This document shows positions 1 through 60,115 of a DNA stretch of 60,115 nucleotides, piece by piece (within the stretch, counting starts at the first letter, position 1; each line of letters opens with the position of its first letter). Both the position numbers and the translations under genes were made by a program. The notes under the pieces were generated by a model that made no database searches, was not told the DNA's origin, and saw only the letters and a program-made list of their open reading frames with translations. The stretch comes from a virus (taxonomy: Duplodnaviria; Caudoviricetes), in the IMG/VR virus record IMGVR_UViG_3300048592_000600, positions 1 through 60,115 of that record; one strand, given 5' to 3'.

Positions 1-104
1 GTCACGATTCGTCGCCCCGCTCCGTTTGCCACTGCGTTGTCGTTGTGCCTGCAGCTTGTTGCTGCAAAACGGATCGGGGCCGCGAGTCGTGAACCCTGTC
101 GTTG
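1..104. repeat. Terminal direct repeat (assembly circularisation overlap), copy 1
   Basis: Identical to 59990-60093. Confidence 0.95.
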
Positions 105-160
105 CTCGCGCGGCCTCTAAGGTTCCTGCCCCACCTTATGCCGCGCGAGCGATTTTCTTT
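2..160 (+). other. Two long RNA stem-loops in the untranslated leader; the second is followed by a U-rich tract (terminator-like)
   Basis: tcacgattcg/cgagtcgtga, gccccg/cggggc and tccgttt/aaacgga nest (2-92); ttgctcgcgcggc/gccgcgcgagcga (102-152) then ttttctttt. Confidence 0.6.
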
Positions 161-197
161 TGCACGTTATCAGGGCAATTCATCTTTGAATCAGCAT

Positions 198-318
198 CAC
201 GGAGAAGTAGGAGCCGGAGTGACCGGCATGGGATGTTCGGCAGGAGGTTGAGCATGATGGATCGACACCTGGGGTTAGCGCGTGCTGCCCCAGCGATCCG
301 TCAATCTTTCAAAGGAGA
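198..318 (+). promoter_or_regulatory. GGA-rich leader, putative CsrA-binding array or CsrB-like RNA
   Basis: GGA at 201, 210, 216, 231, 243, 259 and 314, directly upstream of csrA. Confidence 0.6.
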
Positions 319-325
319 ATCTTTC

Positions 326-520
326 ATGTTGGTACTTTCGAGGAAGCCGAGCCAAAGCATTGTGATCAACGACGACATCACAATCACGATCGTGGAAATC
401 AGAGGCGATAAGTGCCGTGTCGGCATTGAAGCGCCCAAGGACGTATCCGTACACCGGCGCGAAGTGTGGCTCGCAATCAAAGCCGGAACACCAGTGAAAC
501 CCGCTGCCCCTGCCGCATAG
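326..520 (+). CDS. csrA: Carbon storage regulator CsrA/RsmA (RNA-binding translational regulator)
   Basis: MLVLSRK..SIVI.DDITITIVEIRGDK.RVGIEAPKDVSVHRREV signature; AAGGAG RBS. Confidence 0.95.
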   Translation: MLVLSRKPSQSIVINDDITITIVEIRGDKCRVGIEAPKDVSVHRREVWLAIKAGTPVKPAAPAA

Positions 521-597
521 CTCCCGCAAGGCCGCGGCATCGGCCTATTTATTTCGACCCTGGCCTGGGTCATGGATCTTTCGATGGAGTGTAACCC

Positions 598-1278
598 GTG
601 GGTAAATCCCAAACCGCTGAATCTGTACTGGATGTTCCTTGCGAATTTTCTGCCCTCTCGATGGGCGGTGACAACACGGCTCGCCTCGGCGTCCGCATCA
701 GCAAGGAACTGCTCAAGATCAAGCAAGCCGAAGAACTCTTGTGCGGCCGGCGCTTGACTGGCTCGATCTTCCGTTGCCCGCCTGGGCAGAGCGTCGATCA
801 ACAAGTGTTTGAATGGGGCCCCGATGTAACGCAGATTGACAGCACGTTCGATGTCAAACGCTACGCATCCTCGCCCAAGTGGATTTCGTTCGGCATCACG
901 TTTGCTGCCGGCGAGATTGACAAGGAAGATCTGACGCACTTCCCGAAGACATCGGGCCGCTTCGTCATTGGCGAAGTCAAGGAGCTCGAAAAGCCCGAGC
1001 GCAAGACAGGCAAGGACAAGCCGCTGCCGGGACAGATGGGCCTCGGCGATGGCGACGATGCTTGGAAGGGCTACAAGCTCGAAAACCTTTTCAAAGGCGC
1101 ATTCCTCAAGACGCTGATTACTGCCGACCTTGTGACCTGCGGCGACGTCCAAGCGTATCTAGCCGACGGCAAGAAGAAGATCACCGATCTGCCCGGTGTC
1201 GGCGACAAGGCTGCCGAGAACTACGAGAACGTGATGGAACGCTTCTGGTTAGAGCGTCCTTGGGAGCCAACGGTGTAA
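598..1278 (+). CDS. Hypothetical protein with C-terminal HhH / alpha-CTD-like domain
   Basis: GTG start after GGAG; C-terminal LITADLVTCGDV...ITDLPGVGDKAA. Confidence 0.6.
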   Translation: MGKSQTAESVLDVPCEFSALSMGGDNTARLGVRISKELLKIKQAEELLCGRRLTGSIFRCPPGQSVDQQVFEWGPDVTQIDSTFDVKRYASSPKWISFGITFAAGEIDKEDLTHFPKTSGRFVIGEVKELEKPERKTGKDKPLPGQMGLGDGDDAWKGYKLENLFKGAFLKTLITADLVTCGDVQAYLADGKKKITDLPGVGDKAAENYENVMERFWLERPWEPTV

Positions 1279-1280
1279 GC

Positions 1281-1733
1281 ATGGGTCGCCCAAAAACGGA
1301 TTTCGCAAGCTATCCAATTCCGCCGCTGCCCGATCTTGGTGTCGTTCGCATACGACATTGCGAGCAATACCCAGGTTACGCAGTGGATGAACTAGGTCGC
1401 ATTTGGTCATGCAAGATTCAGCGATGTAACGGTTTTGGTGAATGGCATTTGATTTCACTGACTAAAACCAATCGCGGTTACTTGCGTGCAACTATTCGGC
1501 ATGGCTCTTTTCGGAAAGTAAGGCTTGTACACCAATTAGTTGCGATGGCTTTTTATGGCCCTACGCCAGATGGCATGGAGATTATGCACTTAGATGGAAA
1601 CCCATCGAACGCGAATCTCTCCAACCTAAAGCATGGAACCCACTCGGAGAACATGAAGGATGCCATAAGACACGGTTCCTTAAAAGCCCCATTGAATCGC
1701 CACCTTTTGGCAAGGCTTAAGAACGCATCTTAA
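1281..1733 (+). CDS. NUMOD4-HNH homing endonuclease
   Basis: YPGYAVDELGRIWS; VHQLVAMAF..P...IMHLDGNPSNANLSNLKHGTHSEN. Confidence 0.9.
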   Translation: MGRPKTDFASYPIPPLPDLGVVRIRHCEQYPGYAVDELGRIWSCKIQRCNGFGEWHLISLTKTNRGYLRATIRHGSFRKVRLVHQLVAMAFYGPTPDGMEIMHLDGNPSNANLSNLKHGTHSENMKDAIRHGSLKAPLNRHLLARLKNAS

Positions 1734-1757
1734 ATAAATCACAGTGAAGGATCACCT

Positions 1758-2294
1758 ATGCAGAAGTCAGTTCCCTATTCGTTGCAGCGTGCCGACAATG
1801 CGGCCGTCGAGTTTGATTCAGTTCGCGCCAAGTGTGCTGATGCCAAACTGATCGTCGAGCATACCGGCACGGATTGCTACGTCTTTACCGCTCCCCGTGG
1901 GTGGCGCCTTTCGTGGTGGGCCAGTGCTGGCGTAACTGTCGGCACTGGCGCCGCCCCGAAGCTCAGCGAATACGATCGTTGCTCGCTGCTCAAGGTTGCT
2001 GAAACTCTGCGCCAGCGCGTGCTGATCGAGAATCTTGAAGATCGCCGGCGCAATCCGACAAGCGTTCAGGTTGCTTGCCCGAAGTGCCATCGCCAACAGG
2101 ACGCACGCTCCAATCACAGCAAGCACTCGCTGTACTACTGCGATTTCTGCCGCTTGCAATTTGATTCCAACACCCAAGAGAACGGTGATTTCAGTGACGA
2201 TCCGACAAAAAGAATTGCTAGAGAAGAGTCACGCACAGGGAAATCGCAGGATCGATTTGACCGGAATGCGAATCGGCCGCCTCGTCGTCCTTGA
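1758..2294 (+). CDS. Hypothetical protein with Zn-ribbon
   Basis: CPKC...CDFC; GAAGG RBS. Confidence 0.6.
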   Translation: MQKSVPYSLQRADNAAVEFDSVRAKCADAKLIVEHTGTDCYVFTAPRGWRLSWWASAGVTVGTGAAPKLSEYDRCSLLKVAETLRQRVLIENLEDRRRNPTSVQVACPKCHRQQDARSNHSKHSLYYCDFCRLQFDSNTQENGDFSDDPTKRIAREESRTGKSQDRFDRNANRPPRRP

Positions 2295-2889
2295 ATATGC
2301 AGGATTATTGAGGATGCCAAGCAAAGGGATGCGATGCTACTGGCTCTGTCAGTGCGATTGCGGAAAAACAACGACCGTAGATGGGTGCTGCCTCAGAAGG
2401 GCTTCGACTACCAGTTGCGGCTGCTACGGCAGATCTAAAATCACGAAGCACAACATGTCCAGAACCAAGTCGTACAACGCATGGAAAGCAATGAAAGAGC
2501 GATGCTACAACCAGAATCTCAAATGCTACCTCCACTACGGCGCGCGTGGGATAACTGTTTGCGATCGATGGCTTAACTCGTTTGAGAATTTCCATCGAGA
2601 CATGGGGTTGCCGCCATCGCCTGACATGACCGTGGAGCGGATTGATAACAACAATGGCTACAGCCCAGACAACTGCAGGTGGGCAACTCGCGCCGAGCAA
2701 AACGAAAACACAAGGATGGCAAAACTAATAACCCACGAAGGGCTAACGCTTTCGATTGGCAAGTGGTCAAAAAGACTTGGCATCAGCAGAAAAACATTGC
2801 GTAAAAGGCTATTCAAGGAAAACTTGCCACCATCAGAGGCTTTCAATCCGCTTCGCAATGCAAGCAAAGTCCGAAAGGCGATTCGATGA
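2215..2889 (+). CDS. HNH homing endonuclease (start uncertain)
   Basis: IDLTG.RIGRLVV; WLCQCDCG; SCGC; YGARGITVCDRW; ERIDNNNGYSPDNCRWAT. Confidence 0.9.
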   Translation: MLEKSHAQGNRRIDLTGMRIGRLVVLEYAGLLRMPSKGMRCYWLCQCDCGKTTTVDGCCLRRASTTSCGCYGRSKITKHNMSRTKSYNAWKAMKERCYNQNLKCYLHYGARGITVCDRWLNSFENFHRDMGLPPSPDMTVERIDNNNGYSPDNCRWATRAEQNENTRMAKLITHEGLTLSIGKWSKRLGISRKTLRKRLFKENLPPSEAFNPLRNASKVRKAIR

Positions 2890-3092
2890 TCTACGACTGC
2901 CCAGCGTGCCGCGGCGGTGAGTTTGGGCGCGGCTGCCGCGTGTGCTACGGCACTGGCGTTTACACCCCTGGCGACGAAGCATCGCCGTACTACCCGCGAC
3001 CAAGAACAGCACAGCCCACAACCAAGCCACAAGCCGATCAACAGAACTCAGCCGAACGGAACGACGAACCATGTCAGACGCCCAAGAACTAA
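2886..3092 (+). CDS. Small DnaJ-type Zn-finger protein
   Basis: CPACRG...CRVCYGTG; ATGA overlap with upstream gene. Confidence 0.5.
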   Translation: MIYDCPACRGGEFGRGCRVCYGTGVYTPGDEASPYYPRPRTAQPTTKPQADQQNSAERNDEPCQTPKN

Positions 3093-3940
3093 TCGTGAGC
3101 AATCAAGTCGCAAGCCCGCCGTCAACTCAATTGTCGGTGGATCTTTACAGCGCGATGATGACTGCGCCCGTTGCTTTCATTGAGTCGCAGCTTGCCGAGT
3201 ACAAGGATAAGCGCATCGCGTTTCGCCGCTGGCTGCTGGAAAACATGGAGTACGGGGTGCATTATGCGTTCCCGCCTGGGTGCAATAGCAACAGCAACGA
3301 CGACTGGAAAGCAAAGCCATCGCTTTACAAGGCCGGCGCTGAATTGGTCTGCGATCTGATGCGATGGCGTGCCAGCTATGCCGCGGACCCCGAGGCGTGG
3401 AAGCAACTTGGCGGATCGGCTGGCAAGATTGTCATCAAGTGCTCGCTATACAGCCGGGCTACTGGCGAACTCATTGCTGACGGCATAGGTTCTGGCGTCT
3501 CTGGCGAAAAGAAAATGGGCGATAACTCGACGCTAAAGATGGCACAGAAGCGGGCTCTTGTTTGCGCCGTGCTCAACGCCCAGGGCTTATCCGACTTGTT
3601 CTCGCAAGACCTTGAGGACTTGCAGCCGCGCGAAAACCCCGTGGCCGACGAAGCCGCGCCGACTGCTCCGACTCGAAACCAACGGCGCGAAGCTCCGCAG
3701 GAAGCACCGCCACCAGCAGCGATGTGTACCGAGGCCAAGAAGTTGTGGAACTTCTATCGCAGTAAGTTCTCCTTTGACTCGAAAGACAAGGACGCTGCCG
3801 CCAAGGCGAGCGAGGAATTCCGTGGCATCATCGCAACGGTCACTGGCCGCAAGTTTGATGCAAAGGTCGCGGAGAACTGGCGTGAGGGTGAATTTGATAA
3901 GGTCATGGCCGAACTCAAAATGATGGAAGGTGGTGCATGA
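3071..3940 (+). CDS. Putative ssDNA-annealing / recombination protein
   Basis: KPSLYKAGAE, NSTLKMAQKRALV.AV and SDLFSQDLED motifs recalled from phage recombination-module proteins; close to an exonuclease. Confidence 0.55.
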   Translation: MSDAQELIVSNQVASPPSTQLSVDLYSAMMTAPVAFIESQLAEYKDKRIAFRRWLLENMEYGVHYAFPPGCNSNSNDDWKAKPSLYKAGAELVCDLMRWRASYAADPEAWKQLGGSAGKIVIKCSLYSRATGELIADGIGSGVSGEKKMGDNSTLKMAQKRALVCAVLNAQGLSDLFSQDLEDLQPRENPVADEAAPTAPTRNQRREAPQEAPPPAAMCTEAKKLWNFYRSKFSFDSKDKDAAAKASEEFRGIIATVTGRKFDAKVAENWREGEFDKVMAELKMMEGGA

Positions 3941-4125
3941 TGGTCGTCGATCCGATCAAGACTGCCGAGCTTACTGCCGTCGAAGCTCTCAAAGAACTGC
4001 GCAACATGGCCGCATCGCGTGGCCTGCGCGCTGATGTCATTTGGATGAACAACTGCATTGAGGATGTCCACGCCACGGCGAAGAAGATTGAAGTTTCTAT
4101 TTCCAACCAAGAACAAGGCGAGTGA
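3937..4125 (+). CDS. Hypothetical protein
   Basis: ATGA-coupled ORF in operon. Confidence 0.6.
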   Translation: MMVVDPIKTAELTAVEALKELRNMAASRGLRADVIWMNNCIEDVHATAKKIEVSISNQEQGE

Positions 4126-4128
4126 ATT

Positions 4129-4626
4129 ATGAAAAACATTTCCTACAACACAATCGACAAGTCCTCGTGGCCCCGTGGCGAATGGGACAACGAACCGGAC
4201 AAGGCGCAATTCATCGACGAAGCAACGGGCTACCCATGCTTGATTGTTCGCGTCGAATGGTCTGGTCATCTTTGCGGCTATGTCGGCGTGAGCGATGGCC
4301 ACCCGACGTTTGCTCGCGACCTTAGCCGTTATGAAGAAGATCAACCAGACATTGAAGTGCATGGCGGAATCACGTTTGGCGACTTCTGCCAAGAGACAAA
4401 GAACGAATGCCGTGGCATCTGCCATAAGGTTGAAGAAGGCGAGAACGATCGCGTTTGGTGGCATGGGTTTGACTGCCATCACGCGGGCGATTGGGGGCCC
4501 AAGAGCAAACGGGAATTTGATTACGGCGGCTACAGCAGCTACCGCAATTACGATTACGTCAAGCGTGAATGCCAGCAACTTGCGCAGCAATTAAAGGCAT
4601 TGGAAACAAGTGGGGTGCCAGCATGA
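4129..4626 (+). CDS. Conserved phage hypothetical protein
   Basis: GHLCGYVGV, VHGGITF and WW.GFDC.H motifs. Confidence 0.75.
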   Translation: MKNISYNTIDKSSWPRGEWDNEPDKAQFIDEATGYPCLIVRVEWSGHLCGYVGVSDGHPTFARDLSRYEEDQPDIEVHGGITFGDFCQETKNECRGICHKVEEGENDRVWWHGFDCHHAGDWGPKSKREFDYGGYSSYRNYDYVKRECQQLAQQLKALETSGVPA

Positions 4627-4844
4627 GCCTCGAAGAACTGGACAAGCAAATCCTGGGCATCGAGCGCGAGAAGGAAAAGCTCGCCCAAGATCACCTGTAC
4701 CAGCGGATCGTTCTCTGCTTGGAAAGCATTGTCGATTGGGACAACGAAGTACGCAGCAAGTTTCCAGCGGCGCGAATGATTGATCGTTCGCGCACGATGG
4801 CGATGGAACTTATCAACGAACTTAAAGAGAAGGTGAAGCCATGA
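4623..4844 (+). CDS. Hypothetical protein
   Basis: ATGA-coupled ORF. Confidence 0.6.
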   Translation: MSLEELDKQILGIEREKEKLAQDHLYQRIVLCLESIVDWDNEVRSKFPAARMIDRSRTMAMELINELKEKVKP

Positions 4845-5071
4845 GCTACGACCCAAACGACCCGCCAGAACCTACAGCCTGGGAAGAATCGCTATTCGAG
4901 AAGGACTGCGAAATATCTGCGCTCAAAGAGCAGATCGTCGAGGCACATCGACTGCTAGTGCTATCGATTACCGACGCGACCCTTGATGGCTATCAACAAT
5001 GGCGCAATGATCGCCAAGCATGGGTTGACCAAAACGAGCACATTGTGAAAGAGGCGAACAAATGCCAGTAG
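4841..5071 (+). CDS. Hypothetical protein
   Basis: ATGA-coupled ORF. Confidence 0.6.
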   Translation: MSYDPNDPPEPTAWEESLFEKDCEISALKEQIVEAHRLLVLSITDATLDGYQQWRNDRQAWVDQNEHIVKEANKCQ

Positions 5072-6150
5072 ATAACCGCGACTTCACGCAAGGCCCAGAG
5101 AACGCCGCGTTCGATCCGTCGTATTCCGATGGCGAGCATGACGACCTGCCGTTCATGGACGAAGAACCGGCGATCCTCGACCGCTCCACGCTCGAACTGT
5201 GGGCCGAGTGTCCGTACCGCGCAGCGCACGCCGAACTCGACAAGGCCGATAACCTTGTGCTGGTCGCTGGCCAATTGGCTCACGACGCCATCAGCCACAC
5301 GATTGAGAACTACATCCAGGCTGGCGGCGACATGACGCCGGTGATGATCCGCGAGGACTTGGACCGCAAACTGCAAACGTCACGGCCGGATGTTCAGCCC
5401 GAAGTGCTGACCGCTGCGGGCCGGATGGTGTACTCATTCAGCTACATGCTGGCTGGCATTCATCCCGAGAACATCCTTGGCTTTGACGGCGGCGAGCGTT
5501 ACGGCAAGAGCGGGCAGTTGGCCAAGTTCTACGGCGCTTACAACGCCAAGGCCACGAGCGAACTGGACTTCCTCATGGCCGGCGATTCGCCCGAAGTCAT
5601 CGAGTGCATGGACTACAAGACCGGCTGGAAAACCTACGACTACACGGATGTGGCCAAGGCGTTCCAGTTTCAGATGCACGCGGTCCTGATCTTCGACAAA
5701 TACCCGCTCGTCAACGCCGTGAAGTATCGCGTATGGAACACGCGATCGAACGACCTGACTTATCCGGTGCTGTTCAAACGCCAGCAGTACGACGCCTTTG
5801 AAGGGCGATTGTCGGCGGCTGTGCAGAACTGGCATCGGTTCAAGGACGATCCGCCCGCGTGGCCCATCTATGAGAAGTGTTCATTCTGCCCGCTGGTGCT
5901 TTCGTGCCCCTCGGCGAATCAAGAACTGACCGAGTGCGAGAAAGATCCGCAAGCGTTCTTGAAGAACATGGCTGCGGCGCAGGCTCGGCTTGATCGGATG
6001 GAAGCGTTGGCCAAGACGTTCATCGACAAGACGGGCAAGGACCTGATCGGCGATGGCATTGGCTACGGGCGCTCGGCACCGAAGCAAGAGAAGAAATCAC
6101 CGGCGAAGTTTTACGAAACCAAGAAGTCCGCGGCACCGGCTGCGGAATGA
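5062..6150 (+). CDS. PD-(D/E)XK exonuclease, Cas4/AddB-like, probable Fe-S cluster
   Basis: N-terminal ECP, LDFL...MDYKTG, FQMHA, C-terminal CSFCPLVLSCP. Confidence 0.8.
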   Translation: MPVDNRDFTQGPENAAFDPSYSDGEHDDLPFMDEEPAILDRSTLELWAECPYRAAHAELDKADNLVLVAGQLAHDAISHTIENYIQAGGDMTPVMIREDLDRKLQTSRPDVQPEVLTAAGRMVYSFSYMLAGIHPENILGFDGGERYGKSGQLAKFYGAYNAKATSELDFLMAGDSPEVIECMDYKTGWKTYDYTDVAKAFQFQMHAVLIFDKYPLVNAVKYRVWNTRSNDLTYPVLFKRQQYDAFEGRLSAAVQNWHRFKDDPPAWPIYEKCSFCPLVLSCPSANQELTECEKDPQAFLKNMAAAQARLDRMEALAKTFIDKTGKDLIGDGIGYGRSAPKQEKKSPAKFYETKKSAAPAAE

Positions 6151-6181
6151 TGACGATCCTACTTACACATGGAGTTTTACG

Positions 6182-6592
6182 ATGCGACGAAAAGGTGAGG
6201 CCGAGATTGCTGCGTTAGTTTGCCTTGGCTTTGTGGTTTTGTTCTTGATCGGCGGCGGGTGCTGGGCGTACCCCCAATACAGCGTCTATCAACAACGGAT
6301 GGCTGGCGAAGCTGAGTTGAAACATGCCGAGTCCGAGCGGCAGGTACAGATCCAAGATGCTCATGGCAAATTGGAATCGTCCAAGATGCTCGCGCAAGCC
6401 GAAGTCGAGCGGGCCAAGGGTGTCGCCGAGGCCAACAAGATCATCGGCGAATCGCTCAAAGAGAACGACGCGTATCTGCGCTATCTGTGGATCAATCGCC
6501 TGGGCGAGAACGGGCAGGATGTGATCTACATTCCAACTGAGGCGGGGCTGCCGATCCTCGAAGCTGGGCGAGTGCCGCGAAAGGATCACTAG
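6182..6592 (+). CDS. Membrane protein, SPFH/prohibitin-like C-terminal region
   Basis: N-terminal TM helix; AEVERAKGVAEANKIIGESL, YLRYLWI, VIYIPTEAGLPILEA. Confidence 0.7.
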   Translation: MRRKGEAEIAALVCLGFVVLFLIGGGCWAYPQYSVYQQRMAGEAELKHAESERQVQIQDAHGKLESSKMLAQAEVERAKGVAEANKIIGESLKENDAYLRYLWINRLGENGQDVIYIPTEAGLPILEAGRVPRKDH

Positions 6593-6594
6593 CC

Positions 6595-6843
6595 ATGCCA
6601 TCGTTTGAAATCGAATTCGAGGTTTACTGCGGAACGTGCGGCGCCCACTTGTGCGGCAACACCCAAGCCCGCATGAGCCGCAATCGTCACTGTCCGCAGA
6701 TCACGGTCGATGTCTGCGATCGGTGCCTAGACAATGCCCGCGAGGAACTACGCCGGGAGTTGGAGCAGGAGCACGAAGCGGAGATTGCCCGGCTGAAAGA
6801 AGATCACGCCGATGAGATTCGGATGCTAGAGGAAACCACATAA
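6595..6843 (+). CDS. Hypothetical Zn-binding protein
   Basis: CGTC...CDRC plus coiled coil. Confidence 0.6.
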   Translation: MPSFEIEFEVYCGTCGAHLCGNTQARMSRNRHCPQITVDVCDRCLDNAREELRRELEQEHEAEIARLKEDHADEIRMLEETT

Positions 6844-6845
6844 CC

Positions 6846-7061
6846 ATGAACGACGAAATTCAACCCGGTGCCCGTGTTCGATTCATCCCGCCCGGCAGGT
6901 CGCGCGATAGCTGGTGCTATGGAACCGTGATGTCCACGCCCAGCTATGAACTTATCGTCGTGGCCACGCGGTCGGGTGCAACCTACGAACTGCGCCGTGA
7001 TCAACTGCAACCTGTTCTTGACCTATCACACGTTGGAGCAATCTACGCCCATGGATTCTAA
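6846..7061 (+). CDS. Hypothetical protein
   Basis: ORF tiles operon. Confidence 0.55.
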   Translation: MNDEIQPGARVRFIPPGRSRDSWCYGTVMSTPSYELIVVATRSGATYELRRDQLQPVLDLSHVGAIYAHGF

Positions 7062-7227
7062 GGAATTTATTCAACTTGTCGCCAACATGCGACACGCCCA
7101 GAAGTCTTACTTCCGCACGCACAGCAGTTCGGCACTCGAGGACAGCAAGCGGGCTGAGCGGGCCGTCGATGACGCCCTGCAAAGCATGAACGACAAACAA
7201 CCCAGGCTATTCGAGGATGAGTCATGA
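7051..7227 (+). CDS. Hypothetical protein
   Basis: GGAG RBS; tiles operon. Confidence 0.6.
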   Translation: MDSKEFIQLVANMRHAQKSYFRTHSSSALEDSKRAERAVDDALQSMNDKQPRLFEDES

Positions 7228-7445
7228 CGGCCGATCGAATCCCCAAACAAGAGCCCGCCGAGAAGCATGTCGTGGCTCTACTCAAGGACAACAAAGAAAA
7301 GTACCTGTTCATCTTTGATGACGCAGGCAAGGCCGAAACGCTCCGCACATTCGGGCGCTTCGCCAGCAACACCGAGCTTAGTTTTAGTTGGTACGACGCC
7401 GCATTTTTAAGCCGCAAGGTTAAAGAGATTTGCTCCCATGGCTAG
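7224..7445 (+). CDS. Homologue of a small conserved Planctomycete protein of unknown function
   Basis: ETLRTFGRFASNTELSFSWYDAA motif recalled from Planctomycete chromosomal proteins (not searched). Confidence 0.65.
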   Translation: MTADRIPKQEPAEKHVVALLKDNKEKYLFIFDDAGKAETLRTFGRFASNTELSFSWYDAAFLSRKVKEICSHG

Positions 7446-8001
7446 ATCACGCAACATCAAACCCGGCTTTTTCCAGAACGAAGATTTGGCGGAACTCCCT
7501 TTGGAGGCTCGACTTCTGTTCATTGGACTATGGATGCTCGCTGACCGCGATGGCGTGCTTGAGGACCGCCCAAAGCGGATCAAGGCAGCCATCTTCCCAT
7601 TCGAGAACTACGATGTCGAGAAATTACTTGAGCAGTTGTGTGCTGCTCGCGTAATTACTCGATATTCAAAAGATGGGTTTAACTGCCTGTGGGTAAACAA
7701 GTTCAAAAAGCATCAAAATCCCCACAAAAATGAACCCACAAATAACCTCCCTCGACACCCCGAAATTGAAGAATCGAGTAATTACGCGAGCACTCGCGTA
7801 ATGCACCATACTGCTCCGGCTGATTCCCTCTTAAGGATTCCTGATTCCCTCTCTCCTGATTCCAAGGCTCCGTCTGCCAAACCGAAAAGAACCCACGTTC
7901 CCAAAAACATCAAGCCCGCAGCTTCGGTCATCGAGCAGCGGCGCGAGCAAATCCTGGCGATGGTGGCGGCCGATGAAGCCGCGAAGGCGGTGGCGAAATG
8001 A
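7438..8001 (+). CDS. Phage replication initiator (N-terminal wHTH type)
   Basis: MARSRNIKPGFF.NEDLAEL..ARLLFIGLWMLADRDG.LEDRP; F.KHQNPH; directly upstream of dnaB. Confidence 0.85.
   Translation: MARSRNIKPGFFQNEDLAELPLEARLLFIGLWMLADRDGVLEDRPKRIKAAIFPFENYDVEKLLEQLCAARVITRYSKDGFNCLWVNKFKKHQNPHKNEPTNNLPRHPEIEESSNYASTRVMHHTAPADSLLRIPDSLSPDSKAPSAKPKRTHVPKNIKPAASVIEQRREQILAMVAADEAAKAVAK
7644..7863. repeat. Putative replication origin inside the initiator gene
   Basis: Perfect 20-bp inverted repeat 7644-7663/7773-7792 around an AT-rich spacer; CTGATTCC at 7820, 7841 and 7856. Confidence 0.6.
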
Positions 8002-9428
8002 GCGCACCCCGCACAAAACCCCGGCAAAACCCGGTTGCCAAGCCAGCGCCTGCCGCCGCGCCATCGCTCGAAATGCCCCGCGATGACCTCGCCGAGAAGT
8101 CGCTTTTGGGCGGGTTGCTGATCGCTCCCGAGGCGATCGACGACGTGATCGCGATCATCAAGCCCGAGGATTTCTACGACGATGCGCACCAACGGATTTA
8201 CCGCAAATTGCGGGACTTGCACGACGCTGGCCGCAAGATCGACATCACGATTTTGGTCCGCGAACTGACCAAAAGCAGCGAGCTCGAACTGGTCGGCGGC
8301 ATGAAGTACCTCGGCGAGTTGGCCACGACGGTGCCGCACGCCGCGCACTCGGTTGAGTACGCCAAGATCGTCGTCGATCGTGCCGTTGCCCGCGAAGCGA
8401 TTCACTCCGCGTACATGATCCTGCGGATGGCCGGCGACGGCGAGGACGGTGAGCAGATCCTTGGCCGGCTAGAGTCCTCGGCAAACGCTCTACGCGAGCG
8501 CCACACGGCGACCGACGAGCGGATCGTCCATGCGACCGACATCCTGCACCAAGCGTTTGAGGCGATGCAGGAGCGGGCTAACGGCAAGCCTGCCGGCATG
8601 ACCACGGGGTTCGTCGATCTGGACAAGTTCTACCTCTGGAAGCCAGGGCAATTGATTGTGCTTGCGGCGCGCCCAGCGGTCGGCAAGTCCGCGCTGGCGT
8701 TGAACTTTGCCGAGCATGTATCTCGCCAGGGCCCGGTCTTGTTTGTGTCGCTCGAAATGACATCGCTCGAGCTTGGCGATCGGCTGCTGGCCAGCGTGGC
8801 GCACGTCGATGGCAAGCGGATGATCAACGGGCAATTGAGCAACGACGAGCGCCAGCAGTTGCTCGAGGCCGCGGGCGACATCAGCGAGCATTGCAATATC
8901 GCGTTTGACGAAACCCCGACGCGTACAGTGATGCAGATTGCAGCAACGGCCCGCAAGTGGAAGCGGCGCAACAAGGGCTTGGCGATGGTTGTGGTGGACT
9001 ACCTGCAGTTGATCGAGCCGGTGGCTACAAGCGAACGCCAGAGCCGGCAGGAGCAGATCAGCGGCATCTCGCGCAAGCTCAAGATCATGGCTCGCGACCT
9101 GGGTTGCCCGGTGCTGGTGCTCTCGCAGTTGAATCGGCAGATCGAGAACCGCAGCAACAACCGCCCGCGACTGTCGGACCTGCGCGAATCGGGGGCCATT
9201 GAGCAAGACGCCGATGTGGTCATGTTTGTGCATCGCGAGGAGTGCTTTGCCAACAACGACGAAGATCGCAAGCGGCTCGAAGGCCAAGCGGAAATCATCA
9301 TTGAGAAACAGCGCGGCGGCGAGATTGGCTCGGTGCGCTGTGTGTGGCTCAAGGAGCAGACGCGATTCGCCAGCAGGGCCAAGGCTTCGCATCACGACGA
9401 GTTCAACGATTGGGGGCCCAATGCGTAA
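7998..9428 (+). CDS. dnaB: Replicative DNA helicase DnaB
   Basis: AARPAVGKS Walker A, SLEM, VVDYLQL, LSQLNR, LSDLRESGAIEQDAD, KQRGG. Confidence 0.97.
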   Translation: MSAPRTKPRQNPVAKPAPAAAPSLEMPRDDLAEKSLLGGLLIAPEAIDDVIAIIKPEDFYDDAHQRIYRKLRDLHDAGRKIDITILVRELTKSSELELVGGMKYLGELATTVPHAAHSVEYAKIVVDRAVAREAIHSAYMILRMAGDGEDGEQILGRLESSANALRERHTATDERIVHATDILHQAFEAMQERANGKPAGMTTGFVDLDKFYLWKPGQLIVLAARPAVGKSALALNFAEHVSRQGPVLFVSLEMTSLELGDRLLASVAHVDGKRMINGQLSNDERQQLLEAAGDISEHCNIAFDETPTRTVMQIAATARKWKRRNKGLAMVVVDYLQLIEPVATSERQSRQEQISGISRKLKIMARDLGCPVLVLSQLNRQIENRSNNRPRLSDLRESGAIEQDADVVMFVHREECFANNDEDRKRLEGQAEIIIEKQRGGEIGSVRCVWLKEQTRFASRAKASHHDEFNDWGPNA

Positions 9429-9600
9429 GACACCTTGCCACATCCTCGACCTGATGCGGCACACCGTCACGATGCGCGTCGTGGATAGTGGCCGGTCTGT
9501 GCCGGAAGTTGAGATTGAATCAATAGCCCTAGACATGTTGGTGGAACTCGAACGCCGGCTGAGAACGGTGGACCTGAAAACAAAGGAGGCTCGTAAGTGA
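9421..9600 (+). CDS. Hypothetical protein
   Basis: Fills the gap between dnaB and the methyltransferase with overlapping ends. Confidence 0.55.
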   Translation: MRKTPCHILDLMRHTVTMRVVDSGRSVPEVEIESIALDMLVELERRLRTVDLKTKEARK

Positions 9601-10904
9601 GCAAGTGGCCTGAATGGAAATCGCCTGATGGAAGTATCTGGTTAATCAACGCGGACTATCGCAACGTACTGCCGTTGCTAGGCCATGTCGATGCGATCGT
9701 GACCGATCCGCCTTACGCGCTTACCGCAAACAAGAAAGGCGGTTCGGGGGTGGCAAGCGTCAATGCCGAAACGCCGTACGGTCGATCGATGATCGGCACC
9801 GGCAACGGGTCGGGCGGCTTCATGGGTATGGCGTGGGATTCCAAATTACCGAGCGTCGAAGATTTTGAAGTTTGCTTTCATGCGTTGAAGCCGGGCGGCT
9901 ACATGCTCGCGTTTGCCGCGACCAGAACACAGCACCGCATGGCCGTTAACATCGAGGACGCCGGGTTCGAGATTCGCGATATGATTGCTTGGCTTTACGG
10001 GAGCGGGTTTCCGAAGTCGTTGGATGTGAGCAAGGCGATTGATAAGGCGCTGGGTGCGAAACCAATTGACATGGGCCAATCACCTAATTGGCGGGAGTCT
10101 AAACGTGATCGAGAAAAGAGCGGAAGCATGGAAGTTCGTGGCGAGAACGCAGGAAGAATTACCGCCCCCGCTACCGACGACGCCCGCCAATGGCAAGGCT
10201 GGGGGACCGCGATTAAACCTGCCTTAGAACCGATCACCGTTGCGAGAAAGCCTTTAATCGGAACCGTTGCAGAGAATGTGCTGCAGTACGGAACGGGGGC
10301 GATGAACATTGATGGCTGCCGAATTGAACTTAACGGCGATTATAAGTGCAAAGCTAACGGGCGTCCCTCGCAGACCGGCTTGCCCGACAATTACGACCCC
10401 GAAAATGCGAACCAGCCTGACACGATTGGCCGCTGGCCCGCGAACGTGATCCACGACGGCAGCAAGGAAGTAATCGAACTATTCCCATCGGAAGCCGGAG
10501 CAACAGGGCAAGTCACAAAACGGAACGCCGACAAGTTCCGCAATTCATACGGCGAATTTAAAGGAACAACAGAGGATGCGCCTTTCTACAACGACACTGG
10601 CTCCGCTGCTCGATTCTTCTATTGTGCTAAAGCAAGCCGCGAAGAACGCGGCGAAGGGAACATTCACCCGACCGTCAAGCCAATCGACTTGATGATGTGG
10701 CTATGCCGCTTGGTTACACCGCCAAACGGAATCGTTGTCGATCCATACATGGGAAGCGGCAGCACCGCGAAGGCGTGCCACAGGCTCGGAATGAAATTTA
10801 TCGGTTTCGAGCGAGAGAAGCATTACTTCGACATTTGCGTGAACCGCATGAAAGAGGAACTGTCTCGCGTACCGCTGTTCGACCTGCCACAAGAGAGGGC
10901 ATAA
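9597..10904 (+). CDS. DNA amino-methyltransferase (N6_N4_Mtase, beta class)
   Basis: TDPPY, HPTVKP, DPYMGSGST. Confidence 0.93.
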   Translation: MSKWPEWKSPDGSIWLINADYRNVLPLLGHVDAIVTDPPYALTANKKGGSGVASVNAETPYGRSMIGTGNGSGGFMGMAWDSKLPSVEDFEVCFHALKPGGYMLAFAATRTQHRMAVNIEDAGFEIRDMIAWLYGSGFPKSLDVSKAIDKALGAKPIDMGQSPNWRESKRDREKSGSMEVRGENAGRITAPATDDARQWQGWGTAIKPALEPITVARKPLIGTVAENVLQYGTGAMNIDGCRIELNGDYKCKANGRPSQTGLPDNYDPENANQPDTIGRWPANVIHDGSKEVIELFPSEAGATGQVTKRNADKFRNSYGEFKGTTEDAPFYNDTGSAARFFYCAKASREERGEGNIHPTVKPIDLMMWLCRLVTPPNGIVVDPYMGSGSTAKACHRLGMKFIGFEREKHYFDICVNRMKEELSRVPLFDLPQERA

Positions 10905-10906
10905 GC

Positions 10907-11437
10907 ATGGTAATTCTCGGTCTTGATCCCGCCGACGTCGCTGGCTGGTGCATCCTCGAAGATGGCGCGATTGTCGAGTACGGCACATGGCGCTTGACCG
11001 TGAGCAGCGAAGAACATCAAGGCCATCGCCTAAGCCGGTTGGTCGAGAACCTGCGGATGCTCTGGATGAAGTTCGGCTTTGAGGCGATTGCCACGGAGAA
11101 CGCCAGCTTCGGGTCTGTGAATCAAAACACGGCCGCAATGCACAACATGAAGCTCGGCATGATCACATGGTTTGCCTCGCAGAAGGGCGGCATGAGGGTG
11201 CTGAAATATGTGCCCAGTTCGATCAAGAAGTTTTTCACCGGCAGCGGCAAGGCCGAGAAGGGCCACATGATTGCGGCGGCCATGAAGCGTTACGACCTGC
11301 CCGAGATGACCGGCGATGAAGCGGACGCGATTGCCATTGCCGCGATGGGCTGGGATGAGTTGATCAACGGCAAGGCAGCGAAGCCCACGAAGGTTAAGCG
11401 GAAGTCAGCGAAGAAGAAACGGCCCGAACTTTTTTAA
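10907..11437 (+). CDS. RuvC-like Holliday junction resolvase
   Basis: ILGLDP, ATE, PSSIKKFFTGSGKAEK, DEADAIAI. Confidence 0.88.
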   Translation: MVILGLDPADVAGWCILEDGAIVEYGTWRLTVSSEEHQGHRLSRLVENLRMLWMKFGFEAIATENASFGSVNQNTAAMHNMKLGMITWFASQKGGMRVLKYVPSSIKKFFTGSGKAEKGHMIAAAMKRYDLPEMTGDEADAIAIAAMGWDELINGKAAKPTKVKRKSAKKKRPELF

Positions 11438-11451
11438 CGGAATTGCGCACG

Positions 11452-12426
11452 ATGCAAGTTGCTGGCGATTGTCTCGAACTGATGAAGTTGATGCCCGACA
11501 ACAGCGTGGACCTTGTGTTCACTTCGCCCCCGTATGAGGACGCGCGGACGTACGGCGTTGGCTTCAAGCTGCGCGGCGAGGATTGGGTGAAGTGGATGTA
11601 CGAACGCTGCGTTGAGATGGCGCGCGTCTGCAAGGGCGTGGTCTGCATCAACTGCGAGGGCAAGACACGGGGTTTCAATTACAGCGCAACCCCGTTCCTT
11701 TTGCTGGCCGATTTGAAGCGCGCGGGCTATGCGATGCGAAAGCCGTTGGCGTTTTACCGCAAGGGCATCCCCGGAAGCGGTGGACCGGATTGGTTTCGCA
11801 ACGATTGGGAGCCGGTTATTTGCTTCCAACAGTCTAAAGGAAAACTTGCGTGGAGTGACAAAACAGCGATGGGGCACAAGCCTAGATGGGCACCAGGGGG
11901 GGCGATGAGCAATCGTCACGCCAACGGCAAAAGGGTCAATAGCGACCTCAGCAATCGCAACAAATGGGGCACAACCCCAAGCAACAATTACAGAACAAAA
12001 GAACGACGCCAAAACGGCGAGCGCGCGCTTGAGCCCAAAGTCGCTGCCGCTGTTAGTGAAGGGTTAAAGCCAGGGCAAAAGCTGCACACAAAAAACAATG
12101 GCTCCACGATGCGCGTTCAATGCTACGACGAGCCTGTGTTGGCCAATCCCGGCAACGTCATCAAGTGCATCGTCGGTGGCGGCGTCATGGGTTCACCGCT
12201 TGCCCACGAAAACGAAGCCCCGTTTCCCGAGAAGCTGGCTGAGTTTTTCATCCGCTCGTTGTGTCCTCCCGGTGGCATTGTGCTCGATCCGTTCTGCGGC
12301 AGCGGCACGGTGGCAGCAGTTGCCAAACGCACAGGGCGACGGTGGATCTGCTACGACCTGCGCCAGTCGCAGATTGACTTGACCGAGCGACGGCTGGCAA
12401 CAGTGCAACCGGAGTTACTGAGTTAA
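11452..12426 (+). CDS. DNA methyltransferase, probably N4-cytosine (beta class)
   Basis: GDCLELM, FTSPPY, APFPEKL, LDPFCGSGT. Confidence 0.92.
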   Translation: MQVAGDCLELMKLMPDNSVDLVFTSPPYEDARTYGVGFKLRGEDWVKWMYERCVEMARVCKGVVCINCEGKTRGFNYSATPFLLLADLKRAGYAMRKPLAFYRKGIPGSGGPDWFRNDWEPVICFQQSKGKLAWSDKTAMGHKPRWAPGGAMSNRHANGKRVNSDLSNRNKWGTTPSNNYRTKERRQNGERALEPKVAAAVSEGLKPGQKLHTKNNGSTMRVQCYDEPVLANPGNVIKCIVGGGVMGSPLAHENEAPFPEKLAEFFIRSLCPPGGIVLDPFCGSGTVAAVAKRTGRRWICYDLRQSQIDLTERRLATVQPELLS

Positions 12427-12491
12427 GCGGCGCATGACGGAATGCGTGTGGATGAATTTTTGAACAACTCTAACCGCCGCGAGGCAGGAGA

Positions 12492-12821
12492 ATGAAGATG
12501 GCGAAGAAACTGACGAAGCGGCAACGCGACAAAGTTCGTGATGAAATGTGGAACATGCTCTGGCAAGCTCGGGGAGGCTGGAACCCAAGCGATATCGACA
12601 CCGATGGGCATCTTGGAATCGAGATGGGCTTGGATGAATGGTTCAAGTGGATTGAGGCGTTGCGTTTCAGATACGCACGGCATCCCGAAAACCAAAGCTG
12701 CTTTCTTCCTGACTGCCTTGAACGATTCGAGAGCTTTGAAAAGTCTCACGAATACATCCTTGAGATGATCGAAATGCAGGCGTACTACGAAGAACAAGAC
12801 GCCGCAAAGAAGTCAACCTAA
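12492..12821 (+). CDS. Hypothetical protein
   Basis: AGGAG RBS. Confidence 0.65.
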   Translation: MKMAKKLTKRQRDKVRDEMWNMLWQARGGWNPSDIDTDGHLGIEMGLDEWFKWIEALRFRYARHPENQSCFLPDCLERFESFEKSHEYILEMIEMQAYYEEQDAAKKST

Positions 12822-12871
12822 CCCAACATCGGTTGTGATGACCTAATTACCATTAACGACCAAAACGAGCA

Positions 12872-13633
12872 ATGACAACGGCAACAGATACAAAGCCAAA
12901 ACTCACGATAGCCGATTCCCTTCGCACGAAGTTCAGCGGCCAAGATTGCGCTGTGTTTTTTGAAGTTCCGAACGGGACCGGCGCACAAAAAACACGATCT
13001 GCCGATGCGATTAGCGTCGAGTTTTGGAAGTCTCGCGGCTATGCAATCACTGGCTACGAGTTCAAGGTCTCGCGGTCTGATTGGCAAAAAGAACTAGCGC
13101 AGCCAGCAAAGGCCGATGCGTTTTTTCGCTACTGCGATTTCTGGTATCTGGTCGTGACTGACTTAGCAATCGTCAAGGACGGCGAATTGCCGATCGGCTG
13201 GGGTCTGATGCTGCATAACGGTACTGGCCTGCAAATCAAAAAAGGAGCGACTAAGAACCCCGATCCGATCCTAGATCGTAATTTTTTGTGCGGGCTTTTG
13301 CGAGCGGCCTCGGCTGGCGACAAACGCGAATACGCAGCGGCGATCTACAAAGCAGAGCAGCGCGGACGAAAGGCAGAGGAAGAATCAAACGCTCGCGTTT
13401 TTGATGGGCTACGAAAATCGTTGGCCGAGAGGGATGCGCAAATTCAGAAATTCCGCGAGGGCTTCGGCGTAAGTCTCGACGGATGGGAATTTCGTCGCGG
13501 GGATGCGAAGAAAATCGGAGAGCTAGTACGGCGTGCGTTAAACGGCGAGCTTGATCCCGATACCGAACGAATGAAGCATCTGCGGCGGCTTGCTAAAGAG
13601 ATTGTAGAGAGTACAGAGGATTTTGAAACCTAG
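12872..13633 (+). CDS. MmcB-like PD-(D/E)XK family protein
   Basis: FEV...RSADAI...GYEFKVSRSDW..EL..P.K...YCDFWYLV...ELP.GWGL. Confidence 0.75.
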   Translation: MTTATDTKPKLTIADSLRTKFSGQDCAVFFEVPNGTGAQKTRSADAISVEFWKSRGYAITGYEFKVSRSDWQKELAQPAKADAFFRYCDFWYLVVTDLAIVKDGELPIGWGLMLHNGTGLQIKKGATKNPDPILDRNFLCGLLRAASAGDKREYAAAIYKAEQRGRKAEEESNARVFDGLRKSLAERDAQIQKFREGFGVSLDGWEFRRGDAKKIGELVRRALNGELDPDTERMKHLRRLAKEIVESTEDFET

Positions 13634-13685
13634 TCCACTTCGCCGACCAAGACCGAACAACCCTAACCCATCACGAGGCACGACC

Positions 13686-13790
13686 ATGACCACGCAGCAG
13701 AAACCTAACTGGGATTTTTGGATCAGCGGAGCGATCATCCTCGCTATGGTCTGGTTTGCCTACAAAACCTTAATGCACGGTGGAGAATGA
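13686..13790 (+). CDS. 34-aa single-TM peptide (below the ORF-track cutoff)
   Basis: MTTQQKPNWDFWISGAIILAMVWFAYKTLMHGGE; GAGG RBS; ATGA-coupled to the HTH gene. Confidence 0.55.
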   Translation: MTTQQKPNWDFWISGAIILAMVWFAYKTLMHGGE

Positions 13791-13996
13791 TTGACCAACA
13801 GATACTCGCTGTCCGTCTTAGACACGCACGAATAGACGCAGGCTTGACGCAGGAAAGCGTTGCCCAATCGCTTGGCATACCGAGAACCGCAGTAGTGCAG
13901 TTTGAAATGGCTAACCGATTGGTTAGCTCACTAGAGATTGCCAAACTTGCGGAGCTTTACGGGCGAACGATTGCAAGTTTTTTTGAGGAGTCCTGA
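13787..13996 (+). CDS. XRE/Cro-C1 family HTH regulator
   Basis: RLRHARIDAGLTQESVAQSLGIPRTAVVQFE. Confidence 0.88.
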   Translation: MIDQQILAVRLRHARIDAGLTQESVAQSLGIPRTAVVQFEMANRLVSSLEIAKLAELYGRTIASFFEES

Positions 13997-13997
13997 G

Positions 13998-14216
13998 ATG
14001 CGGTACTACATCGACTGGCTTGGGCGATTGTGGAAAGGGCCGGGATGCCTCAACACTAATTGCAATTACGCCTACTTTGATGGTTTCATGCACGTTCCGC
14101 CATACGATCCGGTCTGGATTTACGCTCGCTCTGCGCCACCAGAGGACGCGGAAGAAGTGACCGAGGATCAAGCCTGCGACGCTACGCTTTTGTTTTGGCC
14201 AGACAAGATTACCTAA
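13998..14216 (+). CDS. Hypothetical protein
   Basis: GAGGAG RBS. Confidence 0.55.
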   Translation: MRYYIDWLGRLWKGPGCLNTNCNYAYFDGFMHVPPYDPVWIYARSAPPEDAEEVTEDQACDATLLFWPDKIT

Positions 14217-14286
14217 GCCCCCTTCGGTGTCGAGGACCGAACACCCCCACCCCCAGATCATCAACTCTAACCCCAGAGGTACGACC

Positions 14287-14508
14287 ATGACCACTGTGTT
14301 CAAGGCGACAAACCAAAACGGCAGCTTTAAGACTTGCAAGTTCTGCCATGAGCGCGTTCTGTGGCACGTTATCGAACGCCGTTGGTACGAACTCGACGAG
14401 AAAACATACCATTCCGAAAACTGTAAATTGCGGCAAGAGCATTTCAGTAATCAAGCGTATCAATCACAACAAGCAAGGAGAGACGGACGATTTCCTAAAA
14501 GGGATTGA
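14287..14508 (+). CDS. Hypothetical Zn-binding protein
   Basis: CKFC...H..NC; GAGG RBS. Confidence 0.55.
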   Translation: MTTVFKATNQNGSFKTCKFCHERVLWHVIERRWYELDEKTYHSENCKLRQEHFSNQAYQSQQARRDGRFPKRD

Positions 14509-14518
14509 TCGTCAAGTC

Positions 14519-15334
14519 ATGGAGCAAATCGCTAAAGAAAACAATTGGCCAGAGGAACCACAGCAGCCCCCCGCGCCCGAGGCGAGCGCCCCGAGCGTGG
14601 AGCAGCCCGCGGCATCGTTGCCAGCCAATCCACACGAAGGGCGCGTAATGAAGCCGTATGAATTTGTTCAAGCCGACGACTGGTGTGTTGACCACGAAGG
14701 AGAAACGCATCGACCGTCAGCAAGAAATGTCGTTGGAAAGTTGGTAGGCGACTTGATTGGCAACGCCGTTAAGGAGTGGCGTACATTTCGCCCCGCCGCC
14801 CAGCCAGCCCCGAGCGTGAAGCAGCCCGCGAAGCCAGTGCCGAGCGTGAACTTGGTCCGCCACGAAGTCGAGGAACTGCGGCGGGCGAACGCGGCGTTGT
14901 TGGAGTCAAACAAGATTCTTACCGGTCTAAGCAAAACTCATCGTGCCGAGCGTGACCAACTCGCGGCCAGCCTTGCCAAGATGACAGAGGACCGAGACGC
15001 GTTACGTATCAAGGAACGCGAACGAACCCAGGCGTTACTTGCGAGCATCGAAGAATGTGAGAAGCTCGATGCCCAACTCGCCGCACTAAAATCCACACCA
15101 GCGACACAGCCCGAGCCGGTGAAGTGGCGCGAGTTGACCAAGAACGACCAGTACAGCGGGCCTGGGCAGGTCACAGACGATGCGCCAGAGGACGGCGAAC
15201 AAGAATGGTTCGATGCCGTGATTATGGGAATTGATCCTAATTGCAACTATCCATTCGTCGCAAAGAGAAATCAATACAACGCATATTGCGGCTTTGAGTT
15301 TGCCCGCGTCCGCGACGACGCGGGGAGGGGGTGA
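14519..15334 (+). CDS. Hypothetical coiled-coil protein with internal PSVxQPA repeats (start uncertain)
   Basis: APSVEQPA / APSVKQPA / VPSVN linkers; central coiled coil. Confidence 0.6.
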   Translation: MEQIAKENNWPEEPQQPPAPEASAPSVEQPAASLPANPHEGRVMKPYEFVQADDWCVDHEGETHRPSARNVVGKLVGDLIGNAVKEWRTFRPAAQPAPSVKQPAKPVPSVNLVRHEVEELRRANAALLESNKILTGLSKTHRAERDQLAASLAKMTEDRDALRIKERERTQALLASIEECEKLDAQLAALKSTPATQPEPVKWRELTKNDQYSGPGQVTDDAPEDGEQEWFDAVIMGIDPNCNYPFVAKRNQYNAYCGFEFARVRDDAGRG

Positions 15335-15337
15335 GTG

Positions 15338-15610
15338 ATGAGCGAGCAACGATATGTTTGCTGCATTACAGCAATGAAACACAACACCCACGAAGGGGCT
15401 TTGCTCCTAGACCTCTATCGTTCGATGTTCTTTGTGAACGCAAATTCCGAACATGAGGCAATCGGAATGGCATCTGTCGCAATGCAAAGAGTGTATCCGG
15501 CAAGTGGTGGGTGGTTTCGCCAGAGTTGTCTTGTGAATCACGAAAACAAATTACCGACAATAACCAATCCCGAAGAGGCATTTTTAGAAGAGGCACGCCA
15601 TGACACCTGA
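15338..15610 (+). CDS. Hypothetical protein
   Basis: Tiles operon. Confidence 0.55.
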   Translation: MSEQRYVCCITAMKHNTHEGALLLDLYRSMFFVNANSEHEAIGMASVAMQRVYPASGGWFRQSCLVNHENKLPTITNPEEAFLEEARHDT

Positions 15611-16112
15611 AGAAATTAACGCGGCTGCGGAGAGAGTGCGGCGAGTGAACAACGGCGAACGCGGCAAGGTCGTTTATGGATTTGCGAAAACCGCTGGCGA
15701 TCCGATTGAACACGACGACTACGATCACATTCAAAGCATTCTAAACCGGGATCGCAAGGTTCTTGCAGAAGCCTACCTCGCCCAGCACTCGCCCGAGTTG
15801 GAGTTGCCGGTGGATGATGCTTGGTTGCGGAGTGTGGGGTTTACCGATGAACTCCCTGCGCCAATCCGCGAAGAAGTTTACGACGGAACAATGCTCTTGA
15901 TCGTAAAAATCCCTGACCCGGAATATGAAGGCGGCGACTACGGGCAATACGTTCTTGTGTTTGATGACATGAGCGGGTCAATCTGGCTTGTCAACAACGG
16001 CCAATGTTATGGCGGCTCTACGATCATTCGCAAGACAACCACCCGCCGCCAAGTAATCCAACTCCTTGAAGCCCTTGGACTCAACCCGAAAACCCCGAAC
16101 GAAAGCGAGTGA
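15600..16112 (+). CDS. Hypothetical protein
   Basis: GAGG RBS; tiles operon. Confidence 0.65.
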   Translation: MTPEEINAAAERVRRVNNGERGKVVYGFAKTAGDPIEHDDYDHIQSILNRDRKVLAEAYLAQHSPELELPVDDAWLRSVGFTDELPAPIREEVYDGTMLLIVKIPDPEYEGGDYGQYVLVFDDMSGSIWLVNNGQCYGGSTIIRKTTTRRQVIQLLEALGLNPKTPNESE

Positions 16113-16115
16113 GCG

Positions 16116-16322
16116 ATGATTGATGTTAGCAAGTTGCCTGAAGGAAACTACTTCATCAGGACAAAAGATGGAGTCGAAAAAATCGCCTACCGTCATCCGA
16201 GCATGGGAATTAGTTTCCGCTGTTTCCGCGATTGGGACGAATGGGTAAGCGACGTTATTGAGATTCGCGGCCCGATCATCTTTGACCAACTGCCCCTTAT
16301 CACGAAAGCAACCGAGCAATGA
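16116..16322 (+). CDS. Hypothetical protein
   Basis: Tiles operon. Confidence 0.55.
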   Translation: MIDVSKLPEGNYFIRTKDGVEKIAYRHPSMGISFRCFRDWDEWVSDVIEIRGPIIFDQLPLITKATEQ

Positions 16323-16585
16323 CCGAACCAAGCAAAGGAGCAGCATACCCCATGAGCGAACACGAAAAACCACCCACCCGCGACGAAATCCGCCAACGCC
16401 GCAGGGCTATCGCCGACTCTGCCGCGCACTACCGAGCGGAGTTTAACCGCGGGCAGATCACCGTTAAGACGTGCTTGGAGTATCTGCAGGCGGAGTGCGA
16501 GCACCCACCCGAGGCGATCACCAAGGAATACGCCGGCAGGAACTTTGTGGCAAAGTGCGGGGATTGTGGCAAGGTGATGAAATGA
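16319..16585 (+). CDS. Hypothetical Zn-binding protein
   Basis: CEH...CGDCG. Confidence 0.55.
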   Translation: MTEPSKGAAYPMSEHEKPPTRDEIRQRRRAIADSAAHYRAEFNRGQITVKTCLEYLQAECEHPPEAITKEYAGRNFVAKCGDCGKVMK

Positions 16586-16938
16586 GCGACCGCGATCTGC
16601 CAAAGATCGACCGCGAATTTCGCAACCTCTTGCCAAAGCACAGCGGCGACGAAATCCTGCAGCTTGAGGCTAACTTGCTGGCTGACGGCGAGGCTATCTG
16701 CCCGATCGTTGTTTGGCAGGAGGCCAACATCGTCATCGACGGCGTGCAGCGTTATTTGATTTGCGCAAAATACAGCCTGCCATACCAGATTAAGTACAAG
16801 TCGTTCGCCAGCCGCGGGGCCGCGATCAGTTGGGCTATGATGCAGCAACTAGGCCGCCGAAACCTAACGCCGCAAGAACTGGGATACCTTGAATCTTCGG
16901 TCGGACCTCGCTCGGCCGGAATCTACAAACCGTCATAG
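16582..16938 (+). CDS. ParB/Srx N-terminal-like protein, short
   Basis: IDREFRNLLP, LEANLLADG, PIVVW, IDGVQR (usually DGHNR), QLGRRNLTP. Confidence 0.75.
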   Translation: MSDRDLPKIDREFRNLLPKHSGDEILQLEANLLADGEAICPIVVWQEANIVIDGVQRYLICAKYSLPYQIKYKSFASRGAAISWAMMQQLGRRNLTPQELGYLESSVGPRSAGIYKPS

Positions 16939-16945
16939 GAGTGTT

Positions 16946-17332
16946 ATGTACGAAGGTTCACTAGAAAGTCCGGTTGTGCAGCGGATCTTGAACGACCTCG
17001 CCATGAAGGCAAGCGCCAAGGTTGGGATTCTCGTGCGCGAGGGCGAAGTCACTGGCGCCGTGCGAGTCATGAATGACATTCACGACGAGTACAACGACAT
17101 CATCGACAGCGTGCGAATCGATCCGGCGCGACTTCCAGTGCAGTACGCGAACCTCGACGATCAATGCCGCGACCTTTTGTTGAACCTGGGGTATTTCACG
17201 ATGGGGGATTTGCTCAAGGATTGGCCTGTAGCGATTCTGTCAAAAGAGGGTATAGACGTCGGCTATCATCAGGCAATTCACGACGCGCTCGCGGAGTTGC
17301 GACTAACCGCGACCTGCCCCGAGGATCTTTAA
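16946..17332 (+). CDS. Hypothetical protein with alpha-CTD-like C-terminus
   Basis: LPVQYANLDDQCRDLLLNLGYFTMGDLL....ILSKEGI pattern; AGGAG RBS. Confidence 0.55.
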   Translation: MYEGSLESPVVQRILNDLAMKASAKVGILVREGEVTGAVRVMNDIHDEYNDIIDSVRIDPARLPVQYANLDDQCRDLLLNLGYFTMGDLLKDWPVAILSKEGIDVGYHQAIHDALAELRLTATCPEDL

Positions 17333-17376
17333 GAGTTGCTAATCGGTTTGGAAATTTCTGGCACCGGCTGGGACAA

Positions 17377-17400
17377 TGACAATCAAGTTGAGGATTGTCA
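17377..17400. promoter_or_regulatory. Operator-like palindrome upstream of the membrane/peptidase operon
   Basis: TGACAATC-N8-GATTGTCA, perfect 8-bp arms, intergenic. Confidence 0.45.
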
Positions 17401-17423
17401 ATTTCGTTTCCCTACGGTGATCT

Positions 17424-17780
17424 ATGCCAGCGTTTACCGCGTTTAATTCCGCCGTTCAAGGCGTGCTCGATCGGGCAAATTCTTTGGCCGGCAATTCCAC
17501 GCTCAGTTGGGTGGATTTTGGGCAACTGTACGACCAGTTGAAAATCGTTGCCGTCGAGGCAGCAAAGGATCTGGCTCTGCAAGGCTACCAAAAAAAGCAA
17601 TTTGTCCTCGACGCGCTCGACAAGTTTATCGACGCGTATCTGCCGTTGCCGGCATGGCTGTTCTTTCTCCGCAGCCCTGTGAAGAAAATCCTCTTGCAGC
17701 TTGCGGACGGCGCGATTGAGGCCCTGTACCAAAAGCTCATTAAACCAACCCCGACCCAAACCCCAGAGCCCACGACATGA
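17424..17780 (+). CDS. Hypothetical protein (holin-like candidate)
   Basis: First gene of a membrane-rich operon; amphipathic helices. Confidence 0.45.
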   Translation: MPAFTAFNSAVQGVLDRANSLAGNSTLSWVDFGQLYDQLKIVAVEAAKDLALQGYQKKQFVLDALDKFIDAYLPLPAWLFFLRSPVKKILLQLADGAIEALYQKLIKPTPTQTPEPTT

Positions 17781-18394
17781 ACCTGGAACCGATCTTTGCC
17801 TTGGCAATAGGCGCCATTGGCGTGCATCTGTATCAACGCCAAAAGAACAAACCAGCACCGGCAGTTCGATACGAAGCGCCGGAATTGAACCGTATTACGC
17901 CGCAAGCCGCCGCACCAGTGCCAGCCGCAGTGACGGACGGTGGTACGCTGCCATGGATTGCCGTCGCGGTCCTCGGTGTTTCGCTGTGGTATTCCATCAG
18001 CAATCAGCGCGATGCGCTGAACAAGCCCGAGAGCGTTGGCATTTTGGGCAAGGCGTTTTCAACCAACGACGATCGCGCTCAGGCGTCCCGGGATGCCAAG
18101 CGGTTCGGCAAGTTGTGCGCGTCCTTGGCCGATGACATCGAGGATGACGCCAAGCTGCAGTCGCCGTTTTTTAAGACTGGCGTGCAGTTGGATGAACTGC
18201 GCCGCCGAGCTCGCATCTACATGTTCCGCGGCACCAGCTTATCGGCTAAATATCCCGGGCTACCAGTTGCCGTCGATACGCTGCTCACCGCGCGCGTTGG
18301 AACTTCTGGCGGGCCGATCGACAACGAGCAGCGGCGCAAGTGGGTTGCTGCGTTTCGCGAGCTTGCTGCGGCCGGCGAGGAGGCGAGCAAGTAA
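17777..18394 (+). CDS. Membrane protein with two TM segments
   Basis: PIFALAIGAIGVHLY and LPWIAVAVLGVSLWY. Confidence 0.65.
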   Translation: MNLEPIFALAIGAIGVHLYQRQKNKPAPAVRYEAPELNRITPQAAAPVPAAVTDGGTLPWIAVAVLGVSLWYSISNQRDALNKPESVGILGKAFSTNDDRAQASRDAKRFGKLCASLADDIEDDAKLQSPFFKTGVQLDELRRRARIYMFRGTSLSAKYPGLPVAVDTLLTARVGTSGGPIDNEQRRKWVAAFRELAAAGEEASK

Positions 18395-18732
18395 TGCCCA
18401 TCTTTGCTCACGCTCTGTTTGCGATCCTAACAATCAGCGTCAGCGTATGGAATTGGTGTGAACTGCAAGCGGCACGTCAGCAAATAGTTGCTTACGAGCA
18501 GGGCTTGCGGGAGTGGATGGACTCGCATTCGCAGTGGGTTGCCAAATGCGAGACGCTGGAAATCATCCAGCGCATCAGAGACAAGCAGTTGAGCGATGTC
18601 CGCAAGGATCGGTGGCAACTTTATCGCGTGACCTGTGGCATGTACGACGGATTCAAGGGGATCTGCAACAGCCACGGAGTCAAAACTTTAGTCCTAGCCG
18701 AAACCGGCGAAGTTATTGAGGTCAACGAATGA
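18394..18732 (+). CDS. Membrane-anchored coiled-coil protein (i-spanin-like topology)
   Basis: TAATG coupling; N-terminal hydrophobic helix then helical domain. Confidence 0.5.
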   Translation: MPIFAHALFAILTISVSVWNWCELQAARQQIVAYEQGLREWMDSHSQWVAKCETLEIIQRIRDKQLSDVRKDRWQLYRVTCGMYDGFKGICNSHGVKTLVLAETGEVIEVNE

Positions 18733-19928
18733 ACAAGATCCTGTCAAACCTTGGCGGCAAAATAGCTTTGGCACTCCTGTTTGCCGGTGCTCTGTACGCT
18801 ACTTTCCTGTGGCAGCCAGCGCCGGCTCCCGCACCTGCCGAGCAAGCGGCCCCCGGCACGTTCGCCGAAACGCCTGAGCAAATCAAGGAGTTCGGCGGTA
18901 TCCGCGAGGATGGCGAAATCAAGTTCGGCTATACCCCTCGGCCGGCTGAGTCCAAGCAATTCGTCGCGTCCCTGGCGAAGCCGTTGCTCGCGCAAGCTGG
19001 CCCTGACGTTCTCGCCAAGGCGCAGAATCAAAAGCCGGTTCTCCTGTACCGCGCGCTCTACGAAGCGTTCGCTCATTTCAATGGTGGCGAGCAATGGCGC
19101 GTTGGCAAGCAAGGCATCGGCGACTGCGTTAGTTGGGGGTGGGCGCACGGAGCCGATACGCATCTTGCCGTCATGTGGAAGAATGGCGATACCGGCGAGT
19201 GGCGGCAAGCGGCTACGGAATCAATCTACGGTGGCTCGCGCGTCGAGGCCCGCGGCGTCAATCGCGGTGGCTACTCCGATGGCTCGTACGGCGCGGCTGC
19301 TGCTAAATGGGTCAGTAAATGGGGCGTGACGTTTCGCCAGCCTTATGACCGGTTCGACCTGACCAAGTACAGTGCGAGCCGCGCCAAAGAGTGGGGCAAC
19401 TTTGGCAACGGTGGTGAGGGCGACGGCGGCGCGTTCGACGAAACCGCCAAGAAGCATCCGATCAAGGGCGTGGTCCTGATCCGTAACTTCAAGGAAGCGG
19501 CTGCCGCGATTCAATCTGGATACCCGATCCCTGTTTGCTCAGGGCAGGGCTTTAGTAGCTCGCGTGACAAGGACGGCTTCTGCAATCCTCGCGGCAGTTG
19601 GGCGCATTGTATGTGCTTCATTGGCGTACGGTTTGATCGACCTGGGTTGTTGTGCCTGAATAGCTGGGGTACGTCTTGGGTGTCTGGGCCGAAGTTTCCT
19701 GACGATCAGCCTGACGGTTCATTCTGGGTCGATGAGGCAACCGTCAACTCCATGCTGCGCGGCGAAGATAGCTTCGCTGTCTCTGGCTATGAAGGGTTTC
19801 CGTATCGCGATTTGACGCACGGCGATTGGGTGCTGACCGATCCCGCTGATGTCGAGGTTTACCTTGCTCGTCTTGAGAGGCCATCGCGCCGTCGCGAGGC
19901 TCTTGCCAGCTACTCTATTTCCCCGTAG
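18729..19928 (+). CDS. Papain-like cysteine peptidase (C1 family) with N-terminal TM/signal
   Basis: QGIGDCVSWG (oxyanion Q and catalytic C), WAHCM (H), LNSWG (N). Confidence 0.88.
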   Translation: MNKILSNLGGKIALALLFAGALYATFLWQPAPAPAPAEQAAPGTFAETPEQIKEFGGIREDGEIKFGYTPRPAESKQFVASLAKPLLAQAGPDVLAKAQNQKPVLLYRALYEAFAHFNGGEQWRVGKQGIGDCVSWGWAHGADTHLAVMWKNGDTGEWRQAATESIYGGSRVEARGVNRGGYSDGSYGAAAAKWVSKWGVTFRQPYDRFDLTKYSASRAKEWGNFGNGGEGDGGAFDETAKKHPIKGVVLIRNFKEAAAAIQSGYPIPVCSGQGFSSSRDKDGFCNPRGSWAHCMCFIGVRFDRPGLLCLNSWGTSWVSGPKFPDDQPDGSFWVDEATVNSMLRGEDSFAVSGYEGFPYRDLTHGDWVLTDPADVEVYLARLERPSRRREALASYSISP

Positions 19929-19936
19929 GTGAAACG

Positions 19937-20224
19937 ATGAAGATCCGCGATTACTTGCTTGTGGGGCTTTTGATCTTTGCGACCGTTTGGTTCATGCAGC
20001 CAACCAGTCCAGGCGGTGCGATCGTCGAGCGGCCGTTCCTGGCTGGCGTGGTCAAGCTGGCCAAGCAAATCGGATGGTTCTTTTTGATCCTCGACGAACC
20101 TCCCGTCGATGACTACCCGCCAGAGCCGTACATGGACCTGCCGAGTGAATTGGCGAATGAGCCGCCTACATACTCGCCCGACATTAACGGCGTGGTCAAT
20201 CTCCGTCATGCGGAGGGATGGTGA
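19937..20224 (+). CDS. Membrane protein
   Basis: YLLVGLLIFATVWF TM segment. Confidence 0.6.
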   Translation: MKIRDYLLVGLLIFATVWFMQPTSPGGAIVERPFLAGVVKLAKQIGWFFLILDEPPVDDYPPEPYMDLPSELANEPPTYSPDINGVVNLRHAEGW

Positions 20225-20340
20225 TGCGAGACGTACTTCTCGGGCTCTGCACTGTTGGCTTAACTATTGCGGCGTGCGTTGCGCGTTCGTTTCTTGTTCC
20301 TCTCGATATGGGACCATGGGAAGATGATGACAATTATTAG
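20224..20340 (+). CDS. 38-aa peptide, possible lipoprotein (below the ORF-track cutoff)
   Basis: MRDVLLGLCTVGLTIAACVARSF...; TGATG coupling, GGAGG RBS, lipobox-like IAAC. Confidence 0.4.
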   Translation: MRDVLLGLCTVGLTIAACVARSFLVPLDMGPWEDDDNY

Positions 20341-20794
20341 CAAGTTCTGGCCGCTGTTGTTGGGCTTGGGGTTGTTCCTCTTGGCTGTGTCGATTCGCTC
20401 GCACATGGCATCGCGCATTGACTTTGATCAAGTGCAAGCCGATGCGGCCGTGATGTCGGCATCGGCGAGCCTGCACAGCGCAGAGAACAAGCCCGCGCCG
20501 ACTCCTGAGCCTGATGGACGTTCGCCGGTGCGCGTGGTGCCTAAGATCAATAATGCGATGTTTGAGCAAGCTGCGCCATCGAAAACGCCATCGGCCAAGG
20601 GAGCCGATCAGGCGATGACGATCGCCAAGCCCAAGATTGATCCTGCCAAGTACAGCGCGATGCCAGATTTTTCCGTGACGGCAAAACCAGTAACTAAGCC
20701 CCGGCCGGTTGTAGTCAAGAAACCAAGTCCCGGCGTTGCACCCTCTGCTCCAATCCCCACCCCTCGGGCGCGCCGGGGCTTGTTTTTTCGCTAA
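20324..20794 (+). CDS. Membrane-anchored Pro/Lys-rich protein
   Basis: FWPLLLGLGLFLLAV TM segment; ends RRGLFFR. Confidence 0.6.
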   Translation: MMTIISKFWPLLLGLGLFLLAVSIRSHMASRIDFDQVQADAAVMSASASLHSAENKPAPTPEPDGRSPVRVVPKINNAMFEQAAPSKTPSAKGADQAMTIAKPKIDPAKYSAMPDFSVTAKPVTKPRPVVVKKPSPGVAPSAPIPTPRARRGLFFR

Positions 20795-20805
20795 GGAAGA
20801 AGGTT

Positions 20806-21900
20806 ATGTCCTACGATCTTTTGCTTGATCTGCCCGGGTTCGATGTTGCCACGTCTGGCCTGCGCATCACCGTCACCAACAACGCGGACGGGACGGCATC
20901 GGTCAACATTTTCGACAAAACACGCACCGAGGGCGAGTACCAGTATTTTGTCAACGATGTGCTGACTTGGACCGAGCCTTACAACGGCAGCTTTCCGGTT
21001 GTTCTCACGATCAATGATCCAAGTCAGGCCTACAGTTTCCGCGTTGAATACTACGACGATGGGCCAACGCTCGTTGAAACCTCGAACACGGTGAGCAAGG
21101 TAATTACCGGGGACACGGACGGCGCAGCGTTTGTCGCGTATCAAGAATCGCTTGGCTACACGTTCGGAGCGGGCGAGGCTGATGCTTGGCAAAACTGGTT
21201 TGCCGACAATCGCTCTGATGGGATTTTGTCGAAGATCGCCGAAGCCGCGTTTTTCATTTTCGGCAACAACAACTACAACCGGTCGTTGCTCATCAATCGT
21301 TCTGCCGGCTCGTTTCCCGCTGGCACAGCCACGGCATCGAGCGACCGCGTGACGTTTTCGAGCAGCGGCTATTTCTCGTTTGTTCGGACTCTTGCGGGGA
21401 TGGGTTTGACTTCGAGCGGACATGGCTCGTTTGTTATTTTCCCAACATCAATCAGTGACAACAGCGGTTCAGATATTGGCGCAGTTGGCGGCGGCGGCGA
21501 GACTCGTCAGGCTTGCCGCAACACCGGAACTTTAGGTTATTTCCGCATGGGCGGAACGACAGACGGCACAAATTCATTTGAGGCCGTAAATGTCACTTCC
21601 TACACGGCGGCGGGCATGTGGGTATCGTCTCGCTCGTCGTCTAGTGTGGCGGTCGTTAAATACTACGACTGGACCACGATTTCGACAGTCGCTAGTACAA
21701 GCGGTTTCAGTGGTACAACGTTTCCGACGAACACGCTCGCGCCCTATGTTGGCGGCGTGAACACAAGCGGATCGCTCACGCAACCTACAAACCGGCCATA
21801 CACTGGCGCAGGCCAAACGCTTGACCTGAGCAGCGCAGAAATTGACCTGCTCATGGTCAACACCGAAACACTCCTTGTAGCCTTGGGGAAAATCATATGA
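20806..21900 (+). CDS. Ser/Thr/Gly-rich beta-rich protein, possible virion or receptor-binding protein (LamG-like C-terminus)
   Basis: Composition; YVGGVN...RPYTG...LSSAEI pattern. Confidence 0.45.
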   Translation: MSYDLLLDLPGFDVATSGLRITVTNNADGTASVNIFDKTRTEGEYQYFVNDVLTWTEPYNGSFPVVLTINDPSQAYSFRVEYYDDGPTLVETSNTVSKVITGDTDGAAFVAYQESLGYTFGAGEADAWQNWFADNRSDGILSKIAEAAFFIFGNNNYNRSLLINRSAGSFPAGTATASSDRVTFSSSGYFSFVRTLAGMGLTSSGHGSFVIFPTSISDNSGSDIGAVGGGGETRQACRNTGTLGYFRMGGTTDGTNSFEAVNVTSYTAAGMWVSSRSSSSVAVVKYYDWTTISTVASTSGFSGTTFPTNTLAPYVGGVNTSGSLTQPTNRPYTGAGQTLDLSSAEIDLLMVNTETLLVALGKII

Positions 21901-22424
21901 CGAATCTTGAAAAATCCCGACTGCGCCGCGCGTCGAAACACCCGCCGCTTTTGCAAGCCAAGATCGACGAGGACCGCGAATTTGTCGCCGCCGTCGAAGC
22001 CCGCAAGGGCGAATTGCCGCAGCGCGACCTATTGGAACTGCGCGAACTGAAAGCGCAGATCGACGCCGCACGCGCGGAAAAGCAGACCGCGAAAGAGACG
22101 CTGATTGCCACGCGGGACACCGAGCAAGTTGCAAAGGCCACGCTACAGGCCCAGCTTGACGCGGCCACAACGAAAGCCGAGAAAGACCCGATCCGCGTGC
22201 AGATCGACGAGTGCAACGCGAAGCTCGAAGCCGCACGGCTCGACCTCGAAGAGGCGGACGCAACGCTCGACCAACTGCGCCAAGCCCGTGACGAGATTCT
22301 GTTCCAGGAGCGGCTGTCGAAGGACGAGCTTCTTGAAACCGACGCACCCGAAGTCAAACGCCGCAAGGATGCCCAAGAGGCTGATTGCGAGCATAAACGG
22401 AAGTGGTTGGCGAAGCATCGCTAG
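21897..22424 (+). CDS. Coiled-coil hypothetical protein
   Basis: Heptad-rich; its stop overlaps the stop of the convergent gene. Confidence 0.65.
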   Translation: MTNLEKSRLRRASKHPPLLQAKIDEDREFVAAVEARKGELPQRDLLELRELKAQIDAARAEKQTAKETLIATRDTEQVAKATLQAQLDAATTKAEKDPIRVQIDECNAKLEAARLDLEEADATLDQLRQARDEILFQERLSKDELLETDAPEVKRRKDAQEADCEHKRKWLAKHR

Positions 22425-25400
22425 GCTTTTGGTTGCGCAGCCTTGGCTCTCTTTTTGGCGCGCTCGCTCAGTTCCTTGAGCAACGCCTGAATCTGCATGG
22501 CGCGCTGCTGCTTCTCTGGCGGCAGTTTGGCCAGTTCCTCTTTTGAGATGAATACCTTCTCGTAAGCCTGCCCGCCCGTCTCGCGCAGAAGATCTTGCAA
22601 GTAGCCGCGGGCCATGGCTTCTTGCGTCTTGGCTGGCACGTCCGTGACCTTCACGCCGGTGAGCGTGTTCAATGCTTTGGCTCCAATGCCCTTGCGCGTG
22701 TCGGTCAACTGCTTGATCGTCGTGAGCGGCGTGGGCGCAATGTTCATCGCCAGCGTGTCAAGCCGCTGTGTTTGCCAAGGCTCGCCGCCAAAAATGTTCG
22801 ACTTGATGCGGCCGATCACGGGGTCCATGTCGCGCAGTTCGCGGTCTTGAAACAACGATCGACCGGTGGCTGTCTCGAGCGGAGCCTTGATGAGCGGATT
22901 GAGCATCCCGGTAAACTCCGCGCCTAAGCCCGGCCGGCCAACGAGCGAACCTGCCAGCGAGCCGAGCAGCGTCATGGAATCCTCGGGCATCAGGCCCAAA
23001 CCGGTGATGTACCGCGGGTCGCCTTGATCGTTCGTGCCATACGGAATCGCTGCCGTTTGGGCAATGTGCTCGGGCAGGATTTGACCCTCGCCTTGTAGTT
23101 CGGTGATCGTGCGCAGCGTCTTGCCGAGCGGGCCGCCAGGGTTTTGCGCAAGTTGCTTGACCGTGTAGGGAACCATACCTCTCGAGAAGCTCCAAAAGGG
23201 CATCGCTCGTCTCATGACAGATCGCTCGAACTGCGAGAGATTCCCGTAGTCAACGTGCATGTCCTTGATCTGCTGGGCCAGCGTTGCCGGGTCGATGCCC
23301 TTCGACAAGCCCTCAATCCACGCCGTCAACCGGTTCATGCCTTCGACGATGTGCGAGGCTTGTTCGTTGGCTTGACTGAGAAAGAACTTGGATTCCTCGC
23401 CGCGCAGGCCACGGCTGTTCAAGGGATTCATCGTCCCGCCCTTGCGGTTCTTCCACGCCTCTTTGCCGCGAGCATACAGCGATTTGATGGCCACCCGCGG
23501 ATCGAACGACGCGTTGGCCGGCACCGAGCCAGGGATTGCTCCGAGCACTTGATTATTCTGCACGCCAATGAGGTCGGCCGCTTGCCCGGCATACCTGGGA
23601 ATGACGTCGTGCTGAAACGCCAGATCAGCAACGAATTTGGTTGCTTCCTCATCGGTCCCCTGAAAACCCATGCGTTTTGCGAGCCCTGCGATGGTGTCGC
23701 CGTTCATCAGTTCGCGCGAGCCCTTGAGGCCGAACACGCTGAACAATCCGTTCTGGGCGTTTTGGATCTGCCCGCCCGCAAGGTTGCGCACATGGAACGC
23801 CGGCCGCATCAGGGCAAACGTCTTGAAGAACGTGGTGGACTTGTCGATCGCGTTCCAGAACGCCGAGATTTCCTGGGGCGTCTTGATCGTCTCGGTCAGC
23901 CGCGCCAGGTTCTCCACAACATCGCGCGGCACCGACCAGTTCTTTGCATCGCCCACGTCGCCCACAAGCTCGCCAATGTTCTTGAGAAACCCTTCGGTTG
24001 GCTTGTTGCCCGTGGCCATGCCCAGGGCCTCGGCTGCGTCAGCCAGCGACATAAGATCGCTGTTGGTCCCGGGCTGGCCTTTGATGAGATGCTGCGGCAG
24101 AGCCTCGATCTTGGCCTTGGCGTTGGCTGCGGACTTGCCCGCGCGAGACAGCCGTTGCCCGAGCATTTCCATCGGGTTGTTGGTGAAGAATCCCAGCGGT
24201 TCGCCCGTCTCTTGAAACCGTTGCAGGTACTTGTCGCCAACATCGGTTTGCAGCCAATCGACCAAGCGACCAGCGTTGGAACGGGCTTGCTCCATCTTGG
24301 CCAGGGAATCTTTCACCGCATCGGCCGTCGCGGGATTCTGGGCCAACTGCACCAGCGCGTCGTATTGCTGCCGATCAAAGCCCTGGTAATCGTAGTTGTC
24401 GAGCAAGAAATCCGCGGCTTGCTGGCGTGCTTGTTTGAGCGCGAATGTCTGGGCTGAGTCGGCGGTGCCTGCCCCCTTGAAGTCTTGCAGGTACTTTTGG
24501 TAGGCCGCGGGATCGGGCGGATAAATCTGCGTCAAGTCTTTGCTGACAAGATTGGGATCGAGCGTCATTCTGCTCAGGTCGGTCGTGAGGGCCCCGCGCA
24601 GAATCTCCTCGCGAGCGTTCTGCGAAGCGTTGCCGCTGCCGATCGCACCGTATCGATTCATGCGGTTGGTGTACTCGTCAGCCGATTCTCCGAGGTTCTG
24701 GGCCTGCCGAGCCATGTAGCCCAGTTCATCGCCCTTGAGCGTGCGCAGGGCCGTGCCAGCGTCCTTCTCGATGAGTTCCGAGTATGGCCCCATGAGGTCG
24801 GCGTAACGCTGGGCGAAGTCCATCGGGATTTCGAGGATGTTGCCACCGGCGCCGGGAGCGATGAGCGGCAACTGCGGGCCAGCGTTTGTGCCCCCCTTCT
24901 CCACGAAGTCCGAGAGCAAGTCTTGCAGCGGGATCGAAGTTTGCACTTCGGTCGGCATCGCTTCCCATTCGCGGATCAAATCGCCCAGCGGGCCGCGCGT
25001 GGCGGCTTGATACTCGAGCTCCTTGGCCGTGGCGTTCTGCGAGGTGATCTGGCCAACTGCATCTCGGAATCCGCGCGAGGACTTTTGGAACGCGGGCGCA
25101 AGGTAGTCGCGCACCGGGTTGACATCCCAGCGCCACGACGTCGGGTTGTAAACGGCATCGGTTGGCGGTGGCGTTACCGTGGCTGGCGGCACGACTGCGG
25201 GGCTGCCGAGTTGGCTGATGTCCGGCGCGCCGTCGAGTTCGGTCTTGAGGATGTTCGCGTTGCCGTAGTCCTGCGGTTTTGTTTGCCCCCAGCTTTCCGG
25301 CACCCAGCCGAGCCAGTTGCCATAACGGAACGTGTCGGCAAAGTTGTCGAGGCTCTTGGCCGCTTCGACGCCGCCTAGGTTAATGCCGCGCTCGCCCCAA

Positions 25401-26068
25401 CTCAGCCGGCCAACGCCAGCACGCAACGGCTCATCGACAAAGCCGCCTTGGCCTACGGGCAAGTTAAGTCCTTCATCGACGGCCTTGAGCAGATCATCGC
25501 CAAACCGCTCGCCGGTGACTTTGCTGGTGACACTCTGGATCCACCCGGGTTTAGATTGCTGGGCCGCCGTGCGAATCTTGGCCAGATCATCCGTGCTGCC
25601 CATGGCAATGTCGCGCAAGGTCTTGGACGATCCGAGTTCGGCCGCGCCCTGCACGAGCTTCGAGCCAGCGCGTACGGTTTCTGGCAGCGTGCCGGCTGCC
25701 TTGGCAATCTTGCCGCCCTTGCCCAGCGCCGAGGCTCCCAGCGTGAGGTAGGTCAGCGGATCAAACAGGATTTCGGTGCCGATGCCCGCAATGTCATCGC
25801 CCCAGGAATCGGGGTTGTCATCGACGCCGGCGAGTTCCTTGCCCGATACCCGCTGCGATGGATCGAAGATTCCGCCGAAAGCTCTGCCGAAATTGCCCGA
25901 GGCGATGCCGCGGATGAACGACCCCGGCGTGTCGAGGATGTTCCCAAGCGTGCCGAGCGCACCCAGGCCAACGTCGCCAAGGTACGAGAGAATCCCCTGA
26001 TCTTCTTCATCCTCGGGGAGTTGGTAGTCCTGAAAGATTCGCGGCGCGTTGAGGTAGGGATTGACCAT
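22421..26068 (-). CDS. Large internal virion / DNA ejection protein (1215 aa), LPD38-like C-terminus
   Basis: Last and largest gene of the virion operon; DPLTYL, PAFHVRN, DYGNLS.FER..MRRAMPFWSF, LNPLIKAPLE motifs. Confidence 0.7.
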   Translation of the reverse strand: MVNPYLNAPRIFQDYQLPEDEEDQGILSYLGDVGLGALGTLGNILDTPGSFIRGIASGNFGRAFGGIFDPSQRVSGKELAGVDDNPDSWGDDIAGIGTEILFDPLTYLTLGASALGKGGKIAKAAGTLPETVRAGSKLVQGAAELGSSKTLRDIAMGSTDDLAKIRTAAQQSKPGWIQSVTSKVTGERFGDDLLKAVDEGLNLPVGQGGFVDEPLRAGVGRLSWGERGINLGGVEAAKSLDNFADTFRYGNWLGWVPESWGQTKPQDYGNANILKTELDGAPDISQLGSPAVVPPATVTPPPTDAVYNPTSWRWDVNPVRDYLAPAFQKSSRGFRDAVGQITSQNATAKELEYQAATRGPLGDLIREWEAMPTEVQTSIPLQDLLSDFVEKGGTNAGPQLPLIAPGAGGNILEIPMDFAQRYADLMGPYSELIEKDAGTALRTLKGDELGYMARQAQNLGESADEYTNRMNRYGAIGSGNASQNAREEILRGALTTDLSRMTLDPNLVSKDLTQIYPPDPAAYQKYLQDFKGAGTADSAQTFALKQARQQAADFLLDNYDYQGFDRQQYDALVQLAQNPATADAVKDSLAKMEQARSNAGRLVDWLQTDVGDKYLQRFQETGEPLGFFTNNPMEMLGQRLSRAGKSAANAKAKIEALPQHLIKGQPGTNSDLMSLADAAEALGMATGNKPTEGFLKNIGELVGDVGDAKNWSVPRDVVENLARLTETIKTPQEISAFWNAIDKSTTFFKTFALMRPAFHVRNLAGGQIQNAQNGLFSVFGLKGSRELMNGDTIAGLAKRMGFQGTDEEATKFVADLAFQHDVIPRYAGQAADLIGVQNNQVLGAIPGSVPANASFDPRVAIKSLYARGKEAWKNRKGGTMNPLNSRGLRGEESKFFLSQANEQASHIVEGMNRLTAWIEGLSKGIDPATLAQQIKDMHVDYGNLSQFERSVMRRAMPFWSFSRGMVPYTVKQLAQNPGGPLGKTLRTITELQGEGQILPEHIAQTAAIPYGTNDQGDPRYITGLGLMPEDSMTLLGSLAGSLVGRPGLGAEFTGMLNPLIKAPLETATGRSLFQDRELRDMDPVIGRIKSNIFGGEPWQTQRLDTLAMNIAPTPLTTIKQLTDTRKGIGAKALNTLTGVKVTDVPAKTQEAMARGYLQDLLRETGGQAYEKVFISKEELAKLPPEKQQRAMQIQALLKELSERAKKRAKAAQPKA

Positions 26069-26202
26069 GTTTAAGAATCCAAGAAGTGCGGGAAAACGGC
26101 AATTTCCTGAATCTTTATCGTCGCAGGCTATTTGCTTTTTTGCATTTTCGATTCGCAGCGATTACGATGCTGGCGTCCGAAGAAAACCCGAGAGGGCGCG
26201 CA

Positions 26203-26307
26203 ATGAAGAAGAATTACGAAAAAGAGCAGCGCGATCGCGAGCAAGTGTGGGCGGCAATCTTGTGGATTGCGGCGATACTTCTGGTTGCTTCGCAGCTTTC
26301 TAGATAG
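26203..26307 (+). CDS. Small single-TM peptide on the strand opposite the virion operon
   Basis: MKKNYEKEQRDREQVWAAILWIAAILLVASQLSR. Confidence 0.45.
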   Translation: MKKNYEKEQRDREQVWAAILWIAAILLVASQLSR

Positions 26308-26317
26308 GCAAAAACTG

Positions 26318-26563
26318 ATGGACGAGAACAAGTCGGTTGTCACATTTCTTTCAGATGCAGCACCGTATCTGTTCACGGTGTTTGCTTGCGTTCTAACGGG
26401 CGTCATCATAACGCTGAGCAATCAGCAAGACCCAATGCGGCAACTGGAAGAATCCACCTTGCCGGCACGGGTCCGCGAGCTAGAGAAACGCATCAAGGAG
26501 CTACAAAGCCAAGGCCGTACGTCCGTTGTCACCAACCGTCGGTTGTCGGTGCCGGGCGTGTGA
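26318..26563 (+). CDS. Small TM plus coiled-coil protein (moron-like)
   Basis: YLFTVFACVLTGVIITL then RVRELEKRIKEL. Confidence 0.5.
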   Translation: MDENKSVVTFLSDAAPYLFTVFACVLTGVIITLSNQQDPMRQLEESTLPARVRELEKRIKELQSQGRTSVVTNRRLSVPGV

Positions 26564-28349
26564 ATGTTCGTTTCTTGGCATACCACTCTCCAACTTTGGC
26601 GGCGTCAATGGCTGGATACCTTGCCCGCAGCACAGCGGCTAATTTGCTTGCGTTATTCATAAACGCACCTTGGCCGCCGACATTCGCGCCATCCGTCAAA
26701 CGCCCGCCTTCGATGCTTTGCAATGCTGGCAGCACTTCGTTCAATACGAACTTGTCATCAAATTCGCCAGTCTGATTGAATTCATCAACTGACAGAAGCC
26801 CTTGCTGCGGGTCCCATGGAACAAGCGAAGATTCGCGTTCGGCTTGCTTTGTTTTGGTTGCTTCATCGATCATGCCCGTTGGTGTGGTTTTGTTTTTATC
26901 CTCAATTCTCTGTGCGGACTCCTTTTCGAGAACACCAATCTTACGATTTTCAATCGCGCCTTGCTGGGTAATTTCGGTTTCCTTTAGTTTGTTGCTGGCT
27001 GCGGCCTGCGCAGCCTGCGCTTCTAATTGCTTTACAAGCAAAGCAGTCCGGTTCGCGTCGGCGGCAGCATTGTTACGCAATTGCTCCAACTGCAATGCAA
27101 GCTGGTTGTTGCCTTGCTGTCGTGCAAGTTCCGCCTGAGTCGCAAACTCCTTGGCGCGGAATTCCGCAGCCTTCATCAGCCCATCGGCGCGGACATGCTC
27201 TTGCAGCAATTCCGGCCCCATCATAACACCAGCGAGCAACGAGTTCGTGGCAATCGGGTTGCCGACATTCTCGCGCGCAGTGGCCAGAGCCATGTTCGGG
27301 TCCATGCCGTTGCGAGCCAGCGCGCGAGCCTGAGCCAAGCCGGTGTTCGCACCGTTGTTCTTGTTTGGATCAAAGCCGCGTGCCGCCTGCCGTTCGCGCT
27401 GGGCTTGCATCGCAGCTTCGTAGCGGCCCATCGCCTCGGGGCTGTTCGGACCATTAACCGGCGTGAGGCCGGGCGACCACTTTGGTTCGTTCGGATCGCG
27501 CGGCAGCGCTTTGTCATTCTTTGCCCACATGACACGCCCCATGTGATCTTTGACTTGATTCGATTCGCCAGGAGCAAGGGCATCAATCAGCGTGAGCGGT
27601 TTCGCTGCGGGCATGACTTGCTCGACGGCACCACCGCCAGGACCGCGACCGCTCTGCTTGAATCCCCCGCCGAACTGGGCGAGGAATTCGTCGTTGCTCG
27701 TCGATGGCTTGTTGCCCGAGTAGAACGTCGTTTGATTGCCCTGAGCTTGCCACCACGGCATACCCCCGGCGATTTGCTGCTGAGCGGTCATCTCTTGCCG
27801 CGCGGCTTCGCTGGCTGCGCCGGATTCGGCCATGCCCATGCCGGGTTGGATTGCGGCCGATGCTGCGCGGCCACGGTCGGCCATCTGTCCTCGCATGGTT
27901 TCGAGGTTGGCGTTCTTCTCGGCATCGAGGCCAGCAATGATGCGAGCGGCGTTGCCCGGGATCGGAGCCCGCGACGGATCGCCTTGCTGCATCGCTTGCC
28001 GCGCTGCCCACATCGGCATGTCGGGCATTGCCGGTTCGGTCGGACCATCGCCGGCTGGCAGAACATCGAGCAGCGACGGCGCACGAGCACCCGCGGCCCG
28101 AGCAACAAGCGGAGAATCGTCGGCACGCGACGGCGAACCCATGCTGCCCATGGATGGAGCGGTGGCCTCGAATGGCCGATCTTGCGGTTGGGGCGTGACG
28201 CTTCTGGGCTTGAGTTCAAGGTCCGCGGCGTCATACCCCTGGCCGCCCCAGCGTCGTGGGTCCGAAAACATAAACGATTCGGTATCATCCTCGGGCGAGA
28301 GTTCGCTGAGCAAAGAACGCCGGCGCATTGGCAATAATTCGTATGGCAT
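26529..28349 (-). CDS. Putative internal virion / ejection protein (606 aa)
   Basis: Ala/Gln-rich and helical; position in podovirus gene order. Confidence 0.6.
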   Translation of the reverse strand: MPYELLPMRRRSLLSELSPEDDTESFMFSDPRRWGGQGYDAADLELKPRSVTPQPQDRPFEATAPSMGSMGSPSRADDSPLVARAAGARAPSLLDVLPAGDGPTEPAMPDMPMWAARQAMQQGDPSRAPIPGNAARIIAGLDAEKNANLETMRGQMADRGRAASAAIQPGMGMAESGAASEAARQEMTAQQQIAGGMPWWQAQGNQTTFYSGNKPSTSNDEFLAQFGGGFKQSGRGPGGGAVEQVMPAAKPLTLIDALAPGESNQVKDHMGRVMWAKNDKALPRDPNEPKWSPGLTPVNGPNSPEAMGRYEAAMQAQRERQAARGFDPNKNNGANTGLAQARALARNGMDPNMALATARENVGNPIATNSLLAGVMMGPELLQEHVRADGLMKAAEFRAKEFATQAELARQQGNNQLALQLEQLRNNAAADANRTALLVKQLEAQAAQAAASNKLKETEITQQGAIENRKIGVLEKESAQRIEDKNKTTPTGMIDEATKTKQAERESSLVPWDPQQGLLSVDEFNQTGEFDDKFVLNEVLPALQSIEGGRLTDGANVGGQGAFMNNASKLAAVLRARYPAIDAAKVGEWYAKKRTFTRPAPTTDGW

Positions 28350-28353
28350 GAGA

Positions 28354-28956
28354 CTAAATTCCCAGGAGTGCCGAAAGGAGTGTCATGGCTTGCTGGTTGT
28401 ACCCAAGCTGCCGTTGTTGATTGTTGGTGTCGATGCCGCTGCCGATGGCTCCCCATCCCAGGGCTTCATTCTCGCGAGCAGCCTGCCCTTGCAGCATTTG
28501 CTGCGCATTGGCCGCCGCATCAGAGAACGGAATCTCCGCTTGTGCCTGAGCAGCCTGTGCCCGCGCCTGCATCTGTGCGGGCATGATGTTGCGAGCCGTG
28601 GCCGCGCCGCGCGAAACGCCAGGACGATCAAGCTCTTTGGCCAGCGAATAGGCGTTGCCTTGGCTGTACGCGTTGGCAACTCCCTGATTCTTGGCGTAGG
28701 CCGTCTGCTGCGAATTGTAGATCGGCTGCGGGTTGATCGAGGTTGTGGCGTTGATCTGCTGCGATGGCTGTTGCTTGCCGACCATCGAGGACCAATCGAA
28801 CGAATAGTCCGGTGTTTGGTACTGCTGCGGCTGCGCGTACTTTTGCTGATACGCCATGGGGTTGAACGACGACGGAGCGGCCATGACTTGACCGTTCCGG
28901 CTCGACCACGACGAATAGCCGGGGACCATGCCAGATCCCCAAGGTCCGTTGTTCAT
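28354..28956 (-). CDS. Q/N/G/S-rich putative ejection protein, paralogue A
   Basis: Low-complexity composition; aligns with the adjacent gene. Confidence 0.6.
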   Translation of the reverse strand: MNNGPWGSGMVPGYSSWSSRNGQVMAAPSSFNPMAYQQKYAQPQQYQTPDYSFDWSSMVGKQQPSQQINATTSINPQPIYNSQQTAYAKNQGVANAYSQGNAYSLAKELDRPGVSRGAATARNIMPAQMQARAQAAQAQAEIPFSDAAANAQQMLQGQAARENEALGWGAIGSGIDTNNQQRQLGYNQQAMTLLSALLGI

Positions 28957-29501
28957 TAGAAACCACCTAGTGCTCGTAGGAGCGTCATGACTTGATTGTT
29001 ACGCTGCAATTGGAGTGCGTCGTTGCTTGCCGAGTTCTGCATCGCCTGTTGGCCCCAGCGCATGCCAGCGCCCGCGCGAGCGGTTTCTGACGCGAGTTGG
29101 TGCTGCGTGTTGGCTTGCGACATCGATCGATCGGTGCCGAGGCGTGCTTGGCTCGAGTATTGGCCGTAGAGAGCATTGGCCGTGGGGTTGTTTGTCTTGG
29201 GCTTCATCGCGCCGTAGCGACCGAGGGCACCCGCGACTTGACCTTGATTGTAGATCGGGCCTGCCGTGATCCCGGTCGTGACGTTGGCTGTTGGTGCTTG
29301 CCCGCCCTGGCCAAACATCGAACCCCAGTCGATCGCATCGTTGTTCTGCGCGGATGGTTGCTGATTCTGCCCGTAGGCTTGTTGGTAAGTCATCGGCCGG
29401 AATGACGATGGGCCGAACATGACCTGACCGCCAGCGATGCCGCTGGGGTTCCATTGAGAGTAACCGTGATTGCCGTTGCCCCAGGGGCCGTTGGTGATCA
29501 T
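28956..29501 (-). CDS. Q/N/G/S-rich putative ejection protein, paralogue B
   Basis: Low-complexity composition; aligns with the adjacent gene. Confidence 0.6.
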   Translation of the reverse strand: MITNGPWGNGNHGYSQWNPSGIAGGQVMFGPSSFRPMTYQQAYGQNQQPSAQNNDAIDWGSMFGQGGQAPTANVTTGITAGPIYNQGQVAGALGRYGAMKPKTNNPTANALYGQYSSQARLGTDRSMSQANTQHQLASETARAGAGMRWGQQAMQNSASNDALQLQRNNQVMTLLRALGGF

Positions 29502-29509
29502 GAGATTTC

Positions 29510-29992
29510 CTAGTAGCGGCGTAATGGTTGGCGGCCAAGTGACGGGACATTGGCAGGGCGAGTGCCGGCGTAGTTCGGGTTGACGCCGGGATACATGTCA
29601 CCGGCAGGATCGGGCTTTCCGTTGGGGAGCATCTTCTGGCCTTGGCCGTAGCTCACGCCCGCGCCGTAGTTGGTCGTGATGCCTTTGAGTCCGCCCCCGC
29701 TGCCGCCGCCGAACAGCGCAGCGAGCAAAGGCGCGACCGCTTTGAGCCGTTGATTGGCTCCTTGCTGACGCGCCATCTCGACGTTGTACGGCACTTGGTT
29801 GGCCATGTTCGCGCTGCTAAACGCATTGGCTTGAGCGAAGGCGTTGCCGATGTTGCTGCCCAGATTGTTCATGGTGCCCATCGCCGAGCCAATCAGGCCC
29901 GCGCCGAAGCTGGGCTGATTGCTGCGCATCATGTTGTTCATGCCCTGGTTGTAGCGAGACAGGGCATCGAAATAATCGTAGGGATTTGCCAT
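29510..29992 (-). CDS. G/N/M-rich putative small ejection (pilot) protein
   Basis: Composition and position after the tail genes. Confidence 0.55.
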   Translation of the reverse strand: MANPYDYFDALSRYNQGMNNMMRSNQPSFGAGLIGSAMGTMNNLGSNIGNAFAQANAFSSANMANQVPYNVEMARQQGANQRLKAVAPLLAALFGGGSGGGLKGITTNYGAGVSYGQGQKMLPNGKPDPAGDMYPGVNPNYAGTRPANVPSLGRQPLRRY

Positions 29993-30076
29993 AAATTCGC
30001 TCGCTGAAAGAAGTGTGGACTACCCATTTATTTGAACGCAAGCCCACGGGATTTCGCAAAGACGATTCGCAAGCGG

Positions 30077-31327
30077 CTATGCCGAATTATCCAGGCGTTC
30101 GATCCAGATCAGGCCAAACCATTCGGGTTCGATCGTGGCTTCATCGCCAGTAAATGTGCCGGAACCGCTGCCGCCGCTTAACGAGCCGCTGGCGGTATGG
30201 CTGTGATTCCAGTCCGAAAGGTCGAACTCTGCGTCGGTGCTAAAGGACGATGCGCCAGCAAACGTAGCAGTGATCGGATTCCCCAACGAGTCAACGTGCG
30301 AGAGGATATTGTCACCAGGGGTGTACACTAATGCCCCTGATGTGTCGAACGTGCCTTGGTTCGCCAGATCAGTTACAACTCGCAGCGTTCCACTAGTGTC
30401 ATCCGTTAATGCGCTGCCAAGCGTGTAGTTGTGGTAGTGGTCTGCATGGTCGTCAATGTCGATGTTATCCGATACGAGCGTGGACATATCCAAATCCACA
30501 CTCACGGTTGCCGTGCCACTGTAACTATGGCTATCAACCGTGACACTCACCGTTCCCGTTACGCTGCTAATAGAAACGCTCCCCTCGGGCGTGTAGCTAT
30601 TGCTACCGCCCGTGGTGCCAGGCGTTTCGTGATACTTGAATAACCGCGTGCCGGGATTTAATCCAGAGCCGCCGTTGCCCGAGGAGTTACCCGTTCCGTT
30701 GAACAGCCCCCAGCCAGAGGGAATCGACCCAGCCGACAACGCCCATGCCTTGACCGTGCCGATCTTGTCGTCGAGGTAATCGCCCGTACAAACGCGCGTG
30801 CCGTTGCGCGTCAGGCCAAACGGCAACACGGCGTTGGCAATGACGTTGGGATCACCGGGCTTGGTGCGAGGCAGATAGACGTTGAACGCCGCGCCTGCCG
30901 CGTTTGCCCCGGTATCGTCGTCGCACTCTTGGCAGGTCACATAGGGACGCCCGGCACCTTTGCTCCAGTTGGCCGTAGCCTTGGCAAAGCGAACCGCGCC
31001 ATTCACCGGCTGATTGAATATCACCGGCCCGCCAAACCACATCGGGCCATGAACGGCACCGGCAAACCCGCCGAGAATCTTGTCATCGACTTGCCGGCCC
31101 GCTGAGATGAGAGTCAATGATGCCGCGGGATAGCCTTCTGCGGGAACGCCCGTGTCGCCGATGGTGTATTCGGCATCAGGCGTGTTGACGTTGATCGTTG
31201 TCGCCCCACGGTGTTCGAGGGCTTGCGAGCAATTGCCCAGCATGGCCAGCATGATTTCCGTGACGCGCGGATTCATGCCGGCATCATTGAGTTGCGCAGC
31301 AAATTGCGAGGCTTGCAGGGTGAACAT
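30077..31327 (-). CDS. Tail fibre/spike-like protein with collar-like motif
   Basis: IGTVKAW....IPSGWGLFNG, HxHxH motifs, C-terminal IEPEWFGLIWIER. Confidence 0.7.
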   Translation of the reverse strand: MFTLQASQFAAQLNDAGMNPRVTEIMLAMLGNCSQALEHRGATTINVNTPDAEYTIGDTGVPAEGYPAASLTLISAGRQVDDKILGGFAGAVHGPMWFGGPVIFNQPVNGAVRFAKATANWSKGAGRPYVTCQECDDDTGANAAGAAFNVYLPRTKPGDPNVIANAVLPFGLTRNGTRVCTGDYLDDKIGTVKAWALSAGSIPSGWGLFNGTGNSSGNGGSGLNPGTRLFKYHETPGTTGGSNSYTPEGSVSISSVTGTVSVTVDSHSYSGTATVSVDLDMSTLVSDNIDIDDHADHYHNYTLGSALTDDTSGTLRVVTDLANQGTFDTSGALVYTPGDNILSHVDSLGNPITATFAGASSFSTDAEFDLSDWNHSHTASGSLSGGSGSGTFTGDEATIEPEWFGLIWIERLDNSA

Positions 31328-33945
31328 TATTCGACGGAATTGAGGATCAGGTCGTGAATGACAATCGGCTGCGCCAACTGAAACCCGCGGAATTCAAACG
31401 TGCAGAACCGATCGCCGAGCATGGGCGCAACGCGATGGCCGCCAAACCGCCACGCCACAAATCCCGCCTGATTGGCCTGGGTGTACCGATCCCGTCGCAT
31501 GTCCACGACCGTATCGGCCGAACCAAGCTCCGTGCGCAAGTAATCGCCCCGTGATTCCGAGACGTAATCGCATGTGACAGGCGACGTGTCTTGATCGAGA
31601 TACCGGCGAATGTCGAACGTCGAATCGTTGCTCGTTGGCGTGAAGATCACGCGCATCGCCTGCAGGGTGGCGTAGTTCGCATCCTGACCACGCCCGCCCA
31701 GCGTCATGATGCCCGTCTTGAATTGCCACGGTACGGCGCCGACCGCGTAAACACTTGTGGTGTCAGGATCGGTTGTCCAAGCGGTGCCGACCGTGAGTTC
31801 CGTGGTTGATCGCGCGGTTATGGTCCGCGTTTGCCCTTTGCCGGTTCCCGAGATGATGGATACCGGAGCATCGAGTAGAGCGTCGGTAAATGTGGCGGTA
31901 GAGTCCGAGAGCGTCGTTGACGTGGCGGATGTGACGGTTCCCGTGACCAGCGTGCCATCGTTGGTATTCCCTTCTTGATCGACAAGGATGCGACGATTCA
32001 AACCACCATAGTACGTTCGTTGCTGATACTGCCCGCGCGGCGCGTGCATGACACCATGCCCCACGCCGGGATCATAGTACCCGCTGACCCACAACTGTTT
32101 GTTGGGCCAATACTCAAACCAGCGAGTCGGCAATGCCAGGGCCGAGGATTCGGTCGCCAGCGTCAAGTGAAACCGCACATAGCCGAGCGTCTGATTGGCC
32201 ACGGCAAAGTCGAGCCGCCCCTTGCCGGTCCAAGTGCTGCTCCGCACAAAGTCATTGATCGCTTGATCGATCGGCTGCGCGCCGTCGCCTTGCAGCATGT
32301 AGATGCCGTGCGCGTCGCGGATGTAAAGCGCGCTGCCGTATCGTACCCAGGAGCGGTTGTTGATCATGCCGCGATTGGCGATGAGCGATGGCTGGGCATC
32401 GATGTCCGGTTGCCGAAAGAACCGCAGCGCGAACAAGTGATGATTCTGGCCAACGATCAAGGCTGTCTGATTCGGAGCCAAGCCCGTGATTTCGTCGGGT
32501 TGTTCGTGGCTCTCCTGCAGGATGATTTCGTTGTAGAGCGGCACCGCCTCGGGCGAATCGACTTCACTGAACCGCACCTTGTTGCGATTGTCGTACGGCG
32601 GACTGATCGCGTAGGCGAGCCCAGACGACGTATTCGCGGCCGGCAGATCGATTGTGACCTGCGTGGTCGAAGTGAAGCCCGTGATCGTGTAGCCCACATT
32701 TTCGCCGGCGATGTAGATACGCCGGCCAACCATCGTCGAAAGCCAGGACGTTCCCGTGCCGGTGATCGTCGTGGATCCGGCCGTCGTCGCCACGGTTCCC
32801 TCGGTGTAATGCACCATGCCCGCGAAGAACAGCCGGTCTTGCAGGAACGCCACATAGGGCATATCGCTTGGCGGCGGTACAAAGCGGTTCGCAATGTCCT
32901 TGCGCCCGTCCGGTGTGATGAAGCTCATGTCCTGCAACTCTTGCAAGTCATCGTCGCTGATGCCGTCATTGACGCAACCTGTCAGCGTCCAAGTGCCCGA
33001 GGCGTTGCTGCTGTAGTTGACGTCGGTTGTCACCGTCGTGGCCGTGACAGCCGTTACCGTGTGGGCACCGGCGTAAGTCCCCGAGGGAACGCTGAACGTG
33101 GCGTTGACCGCAAGCCCGTGTCCGGTGGGCATGGTCATTTGCACTTTGCCGCCACTGTCCGCTGCTGCCGAGAACGTGCCCGAGCGCGCGAGGTATGTCT
33201 GGGCTGCGCCGCCTGGGCCGGTGAATTCGAGGCGATAGTACACGCGTTCATCGCCGGCCGCCGTGCGCCAAAACTCGACCTTGCGCACGCGAGCGATTGC
33301 CGCGCTGACATCGATCGCCCAGGTAAACTCGTCGTTCGCCGCGGCCGTCGCGGTCTGCACTGGCGAAAAGCTCGAGGGAATCCCGCTGCCGGTGCCCGTA
33401 TTGAATTCGTCGTACTCGACATCATCATCGAGGTAGCGGAACGCGAGCAGGTAATCGCCGGCCGTGAGACTTCCACCCGTGGGCGTGGTGATCGTTGGCG
33501 CAGCGGCAGGGGCCGGAATCCCGAGCGGTTCCAGCGCGGCCGTCATGCCATCCCAGCGGAACGGAGCGTTCAATCCGTTGACGCCGATCAGCACGCCGGT
33601 GCGCGTCTGGGCAAAGCAGATCGGTTGGAATGTCGAGTAGCCGGTGCCAAGCGTGGTTGGGCTGCCGGTGCTGCCGACCTTGATTGCTTCGACGTTGCCG
33701 AGCGCGTCCTGCCACACAAACCAGTCCGCATCAGGCCGGTTGAACTTGTAGAGCGAGATGATATTGCGGGTGCTCGATCGCGTGACGCCGTAATCCGTGA
33801 GTCCGTTGCGGACTTGCAGTTCTCCCGCGCGGCGAACCTGCATGTTCTCTTGAACCTGCATCGCACCGGGGGGTAAATCAAAAGGATCGGCATTGCTGAC
33901 GATCCCTTGAAACTGCGTAATCGGTAGTGTGAATTGGGCATCCAT
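31327..33945 (-). CDS. Tail nozzle / packaged-DNA stabilisation protein (P22 gp10 / T7 gp12-like)
   Basis: FQGI...DP..LPPGA...EN....GEL..RNG start; QDRLFFAG, VRFSEV..PE, DEITGL propeller motifs. Confidence 0.7.
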   Translation of the reverse strand: MDAQFTLPITQFQGIVSNADPFDLPPGAMQVQENMQVRRAGELQVRNGLTDYGVTRSSTRNIISLYKFNRPDADWFVWQDALGNVEAIKVGSTGSPTTLGTGYSTFQPICFAQTRTGVLIGVNGLNAPFRWDGMTAALEPLGIPAPAAAPTITTPTGGSLTAGDYLLAFRYLDDDVEYDEFNTGTGSGIPSSFSPVQTATAAANDEFTWAIDVSAAIARVRKVEFWRTAAGDERVYYRLEFTGPGGAAQTYLARSGTFSAAADSGGKVQMTMPTGHGLAVNATFSVPSGTYAGAHTVTAVTATTVTTDVNYSSNASGTWTLTGCVNDGISDDDLQELQDMSFITPDGRKDIANRFVPPPSDMPYVAFLQDRLFFAGMVHYTEGTVATTAGSTTITGTGTSWLSTMVGRRIYIAGENVGYTITGFTSTTQVTIDLPAANTSSGLAYAISPPYDNRNKVRFSEVDSPEAVPLYNEIILQESHEQPDEITGLAPNQTALIVGQNHHLFALRFFRQPDIDAQPSLIANRGMINNRSWVRYGSALYIRDAHGIYMLQGDGAQPIDQAINDFVRSSTWTGKGRLDFAVANQTLGYVRFHLTLATESSALALPTRWFEYWPNKQLWVSGYYDPGVGHGVMHAPRGQYQQRTYYGGLNRRILVDQEGNTNDGTLVTGTVTSATSTTLSDSTATFTDALLDAPVSIISGTGKGQTRTITARSTTELTVGTAWTTDPDTTSVYAVGAVPWQFKTGIMTLGGRGQDANYATLQAMRVIFTPTSNDSTFDIRRYLDQDTSPVTCDYVSESRGDYLRTELGSADTVVDMRRDRYTQANQAGFVAWRFGGHRVAPMLGDRFCTFEFRGFQLAQPIVIHDLILNSVE

Positions 33946-35102
33946 TAGGAATCCGGCAAAGTAACGGAGTCGATGATTTCTTCGCCGGGCGGCGAGATGA
34001 TGAACGGCGTGCCAACCTGATCCATGCCCGCGACTTGATCGGCTTCCATCGCGCGAATCAACTCCTCGTTAAAGAGTCGCTGAGCGCGGCCAAGCGCGGC
34101 ATCCGACTTGTTGTTCATGATGGCGAGCTCGTATTCGACCGCGCGTTTGATCGCCGGAATCATGCAATCCGCAGCGTCAACCGCATCGCTCACGCGGAAC
34201 TTGGCTCCTGAGTAAGCAGACACCGCATTGGACGCCAGGGTGATTGCCGTCGCGCTGGATCGGGCCGAGATGACAAACTCCTCGGTATATGGCTCCAAGC
34301 CGCCGAGTCCCGAGGGAACGCTGGTACCATCGGTCACGCGCAACACACTGCCGACCATCCGCGCCGTGAACAGTGTGTTCGTTCCCGTGACGTCCGCTGC
34401 TCCTGCGCTTACCGCGATCGTGCCGGTGAACGCGGCAGTTTCTTGGCCGCTGTAGCGCATCTCGCGCGGTGTTCGCCGCATGAGGAATTCGAGCGGTTCG
34501 CTGGACGTGGGAGCGGGGTAAACGTGAATCGCCTTGCGGCCGTAGGTGCTGGCGTTGTTGTCGCCCAGCACGGTCCAGTATTGCGGCGCGCCGGTAGCTC
34601 CCTGCGTGCGCTGCATGGTGAACCACTGCTCGGGCGTGACGTATCGCTGAAACCAGTTGCTTTGTGCCTCGATAATCAGCACGTCTTGGAAGTCAGCCGG
34701 GAGCGGATAGATCGACTGGAAAATCTCGTACGTCGTCGAACTGATGTTGGCAGTTGGCGCGTTGGCTTCCTTGAGCACGATCGCCGTGTCGCTTGTGCGG
34801 CTTTCGACTTCATAGATCAGGCTGTTAATCCGCACTTCACCCAGCGCGGCCCAGCTTGGCCAAGCGCCATCGCTCAGCGTGAGCGTGCGCGTCGATGCCG
34901 TGTAAGCGACGGTGCCGGTCGAGTACAGCGCGTTGAGATTCACCCGCGCGCGGCGGATGTAATACCGCCATCCGCGCGGGTGATACGCGATGCGCTGGAA
35001 CGCGTTGAACACGGCGCGACGAATGAAAGACTGCTCGCGGTTGTCCGCGGCACCCCCCAGGTAATCAACGGCGTGTTCGATCAAGTCGCTGTAGGTCAGC
35101 AT
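33945..35102 (-). CDS. Head-tail adaptor (P22 gp4 / T7 gp11-like) with inserted beta domains
   Basis: TYSDLI, YPLPADF, GAPQYW, IHVYPAP motifs. Confidence 0.72.
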   Translation of the reverse strand: MLTYSDLIEHAVDYLGGAADNREQSFIRRAVFNAFQRIAYHPRGWRYYIRRARVNLNALYSTGTVAYTASTRTLTLSDGAWPSWAALGEVRINSLIYEVESRTSDTAIVLKEANAPTANISSTTYEIFQSIYPLPADFQDVLIIEAQSNWFQRYVTPEQWFTMQRTQGATGAPQYWTVLGDNNASTYGRKAIHVYPAPTSSEPLEFLMRRTPREMRYSGQETAAFTGTIAVSAGAADVTGTNTLFTARMVGSVLRVTDGTSVPSGLGGLEPYTEEFVISARSSATAITLASNAVSAYSGAKFRVSDAVDAADCMIPAIKRAVEYELAIMNNKSDAALGRAQRLFNEELIRAMEADQVAGMDQVGTPFIISPPGEEIIDSVTLPDS

Positions 35103-35419
35103 TACGAGCCTCGGAACGGCCGCATCGAAGCGGTCACGTTATTGGTAAACCGAATTTGAATGAATGGCGTGTGAGCGCAGTACACCGGAGCGGGCACCCA
35201 GGACGCCGCCGAGAAGCCAACCGGCACCGTGACTTGCGAGCCGGTCGTGGGATCGATCAGCGGCTTGAACGTTCCAGTGCGAGTGCGACAGCCGTAAAAC
35301 AACAGCGCGCCGGTAGCTCCGCTCGGTTCTTCAAAGTCAAAGCCCAGGATCACTGCTTGACCACGATTGATCACGGCCGATGAACTGTCATTGGTAATGG
35401 TGATTGCTTCCGTCTCCAT
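35102..35419 (-). CDS. Small beta-rich putative structural protein
   Basis: TAATG-coupled to the adaptor gene. Confidence 0.5.
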   Translation of the reverse strand: METEAITITNDSSSAVINRGQAVILGFDFEEPSGATGALLFYGCRTRTGTFKPLIDPTTGSQVTVPVGFSAASWVPAPVYCAHTPFIQIRFTNNVTASMRPFRGS

Positions 35420-35457
35420 CTCGTGAGGACGGCAGATTTCTTGTCCTTTTGGCACGG

Positions 35458-36036
35458 CTACTCTCCCTTGTATGCGTATTTGGCCACGACCGCTTCTTTG
35501 ATTTCCCGCTTGGACTTGCGGGCCAGCGAAGGGTTGGCGGCCAATTCTTCGCGGGTGTATTTGGTGAGCAGCGACTTCGACAGAAACGGCTTCTGCTTCT
35601 TCTGCTCGGGGATGTTTCGTTGACGGTTGTAGGCCCCGCGGCACGACGTGTTGCGCTCCTCGCATACCGTTCGCACATGAGCCAGGGCATCGCTGCCCGA
35701 GGACACAAACGCAGCCGGATCGCCGGGGAATTTGGCCAGCGTCGATTCGTAAATGTCGGTGTGCTTGGGGTTGTATCCCTGGCGCTGGGCTTGCTTCACC
35801 AAGTAATTGAGTTGCCGCTGGCCGACCTCGCCAGGGAATTGCTGCTCGAGCGTGCCTCGCCCTCGCGTGTAGTTATCGGTCGTGACGGCGCCCGGCGCGC
35901 GTTGCGATTGCAGAATCTCGCGCAGTCGCGATTCACGCTTGCGGCGTTCGGGATTGGCTTCGCCGACGATTTTGCCGTCAGGCGTGCGCTCGACCAGTTT
36001 GCCGTTCTCGATTTTGGTGATGGTCTTGATTCTCAT
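35458..36036 (-). CDS. Hypothetical basic protein downstream of portal
   Basis: ATGA-coupled to portal. Confidence 0.65.
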   Translation of the reverse strand: MRIKTITKIENGKLVERTPDGKIVGEANPERRKRESRLREILQSQRAPGAVTTDNYTRGRGTLEQQFPGEVGQRQLNYLVKQAQRQGYNPKHTDIYESTLAKFPGDPAAFVSSGSDALAHVRTVCEERNTSCRGAYNRQRNIPEQKKQKPFLSKSLLTKYTREELAANPSLARKSKREIKEAVVAKYAYKGE

Positions 36037-37988
36037 GCGAGCATTCCTAATGGGCCTTCAACGGGTGGTGCGGACGGGTCTTGCGGTGGTTGCTCAGCGC
36101 CCGGCTGCCCAGGGCCAGGAGCCGGCATTGGTGGCGGTGGCGGTGGTGGCGGAATAAACATTTCGCTCGGGTCAAAGTCGTTGGCTTCACCCCACTGGCG
36201 AATCATCGCATTAAGCGGGCCAGGATTACCGCTAGCCATGGTGTACTGCTGCAGGAACGGCAGGAACATTTGCATCGCTTGCGTGATGTTGGCCACGTCG
36301 CGATCTTTGTTCGGCTTCCGTGCGGTGCCGGCTTCGATGGTCATTTGGGTGTCGCGCAGCACATCCTCGATCGGACGCGACATGACCAAGGATTGCCAGA
36401 GCATCGCGCCCACTTCGCCCAGCACAGGGGCCACGTCTTGCGGACGAATGAACACCTGCGTGCAGAGGTTTTCCATCGAGGCAATCTGGCTCTGCCAGTC
36501 CTCGACTTGGCTAGCGAAGTAATCCGGCCGCACCGAGAGGCTTTGCCGCTTGATCGCAGCGTCCTCAGCAGTCCGCGAGGCAGCGCCAGGGTTGTTGCCA
36601 TACATCAGATCGGACAGCCCCACGCGTTTGTCAAACGCATCGGCAACGGCATCCATGATCCGCCAGTAATCCATGTTCATCGGCGGATGCTGAATGAACT
36701 TGATCACATCCTGGCCGGCGAATTCCTGCGTTACTCCAAACACGCCCAGGTCGTTCAACTCATCCATCACCGTTTGCACTTTGTCGCGCAGAGCTTCGGG
36801 GGCTTGCACGAAGTCGCGCAACGACGTGACCATGCGATTGCAGGCATGGCTCATCATCACGTTCATGAACATGAGTTCGCCTAGCCCCGGCTGCAGCGGG
36901 GCGATTGGCCATGTCGAGCCGGGCCGCGGATAGAAGTCGAGGAACGCCACGGGCCACTTGCCGTCTTTGTAGTACGGGATTGGCCAAGCGAACCGCCGCT
37001 TGATTTCTTCTTCGGGGGCCGACATCAGCACGGCGCTCGGCATGTTGAGCGGTTCCTTGCTGTCGTCGCACTCGGCTACGCAGATGCAAGCAAAATCGCC
37101 AACGATCTGATCGAGCGTTTGCAATTGGGGAATCTGCTTATCGGTGTCCTTGAGTCGAACGCCGACGCCACCCTTTGAGTAAATCCGCCAGTACGTCATC
37201 GAGTCGAACGTCGAGCCGACAACGCGTTCACCCTTGGCGTTGTAAACCGTGCCGTTCTCGGCTTGCCCGCCATAGGTCGAAGTGCGGGAATAGTCCTTGA
37301 ACGTGCCCGGTTCAACGCCAAACATCCGCTCGACTTCCCAGGTTGGTTGCGTGTAGCGCACGGCAATCCACTTGGCGTCCCAGGTACTATTGGCATCAGG
37401 GTCGATCACGACGTCGTACGGATGAACGTAGAACGATCCCGTCAGCAATCGCTCGCTGCCAGGATAAGAGTACGGCCGAACCTCGAGACAGCCGCGGCCC
37501 TTCACAAGCGCGTCCGTGATCGCGAGCATCGAGTGCATCTTGAGCCCGCCACCCGCGTTCTCGCCCGGCGTGTAGTTTAGCCAGCCGGAAACGAGTTGTC
37601 GCGTGAGTTCGACGGCATACTGCTCCTGCACACCGCGCTGATGCACGATAGCCGCTTGGGCTTGAACCTCGGGCGGCAAGAACGGCAGCATGTCCGGCGC
37701 GAGCGTGATTTGCTGGCGCGACTTAAACGTGCGAATCGGATTGCGCCAATAGAGCGACGGGCCAAAGATCGCGACGAACTCAAACGCTTTCGCGATGGTC
37801 ATCTGAAACTTGGGCGCGTACTTCGGCAGCTTGAGCTTCGTGCGGTATTTGTCGTCCCACATGAAACCGCAAGCCGCGGCGTAGAACATCTCACACTGCT
37901 CGGCCACGTCGTACCAGCCTTGCCGGTGCTTGATGGCAGCATTGATCTTTTCTTTCCACGCCGTGCAGATTGGCCGCAAGATTTCCAA
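36033..37988 (-). CDS. Portal protein
   Basis: 651 aa after terL; DALVKGRG, VHPYDVVIDPDA, GLSDLMYG...SRTAEDA; Pro-rich tail. Confidence 0.85.
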   Translation of the reverse strand: MEILRPICTAWKEKINAAIKHRQGWYDVAEQCEMFYAAACGFMWDDKYRTKLKLPKYAPKFQMTIAKAFEFVAIFGPSLYWRNPIRTFKSRQQITLAPDMLPFLPPEVQAQAAIVHQRGVQEQYAVELTRQLVSGWLNYTPGENAGGGLKMHSMLAITDALVKGRGCLEVRPYSYPGSERLLTGSFYVHPYDVVIDPDANSTWDAKWIAVRYTQPTWEVERMFGVEPGTFKDYSRTSTYGGQAENGTVYNAKGERVVGSTFDSMTYWRIYSKGGVGVRLKDTDKQIPQLQTLDQIVGDFACICVAECDDSKEPLNMPSAVLMSAPEEEIKRRFAWPIPYYKDGKWPVAFLDFYPRPGSTWPIAPLQPGLGELMFMNVMMSHACNRMVTSLRDFVQAPEALRDKVQTVMDELNDLGVFGVTQEFAGQDVIKFIQHPPMNMDYWRIMDAVADAFDKRVGLSDLMYGNNPGAASRTAEDAAIKRQSLSVRPDYFASQVEDWQSQIASMENLCTQVFIRPQDVAPVLGEVGAMLWQSLVMSRPIEDVLRDTQMTIEAGTARKPNKDRDVANITQAMQMFLPFLQQYTMASGNPGPLNAMIRQWGEANDFDPSEMFIPPPPPPPPMPAPGPGQPGAEQPPQDPSAPPVEGPLGMLA

Positions 37989-37990
37989 GG

Positions 37991-38305
37991 TTATTTGACC
38001 TCGCTAGGGTGCTTCCACGACGGAATGTTCTTGTTCCAGTTCGGGAATTCTTCGTAGCCTGGATCGTCGGCGTGCCGCGCGCCATCGACGAAGTGCATCA
38101 CGGACGACATGGCCTCGCGCTTGAAAACATGTAGTTGCAAGATGCGGTTGCCCATGACGCGATGCACGATGGCCGGCGTTGGGATTTCGCCGTGCCGATC
38201 GTTCTTGTTGTAGAAGTACACCGTGTCGCCGATACGCAAGCTATCGCGCGGGTCAGGCTCTTTTGCGGCGGCCGGCTTAGCGGCGGGTTTAGTTGCTTCT
38301 GCCAT
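37991..38305 (-). CDS. Hypothetical protein
   Basis: Between terL and portal; IGDTVYFY...PAIV.RV. Confidence 0.65.
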   Translation of the reverse strand: MAEATKPAAKPAAAKEPDPRDSLRIGDTVYFYNKNDRHGEIPTPAIVHRVMGNRILQLHVFKREAMSSVMHFVDGARHADDPGYEEFPNWNKNIPSWKHPSEVK

Positions 38306-38308
38306 GTT

Positions 38309-39958
38309 CTACGATCCTGAGTTGGGGGAAACGGGACCCAAGAAGAATTGGCTCTTGCCGGGATCTTTCTTGGATTTGAAAAGGTTTTGGAATCGCCAGA
38401 ACGCGGAATCCCTGTTCACGGGGGGCTCGGGTTTCGCGTAATAAGGCCGAAAAGCAATCAAATACTCCAGCGCGTTACAGGCGTGGTTGTGCAAGGCAAT
38501 CGGCTTATCTCCGGCGTGTTTTCCGTACAAAACGCGCTTCTTGAATAAACTGAATTCTCGCACAAGGTCAGCGCAATTTTCCAATACGATTCGCAACCTT
38601 GGCCCCCCCTCATCCCGGCTTGCAAGGCACTCGCGAACCATGCCGGCACGCCCGAGCACGTCATCGGTCCCGGGCACAAAACCAGAATTCGTGTTCTTGC
38701 TCTTGATCTGGCGAACCTCGAGCGCCCGTGAATACTGCGAGCGAATCGTGACACCGGCGCCCGCCTGAGTCACGCGGGAACCGTGATCGTCGATGATGAA
38801 CGCCTGGAATTGTTGATCGCCAATCTCGCGAGCAACAGCCTCGCCAAAGATTGCGGCCGAGCATTGTTTCAGGTAGAGCACCCGATAAACCACGATGTAG
38901 TCGCCAATCTCGGGCGGGGGAATCGCAGCGAACAAAACGGCGGCCACGGTATGCCCAGGGTCAACGGACATGTACCGCGTCCAGTCCCGCGGAATGACGC
39001 CGTTCTTGCAGATTTCCTCGAGCATGTCAGGCTCGGTAGAACCGAACCGCGGCAGGCCGTGGATCTCCTTTTTGAACGTCGGATACATCAGCACCGAGTC
39101 GGTGACATACTCGCCCAGGTCGCGCGCGCGGCGTTCGGTTTCCGACCAGCCCTCGATGCGTTTGCGCTTCTCGTCGGGATCGATGTGCGGATTGTCCGAG
39201 TATGTCAGGATGAACTCGGCAACGTCGGGATTCTCGCGGCCGACCTGTTTCTCGGCACGCTCCGATAGATTCACCAGCGCGTCGTTCTTCAAGAGCGGAA
39301 ACGCACACCACCACATTTTGCCCTTGCGGTCAGACAGCCGCGCTTCCATTTCTGTTGCCCAGGCTTCGTTGTCGATGTCCTCATCGATCATGACAATATC
39401 GACGGGATCACCCATCGCCGGCTCCGACTTGGAACCGAACGCACGGATTTCCGTACCATTCTTGAGCCGGCAGACCGAGAACACCCGCTCTGCCTTGTTC
39501 TCCCACGCCCAGCCGCTCTCGTCGATTTCCTCGGGGGGAATCATTGGCGGCGCAGGCTCGCTCTCTTGGTATCGCTCCTGATCGGACTTGTACCACGGCC
39601 GGAACGCCCGCCACTCGCCGGTTGTCTCGTCTTGGATGATGCGGTAAGAGCCTTGCTTGAACAGCAAGCGATACGCCACACGACCCACGGTGTCGAGGTC
39701 ATAGCCCACGATGTAAATCAGGAGCGGCCGATCGACAGGAAACTTCTTGTGCGGATCGAGGCGGCGAGCAGCACGCGCCAACTCAATAAAAGAACTCAGC
39801 GATTTGCCCGAACGGTTGCCACCGCGGACGATACGAATAGATGCCCTGCTGGCGAAGAATCGTTCTTGCGCCTGCAGGGGTTCGTAGAGCAAAACAGTGT
39901 CTTTAAGACGCCGCTTCTTCTCCGCTTGGAGTTGCTGCAATCGTTTGATCTTGTCCAT
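38309..39958 (-). CDS. terL: Terminase large subunit
   Basis: GGNRSGKS Walker A, VMIDED Walker B, DNPHI, MSVDPG nuclease motif. Confidence 0.92.
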   Translation of the reverse strand: MDKIKRLQQLQAEKKRRLKDTVLLYEPLQAQERFFASRASIRIVRGGNRSGKSLSSFIELARAARRLDPHKKFPVDRPLLIYIVGYDLDTVGRVAYRLLFKQGSYRIIQDETTGEWRAFRPWYKSDQERYQESEPAPPMIPPEEIDESGWAWENKAERVFSVCRLKNGTEIRAFGSKSEPAMGDPVDIVMIDEDIDNEAWATEMEARLSDRKGKMWWCAFPLLKNDALVNLSERAEKQVGRENPDVAEFILTYSDNPHIDPDEKRKRIEGWSETERRARDLGEYVTDSVLMYPTFKKEIHGLPRFGSTEPDMLEEICKNGVIPRDWTRYMSVDPGHTVAAVLFAAIPPPEIGDYIVVYRVLYLKQCSAAIFGEAVAREIGDQQFQAFIIDDHGSRVTQAGAGVTIRSQYSRALEVRQIKSKNTNSGFVPGTDDVLGRAGMVRECLASRDEGGPRLRIVLENCADLVREFSLFKKRVLYGKHAGDKPIALHNHACNALEYLIAFRPYYAKPEPPVNRDSAFWRFQNLFKSKKDPGKSQFFLGPVSPNSGS

Positions 39959-40499
39959 CGATAAGCTCCATGCCTTCCACGCCCAGGAGTTCACGCAAGG
40001 ATTTCACGGTTTCCCCAGTCGGATCCTCGGCAATCAGTTGCAAAATAATCTGCACGCGCTCGAGTTCCAGTTCCGTGTCGGACAGACTGGTGACATCGGG
40101 CGCTGACTGCCGGTGAATCGTGGATTCCTTGACCAGTCCCGTGATCTGGCGGTAAGCCTCAAGAACCCGTTTGCTTCCCGGCGCGTCGGTTTCGGCTTTG
40201 CGCAGTTGGTAAATGTGCTGCTCCACCAGCCGCTCGAGCCCCCCCATTTTTCGCACGAACGCGTCGGTGTACTCCGTGATGTGCGGGGCTTGCAGTTCCG
40301 GCGCCTTTCTTACGCCCAGTGCCGCGTCCCCCTTTCGCTTGACGATCTGCTCCATCAGCTTCTTGGCCCCCGCTTTGCGCAGGCAGTCCGAGCAGATCCG
40401 CTTGCCCCGATGCCTGTTCCCGAACGCCGACAGCGGCAGGGCTTTGAGGCATTCCAGGCAGGTGAGGCGATCCGTTCTCGGCACTATGTCGGAGGGCAT
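39903..40499 (-). CDS. Putative terminase small subunit with N-terminal Zn finger
   Basis: Directly upstream of terL; CLEC...CSDC; DVTSLSDTELE motif. Confidence 0.55.
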   Translation of the reverse strand: MPSDIVPRTDRLTCLECLKALPLSAFGNRHRGKRICSDCLRKAGAKKLMEQIVKRKGDAALGVRKAPELQAPHITEYTDAFVRKMGGLERLVEQHIYQLRKAETDAPGSKRVLEAYRQITGLVKESTIHRQSAPDVTSLSDTELELERVQIILQLIAEDPTGETVKSLRELLGVEGMELIDGQDQTIAATPSGEEAAS

Positions 40500-41358
40500 C
40501 GGGAATGATGCCTCGCTTGACGTCGATGTAGGCTCGGACTTGGTTTCGACGCAGGTTTCGGGTGACGCCTTCGTGGAATTTGTTTGCGACATAATCAGGC
40601 CCAATCAATCGAGGTTTCCGCACGCAGTAGGGTTTCCAATGCCCTGCCCAGGCATCCCAATTACAGAACACCGGGTTGTAGCCCAGCTTTTGAATACCCA
40701 GCAGCGAGAGGTCCCGAGTCTGCATGACATCCTCGGTGCCGCCCTTGTTGGCCGCGTAATGATCGTCCCACGCGTAATAGAACCATGGGTCGTCTTGATC
40801 GTCGCGCGGCTCGCCCAGTTCAAAGCAGCGCATGTCGTACATGATCAACCCGGTGGGCAGCGCGGCAGCCGGGGCAATGCCCGTCATGTTTGCCGCGACG
40901 TTGCGTGGCACCATCTCGAGCTTGAAGTCAGGGTCGGCTGATTCGCTGCGTTTATTGAACCACTCGAACACATAAACCACTTCGTTCGGTGGCGGGCCGC
41001 AGTACGGGGCGCCGATGCACACCGGGCCGCGATCGTAGTGCTTGTAAAGAAAGTCGAACGACGTGTCGAAGAACGGCTTGCCGTCCTCCTCGGAGTCGGG
41101 GGCCATGTCGGAATCGACCATGATCAGCACATCCGCGCGCATCTCGCGGGCCGTGAGCACCGCGCGATTACGGGTCATGGTGATCGGGGTATCCGCCAAG
41201 TCGAAGTGAAAGATTTCCTCGATGCGAGGATCCTTCTTGGCGGCAAGAACGGTGTCGAGCTTCCAATCTCCGACTTCGGGAACTTGCGACTTGATGCCGC
41301 CGTTGCCGCCGTAAGAGAATGTGGCAATACCGACACGCAGCCGGCGAGGCTGAGCCAT
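40159..41358 (-). CDS. GT-A fold (GT2-like) glycosyltransferase
   Basis: ITMTRNRAV, DVLIMVDSD (DxD), PTGLIM, TEDV, GHWK; AGGAG RBS. Confidence 0.8.
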   Translation of the reverse strand: MAQPRRLRVGIATFSYGGNGGIKSQVPEVGDWKLDTVLAAKKDPRIEEIFHFDLADTPITMTRNRAVLTAREMRADVLIMVDSDMAPDSEEDGKPFFDTSFDFLYKHYDRGPVCIGAPYCGPPPNEVVYVFEWFNKRSESADPDFKLEMVPRNVAANMTGIAPAAALPTGLIMYDMRCFELGEPRDDQDDPWFYYAWDDHYAANKGGTEDVMQTRDLSLLGIQKLGYNPVFCNWDAWAGHWKPYCVRKPRLIGPDYVANKFHEGVTRNLRRNQVRAYIDVKRGIIPDALRHSAENGSPHLPGMPQSPAAVGVREQASGQADLLGLPAQSGGQEADGADRQAKGGRGTGRKKGAGTASPAHHGVHRRVRAKNGGARAAGGAAHLPTAQSRNRRAGKQTGS

Positions 41359-41423
41359 AGAAACGCTCCTGGGAAAACGGGGTGGGGAACAACTGGGGAG
41401 CGGTGTGCAACGGATTTTTTGGG

Positions 41424-41458
41424 AAAAAAACCCCATGCCGGTATGACCCGGCATGGGG
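41424..41458 (-). terminator. Rho-independent terminator after the capsid and decoration genes
   Basis: ccccatgccgg/ccggcatgggg stem followed by U7 on the minus strand. Confidence 0.85.
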
Positions 41459-41496
41459 ACCCGTTTGGGGTGCGCACCTTTCCCACGCTTCAAAAG

Positions 41497-42156
41497 TTAG
41501 TTCCGCGGAATTTTGACATGCACGCGGAGGGCGGTGTTCGTGGAGTTGGTGAGCGCGGCACTCATGGCGATGCCGAAGCAGTTGCGGTTGTAGGACAGCG
41601 CCGTTCCGTCCGTGGTCTGAGTCGCGGTGAACGACGCAGGGTACTTGGAAACCTTGCCGGCCGTGTTCGTCACGTTGGTGGTCGTGGCGTTGACTGCCGC
41701 ATCGGTGGCCGCGATCAACGGATCACGCGCGGCGAAGTCCGTCGCTTGGTTGGACTTGTCCGTGACCAGATCGACCACCCCTTCTTCGATCAGCCAGAAC
41801 AAATCGCCGTCGCGCACGCCGGTCGAGCCCAGGAGCGGATCGACCACGCCCGCGACTTCGGTGGCCAAGGTGCGGGCATAGCCGTCAACTCGCTTGAGCC
41901 GGTGTCCCGTGGCGTAAGTCACGAGACGCGAGCCAATGAGCGTCACGCCCGAAGTGTTGCGCACGAGACGCGCCTTGACGACATCGCCCGAACGCGGGGC
42001 CGAGTTTGGCGCGCCGACATTGACGAGCACATCGTCAAACGTGCCTTCGAGCCCTTCCAGGCCGATGCCGCCGACATTGGCGTAAGAACTGCTGACGTCG
42101 ATGGACTGGGTGCCGCCGTAAAAGGTTTTGCCGAGTCCGAATGGAGGACAGAACAT
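41497..42156 (-). CDS. Putative capsid decoration/cement protein
   Basis: Directly after the capsid gene and before the terminator; RLVRN, AGVVD, GDLFWL..G. Confidence 0.6.
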   Translation of the reverse strand: MFCPPFGLGKTFYGGTQSIDVSSSYANVGGIGLEGLEGTFDDVLVNVGAPNSAPRSGDVVKARLVRNTSGVTLIGSRLVTYATGHRLKRVDGYARTLATEVAGVVDPLLGSTGVRDGDLFWLIEEGVVDLVTDKSNQATDFAARDPLIAATDAAVNATTTNVTNTAGKVSKYPASFTATQTTDGTALSYNRNCFGIAMSAALTNSTNTALRVHVKIPRN

Positions 42157-42224
42157 GATATTTTTGAACCTCGAAAACTGGTGAAATTGGATTGTGGCAG
42201 AACGCTAGTGACGGCCGCCCATGA

Positions 42225-43328
42225 CTAAGCGGCGTAGTTCTTGAGCTTGAACTGGGCTTTCGGGTTGAACTTGAGATTGCCGTAGTGGCCAATCTTGTAG
42301 GTGTACCCGTTGCTTTCAGGGCTCCATTCGGGGCCGTGGTTGATGTAGAACTGGCCGCCGAGGATGCGGTATTCCATTTCCATGATGTTGAAGCCGTAGC
42401 ACGAATTGACGGGCACGCCGTATTCGTAGGCCAACGTCATGCCCTCGAAGTTGAGGGTGTCGGCAAAGCCCAGGTCCTCGGCTTCGCTGTGCGGCACGAC
42501 GATGCGCGACTTGGACGATTGCTTGTCGCCGAATTCGCGGTACATCTTGCCGGTCATGACGGCGAGTTCCGGCACGCCTTCGATGCCCGAGGTCGAAGCT
42601 GACCAGATCCGCGCCTGACGCAACGCGACTTCGCAGTTGCCGAGCCACGTTTGAGCCGACGTGCCCCAACTGGAACTGGACCAGTTGACGAGCTTCGGCG
42701 TGATGTAGTCGTACGACACCGAGCCAGAGCCTTCCGGCCAGTCGGTCGCAACCGCGGCATTCGGCTTGGTCGTGAGGTCAGCCGACCACGACCCACCTTC
42801 GGACCCGAGCACGGTGCTCTTGCCGGCGTAGTTATCGCTAGGCTGAGCAATCAAGTCAGCGGCGACGGTCGTGCCAGTGCCCGAGAACGAATCAAACCCA
42901 TTGAGCTTGAGTTCGTTGCCCGCGGCGTAACCATCGACGTAGAGCTCGCCGTTGAGCAATTCGTCGAGGCGCGTGACCATGTTTGGCATGATCTGGGTGT
43001 AGCGGTTGACGATCGCCGCGGTGCCGGCGTTCATCAGCGTGTCTTTTTCCGACATGAAATCGGTGGAGAAGTATTCCTTCCACTCGAGTTCCAGTTGGCG
43101 ATAGCAATCGCTCGCCGTGAAATTGACCTGCGTGCCGGAACTGCGTGCGCCAGCCGGAGGCTGATCGAACATCACATCCCAGACCACGCTTTTACCGTAG
43201 CCACCCGTGGTGACACGGCCGCGCTTCTTGGCCATCGCCAAGAGAATACGCTTGCGCAGAGTTTGGTTCTCGGCGCCCTTGAGGAACTGCGAAGTGGTCG
43301 TCTGAACGATACCGATCCATTCTGGCAT
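42225..43328 (-). CDS. Major capsid protein
   Basis: 367 aa, strongly biased codon use, follows a scaffold-like gene; LYVDG...LNGF, GF..LNFEG, GNL..NP motifs. Confidence 0.8.
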   Translation of the reverse strand: MPEWIGIVQTTTSQFLKGAENQTLRKRILLAMAKKRGRVTTGGYGKSVVWDVMFDQPPAGARSSGTQVNFTASDCYRQLELEWKEYFSTDFMSEKDTLMNAGTAAIVNRYTQIMPNMVTRLDELLNGELYVDGYAAGNELKLNGFDSFSGTGTTVAADLIAQPSDNYAGKSTVLGSEGGSWSADLTTKPNAAVATDWPEGSGSVSYDYITPKLVNWSSSSWGTSAQTWLGNCEVALRQARIWSASTSGIEGVPELAVMTGKMYREFGDKQSSKSRIVVPHSEAEDLGFADTLNFEGMTLAYEYGVPVNSCYGFNIMEMEYRILGGQFYINHGPEWSPESNGYTYKIGHYGNLKFNPKAQFKLKNYAA

Positions 43329-43341
43329 GGAAGTTCAATCC

Positions 43342-44571
43342 TTATGCAAGTGGCTTGAGTTGGCTAATGCCGTTGGTGGAAATGCCGAGCTTTGCCATCT
43401 CGGCTTGGGCGATCGCCCAGGGGCTTGTCGGGTTGGTGGCGGGAACAACAGCGCCGGCTGCGGACGGGACCGACGCGCCGTTCTGGGTGGGAGTGTGAAG
43501 TGCCTGCGCGAGTCCGTTTGGTGGAACGGCCGCGAACGCTGCGGCACGATCCTCGGCGGATGGTGGCGCCGCTTTCGCGCCGCGACCGATCATGCGGAGC
43601 GCGAGCGCATTGAGCTTTTGGGTTTCGTGCTCGGGGATGCCGGAATCGACGAGTTCTTTGACAGCCTTCGCGTAGGCCATGCCCTCGACGGTCAACATGC
43701 GTTGGCCATTGGCGGCAATGAGCGGCTGGCCAGTCGCGTCACTGGCGTAGAGCCAATCGCGATTCGATTCGATGACTTGATTGAGCGTTTGCTGCGAAGT
43801 CTGCGCAAACTGCTGTTGCTCGAAGTGCTGGATGGCTTGTTGAACAGCACGGGATTCCTGGGCTTTTAGCCGTTCATCCAGGCGCTGCTCGAGGATCTTC
43901 CACATCGTTTCCTCGGGATTCTGCATGAATTCCCGTTGAAACTTCTGTTGATAGGCCGCGCGTGCATTGACCTTTTGCACGATGGTCGGATCGACGGCGC
44001 CGGGGACGTTGGGAACGTACGCGCCGGTTTGGCTGTCAAAGCGAACATGCTGCATCCACTCGGGGTCGAATTCCGGTGGATTCCAAGCCTTTTGCGGCCC
44101 GGCTGGCAACTGTGGCGAGGCAGTGCCAGCCGGGCTTGCCGCGTTGAATTGCGGATTTGGCGAAGCACCGGAATACAACTGCTGCTGCAACGCGGCAAGT
44201 TGCTGCTCGTACTGAGGCAGCATTTGCACGGCATGTTGCGCTGCATAGGCGGCTTGGCCAAAGTAGTCGATGATCTGCTGCGTCGATTGAAACTGCGAGG
44301 GATCAACCCCGTATTGCTCACGCAGGTGAGTCGCAATCGCTTGATCGAGCGAGGATGCCGGCGCGGCAGGCGGTGCTGCCGGATCGGTGCCAGACACTCC
44401 GCTTGGAGCCGCGGCCGATGCTGCGCTGCTCGGCGCTGGACCGCCAGCCGAAATTGTGGCCGACGATGTTGGCGATGCAGATGGTGGTGGCGAACTGTTC
44501 GACGCAGGCGCAGCGCTAGCTGGTGCTGCGGATGGTTCACTCGGAGCGGCGGATGGAAGTGTGTCAGGCAT
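43342..44571 (-). CDS. Putative capsid scaffolding protein
   Basis: Disordered A/P/S N-terminus, Q-rich helices, upstream of the capsid gene. Confidence 0.65.
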   Translation of the reverse strand: MPDTLPSAAPSEPSAAPASAAPASNSSPPPSASPTSSATISAGGPAPSSAASAAAPSGVSGTDPAAPPAAPASSLDQAIATHLREQYGVDPSQFQSTQQIIDYFGQAAYAAQHAVQMLPQYEQQLAALQQQLYSGASPNPQFNAASPAGTASPQLPAGPQKAWNPPEFDPEWMQHVRFDSQTGAYVPNVPGAVDPTIVQKVNARAAYQQKFQREFMQNPEETMWKILEQRLDERLKAQESRAVQQAIQHFEQQQFAQTSQQTLNQVIESNRDWLYASDATGQPLIAANGQRMLTVEGMAYAKAVKELVDSGIPEHETQKLNALALRMIGRGAKAAPPSAEDRAAAFAAVPPNGLAQALHTPTQNGASVPSAAGAVVPATNPTSPWAIAQAEMAKLGISTNGISQLKPLA

Positions 44572-44730
44572 GATTCACCACTGGGAAAAACGGGGGCGAA
44601 GCAAAACGGGGGTTTTCTTCTGGTATGTCCCGTTTCCCAGAAAATCGCAGTTGCGATTTGCAGCAGTGATCGCGCGTGATCGTAGATAATCGCGTTTGAT
44701 CTTTTTTGATCGGCCTGAATAATCAGGTTT

Positions 44731-45024
44731 ATGAGCAGCAAATACTCATCGCACCCCGAATACGAGACACGCTTCATCCTGCGCCAAGCGCCGCGCGAGT
44801 TCATGAAGCACTTCAAGTACAAGCTGAAATCTCTGCCCACGCTCCGTCGCTACATCAACGGCGTGCAAGTCTCTGGGCTCAGCGGAGAAATCGTGCGATT
44901 GCCGTCAGTGATGATGCCCGGGCGAGTCCGCGCGTTCAGCATGAAAGACTGGGAGGAGTTCGGCGTGTTGCTGAACGATGCTTACGGGCGCGCGTTGAGC
45001 AACAAAAGAAAGGCGAGAGCATGA
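44731..45024 (+). CDS. DUF1580-like winged-helix DNA-binding protein
   Basis: SLPTLRRYINGV...VRLPSV..PGRVR resembles the Planctomycete DUF1580 pattern. Confidence 0.5.
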   Translation: MSSKYSSHPEYETRFILRQAPREFMKHFKYKLKSLPTLRRYINGVQVSGLSGEIVRLPSVMMPGRVRAFSMKDWEEFGVLLNDAYGRALSNKRKARA

Positions 45025-45944
45025 ACATCCTGATCACTGGCGGCGCCGGCTTCCTCGGCAGTCATCTCGCGAAGGCGTTGCTCGACGAAGGGCACGAAGT
45101 CTTTGTCGTGGACAATCTCTCGACAGGGCGCACGGCCAATGTCGATCAGCGCGCGGAGTTTCACGCCGGCGATATTCGCTGTCTCGACGACTGGGACACC
45201 CCGCTCGATCGCATCTATCACTTGGCCTGCCCAGCAAGCCCGCCGAAATACCAAGCTGATCCGATTGGCACACTCGAAACGTGCTTTATTGGCACACAAA
45301 ACGTGCTGAAAATCGCGGAATCCTGCGGTGCACGCGTGCTTTTCACGAGCACCAGCGAGGTCTATGGCGACCCCGAAATCACGCCACAACCCGAGAGTTA
45401 CACCGGTTCGGTGCACACGATCGGCCCGCGGGCGTGCTACGACGAAGGGAAGCGCGCGGCGGAAACGCTTTGCTCGGAATACGCCAATCGCCGCGGCGTC
45501 GATGTCCGCATCGCGCGGATCTTCAACACTTACGGCCCGGGCATGTCGCCGCACGACGGCCGCGTGATCACCGAATTCGTCAAGGCAGCAAAGCACGGCC
45601 GACCCATGCTGATCAATGGCGACGGCCGGCAAACGCGTTCGTTCTGCTATGTCAGCGATACGATCCGCGGGCTGATGATGCTCATGGAGAGTGACGTCAA
45701 AACGCCAGTGAACATCGGCAATCCCAATGAAATGAGCATCAACGACCTTGCCGCGCTGGTTGCAAGAATCATGGGGGCACCGCCGAGCACCGTGCATCTC
45801 ACGGGATTGACCCACGATCCCAAGCGGCGTTGCCCCGATGTGACGCTGGCCGTCGAAAAACTCAAGTGGGCCCCGCAAGTTTCGATCGGCAAGGGGCTGA
45901 CGCTGACGATCGATTCGGTTCTCAAGACTGCAGAGGCGGCATGA
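45021..45944 (+). CDS. UDP-glucuronate decarboxylase (UDP-xylose synthase), extended SDR family
   Basis: ILITGGAGFLGSH, IYHLACPASPPKYQ, TSTSEVYGDP, GPRACYDEGKR, RIFNTYGP, QTRSFCYVSD. Confidence 0.92.
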   Translation: MNILITGGAGFLGSHLAKALLDEGHEVFVVDNLSTGRTANVDQRAEFHAGDIRCLDDWDTPLDRIYHLACPASPPKYQADPIGTLETCFIGTQNVLKIAESCGARVLFTSTSEVYGDPEITPQPESYTGSVHTIGPRACYDEGKRAAETLCSEYANRRGVDVRIARIFNTYGPGMSPHDGRVITEFVKAAKHGRPMLINGDGRQTRSFCYVSDTIRGLMMLMESDVKTPVNIGNPNEMSINDLAALVARIMGAPPSTVHLTGLTHDPKRRCPDVTLAVEKLKWAPQVSIGKGLTLTIDSVLKTAEAA

Positions 45945-46189
45945 TCAGCGAACGGCGGCCCGCTGTTGAACCGCACGCAATGCGGCATGACTCGACGACC
46001 ACGGATTTGACACCGGCACTTATTCGCGTCGATGACGTTCGCGCTGGCGATGGTTCGATCTTAATGCGCGAAATCAGTGCCAGCCGCATGAACGGACTTG
46101 GCGAATGGGTCGAACAACGTGTGGCCGTCTATGGCAATAACCCTGAATTGACCCGCCGATTGGCGATGGCTCTGCAAAATCTCTACTAG
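45941..46189 (+). CDS. Hypothetical protein
   Basis: ATGA-coupled. Confidence 0.55.
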   Translation: MISERRPAVEPHAMRHDSTTTDLTPALIRVDDVRAGDGSILMREISASRMNGLGEWVEQRVAVYGNNPELTRRLAMALQNLY

Positions 46190-46195
46190 GCTCCC

Positions 46196-46879
46196 ATGGA
46201 ATTTGAACCACAATTCGCCGGCCCCAGCCAGGGCTTGCAACTCGACAACACCAATGCCATCAACGCCAAGCAGGCACGCTCCAAGAAAATGCGCGCCGAG
46301 ATTCTTGCGCTGGGCCCGGTGGTGAACAGCGGCATTTTCACAAAGTTGTCCAAGCGATTCGGCGTCACCTCGCACCGCGTCTCGGTCATTCATCGCGAAT
46401 TGTTTCCCGGCGTCGAGCGGCAAGTCTTGAACAAGCGCAGCGAACAGCCGGATTTGACCAAAGCCGACGTGGATCCTGAATTCCTTGACGAGCAAGGCGA
46501 GCGATTCCGCGCAGCATTGCCAAGACAGGTTCTTGAACGACTGGGCTGGCAGAGCCGGCGCGTGATGATGCTCATGCAAACCGGCCGATTCGACCTCGCG
46601 CGGCGGCAACTCGACGAGTGCGAGCGGCAACTGCAGAACGTCGAGAGCGAGCAAGATCTTGAGGATACGCTGATTGCGGACCTCGAGCACCGCAGTTCGA
46701 TCCGCTGGGGCAATGCCCTCGAGGAAATTGGCGTGTTTACGGTCAGGGATTTTCTCGAACGCCGCAAAGAGGAAATCATCAAACTGCCCAACTTCGGGCC
46801 CACGACGTACCAGCAAATTTCTGATGCGTGCTTCAAAGTCATGCAACGCCGCGGCGAATCATCAGTGGTGAAGTCGTAA
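46196..46879 (+). CDS. Protein with N-terminal HTH-like segment and C-terminal RNA polymerase alpha-CTD domain
   Basis: IADL...SIRWGNALEEIGVFTVRDFL....EEIIKLPNFGPTT matches the alpha-CTD pattern. Confidence 0.8.
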   Translation: MEFEPQFAGPSQGLQLDNTNAINAKQARSKKMRAEILALGPVVNSGIFTKLSKRFGVTSHRVSVIHRELFPGVERQVLNKRSEQPDLTKADVDPEFLDEQGERFRAALPRQVLERLGWQSRRVMMLMQTGRFDLARRQLDECERQLQNVESEQDLEDTLIADLEHRSSIRWGNALEEIGVFTVRDFLERRKEEIIKLPNFGPTTYQQISDACFKVMQRRGESSVVKS

Positions 46880-46884
46880 TTCAC

Positions 46885-47136
46885 ATGTTCACTTTCAATC
46901 CTGCCGCCGTGGAAATCCAGCAACTTGAAATGCTGCGCGGGGCAAAATTTGCCGTTCAAGAGGGTGACGCAACCGAAGGCCGCACGATTTACGTCTCGCC
47001 GGAAATGTACGATCAGATCAAGAACGCCGATGAAGCTCAGTTAGAGTATTTGCTCAAAAATATACCGATTCGACGAATTCCCGTATTGAAGCAGTTTTCT
47101 TTCCCATCCCCGTTTGAAGGAGTTTCGCATGGATAA
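46885..47136 (+). CDS. Hypothetical protein
   Basis: Tiles operon. Confidence 0.55.
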   Translation: MFTFNPAAVEIQQLEMLRGAKFAVQEGDATEGRTIYVSPEMYDQIKNADEAQLEYLLKNIPIRRIPVLKQFSFPSPFEGVSHG

Positions 47137-47452
47137 TTACGCTCGAGTCTTGCTGCCCGGCACAGCACCGCAACCCGTTTCACCACCAAAGCATCGCGAG
47201 CGAAAGCTGGAAGTTGCCGTGCATGAACTGCGGCAGATCAATGAGATTCTTTTCGGAGCAATGGAAAGGCTCGAAACAGCATGTGGTCGTATTTTCGGCA
47301 ACCTTCCACAGCCAGCTTTTGACGGCGATCAAAACGGCATGATTCACGGCGAACCAACGTGTCAACTGGACATGTTGCGGGCAACGATGCAGCAAACAAA
47401 GCATCGCGCATTACAGGTCCAGCACTTCGCCTCGGTCCTCGACGACCTGTAA
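47129..47452 (+). CDS. Hypothetical protein
   Basis: AAGGAG RBS. Confidence 0.6.
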   Translation: MDNYARVLLPGTAPQPVSPPKHRERKLEVAVHELRQINEILFGAMERLETACGRIFGNLPQPAFDGDQNGMIHGEPTCQLDMLRATMQQTKHRALQVQHFASVLDDL

Positions 47453-47535
47453 TCCCCCATTACATGTACGAGATTCCGTGAACTTTCTTGCAAACAATCT
47501 GTCTTTTTTTCAAAACAGCGAGTAAAACATTGCAT

Positions 47536-47594
47536 AAACCCCTGGTAATGCCGCAAAGGTCGGGAGCCCCGAGCGAGCTTTACCAGGGGTTTTT
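47536..47594 (+). other. Intergenic structured RNA or terminator-like hairpin
   Basis: 13-bp stem aaacccctggtaa/ttaccaggggttt enclosing a small hairpin. Confidence 0.5.
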
Positions 47595-47615
47595 CGCGCG
47601 CTGGGGGAAACAAGC

Positions 47616-47894
47616 ATGACAAAGCGATACCTTTTGTTCGCATTTGCCTACGAAGCGATGGGCGGATTCAACGACCTGCAAGGGGAGTTCGACACCCTTG
47701 AAGAAGCCAAGGCGGCGATTTACAAGATTGACCAGTTTTCGGGCCTGGATGACGGGCACATCGCAGACATGCAGCAACGGCGGATTGTTTGTTATTTCGG
47801 CCGGCGCAGCGATCCCTCGAGCGGAAAGTACACTGCCATGAAACCTTGGCACATTTCAGACGCCGACGACCAATTATCGGAGTGCAAAACATGA
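47616..47894 (+). CDS. Hypothetical protein
   Basis: RYLLFA....AMGG.ND..G.FDTLEEA phage-like motif. Confidence 0.6.
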   Translation: MTKRYLLFAFAYEAMGGFNDLQGEFDTLEEAKAAIYKIDQFSGLDDGHIADMQQRRIVCYFGRRSDPSSGKYTAMKPWHISDADDQLSECKT

Positions 47895-48112
47895 GCATGA
47901 AACAACACCACCTGCGGATGGCCAAGAAACGCTATCAAAACCGCATACGCGCCCGCCGCCGCAGCAGCTTTCCGCAAGACATCAGCAATTTGAAAACGGG
48001 CGAAATGCAACGCTGGCACGGCCCGGGCCCCTTACCCCCGGCAGGCTGGGCCTACTACGACTCGCTTTGCACACGATACCAATTGCTCAATGACATTGTG
48101 CGCAACCACTAG
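47891..48112 (+). CDS. Hypothetical protein
   Basis: ATGA-coupled. Confidence 0.45.
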   Translation: MSMKQHHLRMAKKRYQNRIRARRRSSFPQDISNLKTGEMQRWHGPGPLPPAGWAYYDSLCTRYQLLNDIVRNH

Positions 48113-48783
48113 CGGTAGTATCGCGACGCCGAACGCACCACAAGATATAGAACGCAAAGAATCTCATTGACGGCTGTGCCTCTTTACGGAAATTCTCAGG
48201 AAAAGCCCCCATTTCACCCCGTATTTCACGGCATTTCTGCTTATCCGCGGCACGCGCAAAGAATCTCAATCGTCTCTGAAAACCTGCATTTTCTCGGTGA
48301 TAATCGCATTAGGATCTGAAACTACCTGTAGGCTAAAGTAGCGTTTGTCGTCCACGGGATGCCGGCGACATTCAACAGCCCCAGTTGGCAGCGGCAACCC
48401 TTCGATCGTCGAGCAACGGGTCGGAATGAGGCTCCCACAAAGCACCGGGCCTCGACGATGACACCCGCGTGACCTCTGAAAAATCACGCATTTCCCCGGG
48501 AAAACAGCAAAAACCGCTGTATCCCGCATGGGGAGGGGTCTGTCTGTGATGAGTCCAAAACGCTTCGCCAACGGCGTGATCGTGACTTCGAACATCCTGG
48601 GGCGATTCTTTCGAACACGCTCTGCAAGGCCATGGCTGCACCGAGCATTTCCACCGAAAAACGCCGGCAAAACCGCACGATCTGCGAGATTTCCCGGGAT
48701 GCTTTTTTGGTGAAAAATTCCGCGAGGGGAAGGTAACTAATACTGCTGGCTCGCTGGGGACTCGACCCCCCGCCGACCTTTGC

Positions 48784-48812
48784 CGCAAGTCGTTACATAG
48801 CAACGGCTTGCG
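48784..48812. other. 11-7-11 inverted repeat resembling a tyrosine-recombinase core site
   Basis: CGCAAGTCGTT-acatagc-AACGGCTTGCG (one mismatch). Confidence 0.5.
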
Positions 48813-49117
48813 ACGCTCACTATGGGAAAATCGGTCGTGTGGCTCCGAAAATCCCCCTAGTTTTTATGCATCCGAGCATCGAATTCAGCGCATCCCCCTG
48901 CTCAATTCTGCCGGGAATTGTGGCGAATTGGCCAGGGCTTGCCGTGCTCGGTCTGCTGCCGATCAATTGCCGATCTGCTTTGCGGCATCGATGCGAAGCG
49001 CGGCCGCCGATCTGCTGGAATTCAGCCCGAGCACTTGCCGCGCTCCGAATAACTTTGTTGCGGTCCGAGATTGTCTCGGTCCGATCTGCTCCCCAGTTTT
49101 TTCCTTATGGTGTTCCG

Positions 49118-49357
49118 ATGCTAAATCCCTTGTTTGATTCTGGTGACGTTGAATTCCCTGCCCGCGCTCGGTCCGGCGCTGCTGCGGTCCGTGTTAACGG
49201 CAGTAATGCCGTGTTCCTTGCCGGTGAATATGGTCTGCCGATCTGCTGCCGTGGTGAGCACGTGTCGCAAGCCGAGCTATCTATCGACGATCTGCCGGAT
49301 TGCTACACTTACGCGCCATCGTGGGTAATCCGTGATTCTGGCATTTTCACCAGCTAG
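49118..49357 (+). CDS. Hypothetical protein
   Basis: Protein-like ORF inside the repeat zone. Confidence 0.45.
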   Translation: MLNPLFDSGDVEFPARARSGAAAVRVNGSNAVFLAGEYGLPICCRGEHVSQAELSIDDLPDCYTYAPSWVIRDSGIFTS

Positions 49358-49457
49358 CCGTGTTCGGTCTGGTGTTCCCGGGTTAAGTGGAATTTAGTTT
49401 GTTTTGCGGTCCAAAGTTTTTCCCGTTTTTTCATCCCGTTTTTTGGAGTGCTCCCCT

Positions 49458-49901
49458 ATGTCGAACAAGAATCATGCTCCCCTTGCTTCTGCTGCTGCTG
49501 CTGCTGCTAACGTCCAAACTGGCATCGATGCCGATAAAGCACGGCGAATCATGGATGCCATGGGAATCCGTTGTTTCGCAAGTTTGGCCGCTGCTGCTGC
49601 GAAGCTCGAACCCGCCGAATTGAAAACCATCGGTGAATTGTTGGCCGATGGCAAGCAAACAGCCAAGTCACAAGGCAAGCCGAAAACGCGCCCCGACTAC
49701 GCCAGCAAAAAACAATTGCTGGCATCGATGCAACCGATAACCGTGAAGATCGCCGGTGTTGAATCGCAGCTGCGGCCGCGCAGTTTCACAACCGGCAGTA
49801 TCGGCTACAACGATAACCGCAAGATCGAAATCGATGGCGTTACGTACCAAGTCACGGCCAACATCACAGCCGTGGGCAGCAAGGAATTGCCTGCCGAATA
49901 A
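49458..49901 (+). CDS. Hypothetical protein with conserved F.TGS.G...IT.VGSKELP domain
   Basis: GGAG RBS and its own terminator; C-terminal domain recalled from small Planctomycete proteins. Confidence 0.7.
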   Translation: MSNKNHAPLASAAAAAANVQTGIDADKARRIMDAMGIRCFASLAAAAAKLEPAELKTIGELLADGKQTAKSQGKPKTRPDYASKKQLLASMQPITVKIAGVESQLRPRSFTTGSIGYNDNRKIEIDGVTYQVTANITAVGSKELPAE

Positions 49902-49927
49902 GGGCAGACACAATCCGAGACGCGCTA

Positions 49928-49960
49928 ACTCGGTCCGAGCAATTCGGACCGAGTTTTTTT
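49928..49960 (+). terminator. Rho-independent terminator
   Basis: aactcggtccga/tcggaccgagtt stem plus U7. Confidence 0.88.
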
Positions 49961-50761
49961 GTGCGCCGATCTGCCGGCGCTTTGCGGTCCGCGCTGCCGT
50001 GCTCGGTCCGCGCTCTTCTCATTCCGCGCTGCCGATCTGCCGGCGCTGGCAATCCCGAGCACCAGCAAGCGCCGGCGCTGCGTCTCGGTCCGATCTGCTG
50101 CCGATCTGCGCCGGCGCTGCCGTGCTCATTCTGCCCGCGCTGCTGCGTCTCTGCGCGTCTCGGTCCGAGCACCGAGACAACGGCGCCATCGTTCGCGCTG
50201 CGTCTCTGCTGCGTCTCTGCCGTGCTCATGGCCGATCTGCTGCCGTGCTCGGTCTGCTGCTGGCGATCTGCTGCCGTGGCGCTGCCGTGCTCGGACCGAG
50301 CACCAGCAAGTTAAGCGCGGTCTGCCGTTGTTTGCCGTGGCGCTGCGCCATCGGTCGCGCTTATTCGGTCGCGCTGCTGCCGATGTTTTCCCGTGGATTC
50401 TCTGCCGTGCTCGGTCCGTTGTCTCAATTGCCAAACTGTCCAACAAGAAATTTGCTCGGTCCGATCTGCTGCCGTGGCCGATGGCCGGCGCCCCGCGCCC
50501 CGCCGATCTGCCGGGCATAGGTAATAGGTAATAGGCTAGCCGGCTGCCGCCAGCGCCCCATTGCAAGGCCGCGTCTCTTGACGTGCCGCCGATGGGTGCG
50601 TACGCGCTGACACCATGTTCCCGGCGTCGGCAAATTGGCCCTCGCGATGCTCACTTAATCCGCGCTCTGCTGTTCGCGGCTGCCGGGTTAAGCGGAGTTT
50701 TTTGTGATTTGCAAGCCGATTTTTTCGGCGTGGTTTCCCTCTGGTCCCAGGAGTACGGCAC

Positions 50762-51046
50762 ATGGTCACGGCTGTGAAGCGTAAGGCACGCATGTTGGTT
50801 GTTCGGCTCGCCTCTGATGAGTGGGGTCACGAACTGATGTGGAAGGTTGCTCGCGACACGATGGACGCGGACACGACGCTCGACGCTGTGCATGTGATCG
50901 AGCATGGCGGCTGGCATTTGATGTTTAACCGTGACGGGCTGGTTGTCGGTACGGCCAATGACAACTGCCGGTTGTCGGAGCGTGTTCTGCAATGGGGTGC
51001 TGGTTTCTCAGGCATCGAGTATGTCGGCTCGGTGTCCCGCGATTAA
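50762..51046 (+). CDS. Hypothetical protein
   Basis: AGGAG RBS; stop lies within the TTAAGCG element. Confidence 0.65.
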   Translation: MVTAVKRKARMLVVRLASDEWGHELMWKVARDTMDADTTLDAVHVIEHGGWHLMFNRDGLVVGTANDNCRLSERVLQWGAGFSGIEYVGSVSRD

Positions 51047-51102
51047 GCGGGAATCGCGTTGTTTTGAAACCTGATTTTTTTCTCTCTCACAACGGTGGTC
51101 CC

Positions 51103-51423
51103 ATGAGTGATTGGCAGCATAGTCGTGACTGTAATTGGTACATCGAGAACTGGTGCATCAAGGTAAACAAGCCGTGGCGAGCGTTTCTCGGCGAAGGCGC
51201 CCCCGAGACGGTGTGCGAGATGAACAGCAGTTTGTCCCCGCAGGAGACGTGCGACAACGCCCAGTTGATTATCGCTGCTCCCAAGTTCCTGCGGATCGTC
51301 AATGCGATTCTCGATGGCGCTGAGCGTATGGGTGCTGATCTGCGTTCGACGCTGGACCTGTCCGATGACGACTTCGAGACGCTGCAATCACTGGCAGCCA
51401 TGCGGACACCAGCAGCAAGTTAA
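51103..51423 (+). CDS. Hypothetical protein
   Basis: NAQLIIAAPK phage motif. Confidence 0.65.
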   Translation: MSDWQHSRDCNWYIENWCIKVNKPWRAFLGEGAPETVCEMNSSLSPQETCDNAQLIIAAPKFLRIVNAILDGAERMGADLRSTLDLSDDDFETLQSLAAMRTPAAS

Positions 51424-51496
51424 GTGGAATTCGCGTTCGATTGCTAAGCAAAGTTTTTCAAATCCCGTTGGTCCATCTCTTAACCGGAGAGTCGTC

Positions 51497-51811
51497 ATGA
51501 GCAAGCAAGCGTTGAAGCGTGTCCGCAAGCATCTCGGCCTCGAAGTCTGCCGCAAGCCGTTGCCCAAGTACACGTCGGTGGGTTGTTACCCGCTGCTGTA
51601 TGTGTTCCGCGATGGTGGCTGCATCTGCGCCGACTGTGTGAATGACAACATCGAACTGATCGACAACGCCAACCGCGAGAAGCCCGGCCGCTGGCATAAC
51701 TCGCACGGTGGCTGGGCCGTCGATGCCCACGACATCAATTGGGAAGATCCCGAGCTTCACTGTGACCACTGTGGCGAGCGCATCGAGTCGGCGTATGCGG
51801 AGCCGGATTAA
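51497..51811 (+). CDS. Hypothetical Zn-binding protein
   Basis: GCYPLLY...CADC...CDHCGERIESAY. Confidence 0.7.
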   Translation: MSKQALKRVRKHLGLEVCRKPLPKYTSVGCYPLLYVFRDGGCICADCVNDNIELIDNANREKPGRWHNSHGGWAVDAHDINWEDPELHCDHCGERIESAYAEPD

Positions 51812-51925
51812 GCGAAAAGCGCGGTTGTTTGAAAAGCAAAGTTTTGAATCGGTTTCCCCTCCGGTTCCGTGCTGCCACGGGATCGGGGCTGGTAATCGCT
51901 TCCCTCTCACAACATGGAGCACGAT

Positions 51926-52429
51926 ATGGGCTACAGCTACACACGAGACGGCAAACTGTGCTGCGACATTTGCGGCGACAGTGGTGGGGTTCGCAAACAG
52001 AAGTGCCCGCAGAACTGGTGTCAGCCATACGCTTGCTGCCAGTCGCCTGAGTGCCGAGCCAAATTGGCACAGCATCGCAAAGAAGTCTGCGCCGTCCAGT
52101 GCAAAGAGCACAGCGAACATGCAAGACAGCGCGATGCTCGCGAAGCAGCGATGCTCGAAAAGGGACACGCGATTCGCTGCTCGGCTTCGACGATGACGCC
52201 GGATTACAAGGACTGCGTGAAGGTCTGGTTCTCACGCAATCCCCGTGGTGGGCATGTGAAGTGCGCCAACGTCCCAGCGCACCGGATCTGCTGCGTTGCT
52301 TACATGGCCACCGAGACGTACCGAGCCATCCCGCTGCTGGAACCGGCATCGATCATCGACTACGCAAGGCATGGCGAAGTGTCTCCGTGGCCAAAGGAGT
52401 TCGCCGTTTCCCAACAGAGTGTGGCATAA
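51926..52429 (+). CDS. Cys-rich hypothetical protein
   Basis: CCDIC, RKQKCP.NWC..YACC. Confidence 0.65.
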   Translation: MGYSYTRDGKLCCDICGDSGGVRKQKCPQNWCQPYACCQSPECRAKLAQHRKEVCAVQCKEHSEHARQRDAREAAMLEKGHAIRCSASTMTPDYKDCVKVWFSRNPRGGHVKCANVPAHRICCVAYMATETYRAIPLLEPASIIDYARHGEVSPWPKEFAVSQQSVA

Positions 52430-52537
52430 GTTAAGCGGAATTTCAGTTGATTTTGAAAGCGAAAATTTCCAAATCGCCAGCGCCTCACATCGCTGGCCCC
52501 TTGGTGGTTTTCCTCATCCCTCTCAAGGAGTTGTTAC

Positions 52538-53542
52538 ATGGGACACGGTTTCACGAGTACCGATAGCGCGGTGTTTGCTGGCCAGCGTGCTTGGCACGGC
52601 CTGGGCAAAGTGGTGGTCGAAGCCCCGACGCCAATGGAAGCCCTCAAGATGGCGGGGCTTGATTGGGAAGTCGAACAGTGGCCGCTTTCGGCCGTCAACG
52701 AAGGCAAGGCCCGTCTGCCAGTGACGAGCCATGTCTGCAATATTCGCAGCGACAACATGACGCAACTGGGCGTGGTCGGCAACGGCTATCGTCCGATCCA
52801 GAACCGGGAACTGGCCGAGTTCGCCGAGGCTCTGGGTAGCGGGGGTGATAACGTGCTGGTCGAATCGGCGGCGTCGATCAACGAAGGCCGGCGTGTGTGG
52901 TTCCTGCTCCGCGGCAATTCGTTCATGGTCAAGGGCTTCGACGATGCGGTTCACCCGTATCTACTCCTGGCCAACGGGCACGACGGCGGGCTGGCGTTCC
53001 ACGTTCGACCAACGTCGATTCGGGTTGTCTGCAAGAACACGCTCTCGATGAGCATGGGCGAGAAGTTGGAAATGGCCGTGCGGTTCCGTCACGAAGGCGA
53101 TATGAAAGCCAAGCTCGACGAAGCCAAACGGGTGCTGGGCATGTTCGATCGCACGACCGAAGTGTTCCGCGAAAAGGTTCAATACCTGAGCGACAAGGAC
53201 GTGAGCCGCGAAACGCTGAATGAGTTCTTCATGCAAGCGTACTCCGAGGCTTACGAGCAGATCCCGGTCAATCCGACTACCGCCAAACAGCGGGAAGCCC
53301 GCGAGCAAGCGTTCTATACGATGTATCAGTGGAATCGCAAGTTCCAGATCGACAGCGAGAAGTTTGGCTCGTCGATGTGGACCGCACTCAATGCCGCGAC
53401 GGATTGGATGCAGCATGATGACAAGGTGCGCGGCAAAGACGCGGCGACCCGCGAGCAGAACCGTTTGAAGTCGCAAATCTTTGGCGCGATCGAAGAACGG
53501 ACCAACGCTGCGGCACGGGTGGCGATGGCCTTGGCTGGCTAG
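52538..53542 (+). CDS. DUF932/DUF945 family phage/plasmid protein
   Basis: WHGLG, AGLDWEV, LGVVG..YRPIQN, YLLLANGHDG, IRVVCKNTL, WTALNAATDW. Confidence 0.9.
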   Translation: MGHGFTSTDSAVFAGQRAWHGLGKVVVEAPTPMEALKMAGLDWEVEQWPLSAVNEGKARLPVTSHVCNIRSDNMTQLGVVGNGYRPIQNRELAEFAEALGSGGDNVLVESAASINEGRRVWFLLRGNSFMVKGFDDAVHPYLLLANGHDGGLAFHVRPTSIRVVCKNTLSMSMGEKLEMAVRFRHEGDMKAKLDEAKRVLGMFDRTTEVFREKVQYLSDKDVSRETLNEFFMQAYSEAYEQIPVNPTTAKQREAREQAFYTMYQWNRKFQIDSEKFGSSMWTALNAATDWMQHDDKVRGKDAATREQNRLKSQIFGAIEERTNAAARVAMALAG

Positions 53543-53609
53543 TGGCTCCATACAACCTGCCGTCAGTGTGAGACGGCAGGCTTATGGATTCTCTACCAAG
53601 GAGGTTTTG

Positions 53610-54098
53610 ATGGCTAAGACGCATCGGCGTGTGTGCGCTAAATGCTTGAAAAGAAAGTCGCTCGACGAGTTCAAGCCGCGGCCCAATGGGACCGTGAGCT
53701 ACTGCTACAAGTGCGAGATTGGTTACTACCGCGAATACAACGCCAAGCGTTACGCCTCGCCCGAGGCTCGTGCGGCAGAGTTGAAGCGGACGAAGGAACG
53801 CTACCATGCGGTCAGGAAACCATTACGCCACATGCGGAAATTGGAGCTTATCGCCTTGATGGGCGGCAAGTGCCAGCGATGCGGATATGCGAAGTCAGTG
53901 GCCGCGCTCGACTTCCATCACCGCAAGCCCGTGGACAAAAAAAGAACAATCAGCCACCTACTCCCCATAAACCAACCGTGGGCGTGGGAGGCATTGCTGA
54001 AAGAAGTCAAGAAGTGCGATTTGATTTGCTCGAACTGTCATCGTGAACTGACCTACCCAGGTTGGGAGATATTTCACCTGCCGAAGATCGACTTTTGA
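53610..54098 (+). CDS. HNH endonuclease with N-terminal Zn finger
   Basis: GGKCQRCGY..SVAALDFHH...EVKKCDLICSNCHR. Confidence 0.88.
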   Translation: MAKTHRRVCAKCLKRKSLDEFKPRPNGTVSYCYKCEIGYYREYNAKRYASPEARAAELKRTKERYHAVRKPLRHMRKLELIALMGGKCQRCGYAKSVAALDFHHRKPVDKKRTISHLLPINQPWAWEALLKEVKKCDLICSNCHRELTYPGWEIFHLPKIDF

Positions 54099-54186
54099 TC
54101 CTGTGAGAGGGTCCGCCCGAATAGCGCTATCGTGCTTCGCAACACGACGGGCGGAATTTTGTTGCCACTTTTACCCAGGAGCCATC

Positions 54187-54546
54187 ATGCCAAAGTACGA
54201 AGTCAGAGCGATTGAATCGCGGGAGTACATCGTCACATACCATGTCGAAGCGATCGACGAAGCCGAGGCCCGCTGCATGATCGAGGAAGGGACTGGGCAC
54301 GGCGTGCAAGTCGATTGGAAGCCGCTCGACGACAGCGAGCAGATCGAGTTCATCGACAGTTGCGAGCAAATCGACAGCACCGAGAACGGCGAGCCATGCG
54401 GCGTCATCAATCACTACCGCTGCCCCGAGTGCCAAACTGAGTGGACCGACGAATGGGACTGCGCTTGCGATGACAAGTGCCCTGAGTGCGGCTGCCGGAA
54501 CATCAGCCCCTACGACAGCGTGAACAGTGTGGAGTCCACAGGTTAA
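54187..54546 (+). CDS. Acidic Zn-ribbon hypothetical protein
   Basis: NHYRCPECQTEWTDEWDCACDDKCPECG. Confidence 0.7.
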   Translation: MPKYEVRAIESREYIVTYHVEAIDEAEARCMIEEGTGHGVQVDWKPLDDSEQIEFIDSCEQIDSTENGEPCGVINHYRCPECQTEWTDEWDCACDDKCPECGCRNISPYDSVNSVESTG

Positions 54547-54597
54547 GCGAGAAACAGTTTCTTTTTCAAATCCCAATTCTCATTCACGGAGTTATTC

Positions 54598-54981
54598 ATG
54601 TTTGCCAAGCAAGAGACGTTCGACAGGGTGGTATCGCACTTGCGACAGCAAGGCGAGCCAGCATTCACCGTTAAAGCCTCGGGCGTGAGCTGCCGCTACC
54701 GCTTGCCCCGCGGCGATAAGGTTTTGGCCTGCGCCGTTGGCTGCCTGATCCCCGATGACCAATACCTAGAGGACATCGAAGGTGCTGGCGTCAAATACGT
54801 TATGGCCAACTTTAGCTTGTCCTTGCCTGCGATCTATGAGCACGACATGAATCTGCTCGAAGATTTGCAGTCAGCGCATGACTGGTGGGCAGGCAGTGCC
54901 GTCCTGCGGAATGTTGAAGAACAACTCGAAAGCGTGGCTAGGAAGCACGGCCTGACCTACACGCCGCCAACCCCAAGTTAA
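54598..54981 (+). CDS. Conserved phage hypothetical protein
   Basis: QETFD.V..HL..QG, CRYR, CAVGCLIPD, LQSAHD. Confidence 0.72.
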   Translation: MFAKQETFDRVVSHLRQQGEPAFTVKASGVSCRYRLPRGDKVLACAVGCLIPDDQYLEDIEGAGVKYVMANFSLSLPAIYEHDMNLLEDLQSAHDWWAGSAVLRNVEEQLESVARKHGLTYTPPTPS

Positions 54982-55041
54982 GCGAGAAATCCCCTGATAT
55001 GAAACGCAAGATTTTTGTTTTCTCTCACATGGAGTTGTTTG

Positions 55042-55380
55042 ATGAACAAGCGCAAATGGTCCATGTCGGCTCGGCTGCCGACAGTAGATGACATTGAAAT
55101 CTACGATGACAACAGCGACAACCGCGACGTGATTGCATCGGTCCATAAGACCGGCGATGAGTCGTATGACCTTGAAGTTGTCTATCCCGTTGCGAAGTTG
55201 ATGGCATCGGCTCCCGAACTGCTCAAAGCCTGCAAATCGCTGGCCCATGTGCTCCGCTGGCATTTCTTGCCAATGGTCGAGAGCATGATCGGCAAGCCAG
55301 CAGCGCATGCCAAAGATGCCGAGATTGAGCAAGCCCTGGTGTTGCTGGAAACGCTGGGCGTGAGTCGTGAATCTGTTTAG
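55042..55380 (+). CDS. Hypothetical protein
   Basis: AKLMASAPELLKAC phage motif. Confidence 0.65.
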   Translation: MNKRKWSMSARLPTVDDIEIYDDNSDNRDVIASVHKTGDESYDLEVVYPVAKLMASAPELLKACKSLAHVLRWHFLPMVESMIGKPAAHAKDAEIEQALVLLETLGVSRESV

Positions 55381-55443
55381 CAGAGGGGCCGAGCGAAAGC
55401 TCGGTTAATGCGCTGCCCACTTCGGGCAACGGTCCCAAGCCCG
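55380..55443 (+). ncRNA. Twister self-cleaving ribozyme, circularly permuted (type-P5-like)
   Basis: GCA-GAGGG-[GCCGAGC GAAA GCUCGGU]-UAA-UGC-GCU-[GCCC ACUUC GGGC]-AA-CGGUCCCAAGCCCG. Confidence 0.8.
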
Positions 55444-55454
55444 TGAGGAGAACC

Positions 55455-55835
55455 ATGAAACTGACATCCCGAGAATTGGCAACGGTCCTGGCTGCGCTGC
55501 GTTACTGGCAAAACGATCTTGATGATGACCCGGAAATGTTTGAGAACCTTCCCGGCTCTGGGCACTTCGAGCAAGAAACGCCACTTAACGGAGATGAGAT
55601 TGACCGCTTGTGCGAGGAGTTGAACTGCTGCCCTTGTGCAAACACTCTGTTGAGCGACCGCACAGCAAAGGACCGCGAGTTGATCGAAGCCGCCGAGGAC
55701 ATGCTGACCGATCACTTCAACTACAACGACGTGACGGTGCATGAGGATGCAGAAATCACCTACACCGATGGCGGCGCATGGGTCGATTGTCAAATCTGGG
55801 TTGCCGATGACGACATCACCGAGGAGGACGACTAA
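55455..55835 (+). CDS. Acidic hypothetical protein
   Basis: GAGGAG RBS; RELATVLAALRYWQ. Confidence 0.7.
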   Translation: MKLTSRELATVLAALRYWQNDLDDDPEMFENLPGSGHFEQETPLNGDEIDRLCEELNCCPCANTLLSDRTAKDRELIEAAEDMLTDHFNYNDVTVHEDAEITYTDGGAWVDCQIWVADDDITEEDD

Positions 55836-56071
55836 TGCAACGACGCCTATTCACCGGCATGGACTGCCTGCCGGGCCAGCAAGACCTGTTCGACACCGAT
55901 GGCTTCGATCCGCAAGTTAAGCGGGCCGCGCCGTTGTTTGAAGTTCCCAATTTTTCCTCTCACGAAAGCGAATCATGCAACCACAATCACTCCGCGACAT
56001 CATCGGTCAACCCATCGTCGAGCACTTGCAACGCTATGCCGCCAACCCCCACCCAAACTGCTTTCTTCTAA
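55835..56071 (+). CDS. Small hypothetical protein (C-terminal half doubtful)
   Basis: TAATG coupling; LFTGMDCLPGQQDLF; reads through a boundary element. Confidence 0.4.
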   Translation: MQRRLFTGMDCLPGQQDLFDTDGFDPQVKRAAPLFEVPNFSSHESESCNHNHSATSSVNPSSSTCNAMPPTPTQTAFF

Positions 56072-56622
56072 GCGGGCCACCGGGCACGGGCAAGTCGGCC
56101 ACGGCTCGGGCGCTCGCTGCGGATCTTGGCTGCCCCGATGAGTTCTCGGGCTTCCTGACAATTTCTTCGGCAGACCTGACCGCCGACAATATCCGCGAAT
56201 ACTTTGGTCACAAGTTGCGGCTTCGCCCGCTGACCGGCTCGGGTTGGAAGTGCCTTTTGATTGAAGAACTCGATGGTGTTACGAGCAGTCAAGCAGAACG
56301 GCTCTTGAAAATTGCCTTGGACAAAAACAACTTGCCGGCCAAGACAACAATCATCGCCACAAGCAATAACGTGCTTGGCATTCCCCTGGCGCTCCGCAAT
56401 CGGTTCCGTCATGCCGAATTCAGCAATGGCCCCGAGTTTCGCAAGGCTTGCCTGGAACACTTGGCCCAACGCTGGCAGAAAGACGCGCCGGGCGAGCCAT
56501 TGCCGCGCACGTTCTGGCATTTCGGGCAATGCGGTGACGGCTTCTCGATGCGCTCGGCGTGCGATGAATACGCCCAGTGCCTTGAAATGCTGCAATCCTC
56601 TTTTACGCGAGGGCAGCAATGA
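55975..56622 (+). CDS. AAA+ ATPase, clamp-loader clade (RFC/DnaX/RarA-like)
   Basis: PQSLRDIIGQ, LLSGPPGTGKS, LIEELD, ALRNR. Confidence 0.85.
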   Translation: MQPQSLRDIIGQPIVEHLQRYAANPHPNCFLLSGPPGTGKSATARALAADLGCPDEFSGFLTISSADLTADNIREYFGHKLRLRPLTGSGWKCLLIEELDGVTSSQAERLLKIALDKNNLPAKTTIIATSNNVLGIPLALRNRFRHAEFSNGPEFRKACLEHLAQRWQKDAPGEPLPRTFWHFGQCGDGFSMRSACDEYAQCLEMLQSSFTRGQQ

Positions 56623-57140
56623 AATACAAGCGACACGGAGAAAGCCGGACTAAGCTGCATCGCGTTTGGGTCCACATGAAATGGCGATGCGCAAACCCAA
56701 ATTGCCCCGGTTACATCAATTATGGTGGGCGTGGAATTGTGGTCTGCAAAGAGTGGGAGGACGACTATTCGGCGTTTAGGGATTGGGCTATCGCGAATGG
56801 CTACTCCGAGGGACTGCAAATCGACCGCAAGAACAACAACAAGGGCTACTCGCCAGAGAATTGCCGTTTTGTAACCCGCTCACAAAACAACAAGAACCGG
56901 CGCGCTAGAAAAAATGGATCGTCACGATTCAAGGGTGTAAGTTACATGCGAACCCGCAAAAAGTGGCTGGCCTGCATTCGTCATGACGGAAGAACAAAGA
57001 ACCTTGGCCATTACGCAACAGCCCTTGCAGCGGCGTTAGCCTACGATGATTTCGCTTACGATCATTACACTGAATACGCCGGTTTGAATTTCCCTGAGCG
57101 CAAGAAGAAGAATTCCATGCACACCCAAGAAAGGAAATAG
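56619..57140 (+). CDS. HNH-AP2 homing endonuclease
   Basis: YGGRGIVVCKEW, IDRKNNNKGYSPENCRF; AP2 segment SRFKGV...KWLACI...LG.Y...AALAYD. Confidence 0.9.
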   Translation: MKYKRHGESRTKLHRVWVHMKWRCANPNCPGYINYGGRGIVVCKEWEDDYSAFRDWAIANGYSEGLQIDRKNNNKGYSPENCRFVTRSQNNKNRRARKNGSSRFKGVSYMRTRKKWLACIRHDGRTKNLGHYATALAAALAYDDFAYDHYTEYAGLNFPERKKKNSMHTQERK

Positions 57141-57142
57141 TC

Positions 57143-57481
57143 ATGGCTGGGCCTGCTGATGGCAAATACTACATACTCGATGGCCTAAAGCCCGTTGAGT
57201 GTGAGTTTGTAACTTGGATGGAGTGGTCCAACGAAACGGGCGGCTCTGGCTTCGAGGTTGCCAGCACGCGCGTTCGTGATCCCAATGGCAAAGAGTACGG
57301 CATCATCACGGCGTTCCGCGGCATCGGCAATTCGCTGTATGCCACCGTGATCTTTCCCAATCATGAGTGCGCCAAAGACATGGGCACTTACAACACGCTG
57401 ATCGATGCCAAGCACGGGCATCAAGAGCATGTCATTCGTCTTGTGCGCTCCGGTGTTTTTCAACTCGTCGATCAGGAATAG
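57143..57481 (+). CDS. Hypothetical protein
   Basis: YYILDG.KPV.C...W, AK.GH motif. Confidence 0.65.
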   Translation: MAGPADGKYYILDGLKPVECEFVTWMEWSNETGGSGFEVASTRVRDPNGKEYGIITAFRGIGNSLYATVIFPNHECAKDMGTYNTLIDAKHGHQEHVIRLVRSGVFQLVDQE

Positions 57482-57483
57482 TC

Positions 57484-58509
57484 ATGGCTAAGAAGAAGCT
57501 CCCAAAGCCAACAACCCTCGCACTTCCCAGCGGTCCCGTCTGCCATCTCTACGGCCGCGTTTCCGCCGAAGATCAATTGCTGGGCATGTCGCTCGAAAAG
57601 CAAGTGTACGAAGGCTGGCGGTTCTACGATTACAAACTCGAGCCGGAAGGCATCGCGCGCGGCGAAGCGTTCCAAGAGCGTGCCGTCAGCGCGTACCGGG
57701 TGGACTTTCTCAAGCGGCCCGAGGGCTCACGCATCAACTTGGCTCTGCGCCCCGGCGATCACGTTGTCATCCTGCGCTTCGACCGTGCGTTCCGTAACGT
57801 GCTCGACTTCCTCAATGTGTGGAAAGCCTGGGAGATACGCGACATCGTTCTGCATGTGCTCGATCAGCCGATGTTTGACATGAGCACGGCGCAGGGGGTG
57901 GCCAACGCGCAGATGATGGCCGTGTTCGCCGAGCACGAGTCTCGCATGAAGTCGCAACGGCTGCGCGAGATGGCGCATTTCAATCGGATGCAAGGGTTCC
58001 CGGCGATCAAGACCCGCCGCGGCCGCGCTTGGGATTTCCCGGGCATTAAAATGCGTTACACCGCCAAGGGCAAATCGTATCCCGAGTTCGAGCCAAAGTC
58101 GTTTGCCACCTATCGCTACATGCTGCAGATCATGGCCACTGGCAAGTACTCCTGGGATGAAGTTCGCGAGAAGTGCGAGAAGTACATGTGTGATCTGCTC
58201 GGCGTGACCTACATGCAATCGGCGTTTCACGTTCGCCGCTGGATCACGGAGTCCTCGATGCACCACTACTACATGCGCCGCAAAGAGCTCATCCCCATGT
58301 ACGAGCGGATGGGCCTGGACTTTCCCGAGGGGCTGCTCGAAATGCCCGAGCGGTACAACTACTTTGACCGCAAGCGAGCCAAGTGCCTGCATGACATGGA
58401 GCGCAAGCTGCCGAGTTATCTGCGCAAGGGAAAGCCGCTCACGCTGCCGGGCCATTATGCTGCTCAAGGCGAAACAGAACCTCGCAGGCCGGCTTCTGAG
58501 AGCCAGTGA
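57484..58509 (+). CDS. Serine recombinase (resolvase/invertase catalytic domain plus extended C-terminus)
   Basis: YGRVSAEDQ (catalytic S), ERAVSA, RPE, GD.VV..RFDRAFRN, AVFAEHES...QR. Confidence 0.9.
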   Translation: MAKKKLPKPTTLALPSGPVCHLYGRVSAEDQLLGMSLEKQVYEGWRFYDYKLEPEGIARGEAFQERAVSAYRVDFLKRPEGSRINLALRPGDHVVILRFDRAFRNVLDFLNVWKAWEIRDIVLHVLDQPMFDMSTAQGVANAQMMAVFAEHESRMKSQRLREMAHFNRMQGFPAIKTRRGRAWDFPGIKMRYTAKGKSYPEFEPKSFATYRYMLQIMATGKYSWDEVREKCEKYMCDLLGVTYMQSAFHVRRWITESSMHHYYMRRKELIPMYERMGLDFPEGLLEMPERYNYFDRKRAKCLHDMERKLPSYLRKGKPLTLPGHYAAQGETEPRRPASESQ

Positions 58510-59335
58510 CGCGAGGATCCAGGTAGTGCTTGCGCGTCACCTTTCGATCGCTGTGTCCAAGCAACTCCGTTGCATCCCCGCCACCAGCTTCATAGAACGA
58601 TGCCACGGTGCGGCGGATGCGATGGAACTTGGACCGCGGGCCAGCATCTACGCCAGCGGATTCAAGCAGCTTGCCGTACTTTAGCCAGAGATATGTTTCG
58701 CTATACGGCCACGGAAAAACAATGCTCCTGGCCGTGACCTTCTTTATCTCGCGCAGCAATCCAACTGTTTCGGCCGATAGCCGAAACGCTTTATCTGACC
58801 GTTTGCCCTTGCGCAGCTTGGCCGGCACCTTGAGCCAGCTACGTTTCAGGTCAACGTGCTGCCACTCAATGCCGCGCACGGCGCTGATCCGCTCGCCTGT
58901 GTCCCAGATCACCAGCAGCAAGGCTTTCCACCAAAGGTTGCACGGCACTCCCTCGAAGCGGCCGTAGATTCGATCACACGCCGCGAAGATCGCGCGTATC
59001 TCCTCCTCCATCCAGGCCATCGGAATGACCTCGGGTTCCGTTTGCGCCGGCACATCAGGCCAGCGATCGACATAACCCTTACGAGCCGCATAATTCCACA
59101 TGGCCAGTAGATTTGACCGCTCTTTGTTGATTGTGTACGGGCTCAATTCTCGGTCGCGCAAGTACGATAGGAAGCGATTCACGGTCAGGTCGCTCAGGTC
59201 ATCTAGCGTTGCGGACCTGCCTAGAAATCGCTCGAACGCACGAATCGTCGAGCAATAAAGCTCTTTTGTCCTGGGAGAGCTCGAGCGCAGCTTCATCACT
59301 GCGTACAGATCGCGGTAGAAATCTTTTAGTTGCAT
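58439..59335 (-). CDS. int: Tyrosine recombinase / integrase
   Basis: DTGERISAV (R), K, FHRIRRT (HxxR), LLGHS, HY; N-terminal core-binding domain. Confidence 0.93.
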   Translation of the reverse strand: MQLKDFYRDLYAVMKLRSSSPRTKELYCSTIRAFERFLGRSATLDDLSDLTVNRFLSYLRDRELSPYTINKERSNLLAMWNYAARKGYVDRWPDVPAQTEPEVIPMAWMEEEIRAIFAACDRIYGRFEGVPCNLWWKALLLVIWDTGERISAVRGIEWQHVDLKRSWLKVPAKLRKGKRSDKAFRLSAETVGLLREIKKVTARSIVFPWPYSETYLWLKYGKLLESAGVDAGPRSKFHRIRRTVASFYEAGGGDATELLGHSDRKVTRKHYLDPRVTGSQKPACEVLFRLEQHNGPAA

Positions 59336-59423
59336 GGATTGGTGCCCTTTGATGGGAGCCTAGCACTCACGGGCATCCATGCAAGAAAATAGTTGTTTTG
59401 CCCGGTTTTCCAGATTCTTACTT

Positions 59424-59441
59424 AAATCCTGTCCTCCCCGC
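59424..59441 (+). other. Candidate attP core resembling a tRNA 3' end
   Basis: AAATCCTGTCCTCCCCGC fits T-loop end, 5-nt T-stem strand, 7-nt acceptor strand and G discriminator; between int and the xis-like gene. Confidence 0.4.
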
Positions 59442-59609
59442 TTTTGCCTAAGTTGCGTATTTATCGCAGCTTTAGGAGATGCACGAACTATAGTTCGTGA
59501 TAATCCATTGTCAATGTTTTATTCATTTTTACAGGAAAGATTGCCGGAGCGCCGGGAAACCGGGGGCTTGCCTTTGAGCCTACTGCTAACGCTCCGGCGA
59601 TCTTTTCGC

Positions 59610-59637
59610 TTGAAACTATAGCAGCATCGACTAGTAT
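59610..59637 (+). promoter_or_regulatory. Candidate sigma70 promoter for the xis-like gene
   Basis: TTGAAA-N16-TAGTAT. Confidence 0.4.
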
Positions 59638-59644
59638 TAGGAAC

Positions 59645-59848
59645 ATGAGCATGGCACTCGGGAATTTTCTGACAACCGCTGAAACAGCGAAAGCGCTCGA
59701 CCTTTCAATCTGCCGAGTGCATCAATTCGTGTCTAAGAAACGATTGACGCCTGCACAAAAGGTCGGCTCGCTTCTTTTCTTTGACAAAGAAACCGTCGAG
59801 GAATTCAAGAAAACCCCGCGTAAACACGGGCGTCCAAAAAAATCTTGA
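59645..59848 (+). CDS. Excisionase-like HTH_17 protein
   Basis: FLTTAETAKALDLS..RVHQF...RL..AQKVG..LFFD; C-terminal GRP AT-hook; divergent from int. Confidence 0.82.
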   Translation: MSMALGNFLTTAETAKALDLSICRVHQFVSKKRLTPAQKVGSLLFFDKETVEEFKKTPRKHGRPKKS

Positions 59849-59867
59849 AAATCTTTTCAACAACCTA

Positions 59868-59896
59868 TTGAAAAAGATAGAAGCCCTTTCTATATT
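59868..59896 (+). promoter_or_regulatory. sigma70-type promoter reading across the junction into the csrA operon, with an overlapping palindrome
   Basis: TTGAAA-N17-TATATT; ATAGAA-N5-TTCTAT overlaps the spacer and -10. Confidence 0.6.
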
Positions 59897-59989
59897 TTCC
59901 TCCGTTGATCGACAAGTCGTTTAGCAGCGACCTGATCAGCAAAGCAAAGGCACTTCTTCGCGGACTTCTCCGCTAGTCGTGCAAGTTTC

Positions 59990-60115
59990 GTCACGATTCG
60001 TCGCCCCGCTCCGTTTGCCACTGCGTTGTCGTTGTGCCTGCAGCTTGTTGCTGCAAAACGGATCGGGGCCGCGAGTCGTGAACCCTGTCGTTGGTCGCGC
60101 GGGCGCGAAGGGTAC
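59990..60115. repeat. Terminal direct repeat, copy 2
   Basis: Identical to 1-104, then a degenerate match to 105-126. Confidence 0.95.

Follow-up and report, generated by a model that had tools for sequence, protein, structure and literature searches.

The closest described counterpart of the locus analyzed here is the csrA gene of E. coli, whose own leader carries several GGA sites, one of them at the ribosome-binding site (RBS), and whose translation is autorepressed (Yakhnin et al. 2011, cited in the part of PMC7652899 consulted). The same part of that source describes the E. coli glgC leader, in which a site in a hairpin loop is combined with a second at the RBS. Bridging has been shown for CsrA sites 10–63 nt apart, and the CsrA ligands obtained by SELEX have a GGAU consensus, presented mostly in 6-nt loops on stems of 4 bp or less (PMC7652899, same part). 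Phage-borne csrA/rsmA genes have also been published (Sobrero and Valverde 2020, PMC7366521; Campa et al. 2021, PMC8450108), and the presence of csrA in a phage correlates with a host that carries csrA as well (PMC8450108, in the sections available). As far as the available sections of these two papers extend, they report the genes and nothing on their leaders. No report of GGA arrays in phage csrA leaders was found among the papers listed by the literature searches. Phage csrA genes have been described; the way in which a phage sets the dose of a global host regulator has not. The present locus is a phage csrA preceded by a GGA-rich tract. We consider it roughly an even bet (probability about 0.5) that this tract is part of a CsrA-responsive leader exerting negative feedback on the phage's own csrA.

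The window, that is, the whole stretch of DNA analyzed, is an entire virus record of 60,115 bases, filed as linear and with an estimated completeness of 97%. Profile matches identified genes for the large terminase, portal, major head protein, tail proteins and a DnaB-like helicase, and, over the whole record, two DNA methyltransferases and HNH endonucleases. Since a tyrosine integrase (58439–59335, minus strand) and a serine recombinase (57367–58509), both profile matches, stand alongside the phage structural genes, the record is that of a temperate tailed phage. The csrA gene occupies 326–520 on the plus strand and encodes 64 amino acids. Its product matched Pfam CsrA (PF02599) over profile positions 1–52 of 53 with an E value of 7.6e-25 and a score of 87.1 bits against a cut-off of 27, a match confirmed on the whole record. 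PHROG 9500, ‘CsrA-like regulator’, was matched as well (1.8e-20). The phage protein aligned with RsmE (2JPP) without gaps over residues 1–56, its N-terminus MLVLSRK opposite MLILTRK. R44, whose change to alanine disables a CsrA RNA-binding surface (PMC7652899, part consulted), is kept, with VHRRE opposite the VHREE of RsmE. Judged by its sequence, the phage protein is a full-length CsrA/RsmA family member. The original prediction of a phage csrA is borne out by the Pfam match at 326–520 and by the phage gene matches in the record.

The nearest cellular CsrA proteins (62–77% identity among the best 80) are nearly all from Planctomycetota, mainly Pirellulales, and the phage probably infects Planctomycetota. 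FliW was encoded away from csrA in all five such genomes examined, and no phage-encoded FliW was found in the record. All 10 GenBank phage records that matched the phage CsrA were Pseudomonas phages, with 45–47% identity, and blastn of 1–600 against GenBank phages gave no match. An attB or host copy was sought with 1–330 and 59336–59995 in 401 Planctomycetia genomes. The attachment site was not located in these genomes; matches were of 23–36 nt only, occurring in 12 of the 401 in one search (E up to 0.01) and in 4 of the 401 in the other (E up to 0.001), and are read as chance.

Seven GGA motifs, starting at 201, 210, 216, 231, 243, 259 and 314, lie within 116 nt upstream of csrA. All seven that had been claimed for about 115 nt of non-coding sequence were recovered (201–316), and the individual motifs named with them were located as CACGGAG (198–204), GATGGATC (256–263) and AAAGGAG at the RBS (311–317). 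Folding of 196–335 produced a multi-helix junction (z = −3.29; 1 of 200 shuffles as stable), and in this minimum free energy (MFE) fold the start codon region pairs with approximately 222–230. On the plus strand, 233–255 folds into a 9-bp hairpin that presents AGGAG, with GGA 243, in a 5-nt loop. GGA 243 had an unpaired probability of 0.99–1.00 in all four folding contexts, and the loop is, on these models, the best candidate for a high-affinity CsrA site. GGA 314 lies within the RBS AAAGGAG, 8 nt before ATG 326, in a translation start region (302–325, plus strand) that reads AATCTTTC, AAAGGAG, AATCTTTC, ATG. A weak hairpin with the flanking UCUUUC leaves this GGA half-paired.

The predicted hairpin between ctgggg (269–274) and ccccag (288–293) does pair, as the inner stem of a longer hairpin of about 16–17 bp with an internal loop (256–300, plus strand; −32.0 kcal/mol for 250–325). 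The longer hairpin buries GGA 259, whose unpaired probability is 0.00. GGA 216 and 231 were mostly paired over the four folding contexts, while GGA 210 took a loop position in the shortest construct (196–335) only. The check by folding, which asked whether the GGA motifs sit in loops, thus placed one of the seven in a loop when longer contexts were folded and two of the seven with 196–335.

With GGA 243 in a loop and GGA 314 in the RBS, the leader fits the two-site layout of glgC, and the original prediction of an autoregulatory leader agrees with this pattern of one GGA in the RBS and one in a stable loop. Two features of autoregulated leaders were observed, namely A(N)GGA sites spaced 10–60 nt apart in the gene's own leader and one site overlapping the RBS. 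Translation of csrA is most likely sensitive to CsrA, that of the phage as well as that of the host.

The E. coli csrA leader differs in the number of sites, four there (PMC7652899, part consulted) as against seven GGA here. Unlike E. coli csrA, the present gene is phage-borne, comes from a Planctomycetota-type lineage with FliW and has a leader without sequence similarity, probably about 400 nt long and containing an intrinsic-terminator-like hairpin. Compared with glgC, 71 nt of sequence separate sites 243 and 314, more than the 10–63 nt over which bridging has been shown, and the two would come near each other only if the 256–300 hairpin forms. The 5-nt loop is carried by a 9-bp stem, whereas 6 nt on a short stem is typical. 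The spacing and the loop geometry, together with motifs that are mostly GGAG and not GGAU, count against a CsrA-responsive leader, as do shuffle P values of 0.07–0.09 and a strong terminator, T1, between the upstream promoter-like site P2 and csrA.

The upstream context of csrA is not confined to the left end of the window. Bases 59990–60093 are identical to bases 1–104, and the sequence goes on in the final 22 bases with six mismatches, of which five are to G. We interpret this as an overlap left by assembly, its tip carrying errors, and the genome is circular or terminally redundant. Because the ends overlap, the right end of the window supplies the DNA 5′ of position 1. The original prediction was correct in the features it placed upstream of csrA within the window but missed this overlap, and the real context lies partly at the right end.

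After joining of the ends, the gene upstream of csrA was found to be a 67-amino-acid HTH_17-type gene (59645–59848, plus strand; Pfam HTH_17, E = 7.7e-5, 23.3 bits, below the 27-bit cut-off). About 20 nt past its stop codon is P2 (59868–59896, plus strand), TTGAAA-17-TATATT, with 10 of 12 matches in a hexamer scan. P2 is the likely start of the csrA transcript. Downstream, a long branched hairpin was folded at 2–92 (also 59991–60081) on the plus strand; for 1–170 the MFE was −88.1 kcal/mol with z = −8.65, and 0 of 200 shuffles were as stable. Next comes T1 (101–163, plus strand; −33.3 kcal/mol), a terminator-like element with a 14-bp outer GC-rich stem and a 6-bp inner stem, in which the hairpin at 101–154 is followed by GATTTTCTTTTG. 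T1 was missed by a consensus terminator scan because its loop exceeds 8 nt. The scan detected T2 (529–556, plus strand), where a 6-bp stem is followed by ATTTATTTCG; T2 is weak, RNAfold of 520–565 giving −11.3 kcal/mol with a different pairing. The leader module had been described without these terminator-like hairpins, one on each side of csrA, and its account is to that extent incomplete. No promoter-like site of at least 8/12 was found between T1 and csrA in a sigma-70-type hexamer scan (164–325), and TAnnnT is absent from the same interval by eye. Expression of csrA would then involve either read-through of T1 from an upstream promoter or a promoter of an unrecognised type.

For a CsrA-responsive leader, the following course of events is proposed. 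Transcription would start at P2, just past the HTH_17 gene, and the RNA would pass the stable branched hairpin and T1, at which some read-through is required, before the purine-rich tract is reached. A CsrA dimer may then dock on the AGGAG loop at 233–255 and bridge to GGA 314 in the RBS, the 256–300 hairpin drawing sites 243 and 314 near each other and the single-stranded GGA at 201–218 possibly serving as extra or entry sites. Bound CsrA would block the ribosome, and CsrA output would plateau shortly after firing of the early operon; a high level of free host CsrA would keep it low as well.

The arrangement of genes was compared with that of kin phages. Four loci are related by terminase, with 45–46% identity, and csrA is present in one of the four records, the complete G001; the other three records are 15–32% complete. 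The G001 record, 58.7 kb long and bounded by direct terminal repeats, is 46% identical to the window in the terminase, 45% in the major head protein and 43–51% in the portal. Its order is an HTH_17 gene (E = 2.4e-6), a promoter, the csrA leader, csrA and the early genes. The promoter, TTGACA-17-TATAGT, lies between two ACGCATGCGT palindromes and, as with P2 in the window, about 20 nt past the stop codon of the HTH gene. Since G001 has the same gene order, the succession of HTH gene, promoter, csrA and early genes is shared at the family level. Pairwise similarity of the HTH proteins of the window and G001 was not significant (E = 0.49), the Pfam family alone being in common, and the csrA products are 40% identical.

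The plus-strand tract at 198–262, which holds six of the GGA motifs (201, 210, 216, 231, 243 and 259), is purine-rich and G-skewed by composition counts. It contains 43% G and 68% purine (top 0.5% of 65-nt windows), with a GC skew of +0.47 (top 0.1% of windows). Six GGA were observed against 2.9 expected from base composition, and the cluster is strand-specific, with six GGA and no TCC. Six GGA in 61 nt is the plus-strand maximum in 60 kb and is attained at this site alone; on the minus strand there is one place with seven GGA in 61 nt. Seven GGA in 128 nt occur in 0.09% of windows, at three places in the record. Among the 130-nt upstream regions of 48 genes, the csrA leader ranks first with seven GGA, the runner-up having five.

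Shuffling gave a different picture. With dinucleotide shuffles, P was 0.087 for 198–325 and 0.073 for 198–262 (repeats 0.094–0.095), and a mononucleotide shuffle of the leader gave P = 0.028. A GGA density above that of shuffled sequence, proposed with the original prediction as a check, therefore holds in part: the tract is at the genome-wide top on the plus strand but is not significant in dinucleotide shuffles (P 0.07–0.09). Whether the excess is beyond chance depends on the null model; it is so against the genome and not against the tract's own composition. Much of the GGA excess stems from the G/A-rich composition.

The main rival to a CsrA-responsive leader is a by-product of composition, in which a purine-rich, G-skewed leader contains many GGA and has no CsrA role, being either a ribosome standby region with Shine-Dalgarno-like sequence or drifted non-coding DNA. 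We regard this as possible, if somewhat unlikely. The dinucleotide shuffles point to it, and five of the seven motifs are GGAG, the core of the Shine-Dalgarno sequence. Most GGA are paired or partly open, and equally dense clusters exist inside coding sequence, at the two other places with 7 in 128 nt and at the minus-strand place with 7 in 61 nt. Against it, the densest plus-strand cluster of the 60 kb adjoins the one gene whose product reads GGA. In addition, the shuffles are conservative because the GGA array itself creates the G/A richness. As the shuffles were not significant, the case for a CsrA role draws on the location of the tract and not on motif statistics alone. If the motifs are merely compositional, the locus is an ordinary phage csrA with a purine-rich leader.

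The CSRA_TARGET criteria were re-implemented from the part of PMC4066749 available, with upstream lengths of our own choice. With 100 nt upstream, csrA alone passed among the 48 genes, and with 150 or 200 nt, csrA and one other gene passed. The csrA leader has the most primary sites of the 48 genes (six), with seven qualifying pairs. These re-implemented published sequence rules rank csrA first among the predicted CsrA targets of the phage, which again argues against a purely compositional origin.

To place these counts beside those of related genes, csrA relatives were taken from 46 viral-contig loci, the best 80 species-genome loci, the best 80 metagenome-contig loci and the one kin phage. 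Leaders were scored for 198 of the 207 loci, those with a usable start codon and 200 nt upstream, and nine were dropped. CsrA identity was at best 79% in viral contigs, 62–77% in species genomes (best 80) and up to 80% in metagenome contigs (best 80). Only two of the 198 leaders, the best-80 lists included, reached seven GGA in 130 nt; both are viral (L021 and L045), with eight each. Six GGA in 61 nt were likewise reached by two of the 198 related leaders (best-80 lists included). The composition-corrected z of the window's leader, 1.70, was equalled or exceeded by 27 of 189 non-duplicate leaders, again with the best-80 lists included, which favors a compositional origin. So does the leader of G001, the one csrA-bearing kin record, where a GGA-rich structured leader was not conserved: it is about 45 nt long and has one GGA.

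Cellular leaders, mostly from Planctomycetota and among the best 80, were GGA-enriched (12 of 77 at P < 0.05; mean z of +0.76), and viral csrA leaders as a group were not (2 of 44 at P < 0.05). The leaders of L021 (119 nt) and L045 (112 nt) are non-coding throughout, and their dinucleotide shuffle P values are 0.003 and 0.014; the gene upstream of the leader is transposase-like in L021 and specifies tRNA-Met in L045. That two unrelated viral csrA leaders are significantly enriched argues against composition as the whole explanation. Neither shares sequence with the window's leader, and an alignment of six viral leaders revealed no shared sequence. The leader type of L021, L045 and the window was seen in 3 of 48 viral loci and in 0 of 151 others (Fisher P = 0.013, best-80 lists included); without the window, which was chosen for this property, the viral count is 2 of 47 and P = 0.055. 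Close relatives in which conservation or covariation of the leader could be followed were found neither in viral contigs or GenBank phages nor among the best 80 species-genome and metagenome matches. Other viral contigs that carry csrA showed almost no synteny with the window; in two of them, L018 and L022, the upstream DNA includes an integrase-like gene.

CsrB/CsrC and RsmX/Y/Z, like the phage tract, have a GGA cluster on one strand and a purine-rich non-coding sequence with many sites per molecule. Such sponge RNAs present most of their GGA in loops. The original prediction had offered a CsrB-like sponge as an alternative to the autoregulatory leader. A discrete RNA of about 110 nt (approximately 193–305) would be made from a weak or unconventional promoter, end at the 256–300 hairpin and act as a sponge for host or phage CsrA, with read-through of the hairpin yielding csrA mRNA. 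A strong hairpin preceded by six GGA within about 65 nt would suit this, T1 upstream would insulate the unit, and a candidate of this size and number of sites is akin to RsmY/RsmZ. An Rfam scan of 1–700 at E up to 10, however, returned five weak matches, all with E > 2 and none to a Csr/Rsm family, and none in the region reached the gathering score. The sigma-70-type scan (at least 8/12) showed no promoter of its own in 164–325. The 256–300 hairpin is followed by CAATCTTTCAAAGG and not by a U-run, whereas T1 and T2 carry T-runs. Unlike the sponge RNAs, the phage tract runs into the csrA RBS and has most of its GGA outside loops, only one or two of the seven being in hairpin loops. Furthermore, the likely host lineage carries FliW (5 of 5 genomes examined), and the occurrence of fliW correlates negatively with that of the BarA-UvrY system, on which Csr sRNAs depend (PMC7652899, part consulted). 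A separate CsrB-like decoy RNA is not supported, and we consider it very unlikely.

The leader might also contain translated frames, some GGA being the RBSs of these frames. One would be a 7-codon mini-ORF from ATG 228 to TGA 249–251, with GGAG (216–219) eight nt before it. The other would begin at the in-frame ATG 254, with AGGAGG (242–247) six nt before it, and add 24 residues to CsrA or couple into csrA. GGAG and AGGAGG stand at ideal distances from the two ATGs, and the reading frame of csrA extends without interruption from the window's left end as far as 520. There is also a precedent in E. coli iraD, where CsrA acts via a short coupled upstream ORF (Park et al. 2017, cited in the part of PMC7652899 consulted). 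Both loci have a multi-site leader and a short upstream frame with a GGA-containing RBS; unlike that of iraD, the phage mini-ORF stops 74 nt short of csrA, with no overlap. Composition argues against translation, the GC3 of 254–325 being 0.46 as compared with 0.70 for phage genes and 0.65 for csrA. CsrA relatives from the three collections (best-80 lists included) align from residue 1, and all 198 scored leaders have a start codon there. ATG 326 has its own strong AAAGGAG, ATG 254 lies within the stem of the 233–255 hairpin, and chance pairings of this kind are frequent in a G/A-rich tract. Such frames are quite unlikely to account for the motifs. Coding readings of the tract itself (a plus-strand ORF at 102–251, a minus-strand ORF at 136–255 and the extension 254–325) were rejected by their GC3, and the upstream ORFs look non-coding, with GC3 of 0.46–0.57 against 0.70 in phage genes.

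The preferred reading therefore remains a CsrA-responsive leader with negative feedback. If the leader is a real CsrA sensor, expression of phage CsrA would be coupled to the free CsrA pool of the host, a simple form of feedback placed where the early operon begins. This would also offer an initial point of entry to CsrA control in Planctomycetota, whose cellular csrA leaders look GGA-enriched as well. In an extended form that we think unlikely, the leader itself would soak up host CsrA on early transcription, and phage CsrA would stay off until host CsrA is titrated, as a regulator-plus-decoy switch; the original prediction envisaged such titration, or a timer, as putative roles of the module. 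The lineage would be of the FliW type (Planctomycetota), for which no report of a Csr decoy RNA was found in the titles and abstracts listed for csrA and Planctomycetes. If so, L021 and L045, with eight GGA each, would make the switch a recurrent phage strategy and not a one-off.

The csrA gene is the first in a block of 23 plus-strand ORFs of at least 80 amino acids that extends to 22424, in agreement with its predicted position at the head of the rightward transcript. The next gene (598–1278, plus strand) encodes 226 amino acids from a GTG start at 598. Its product belongs to no family, with no Pfam or PHROG match, and no relative was found in viral contigs or metagenome contigs. The two further motifs predicted before this gene, CATGGAT and GATGGAG, are present on the plus strand within 571–600, with GGA at 574 and 586. 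The second of these, GATGGAG, is the ribosome-binding site of the 598–1278 gene.

The two ends of the window (1-126 and 59990-60115) overlap: 104 bases are identical, and the last 22 bases of the overlap differ at six positions, with a change to G at five. As read from its sequence, the record, filed as linear, is circular or terminally redundant. The open csrA frame extends about 340 nt 5' of the ATG at 326, running through the end overlap (59979-60113 and 2-520, + strand). This upstream extension is argued to be non-coding because its GC3 is 0.56.

Upstream of csrA, a promoter-like site precedes some 260 nt of RNA predicted to fold very stably, together with a terminator-like hairpin (59868-59989 plus 1-163). 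The fold of window positions 1-170 gave a z of -8.65. Neither a convincing ORF nor an Rfam match was found across 59868-59989 plus 1-163, and the structured region may represent a small RNA of the phage, may act in attenuation or antitermination, or may belong to the attachment region.

The motif ATCTTT is concentrated around csrA, with nine of its 37 occurrences (both strands) falling in 59320-59989 and 1-600, which make up about 2% of the genome. Two copies are arranged as an inverted repeat across the -35 element of the promoter-like site at 59868-59896 (ATCTTTTCAA...TTGAAAAAGAT). In addition, the csrA ribosome-binding site (311-317) is flanked by the direct repeat AATCTTTC. The ATCTTT repeat may serve as an operator half-site or as an anti-Shine–Dalgarno element. 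In the distant kin phage G001, the csrA promoter (TTGACA-17-TATAGT; locus L212, 1420-1500) carries the palindrome ACGCATGCGT twice, in the spacer and in the leader. These two palindromes are likely to be repressor operators.

GGA-rich leaders were also found at other viral csrA genes. The non-coding leaders of two viral contig loci, L021 (2882-3000, 119 nt) and L045 (2889-3000, 112 nt), each contain eight GGA motifs, with P values of 0.003 and 0.014, respectively, against dinucleotide shuffles. In both, a strong GC-rich hairpin lies roughly 20-25 nt 5' of the start codon, as in the window.

Cellular csrA leaders, taken from the best 80 species-genome loci (L048-L127, mostly Planctomycetota), average 3.7 GGA per 130 nt compared with 2.05 in their flanks. 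Shared by many of these loci are CAAAGGAAUG..GGA immediately 5' of the start codon and, some 90-100 nt upstream, a promoter of the form TTGACT-17-TAnnnT. Corrected for composition, GGA enrichment reached P<0.05 in 12 of 77 cellular leaders. The counts, shared motifs and enrichment hint that csrA self-control is widespread in the phylum.

Elsewhere in the window, a serine recombinase gene (+) and a tyrosine integrase gene (-) lie tail to tail at 57367-59335 with overlapping 3' ends. A search of window 1-330 and 59336-59995 against 401 Planctomycetia genomes found no attachment site. A type-P5 twister ribozyme match (55379-55444, +; 53.9 bits against a gathering score of 37.6, E = 1.9e-8) marks the sole RNA family reaching the Rfam gathering level in the whole record. 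The gene at 56619-57137 (+), which adjoins an AAA ATPase gene, encodes a 173-aa protein that matches the AP2 domain weakly (29.7 bits, under the 33.3-bit cut-off; E = 8.1e-7).

Follow-up and report, generated by a model that had tools for sequence, protein, structure and literature searches.

A type-P5 twister family member in the spacer between two small genes of a tailed phage

The small-gene cluster and its junctions

The stretch of DNA analysed here, referred to throughout as the window, is a single IMG/VR tailed-phage record (IMGVR_UViG_3300048592_000600) of 60,115 bases with an estimated completeness of 97%. Structural genes, encoding the terminase large subunit, a portal protein (a weak match), the major head protein and a tail-fibre-like protein, occupy the minus strand at approximately 22-45 kb, and replication-type genes for a DnaB-like helicase, an exonuclease and two DNA methyltransferases are found on the plus strand at 1-18 kb. 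The junction that contains the twister lies within a plus-strand cluster of small ORFs at approximately 49-58 kb, on the strand opposite to the structural module. This cluster also encodes a DUF932 protein (52538-53542), a clamp-loader-like AAA ATPase, an HNH/AP2 endonuclease and a serine recombinase or integrase-like protein (57367-58509; Resolvase domain, phrog_95), and the co-occurrence of the recombinase and the DUF932 gene suggests a temperate or mobile-element-like accessory region. The sequence-only reading had called the two genes at the junction 'early', a plausible label and, for such a cluster, a reasonable guess and no more. No tRNA genes were found in the 60-kb window, and a consensus scan of the plus strand returned no terminator-like site between 51058 and 56146 and no promoter-like site between 48304 and 59067. 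Hints to the host point weakly to the Planctomycetota: the capsid gene has a relative at 28% identity in a contig of a Pirellulaceae MAG, itself a weak hint, and the Atlas look-alikes were mostly annotated as Planctomycetota, at scores that shuffled proteins reach too.

The upstream ORF of the junction (55042-55380, plus strand) encodes 112 aa from an ATG at 55042, and its stop codon, TAG at 55378-55380, runs into the 5' end of the ribozyme. It displayed a weak match to phrog_1273, a PHROGs family of unknown function (E 2.4e-4), and one viral relative with 45% identity over residues 15-65. The downstream ORF (55455-55835, plus strand; 126 aa, ATG at 55455) has two viral relatives with 34% identity over residues 53-114, and is preceded by a Shine-Dalgarno-like GAGGAG at 55445-55450, which begins 1 nt past the last helix of the ribozyme, P4. 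Neither protein was assigned to a Pfam family, PHROGs returned nothing for the downstream one, and the Atlas scores of both were at most 0.81, within the range reached by shuffled proteins. With distant protein relatives in other viral contigs, however, both ORFs look like real genes. The 74-nt gap between them (55381-55454) had been described as almost filled by the parts of a twister, and the sequence agrees with this description letter for letter.

Neighbouring junctions in the cluster carry a different element. A repeat of approximately 50 nt, with the consensus RG-TTAAGCG-GAAnTCnCnTTGnTTTGnAAnnCnAAnTTTTTC, is found on the plus strand between 49373 and 55964 in nine copies (starting at 49375, 50682, 51034, 51412, 51801, 52425, 54534, 54971 and 55908) and in a weak copy at 50304. 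It is confined to the small-gene cluster, and the TAA within TTAAGCG is the stop codon of the upstream gene. The repeat is absent from the twister junction and from the tight junctions near 53542 and 54098, in keeping with the earlier remark that the TTAAGYG motif of neighbouring junctions is missing at the twister. We asked whether the repeat might fold as an RNA or serve as another site of processing, but RNAalifold found no consensus pair in the nine copies; the repeat can thus be viewed as a sequence signal, possibly a promoter or a protein-binding site. The gene model just downstream of the junction is uncertain between 55741 and 55975, where an ORF at 55741-55920, closed by the repeat copy at 55908, overlaps the 3' end of ORF 55455-55835 in another frame, and where an ORF at 55835-56071 would cross the repeat and enter the ATPase gene, whose start is at 55975. 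Rearrangement, frameshifting or an error of sequencing may lie behind this frame conflict.

Identity and anatomy of the ribozyme

The twister class of self-cleaving RNAs was reportedly described by Roth et al. in 2014. The whole 60-kb window was compared with all 4227 Rfam families by cmscan at gathering thresholds, and a single match was returned, to Twister-P5 (RF02684, clan CL00120) at 55379-55444 on the plus strand, with a score of 53.9 bits against a gathering threshold of 37.6 and an E-value of 1.9e-8. The alignment spans positions 1-58 of the 58-position model and is not truncated, a repeat genome search returned the same place and score, and Twister-P5 was the match retained among the overlapping models of the clan. 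At E<=1, the only other RNA family in the 60-kb window was NsiR1 (E 0.27), which was taken as noise. All upper-case positions of the Rfam consensus are identical in the alignment of 55379-55444, and the core letters GAGGG, UAA, UGC..GC and GGUCCCAAGCCC are all present. The type-P5 identification made by the sequence-only reading, for which it had proposed a search with the Rfam covariance models, was thus borne out, and at the level of sequence 55379-55444 was confirmed as a member of the type-P5 twister family. The parts occur in the order GCA-GAGGG-P1 hairpin-UAA-UGC-GC-P3-P4, with the chain open between P4 and P2, and it is the closure of P1 by a loop that makes this the type-P5 permutation.

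The conserved parts could be followed along the RNA without interruption. The 5' strand of P2 is GCA at 55380-55382, which pairs with UGC at 55409-55411 both in the alignment and in the minimum free energy (MFE) fold. As GCA runs from 55380 and TAG occupies 55378-55380, the ribozyme starts inside the upstream stop codon, just as had been noticed from the letters. There follow the conserved GAGGG (55383-55387), a match to the consensus, and the P1 hairpin GCCGAGC-GAAA-GCUCGGU (55388-55405), with 7 bp, or 8 bp if G55387-U55406 is counted. The UAA at 55406-55408, again matching the consensus, contains the bond predicted to be cut, U55406/A55407; the earlier placement of cleavage at this step, with A55407 lying 48 nt before the ATG, agrees with the consensus UAA. 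Immediately 3' of P2 is GCU (55412-55414), of which GC matches the consensus, and then an optional P3 hairpin, UGCCC-ACUUC-GGGCA, at 55414-55428, with 5 bp and representing an insertion of approximately 15-16 nt relative to the Rfam model. The final helix is the P4 hairpin A-CGGUCCCAAGCCCG-U at 55429-55444, with 4 bp (ACGG/CCGU) and the conserved loop UCCCAAGC, which holds the partners for two pseudoknots, T1 and T2. Its outer pair is A-U where the consensus has c-g. For T1, GG within 55385-55387 is complementary to CC within 55434-55436, and for T2, GCU at 55412-55414 is complementary to AGC at 55438-55440. These GG/CC and GCU/AGC complements, along with the GCA/UGC of P2, had been pointed out beforehand and are present in the letters; T1 and T2 are predicted from this complementarity, and their positions are invariant in the family and so show no covariation.

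The MFE fold of the element alone consisted of exactly P2, P1, P3 and P4, at -29 kcal/mol (z -2.25, with 6 of 200 shuffles as stable), and the same four helices were recovered in a 181-nt fold that included 60-nt flanks on each side. Compared with the Rfam type-P5 twister, the window element shares the core, the loop-closed P1, P2, P4, both pseudoknot complements and the UAA of the cleavage site. It differs in having a P3 hairpin, which the model lacks, and a P2 of 3 bp in place of the consensus 4 bp, because it lacks one nucleotide that the consensus has between UGC and GC. The absence of this single nucleotide had been flagged as a deviation. The deletion is real in the alignment but not unusual: in a set of 77 unique viral examples, described below, GC directly follows UAAUGC in 33 and an extra G is present in 42, and the 3-bp P2 is a common variant. 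Activity data for type-P5 twisters with a 3-bp P2 were not found in the literature; in the available text of PMC11662667, a large assay deals mainly with type P1.

Twister ribozymes cut at the U-A step of the conserved UAA; the proposed general base is a conserved guanine and the proposed general acid the adenine that follows the cleavage site, with the role of Mg2+ being mainly structural (available text of PMC6154101). In the window, the role of general base would fall to the first G of GAGGG, as mapped from the numbering of O. sativa G45 and env22 G48, and A55407 would correspond to the adenine proposed as general acid.

Viral type-P5 relatives and the arrangement of stop codon, ribozyme and start codon

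A viral-contig collection was scanned for the exact core, defined as three motifs and two gaps, which gave 89 further matches in 74 stretches. After identical copies had been collapsed, 77 unique examples remained, the window included, of which 44 were short (<75 nt) and 33 long. The stems of the short type vary in sequence and yet are kept. P1 occurs as 43 distinct sequences among the 44 short examples, all of which fold to 5-12 bp, and the two closing pairs of P4 are paired in 42/44 and 43/44 of them, in CG, AU, UA, GC and UG types. Compensatory change thus appears to maintain the stems, a statement that holds for the family and not for the window copy alone. A P3 of at least 3 bp was found in 7/44 short examples, including the window.

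The position of the short ribozymes relative to the surrounding ORFs was markedly uniform. The upstream side was analysed in those 43 short examples whose upstream flank measured 200 nt or more, using ORFs of at least 50 aa and random positions from the same loci for comparison. An upstream stop codon was found at -1 to +5 nt in 29/43 short examples against 107/4440 random positions (approximately 2%), counts that include the window and are to be read with a crude ORF rule, a sample selected by an exact-core pattern and many related, hence not independent, phages in mind. In 14/43 the stop overlaps the first G of the ribozyme (TA-G, as in the window), an arrangement seen at 13/4440 random positions, and in a further 15/43, against 94/4440, the stop lies 0-5 nt before the ribozyme; in the remainder it was 6-30 nt away (2/43), farther (8/43) or absent (4/43). 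In the same vein, TA immediately precedes the ribozyme in 20/44 short examples, against a TA dinucleotide frequency of 4.1%. On the downstream side, a Shine-Dalgarno-like motif with a start codon that opens a frame of 40 codons or more was found inside 60 nt in 36 of the 41 short examples with enough downstream flank. The distance from ribozyme to start codon ranges from 12 to 53 nt in the short examples, and the 12 nt of the window is the shortest.

The window thus resembles the viral Twister-P5 copies found between small genes, in which the ribozyme is on the same strand as the ORFs, abuts or overlaps a stop codon and is followed by a Shine-Dalgarno motif and a start codon at 12-53 nt; the window ribozyme, too, is on the same strand as both flanking ORFs. 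It differs from that set in being a single copy, where some contigs contain arrays, in its shortest start distance and in bearing a P3, as only the 7/44 short examples do. Nine contigs carry 2-6 twister-P5 copies each, and in some viral contigs arrays of 3-6 copies are spaced by single ORFs of approximately 50-120 aa. One such stretch, L066, contains five copies in 1.5 kb (4175-5620); a copy in another stretch (L012, 220-272) belongs to the same contig, and further arrays were seen in L057, L064 and L067. A prior description of the overlap between stop codon and ribozyme was not found in a non-exhaustive literature search, and the supplements of the original papers may cover it. What is added here is small, namely the counted stop-ribozyme-start stereotype and the demonstration that a 3-bp P2 is ordinary, and we make no claim that the overlap is unpublished.

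The long type (33 unique examples, such as L007, L010, L017, L024 and L046) measures 75-89 nt, with an extended P1 and a P3 region of 24-28 nt, and comes from contigs that measure 73-150 kb. In contrast to the short type, 30/32 long examples have no Shine-Dalgarno motif with a start codon inside 60 nt downstream, and the role of the long type may differ from that of the short type. An association of long twisters with tRNA genes was considered and set aside: ARAGORN, run on 18 of the 33 loci, found tRNA genes in nine (three of them also with a tmRNA), but these lay thousands of bases away in the cases compared.

Close relatives of the window itself were then sought. Megablast of 53000-58000 against the phage collection gave no match. 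Protein-guided scans with both flanking ORFs led to three distant loci, where not a single ribozyme family matched at E<=1, and a terminase-guided scan found four loci at 45-46% identity, including a complete 58.7-kb phage. Twister-P5 was present in 0/5 related records, namely the 58.7-kb phage, the three records in which the flanking ORFs have relatives, and the MAG to which the capsid gene had led. The ribozyme is thus sporadic in the lineage of the window, with no orthologous copy found for a lineage-specific comparison of covariation.

Proposed role in the phage message and alternative explanations

We consider it probable, judging from the sequence and its arrangement, that the element is a functional twister that forms the spacer of a two-gene message, cuts itself between U55406 and A55407, and thereby separates the two cistrons and uncouples their stability and translation. 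The twister would be transcribed on the plus strand and make up the entire spacer of a message including ORF 55042-55380 and ORF 55455-55835, and the transcript would fold into P2, P1, P3 and P4 with the two pseudoknots. An internal transesterification between U55406 and A55407 would then release a 5' product that carries the upstream ORF and ends in a 2',3'-cyclic phosphate just past the P1 hairpin, and a 3' product that begins with a 5'-hydroxyl and a 38-nt leader containing P3 and P4, followed by GAGGAG and the ATG. A cut between the cistrons would place the two genes on separate RNAs, so that their stability and translation would no longer be linked, and would do so without any host nuclease. 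Co-transcription, cleavage in vivo and an effect on expression are all inferred here from the sequence, and whether cleavage would stabilise or destabilise the products depends on the nucleases of the host. As no P5 stem is supported, the 'open' end of the ribozyme would be the mRNA itself. A conserved P5 stem formed by the flanks, which would hide the Shine-Dalgarno sequence, was examined as a candidate and discarded, the native flanks being no better than permuted ones in 44 short and 32 long examples.

The biological role of twisters was described as still undetermined in the available text of PMC6765202, which also places twister and hammerhead ribozymes near phage genes and suggests the processing of polycistronic transcripts. 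The window ribozyme belongs to a known class of RNA, of which it is a clean representative, and twisters near phage genes are already in the literature; the layout statistic (29/43 against approximately 2%) gives small but concrete support to the idea of mRNA punctuation and does not amount to a new kind of system.

An active ribozyme could instead lower the expression of the downstream gene, by breaking translational coupling and by exposing a 5'-hydroxyl RNA that a 5'-to-3' nuclease of the host would remove, in analogy with glmS. The predicted cut, 48 nt before the start codon, would indeed leave a 5'-OH on the downstream product, and with the Shine-Dalgarno sequence beginning 1 nt past P4 a compact folded leader could hinder initiation. 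RNase J1 is involved in removing the product of the glmS ribozyme. Destabilisation of the mRNA is stated as proven for glmS in the available text of PMC6765202. The downstream gene of the window, however, has a strong Shine-Dalgarno sequence and an ATG of its own, and the presence of both right after the ribozyme in 36/41 comparable viral examples fits independent initiation better than silencing. On balance, this outcome appears unlikely.

We also weighed the possibility of an active ribozyme that is carried along as a sporadic, mobile or near-neutral passenger, recombined in with an accessory gene and serving no tuned role. The absence of Twister-P5 from 5/5 related records, and from the loci with relatives of both flanking ORFs, would be expected of such a passenger, as would a junction that lacks the approximately 50-nt element of nine other junctions in the cluster; the copy of this element 73 nt behind the downstream ORF, which closes another frame, may moreover mark a rearrangement. 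Nevertheless, we regard a passenger as quite improbable, for all conserved positions are intact and the fit to the stop codon and the Shine-Dalgarno sequence is exact to the nucleotide. The same tight fit in unrelated contigs argues for selection on the arrangement.

The same layout invites a bolder and equally doubtful generalisation, in which the short type-P5 twister of phages would be a stereotyped punctuation module of stop codon, ribozyme and ribosome-binding site, terminating ribosomes would gate its folding, and cutting would report, or be timed by, translation of the upstream gene. In this phage, the twister would on that view be the one self-cutting junction in a cluster that otherwise uses the unstructured element of approximately 50 nt. 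For the window itself, gating would mean that the 5' half of P1, along with GCA and GAGGG, lies under a ribosome at TAG 55378-55380, that the ribozyme folds only when the upstream gene is not being translated, and that a free Shine-Dalgarno sequence depends on pairing between the flanks. The footprint of a ribosome at this stop codon would, given its general size, span the start of the ribozyme, the stop overlaps the ribozyme in 14/43 comparable examples and lies within 5 nt in 15 more, and the 181-nt fold pairs the 3' end of the upstream ORF (55372-55378) with GAGGAGA (55445-55451) in a duplex of -7.4 kcal/mol. In contrast, across the 44 short examples native flanks paired no better than permuted ones (mean -4.41 versus -4.25 kcal/mol, with 62/200 permutations as good), the tight spacing may be plain genome compaction, and cleavage by twisters is rapid and may precede the arrival of the first ribosome. 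We regard translation-gated cleavage at this junction as very unlikely. In practical terms, this copy is compact and fully canonical, and a stop codon inside the ribozyme and a ribosome-binding site one base after it make this junction a convenient construct for tests of insulation, product stabilisation or translation gating. Finally, an inactive relic or a chance look-alike, to which the P2 one pair below the consensus could be taken to point, is barely credible given a score 16 bits above the curated threshold, an E-value of 1.9e-8, conserved positions that all match and helices P1, P3 and P4 without a broken pair, and from its perfect core in particular a dead relic seems unlikely.

The preferred reading, in which the twister cuts a phage message between two cistrons, has counterparts in other systems. 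In phage T7, the RNase III of the host cuts double-stranded RNA sites between the early genes and yields hairpin-ended products. Both T7 and the present proposal involve intercistronic cutting of a phage message; T7, however, needs a protein enzyme of the host, whereas the window RNA would cut itself to give a 2',3'-cyclic phosphate and a 5'-OH. Small ribozymes in phage spacers have been proposed to yield gene-length mRNAs in the case of hammerheads as well (PMC3088659, available text). There, tandem hammerheads of a prophage cleave transcripts of approximately 2 kb in vitro, with a role in processing proposed in 2011, and in the haloviruses HF1/HF2 a hammerhead lies 13 nt before the start codon of an early gene, with a mapped 5' end at most 3 nt from the cut (PMC3088659). 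The hammerheads are unrelated to the window twister in fold and active site, and their cleavage was shown in vitro or in vivo or is supported by a mapped 5' end (PMC3088659), while that of the window is predicted from its sequence.

A twister-like element was also identified in a cultured phage of the phage collection, Roseburia phage Shimadzu (LR596903.1, approximately 24284-24335; L084, 1483-1534), where a 501-nt search gave a type-P1 match of 56.5 bits against a gathering threshold of 67.2 (E 3.9e-12). It lies after small ORFs, in an unannotated gap between orf30 and an integrase pseudogene. The Shimadzu element and the window ribozyme both place a twister core in a phage intergenic region; the former differs in its P1 permutation, its lack of P3 and a score below the gathering threshold.
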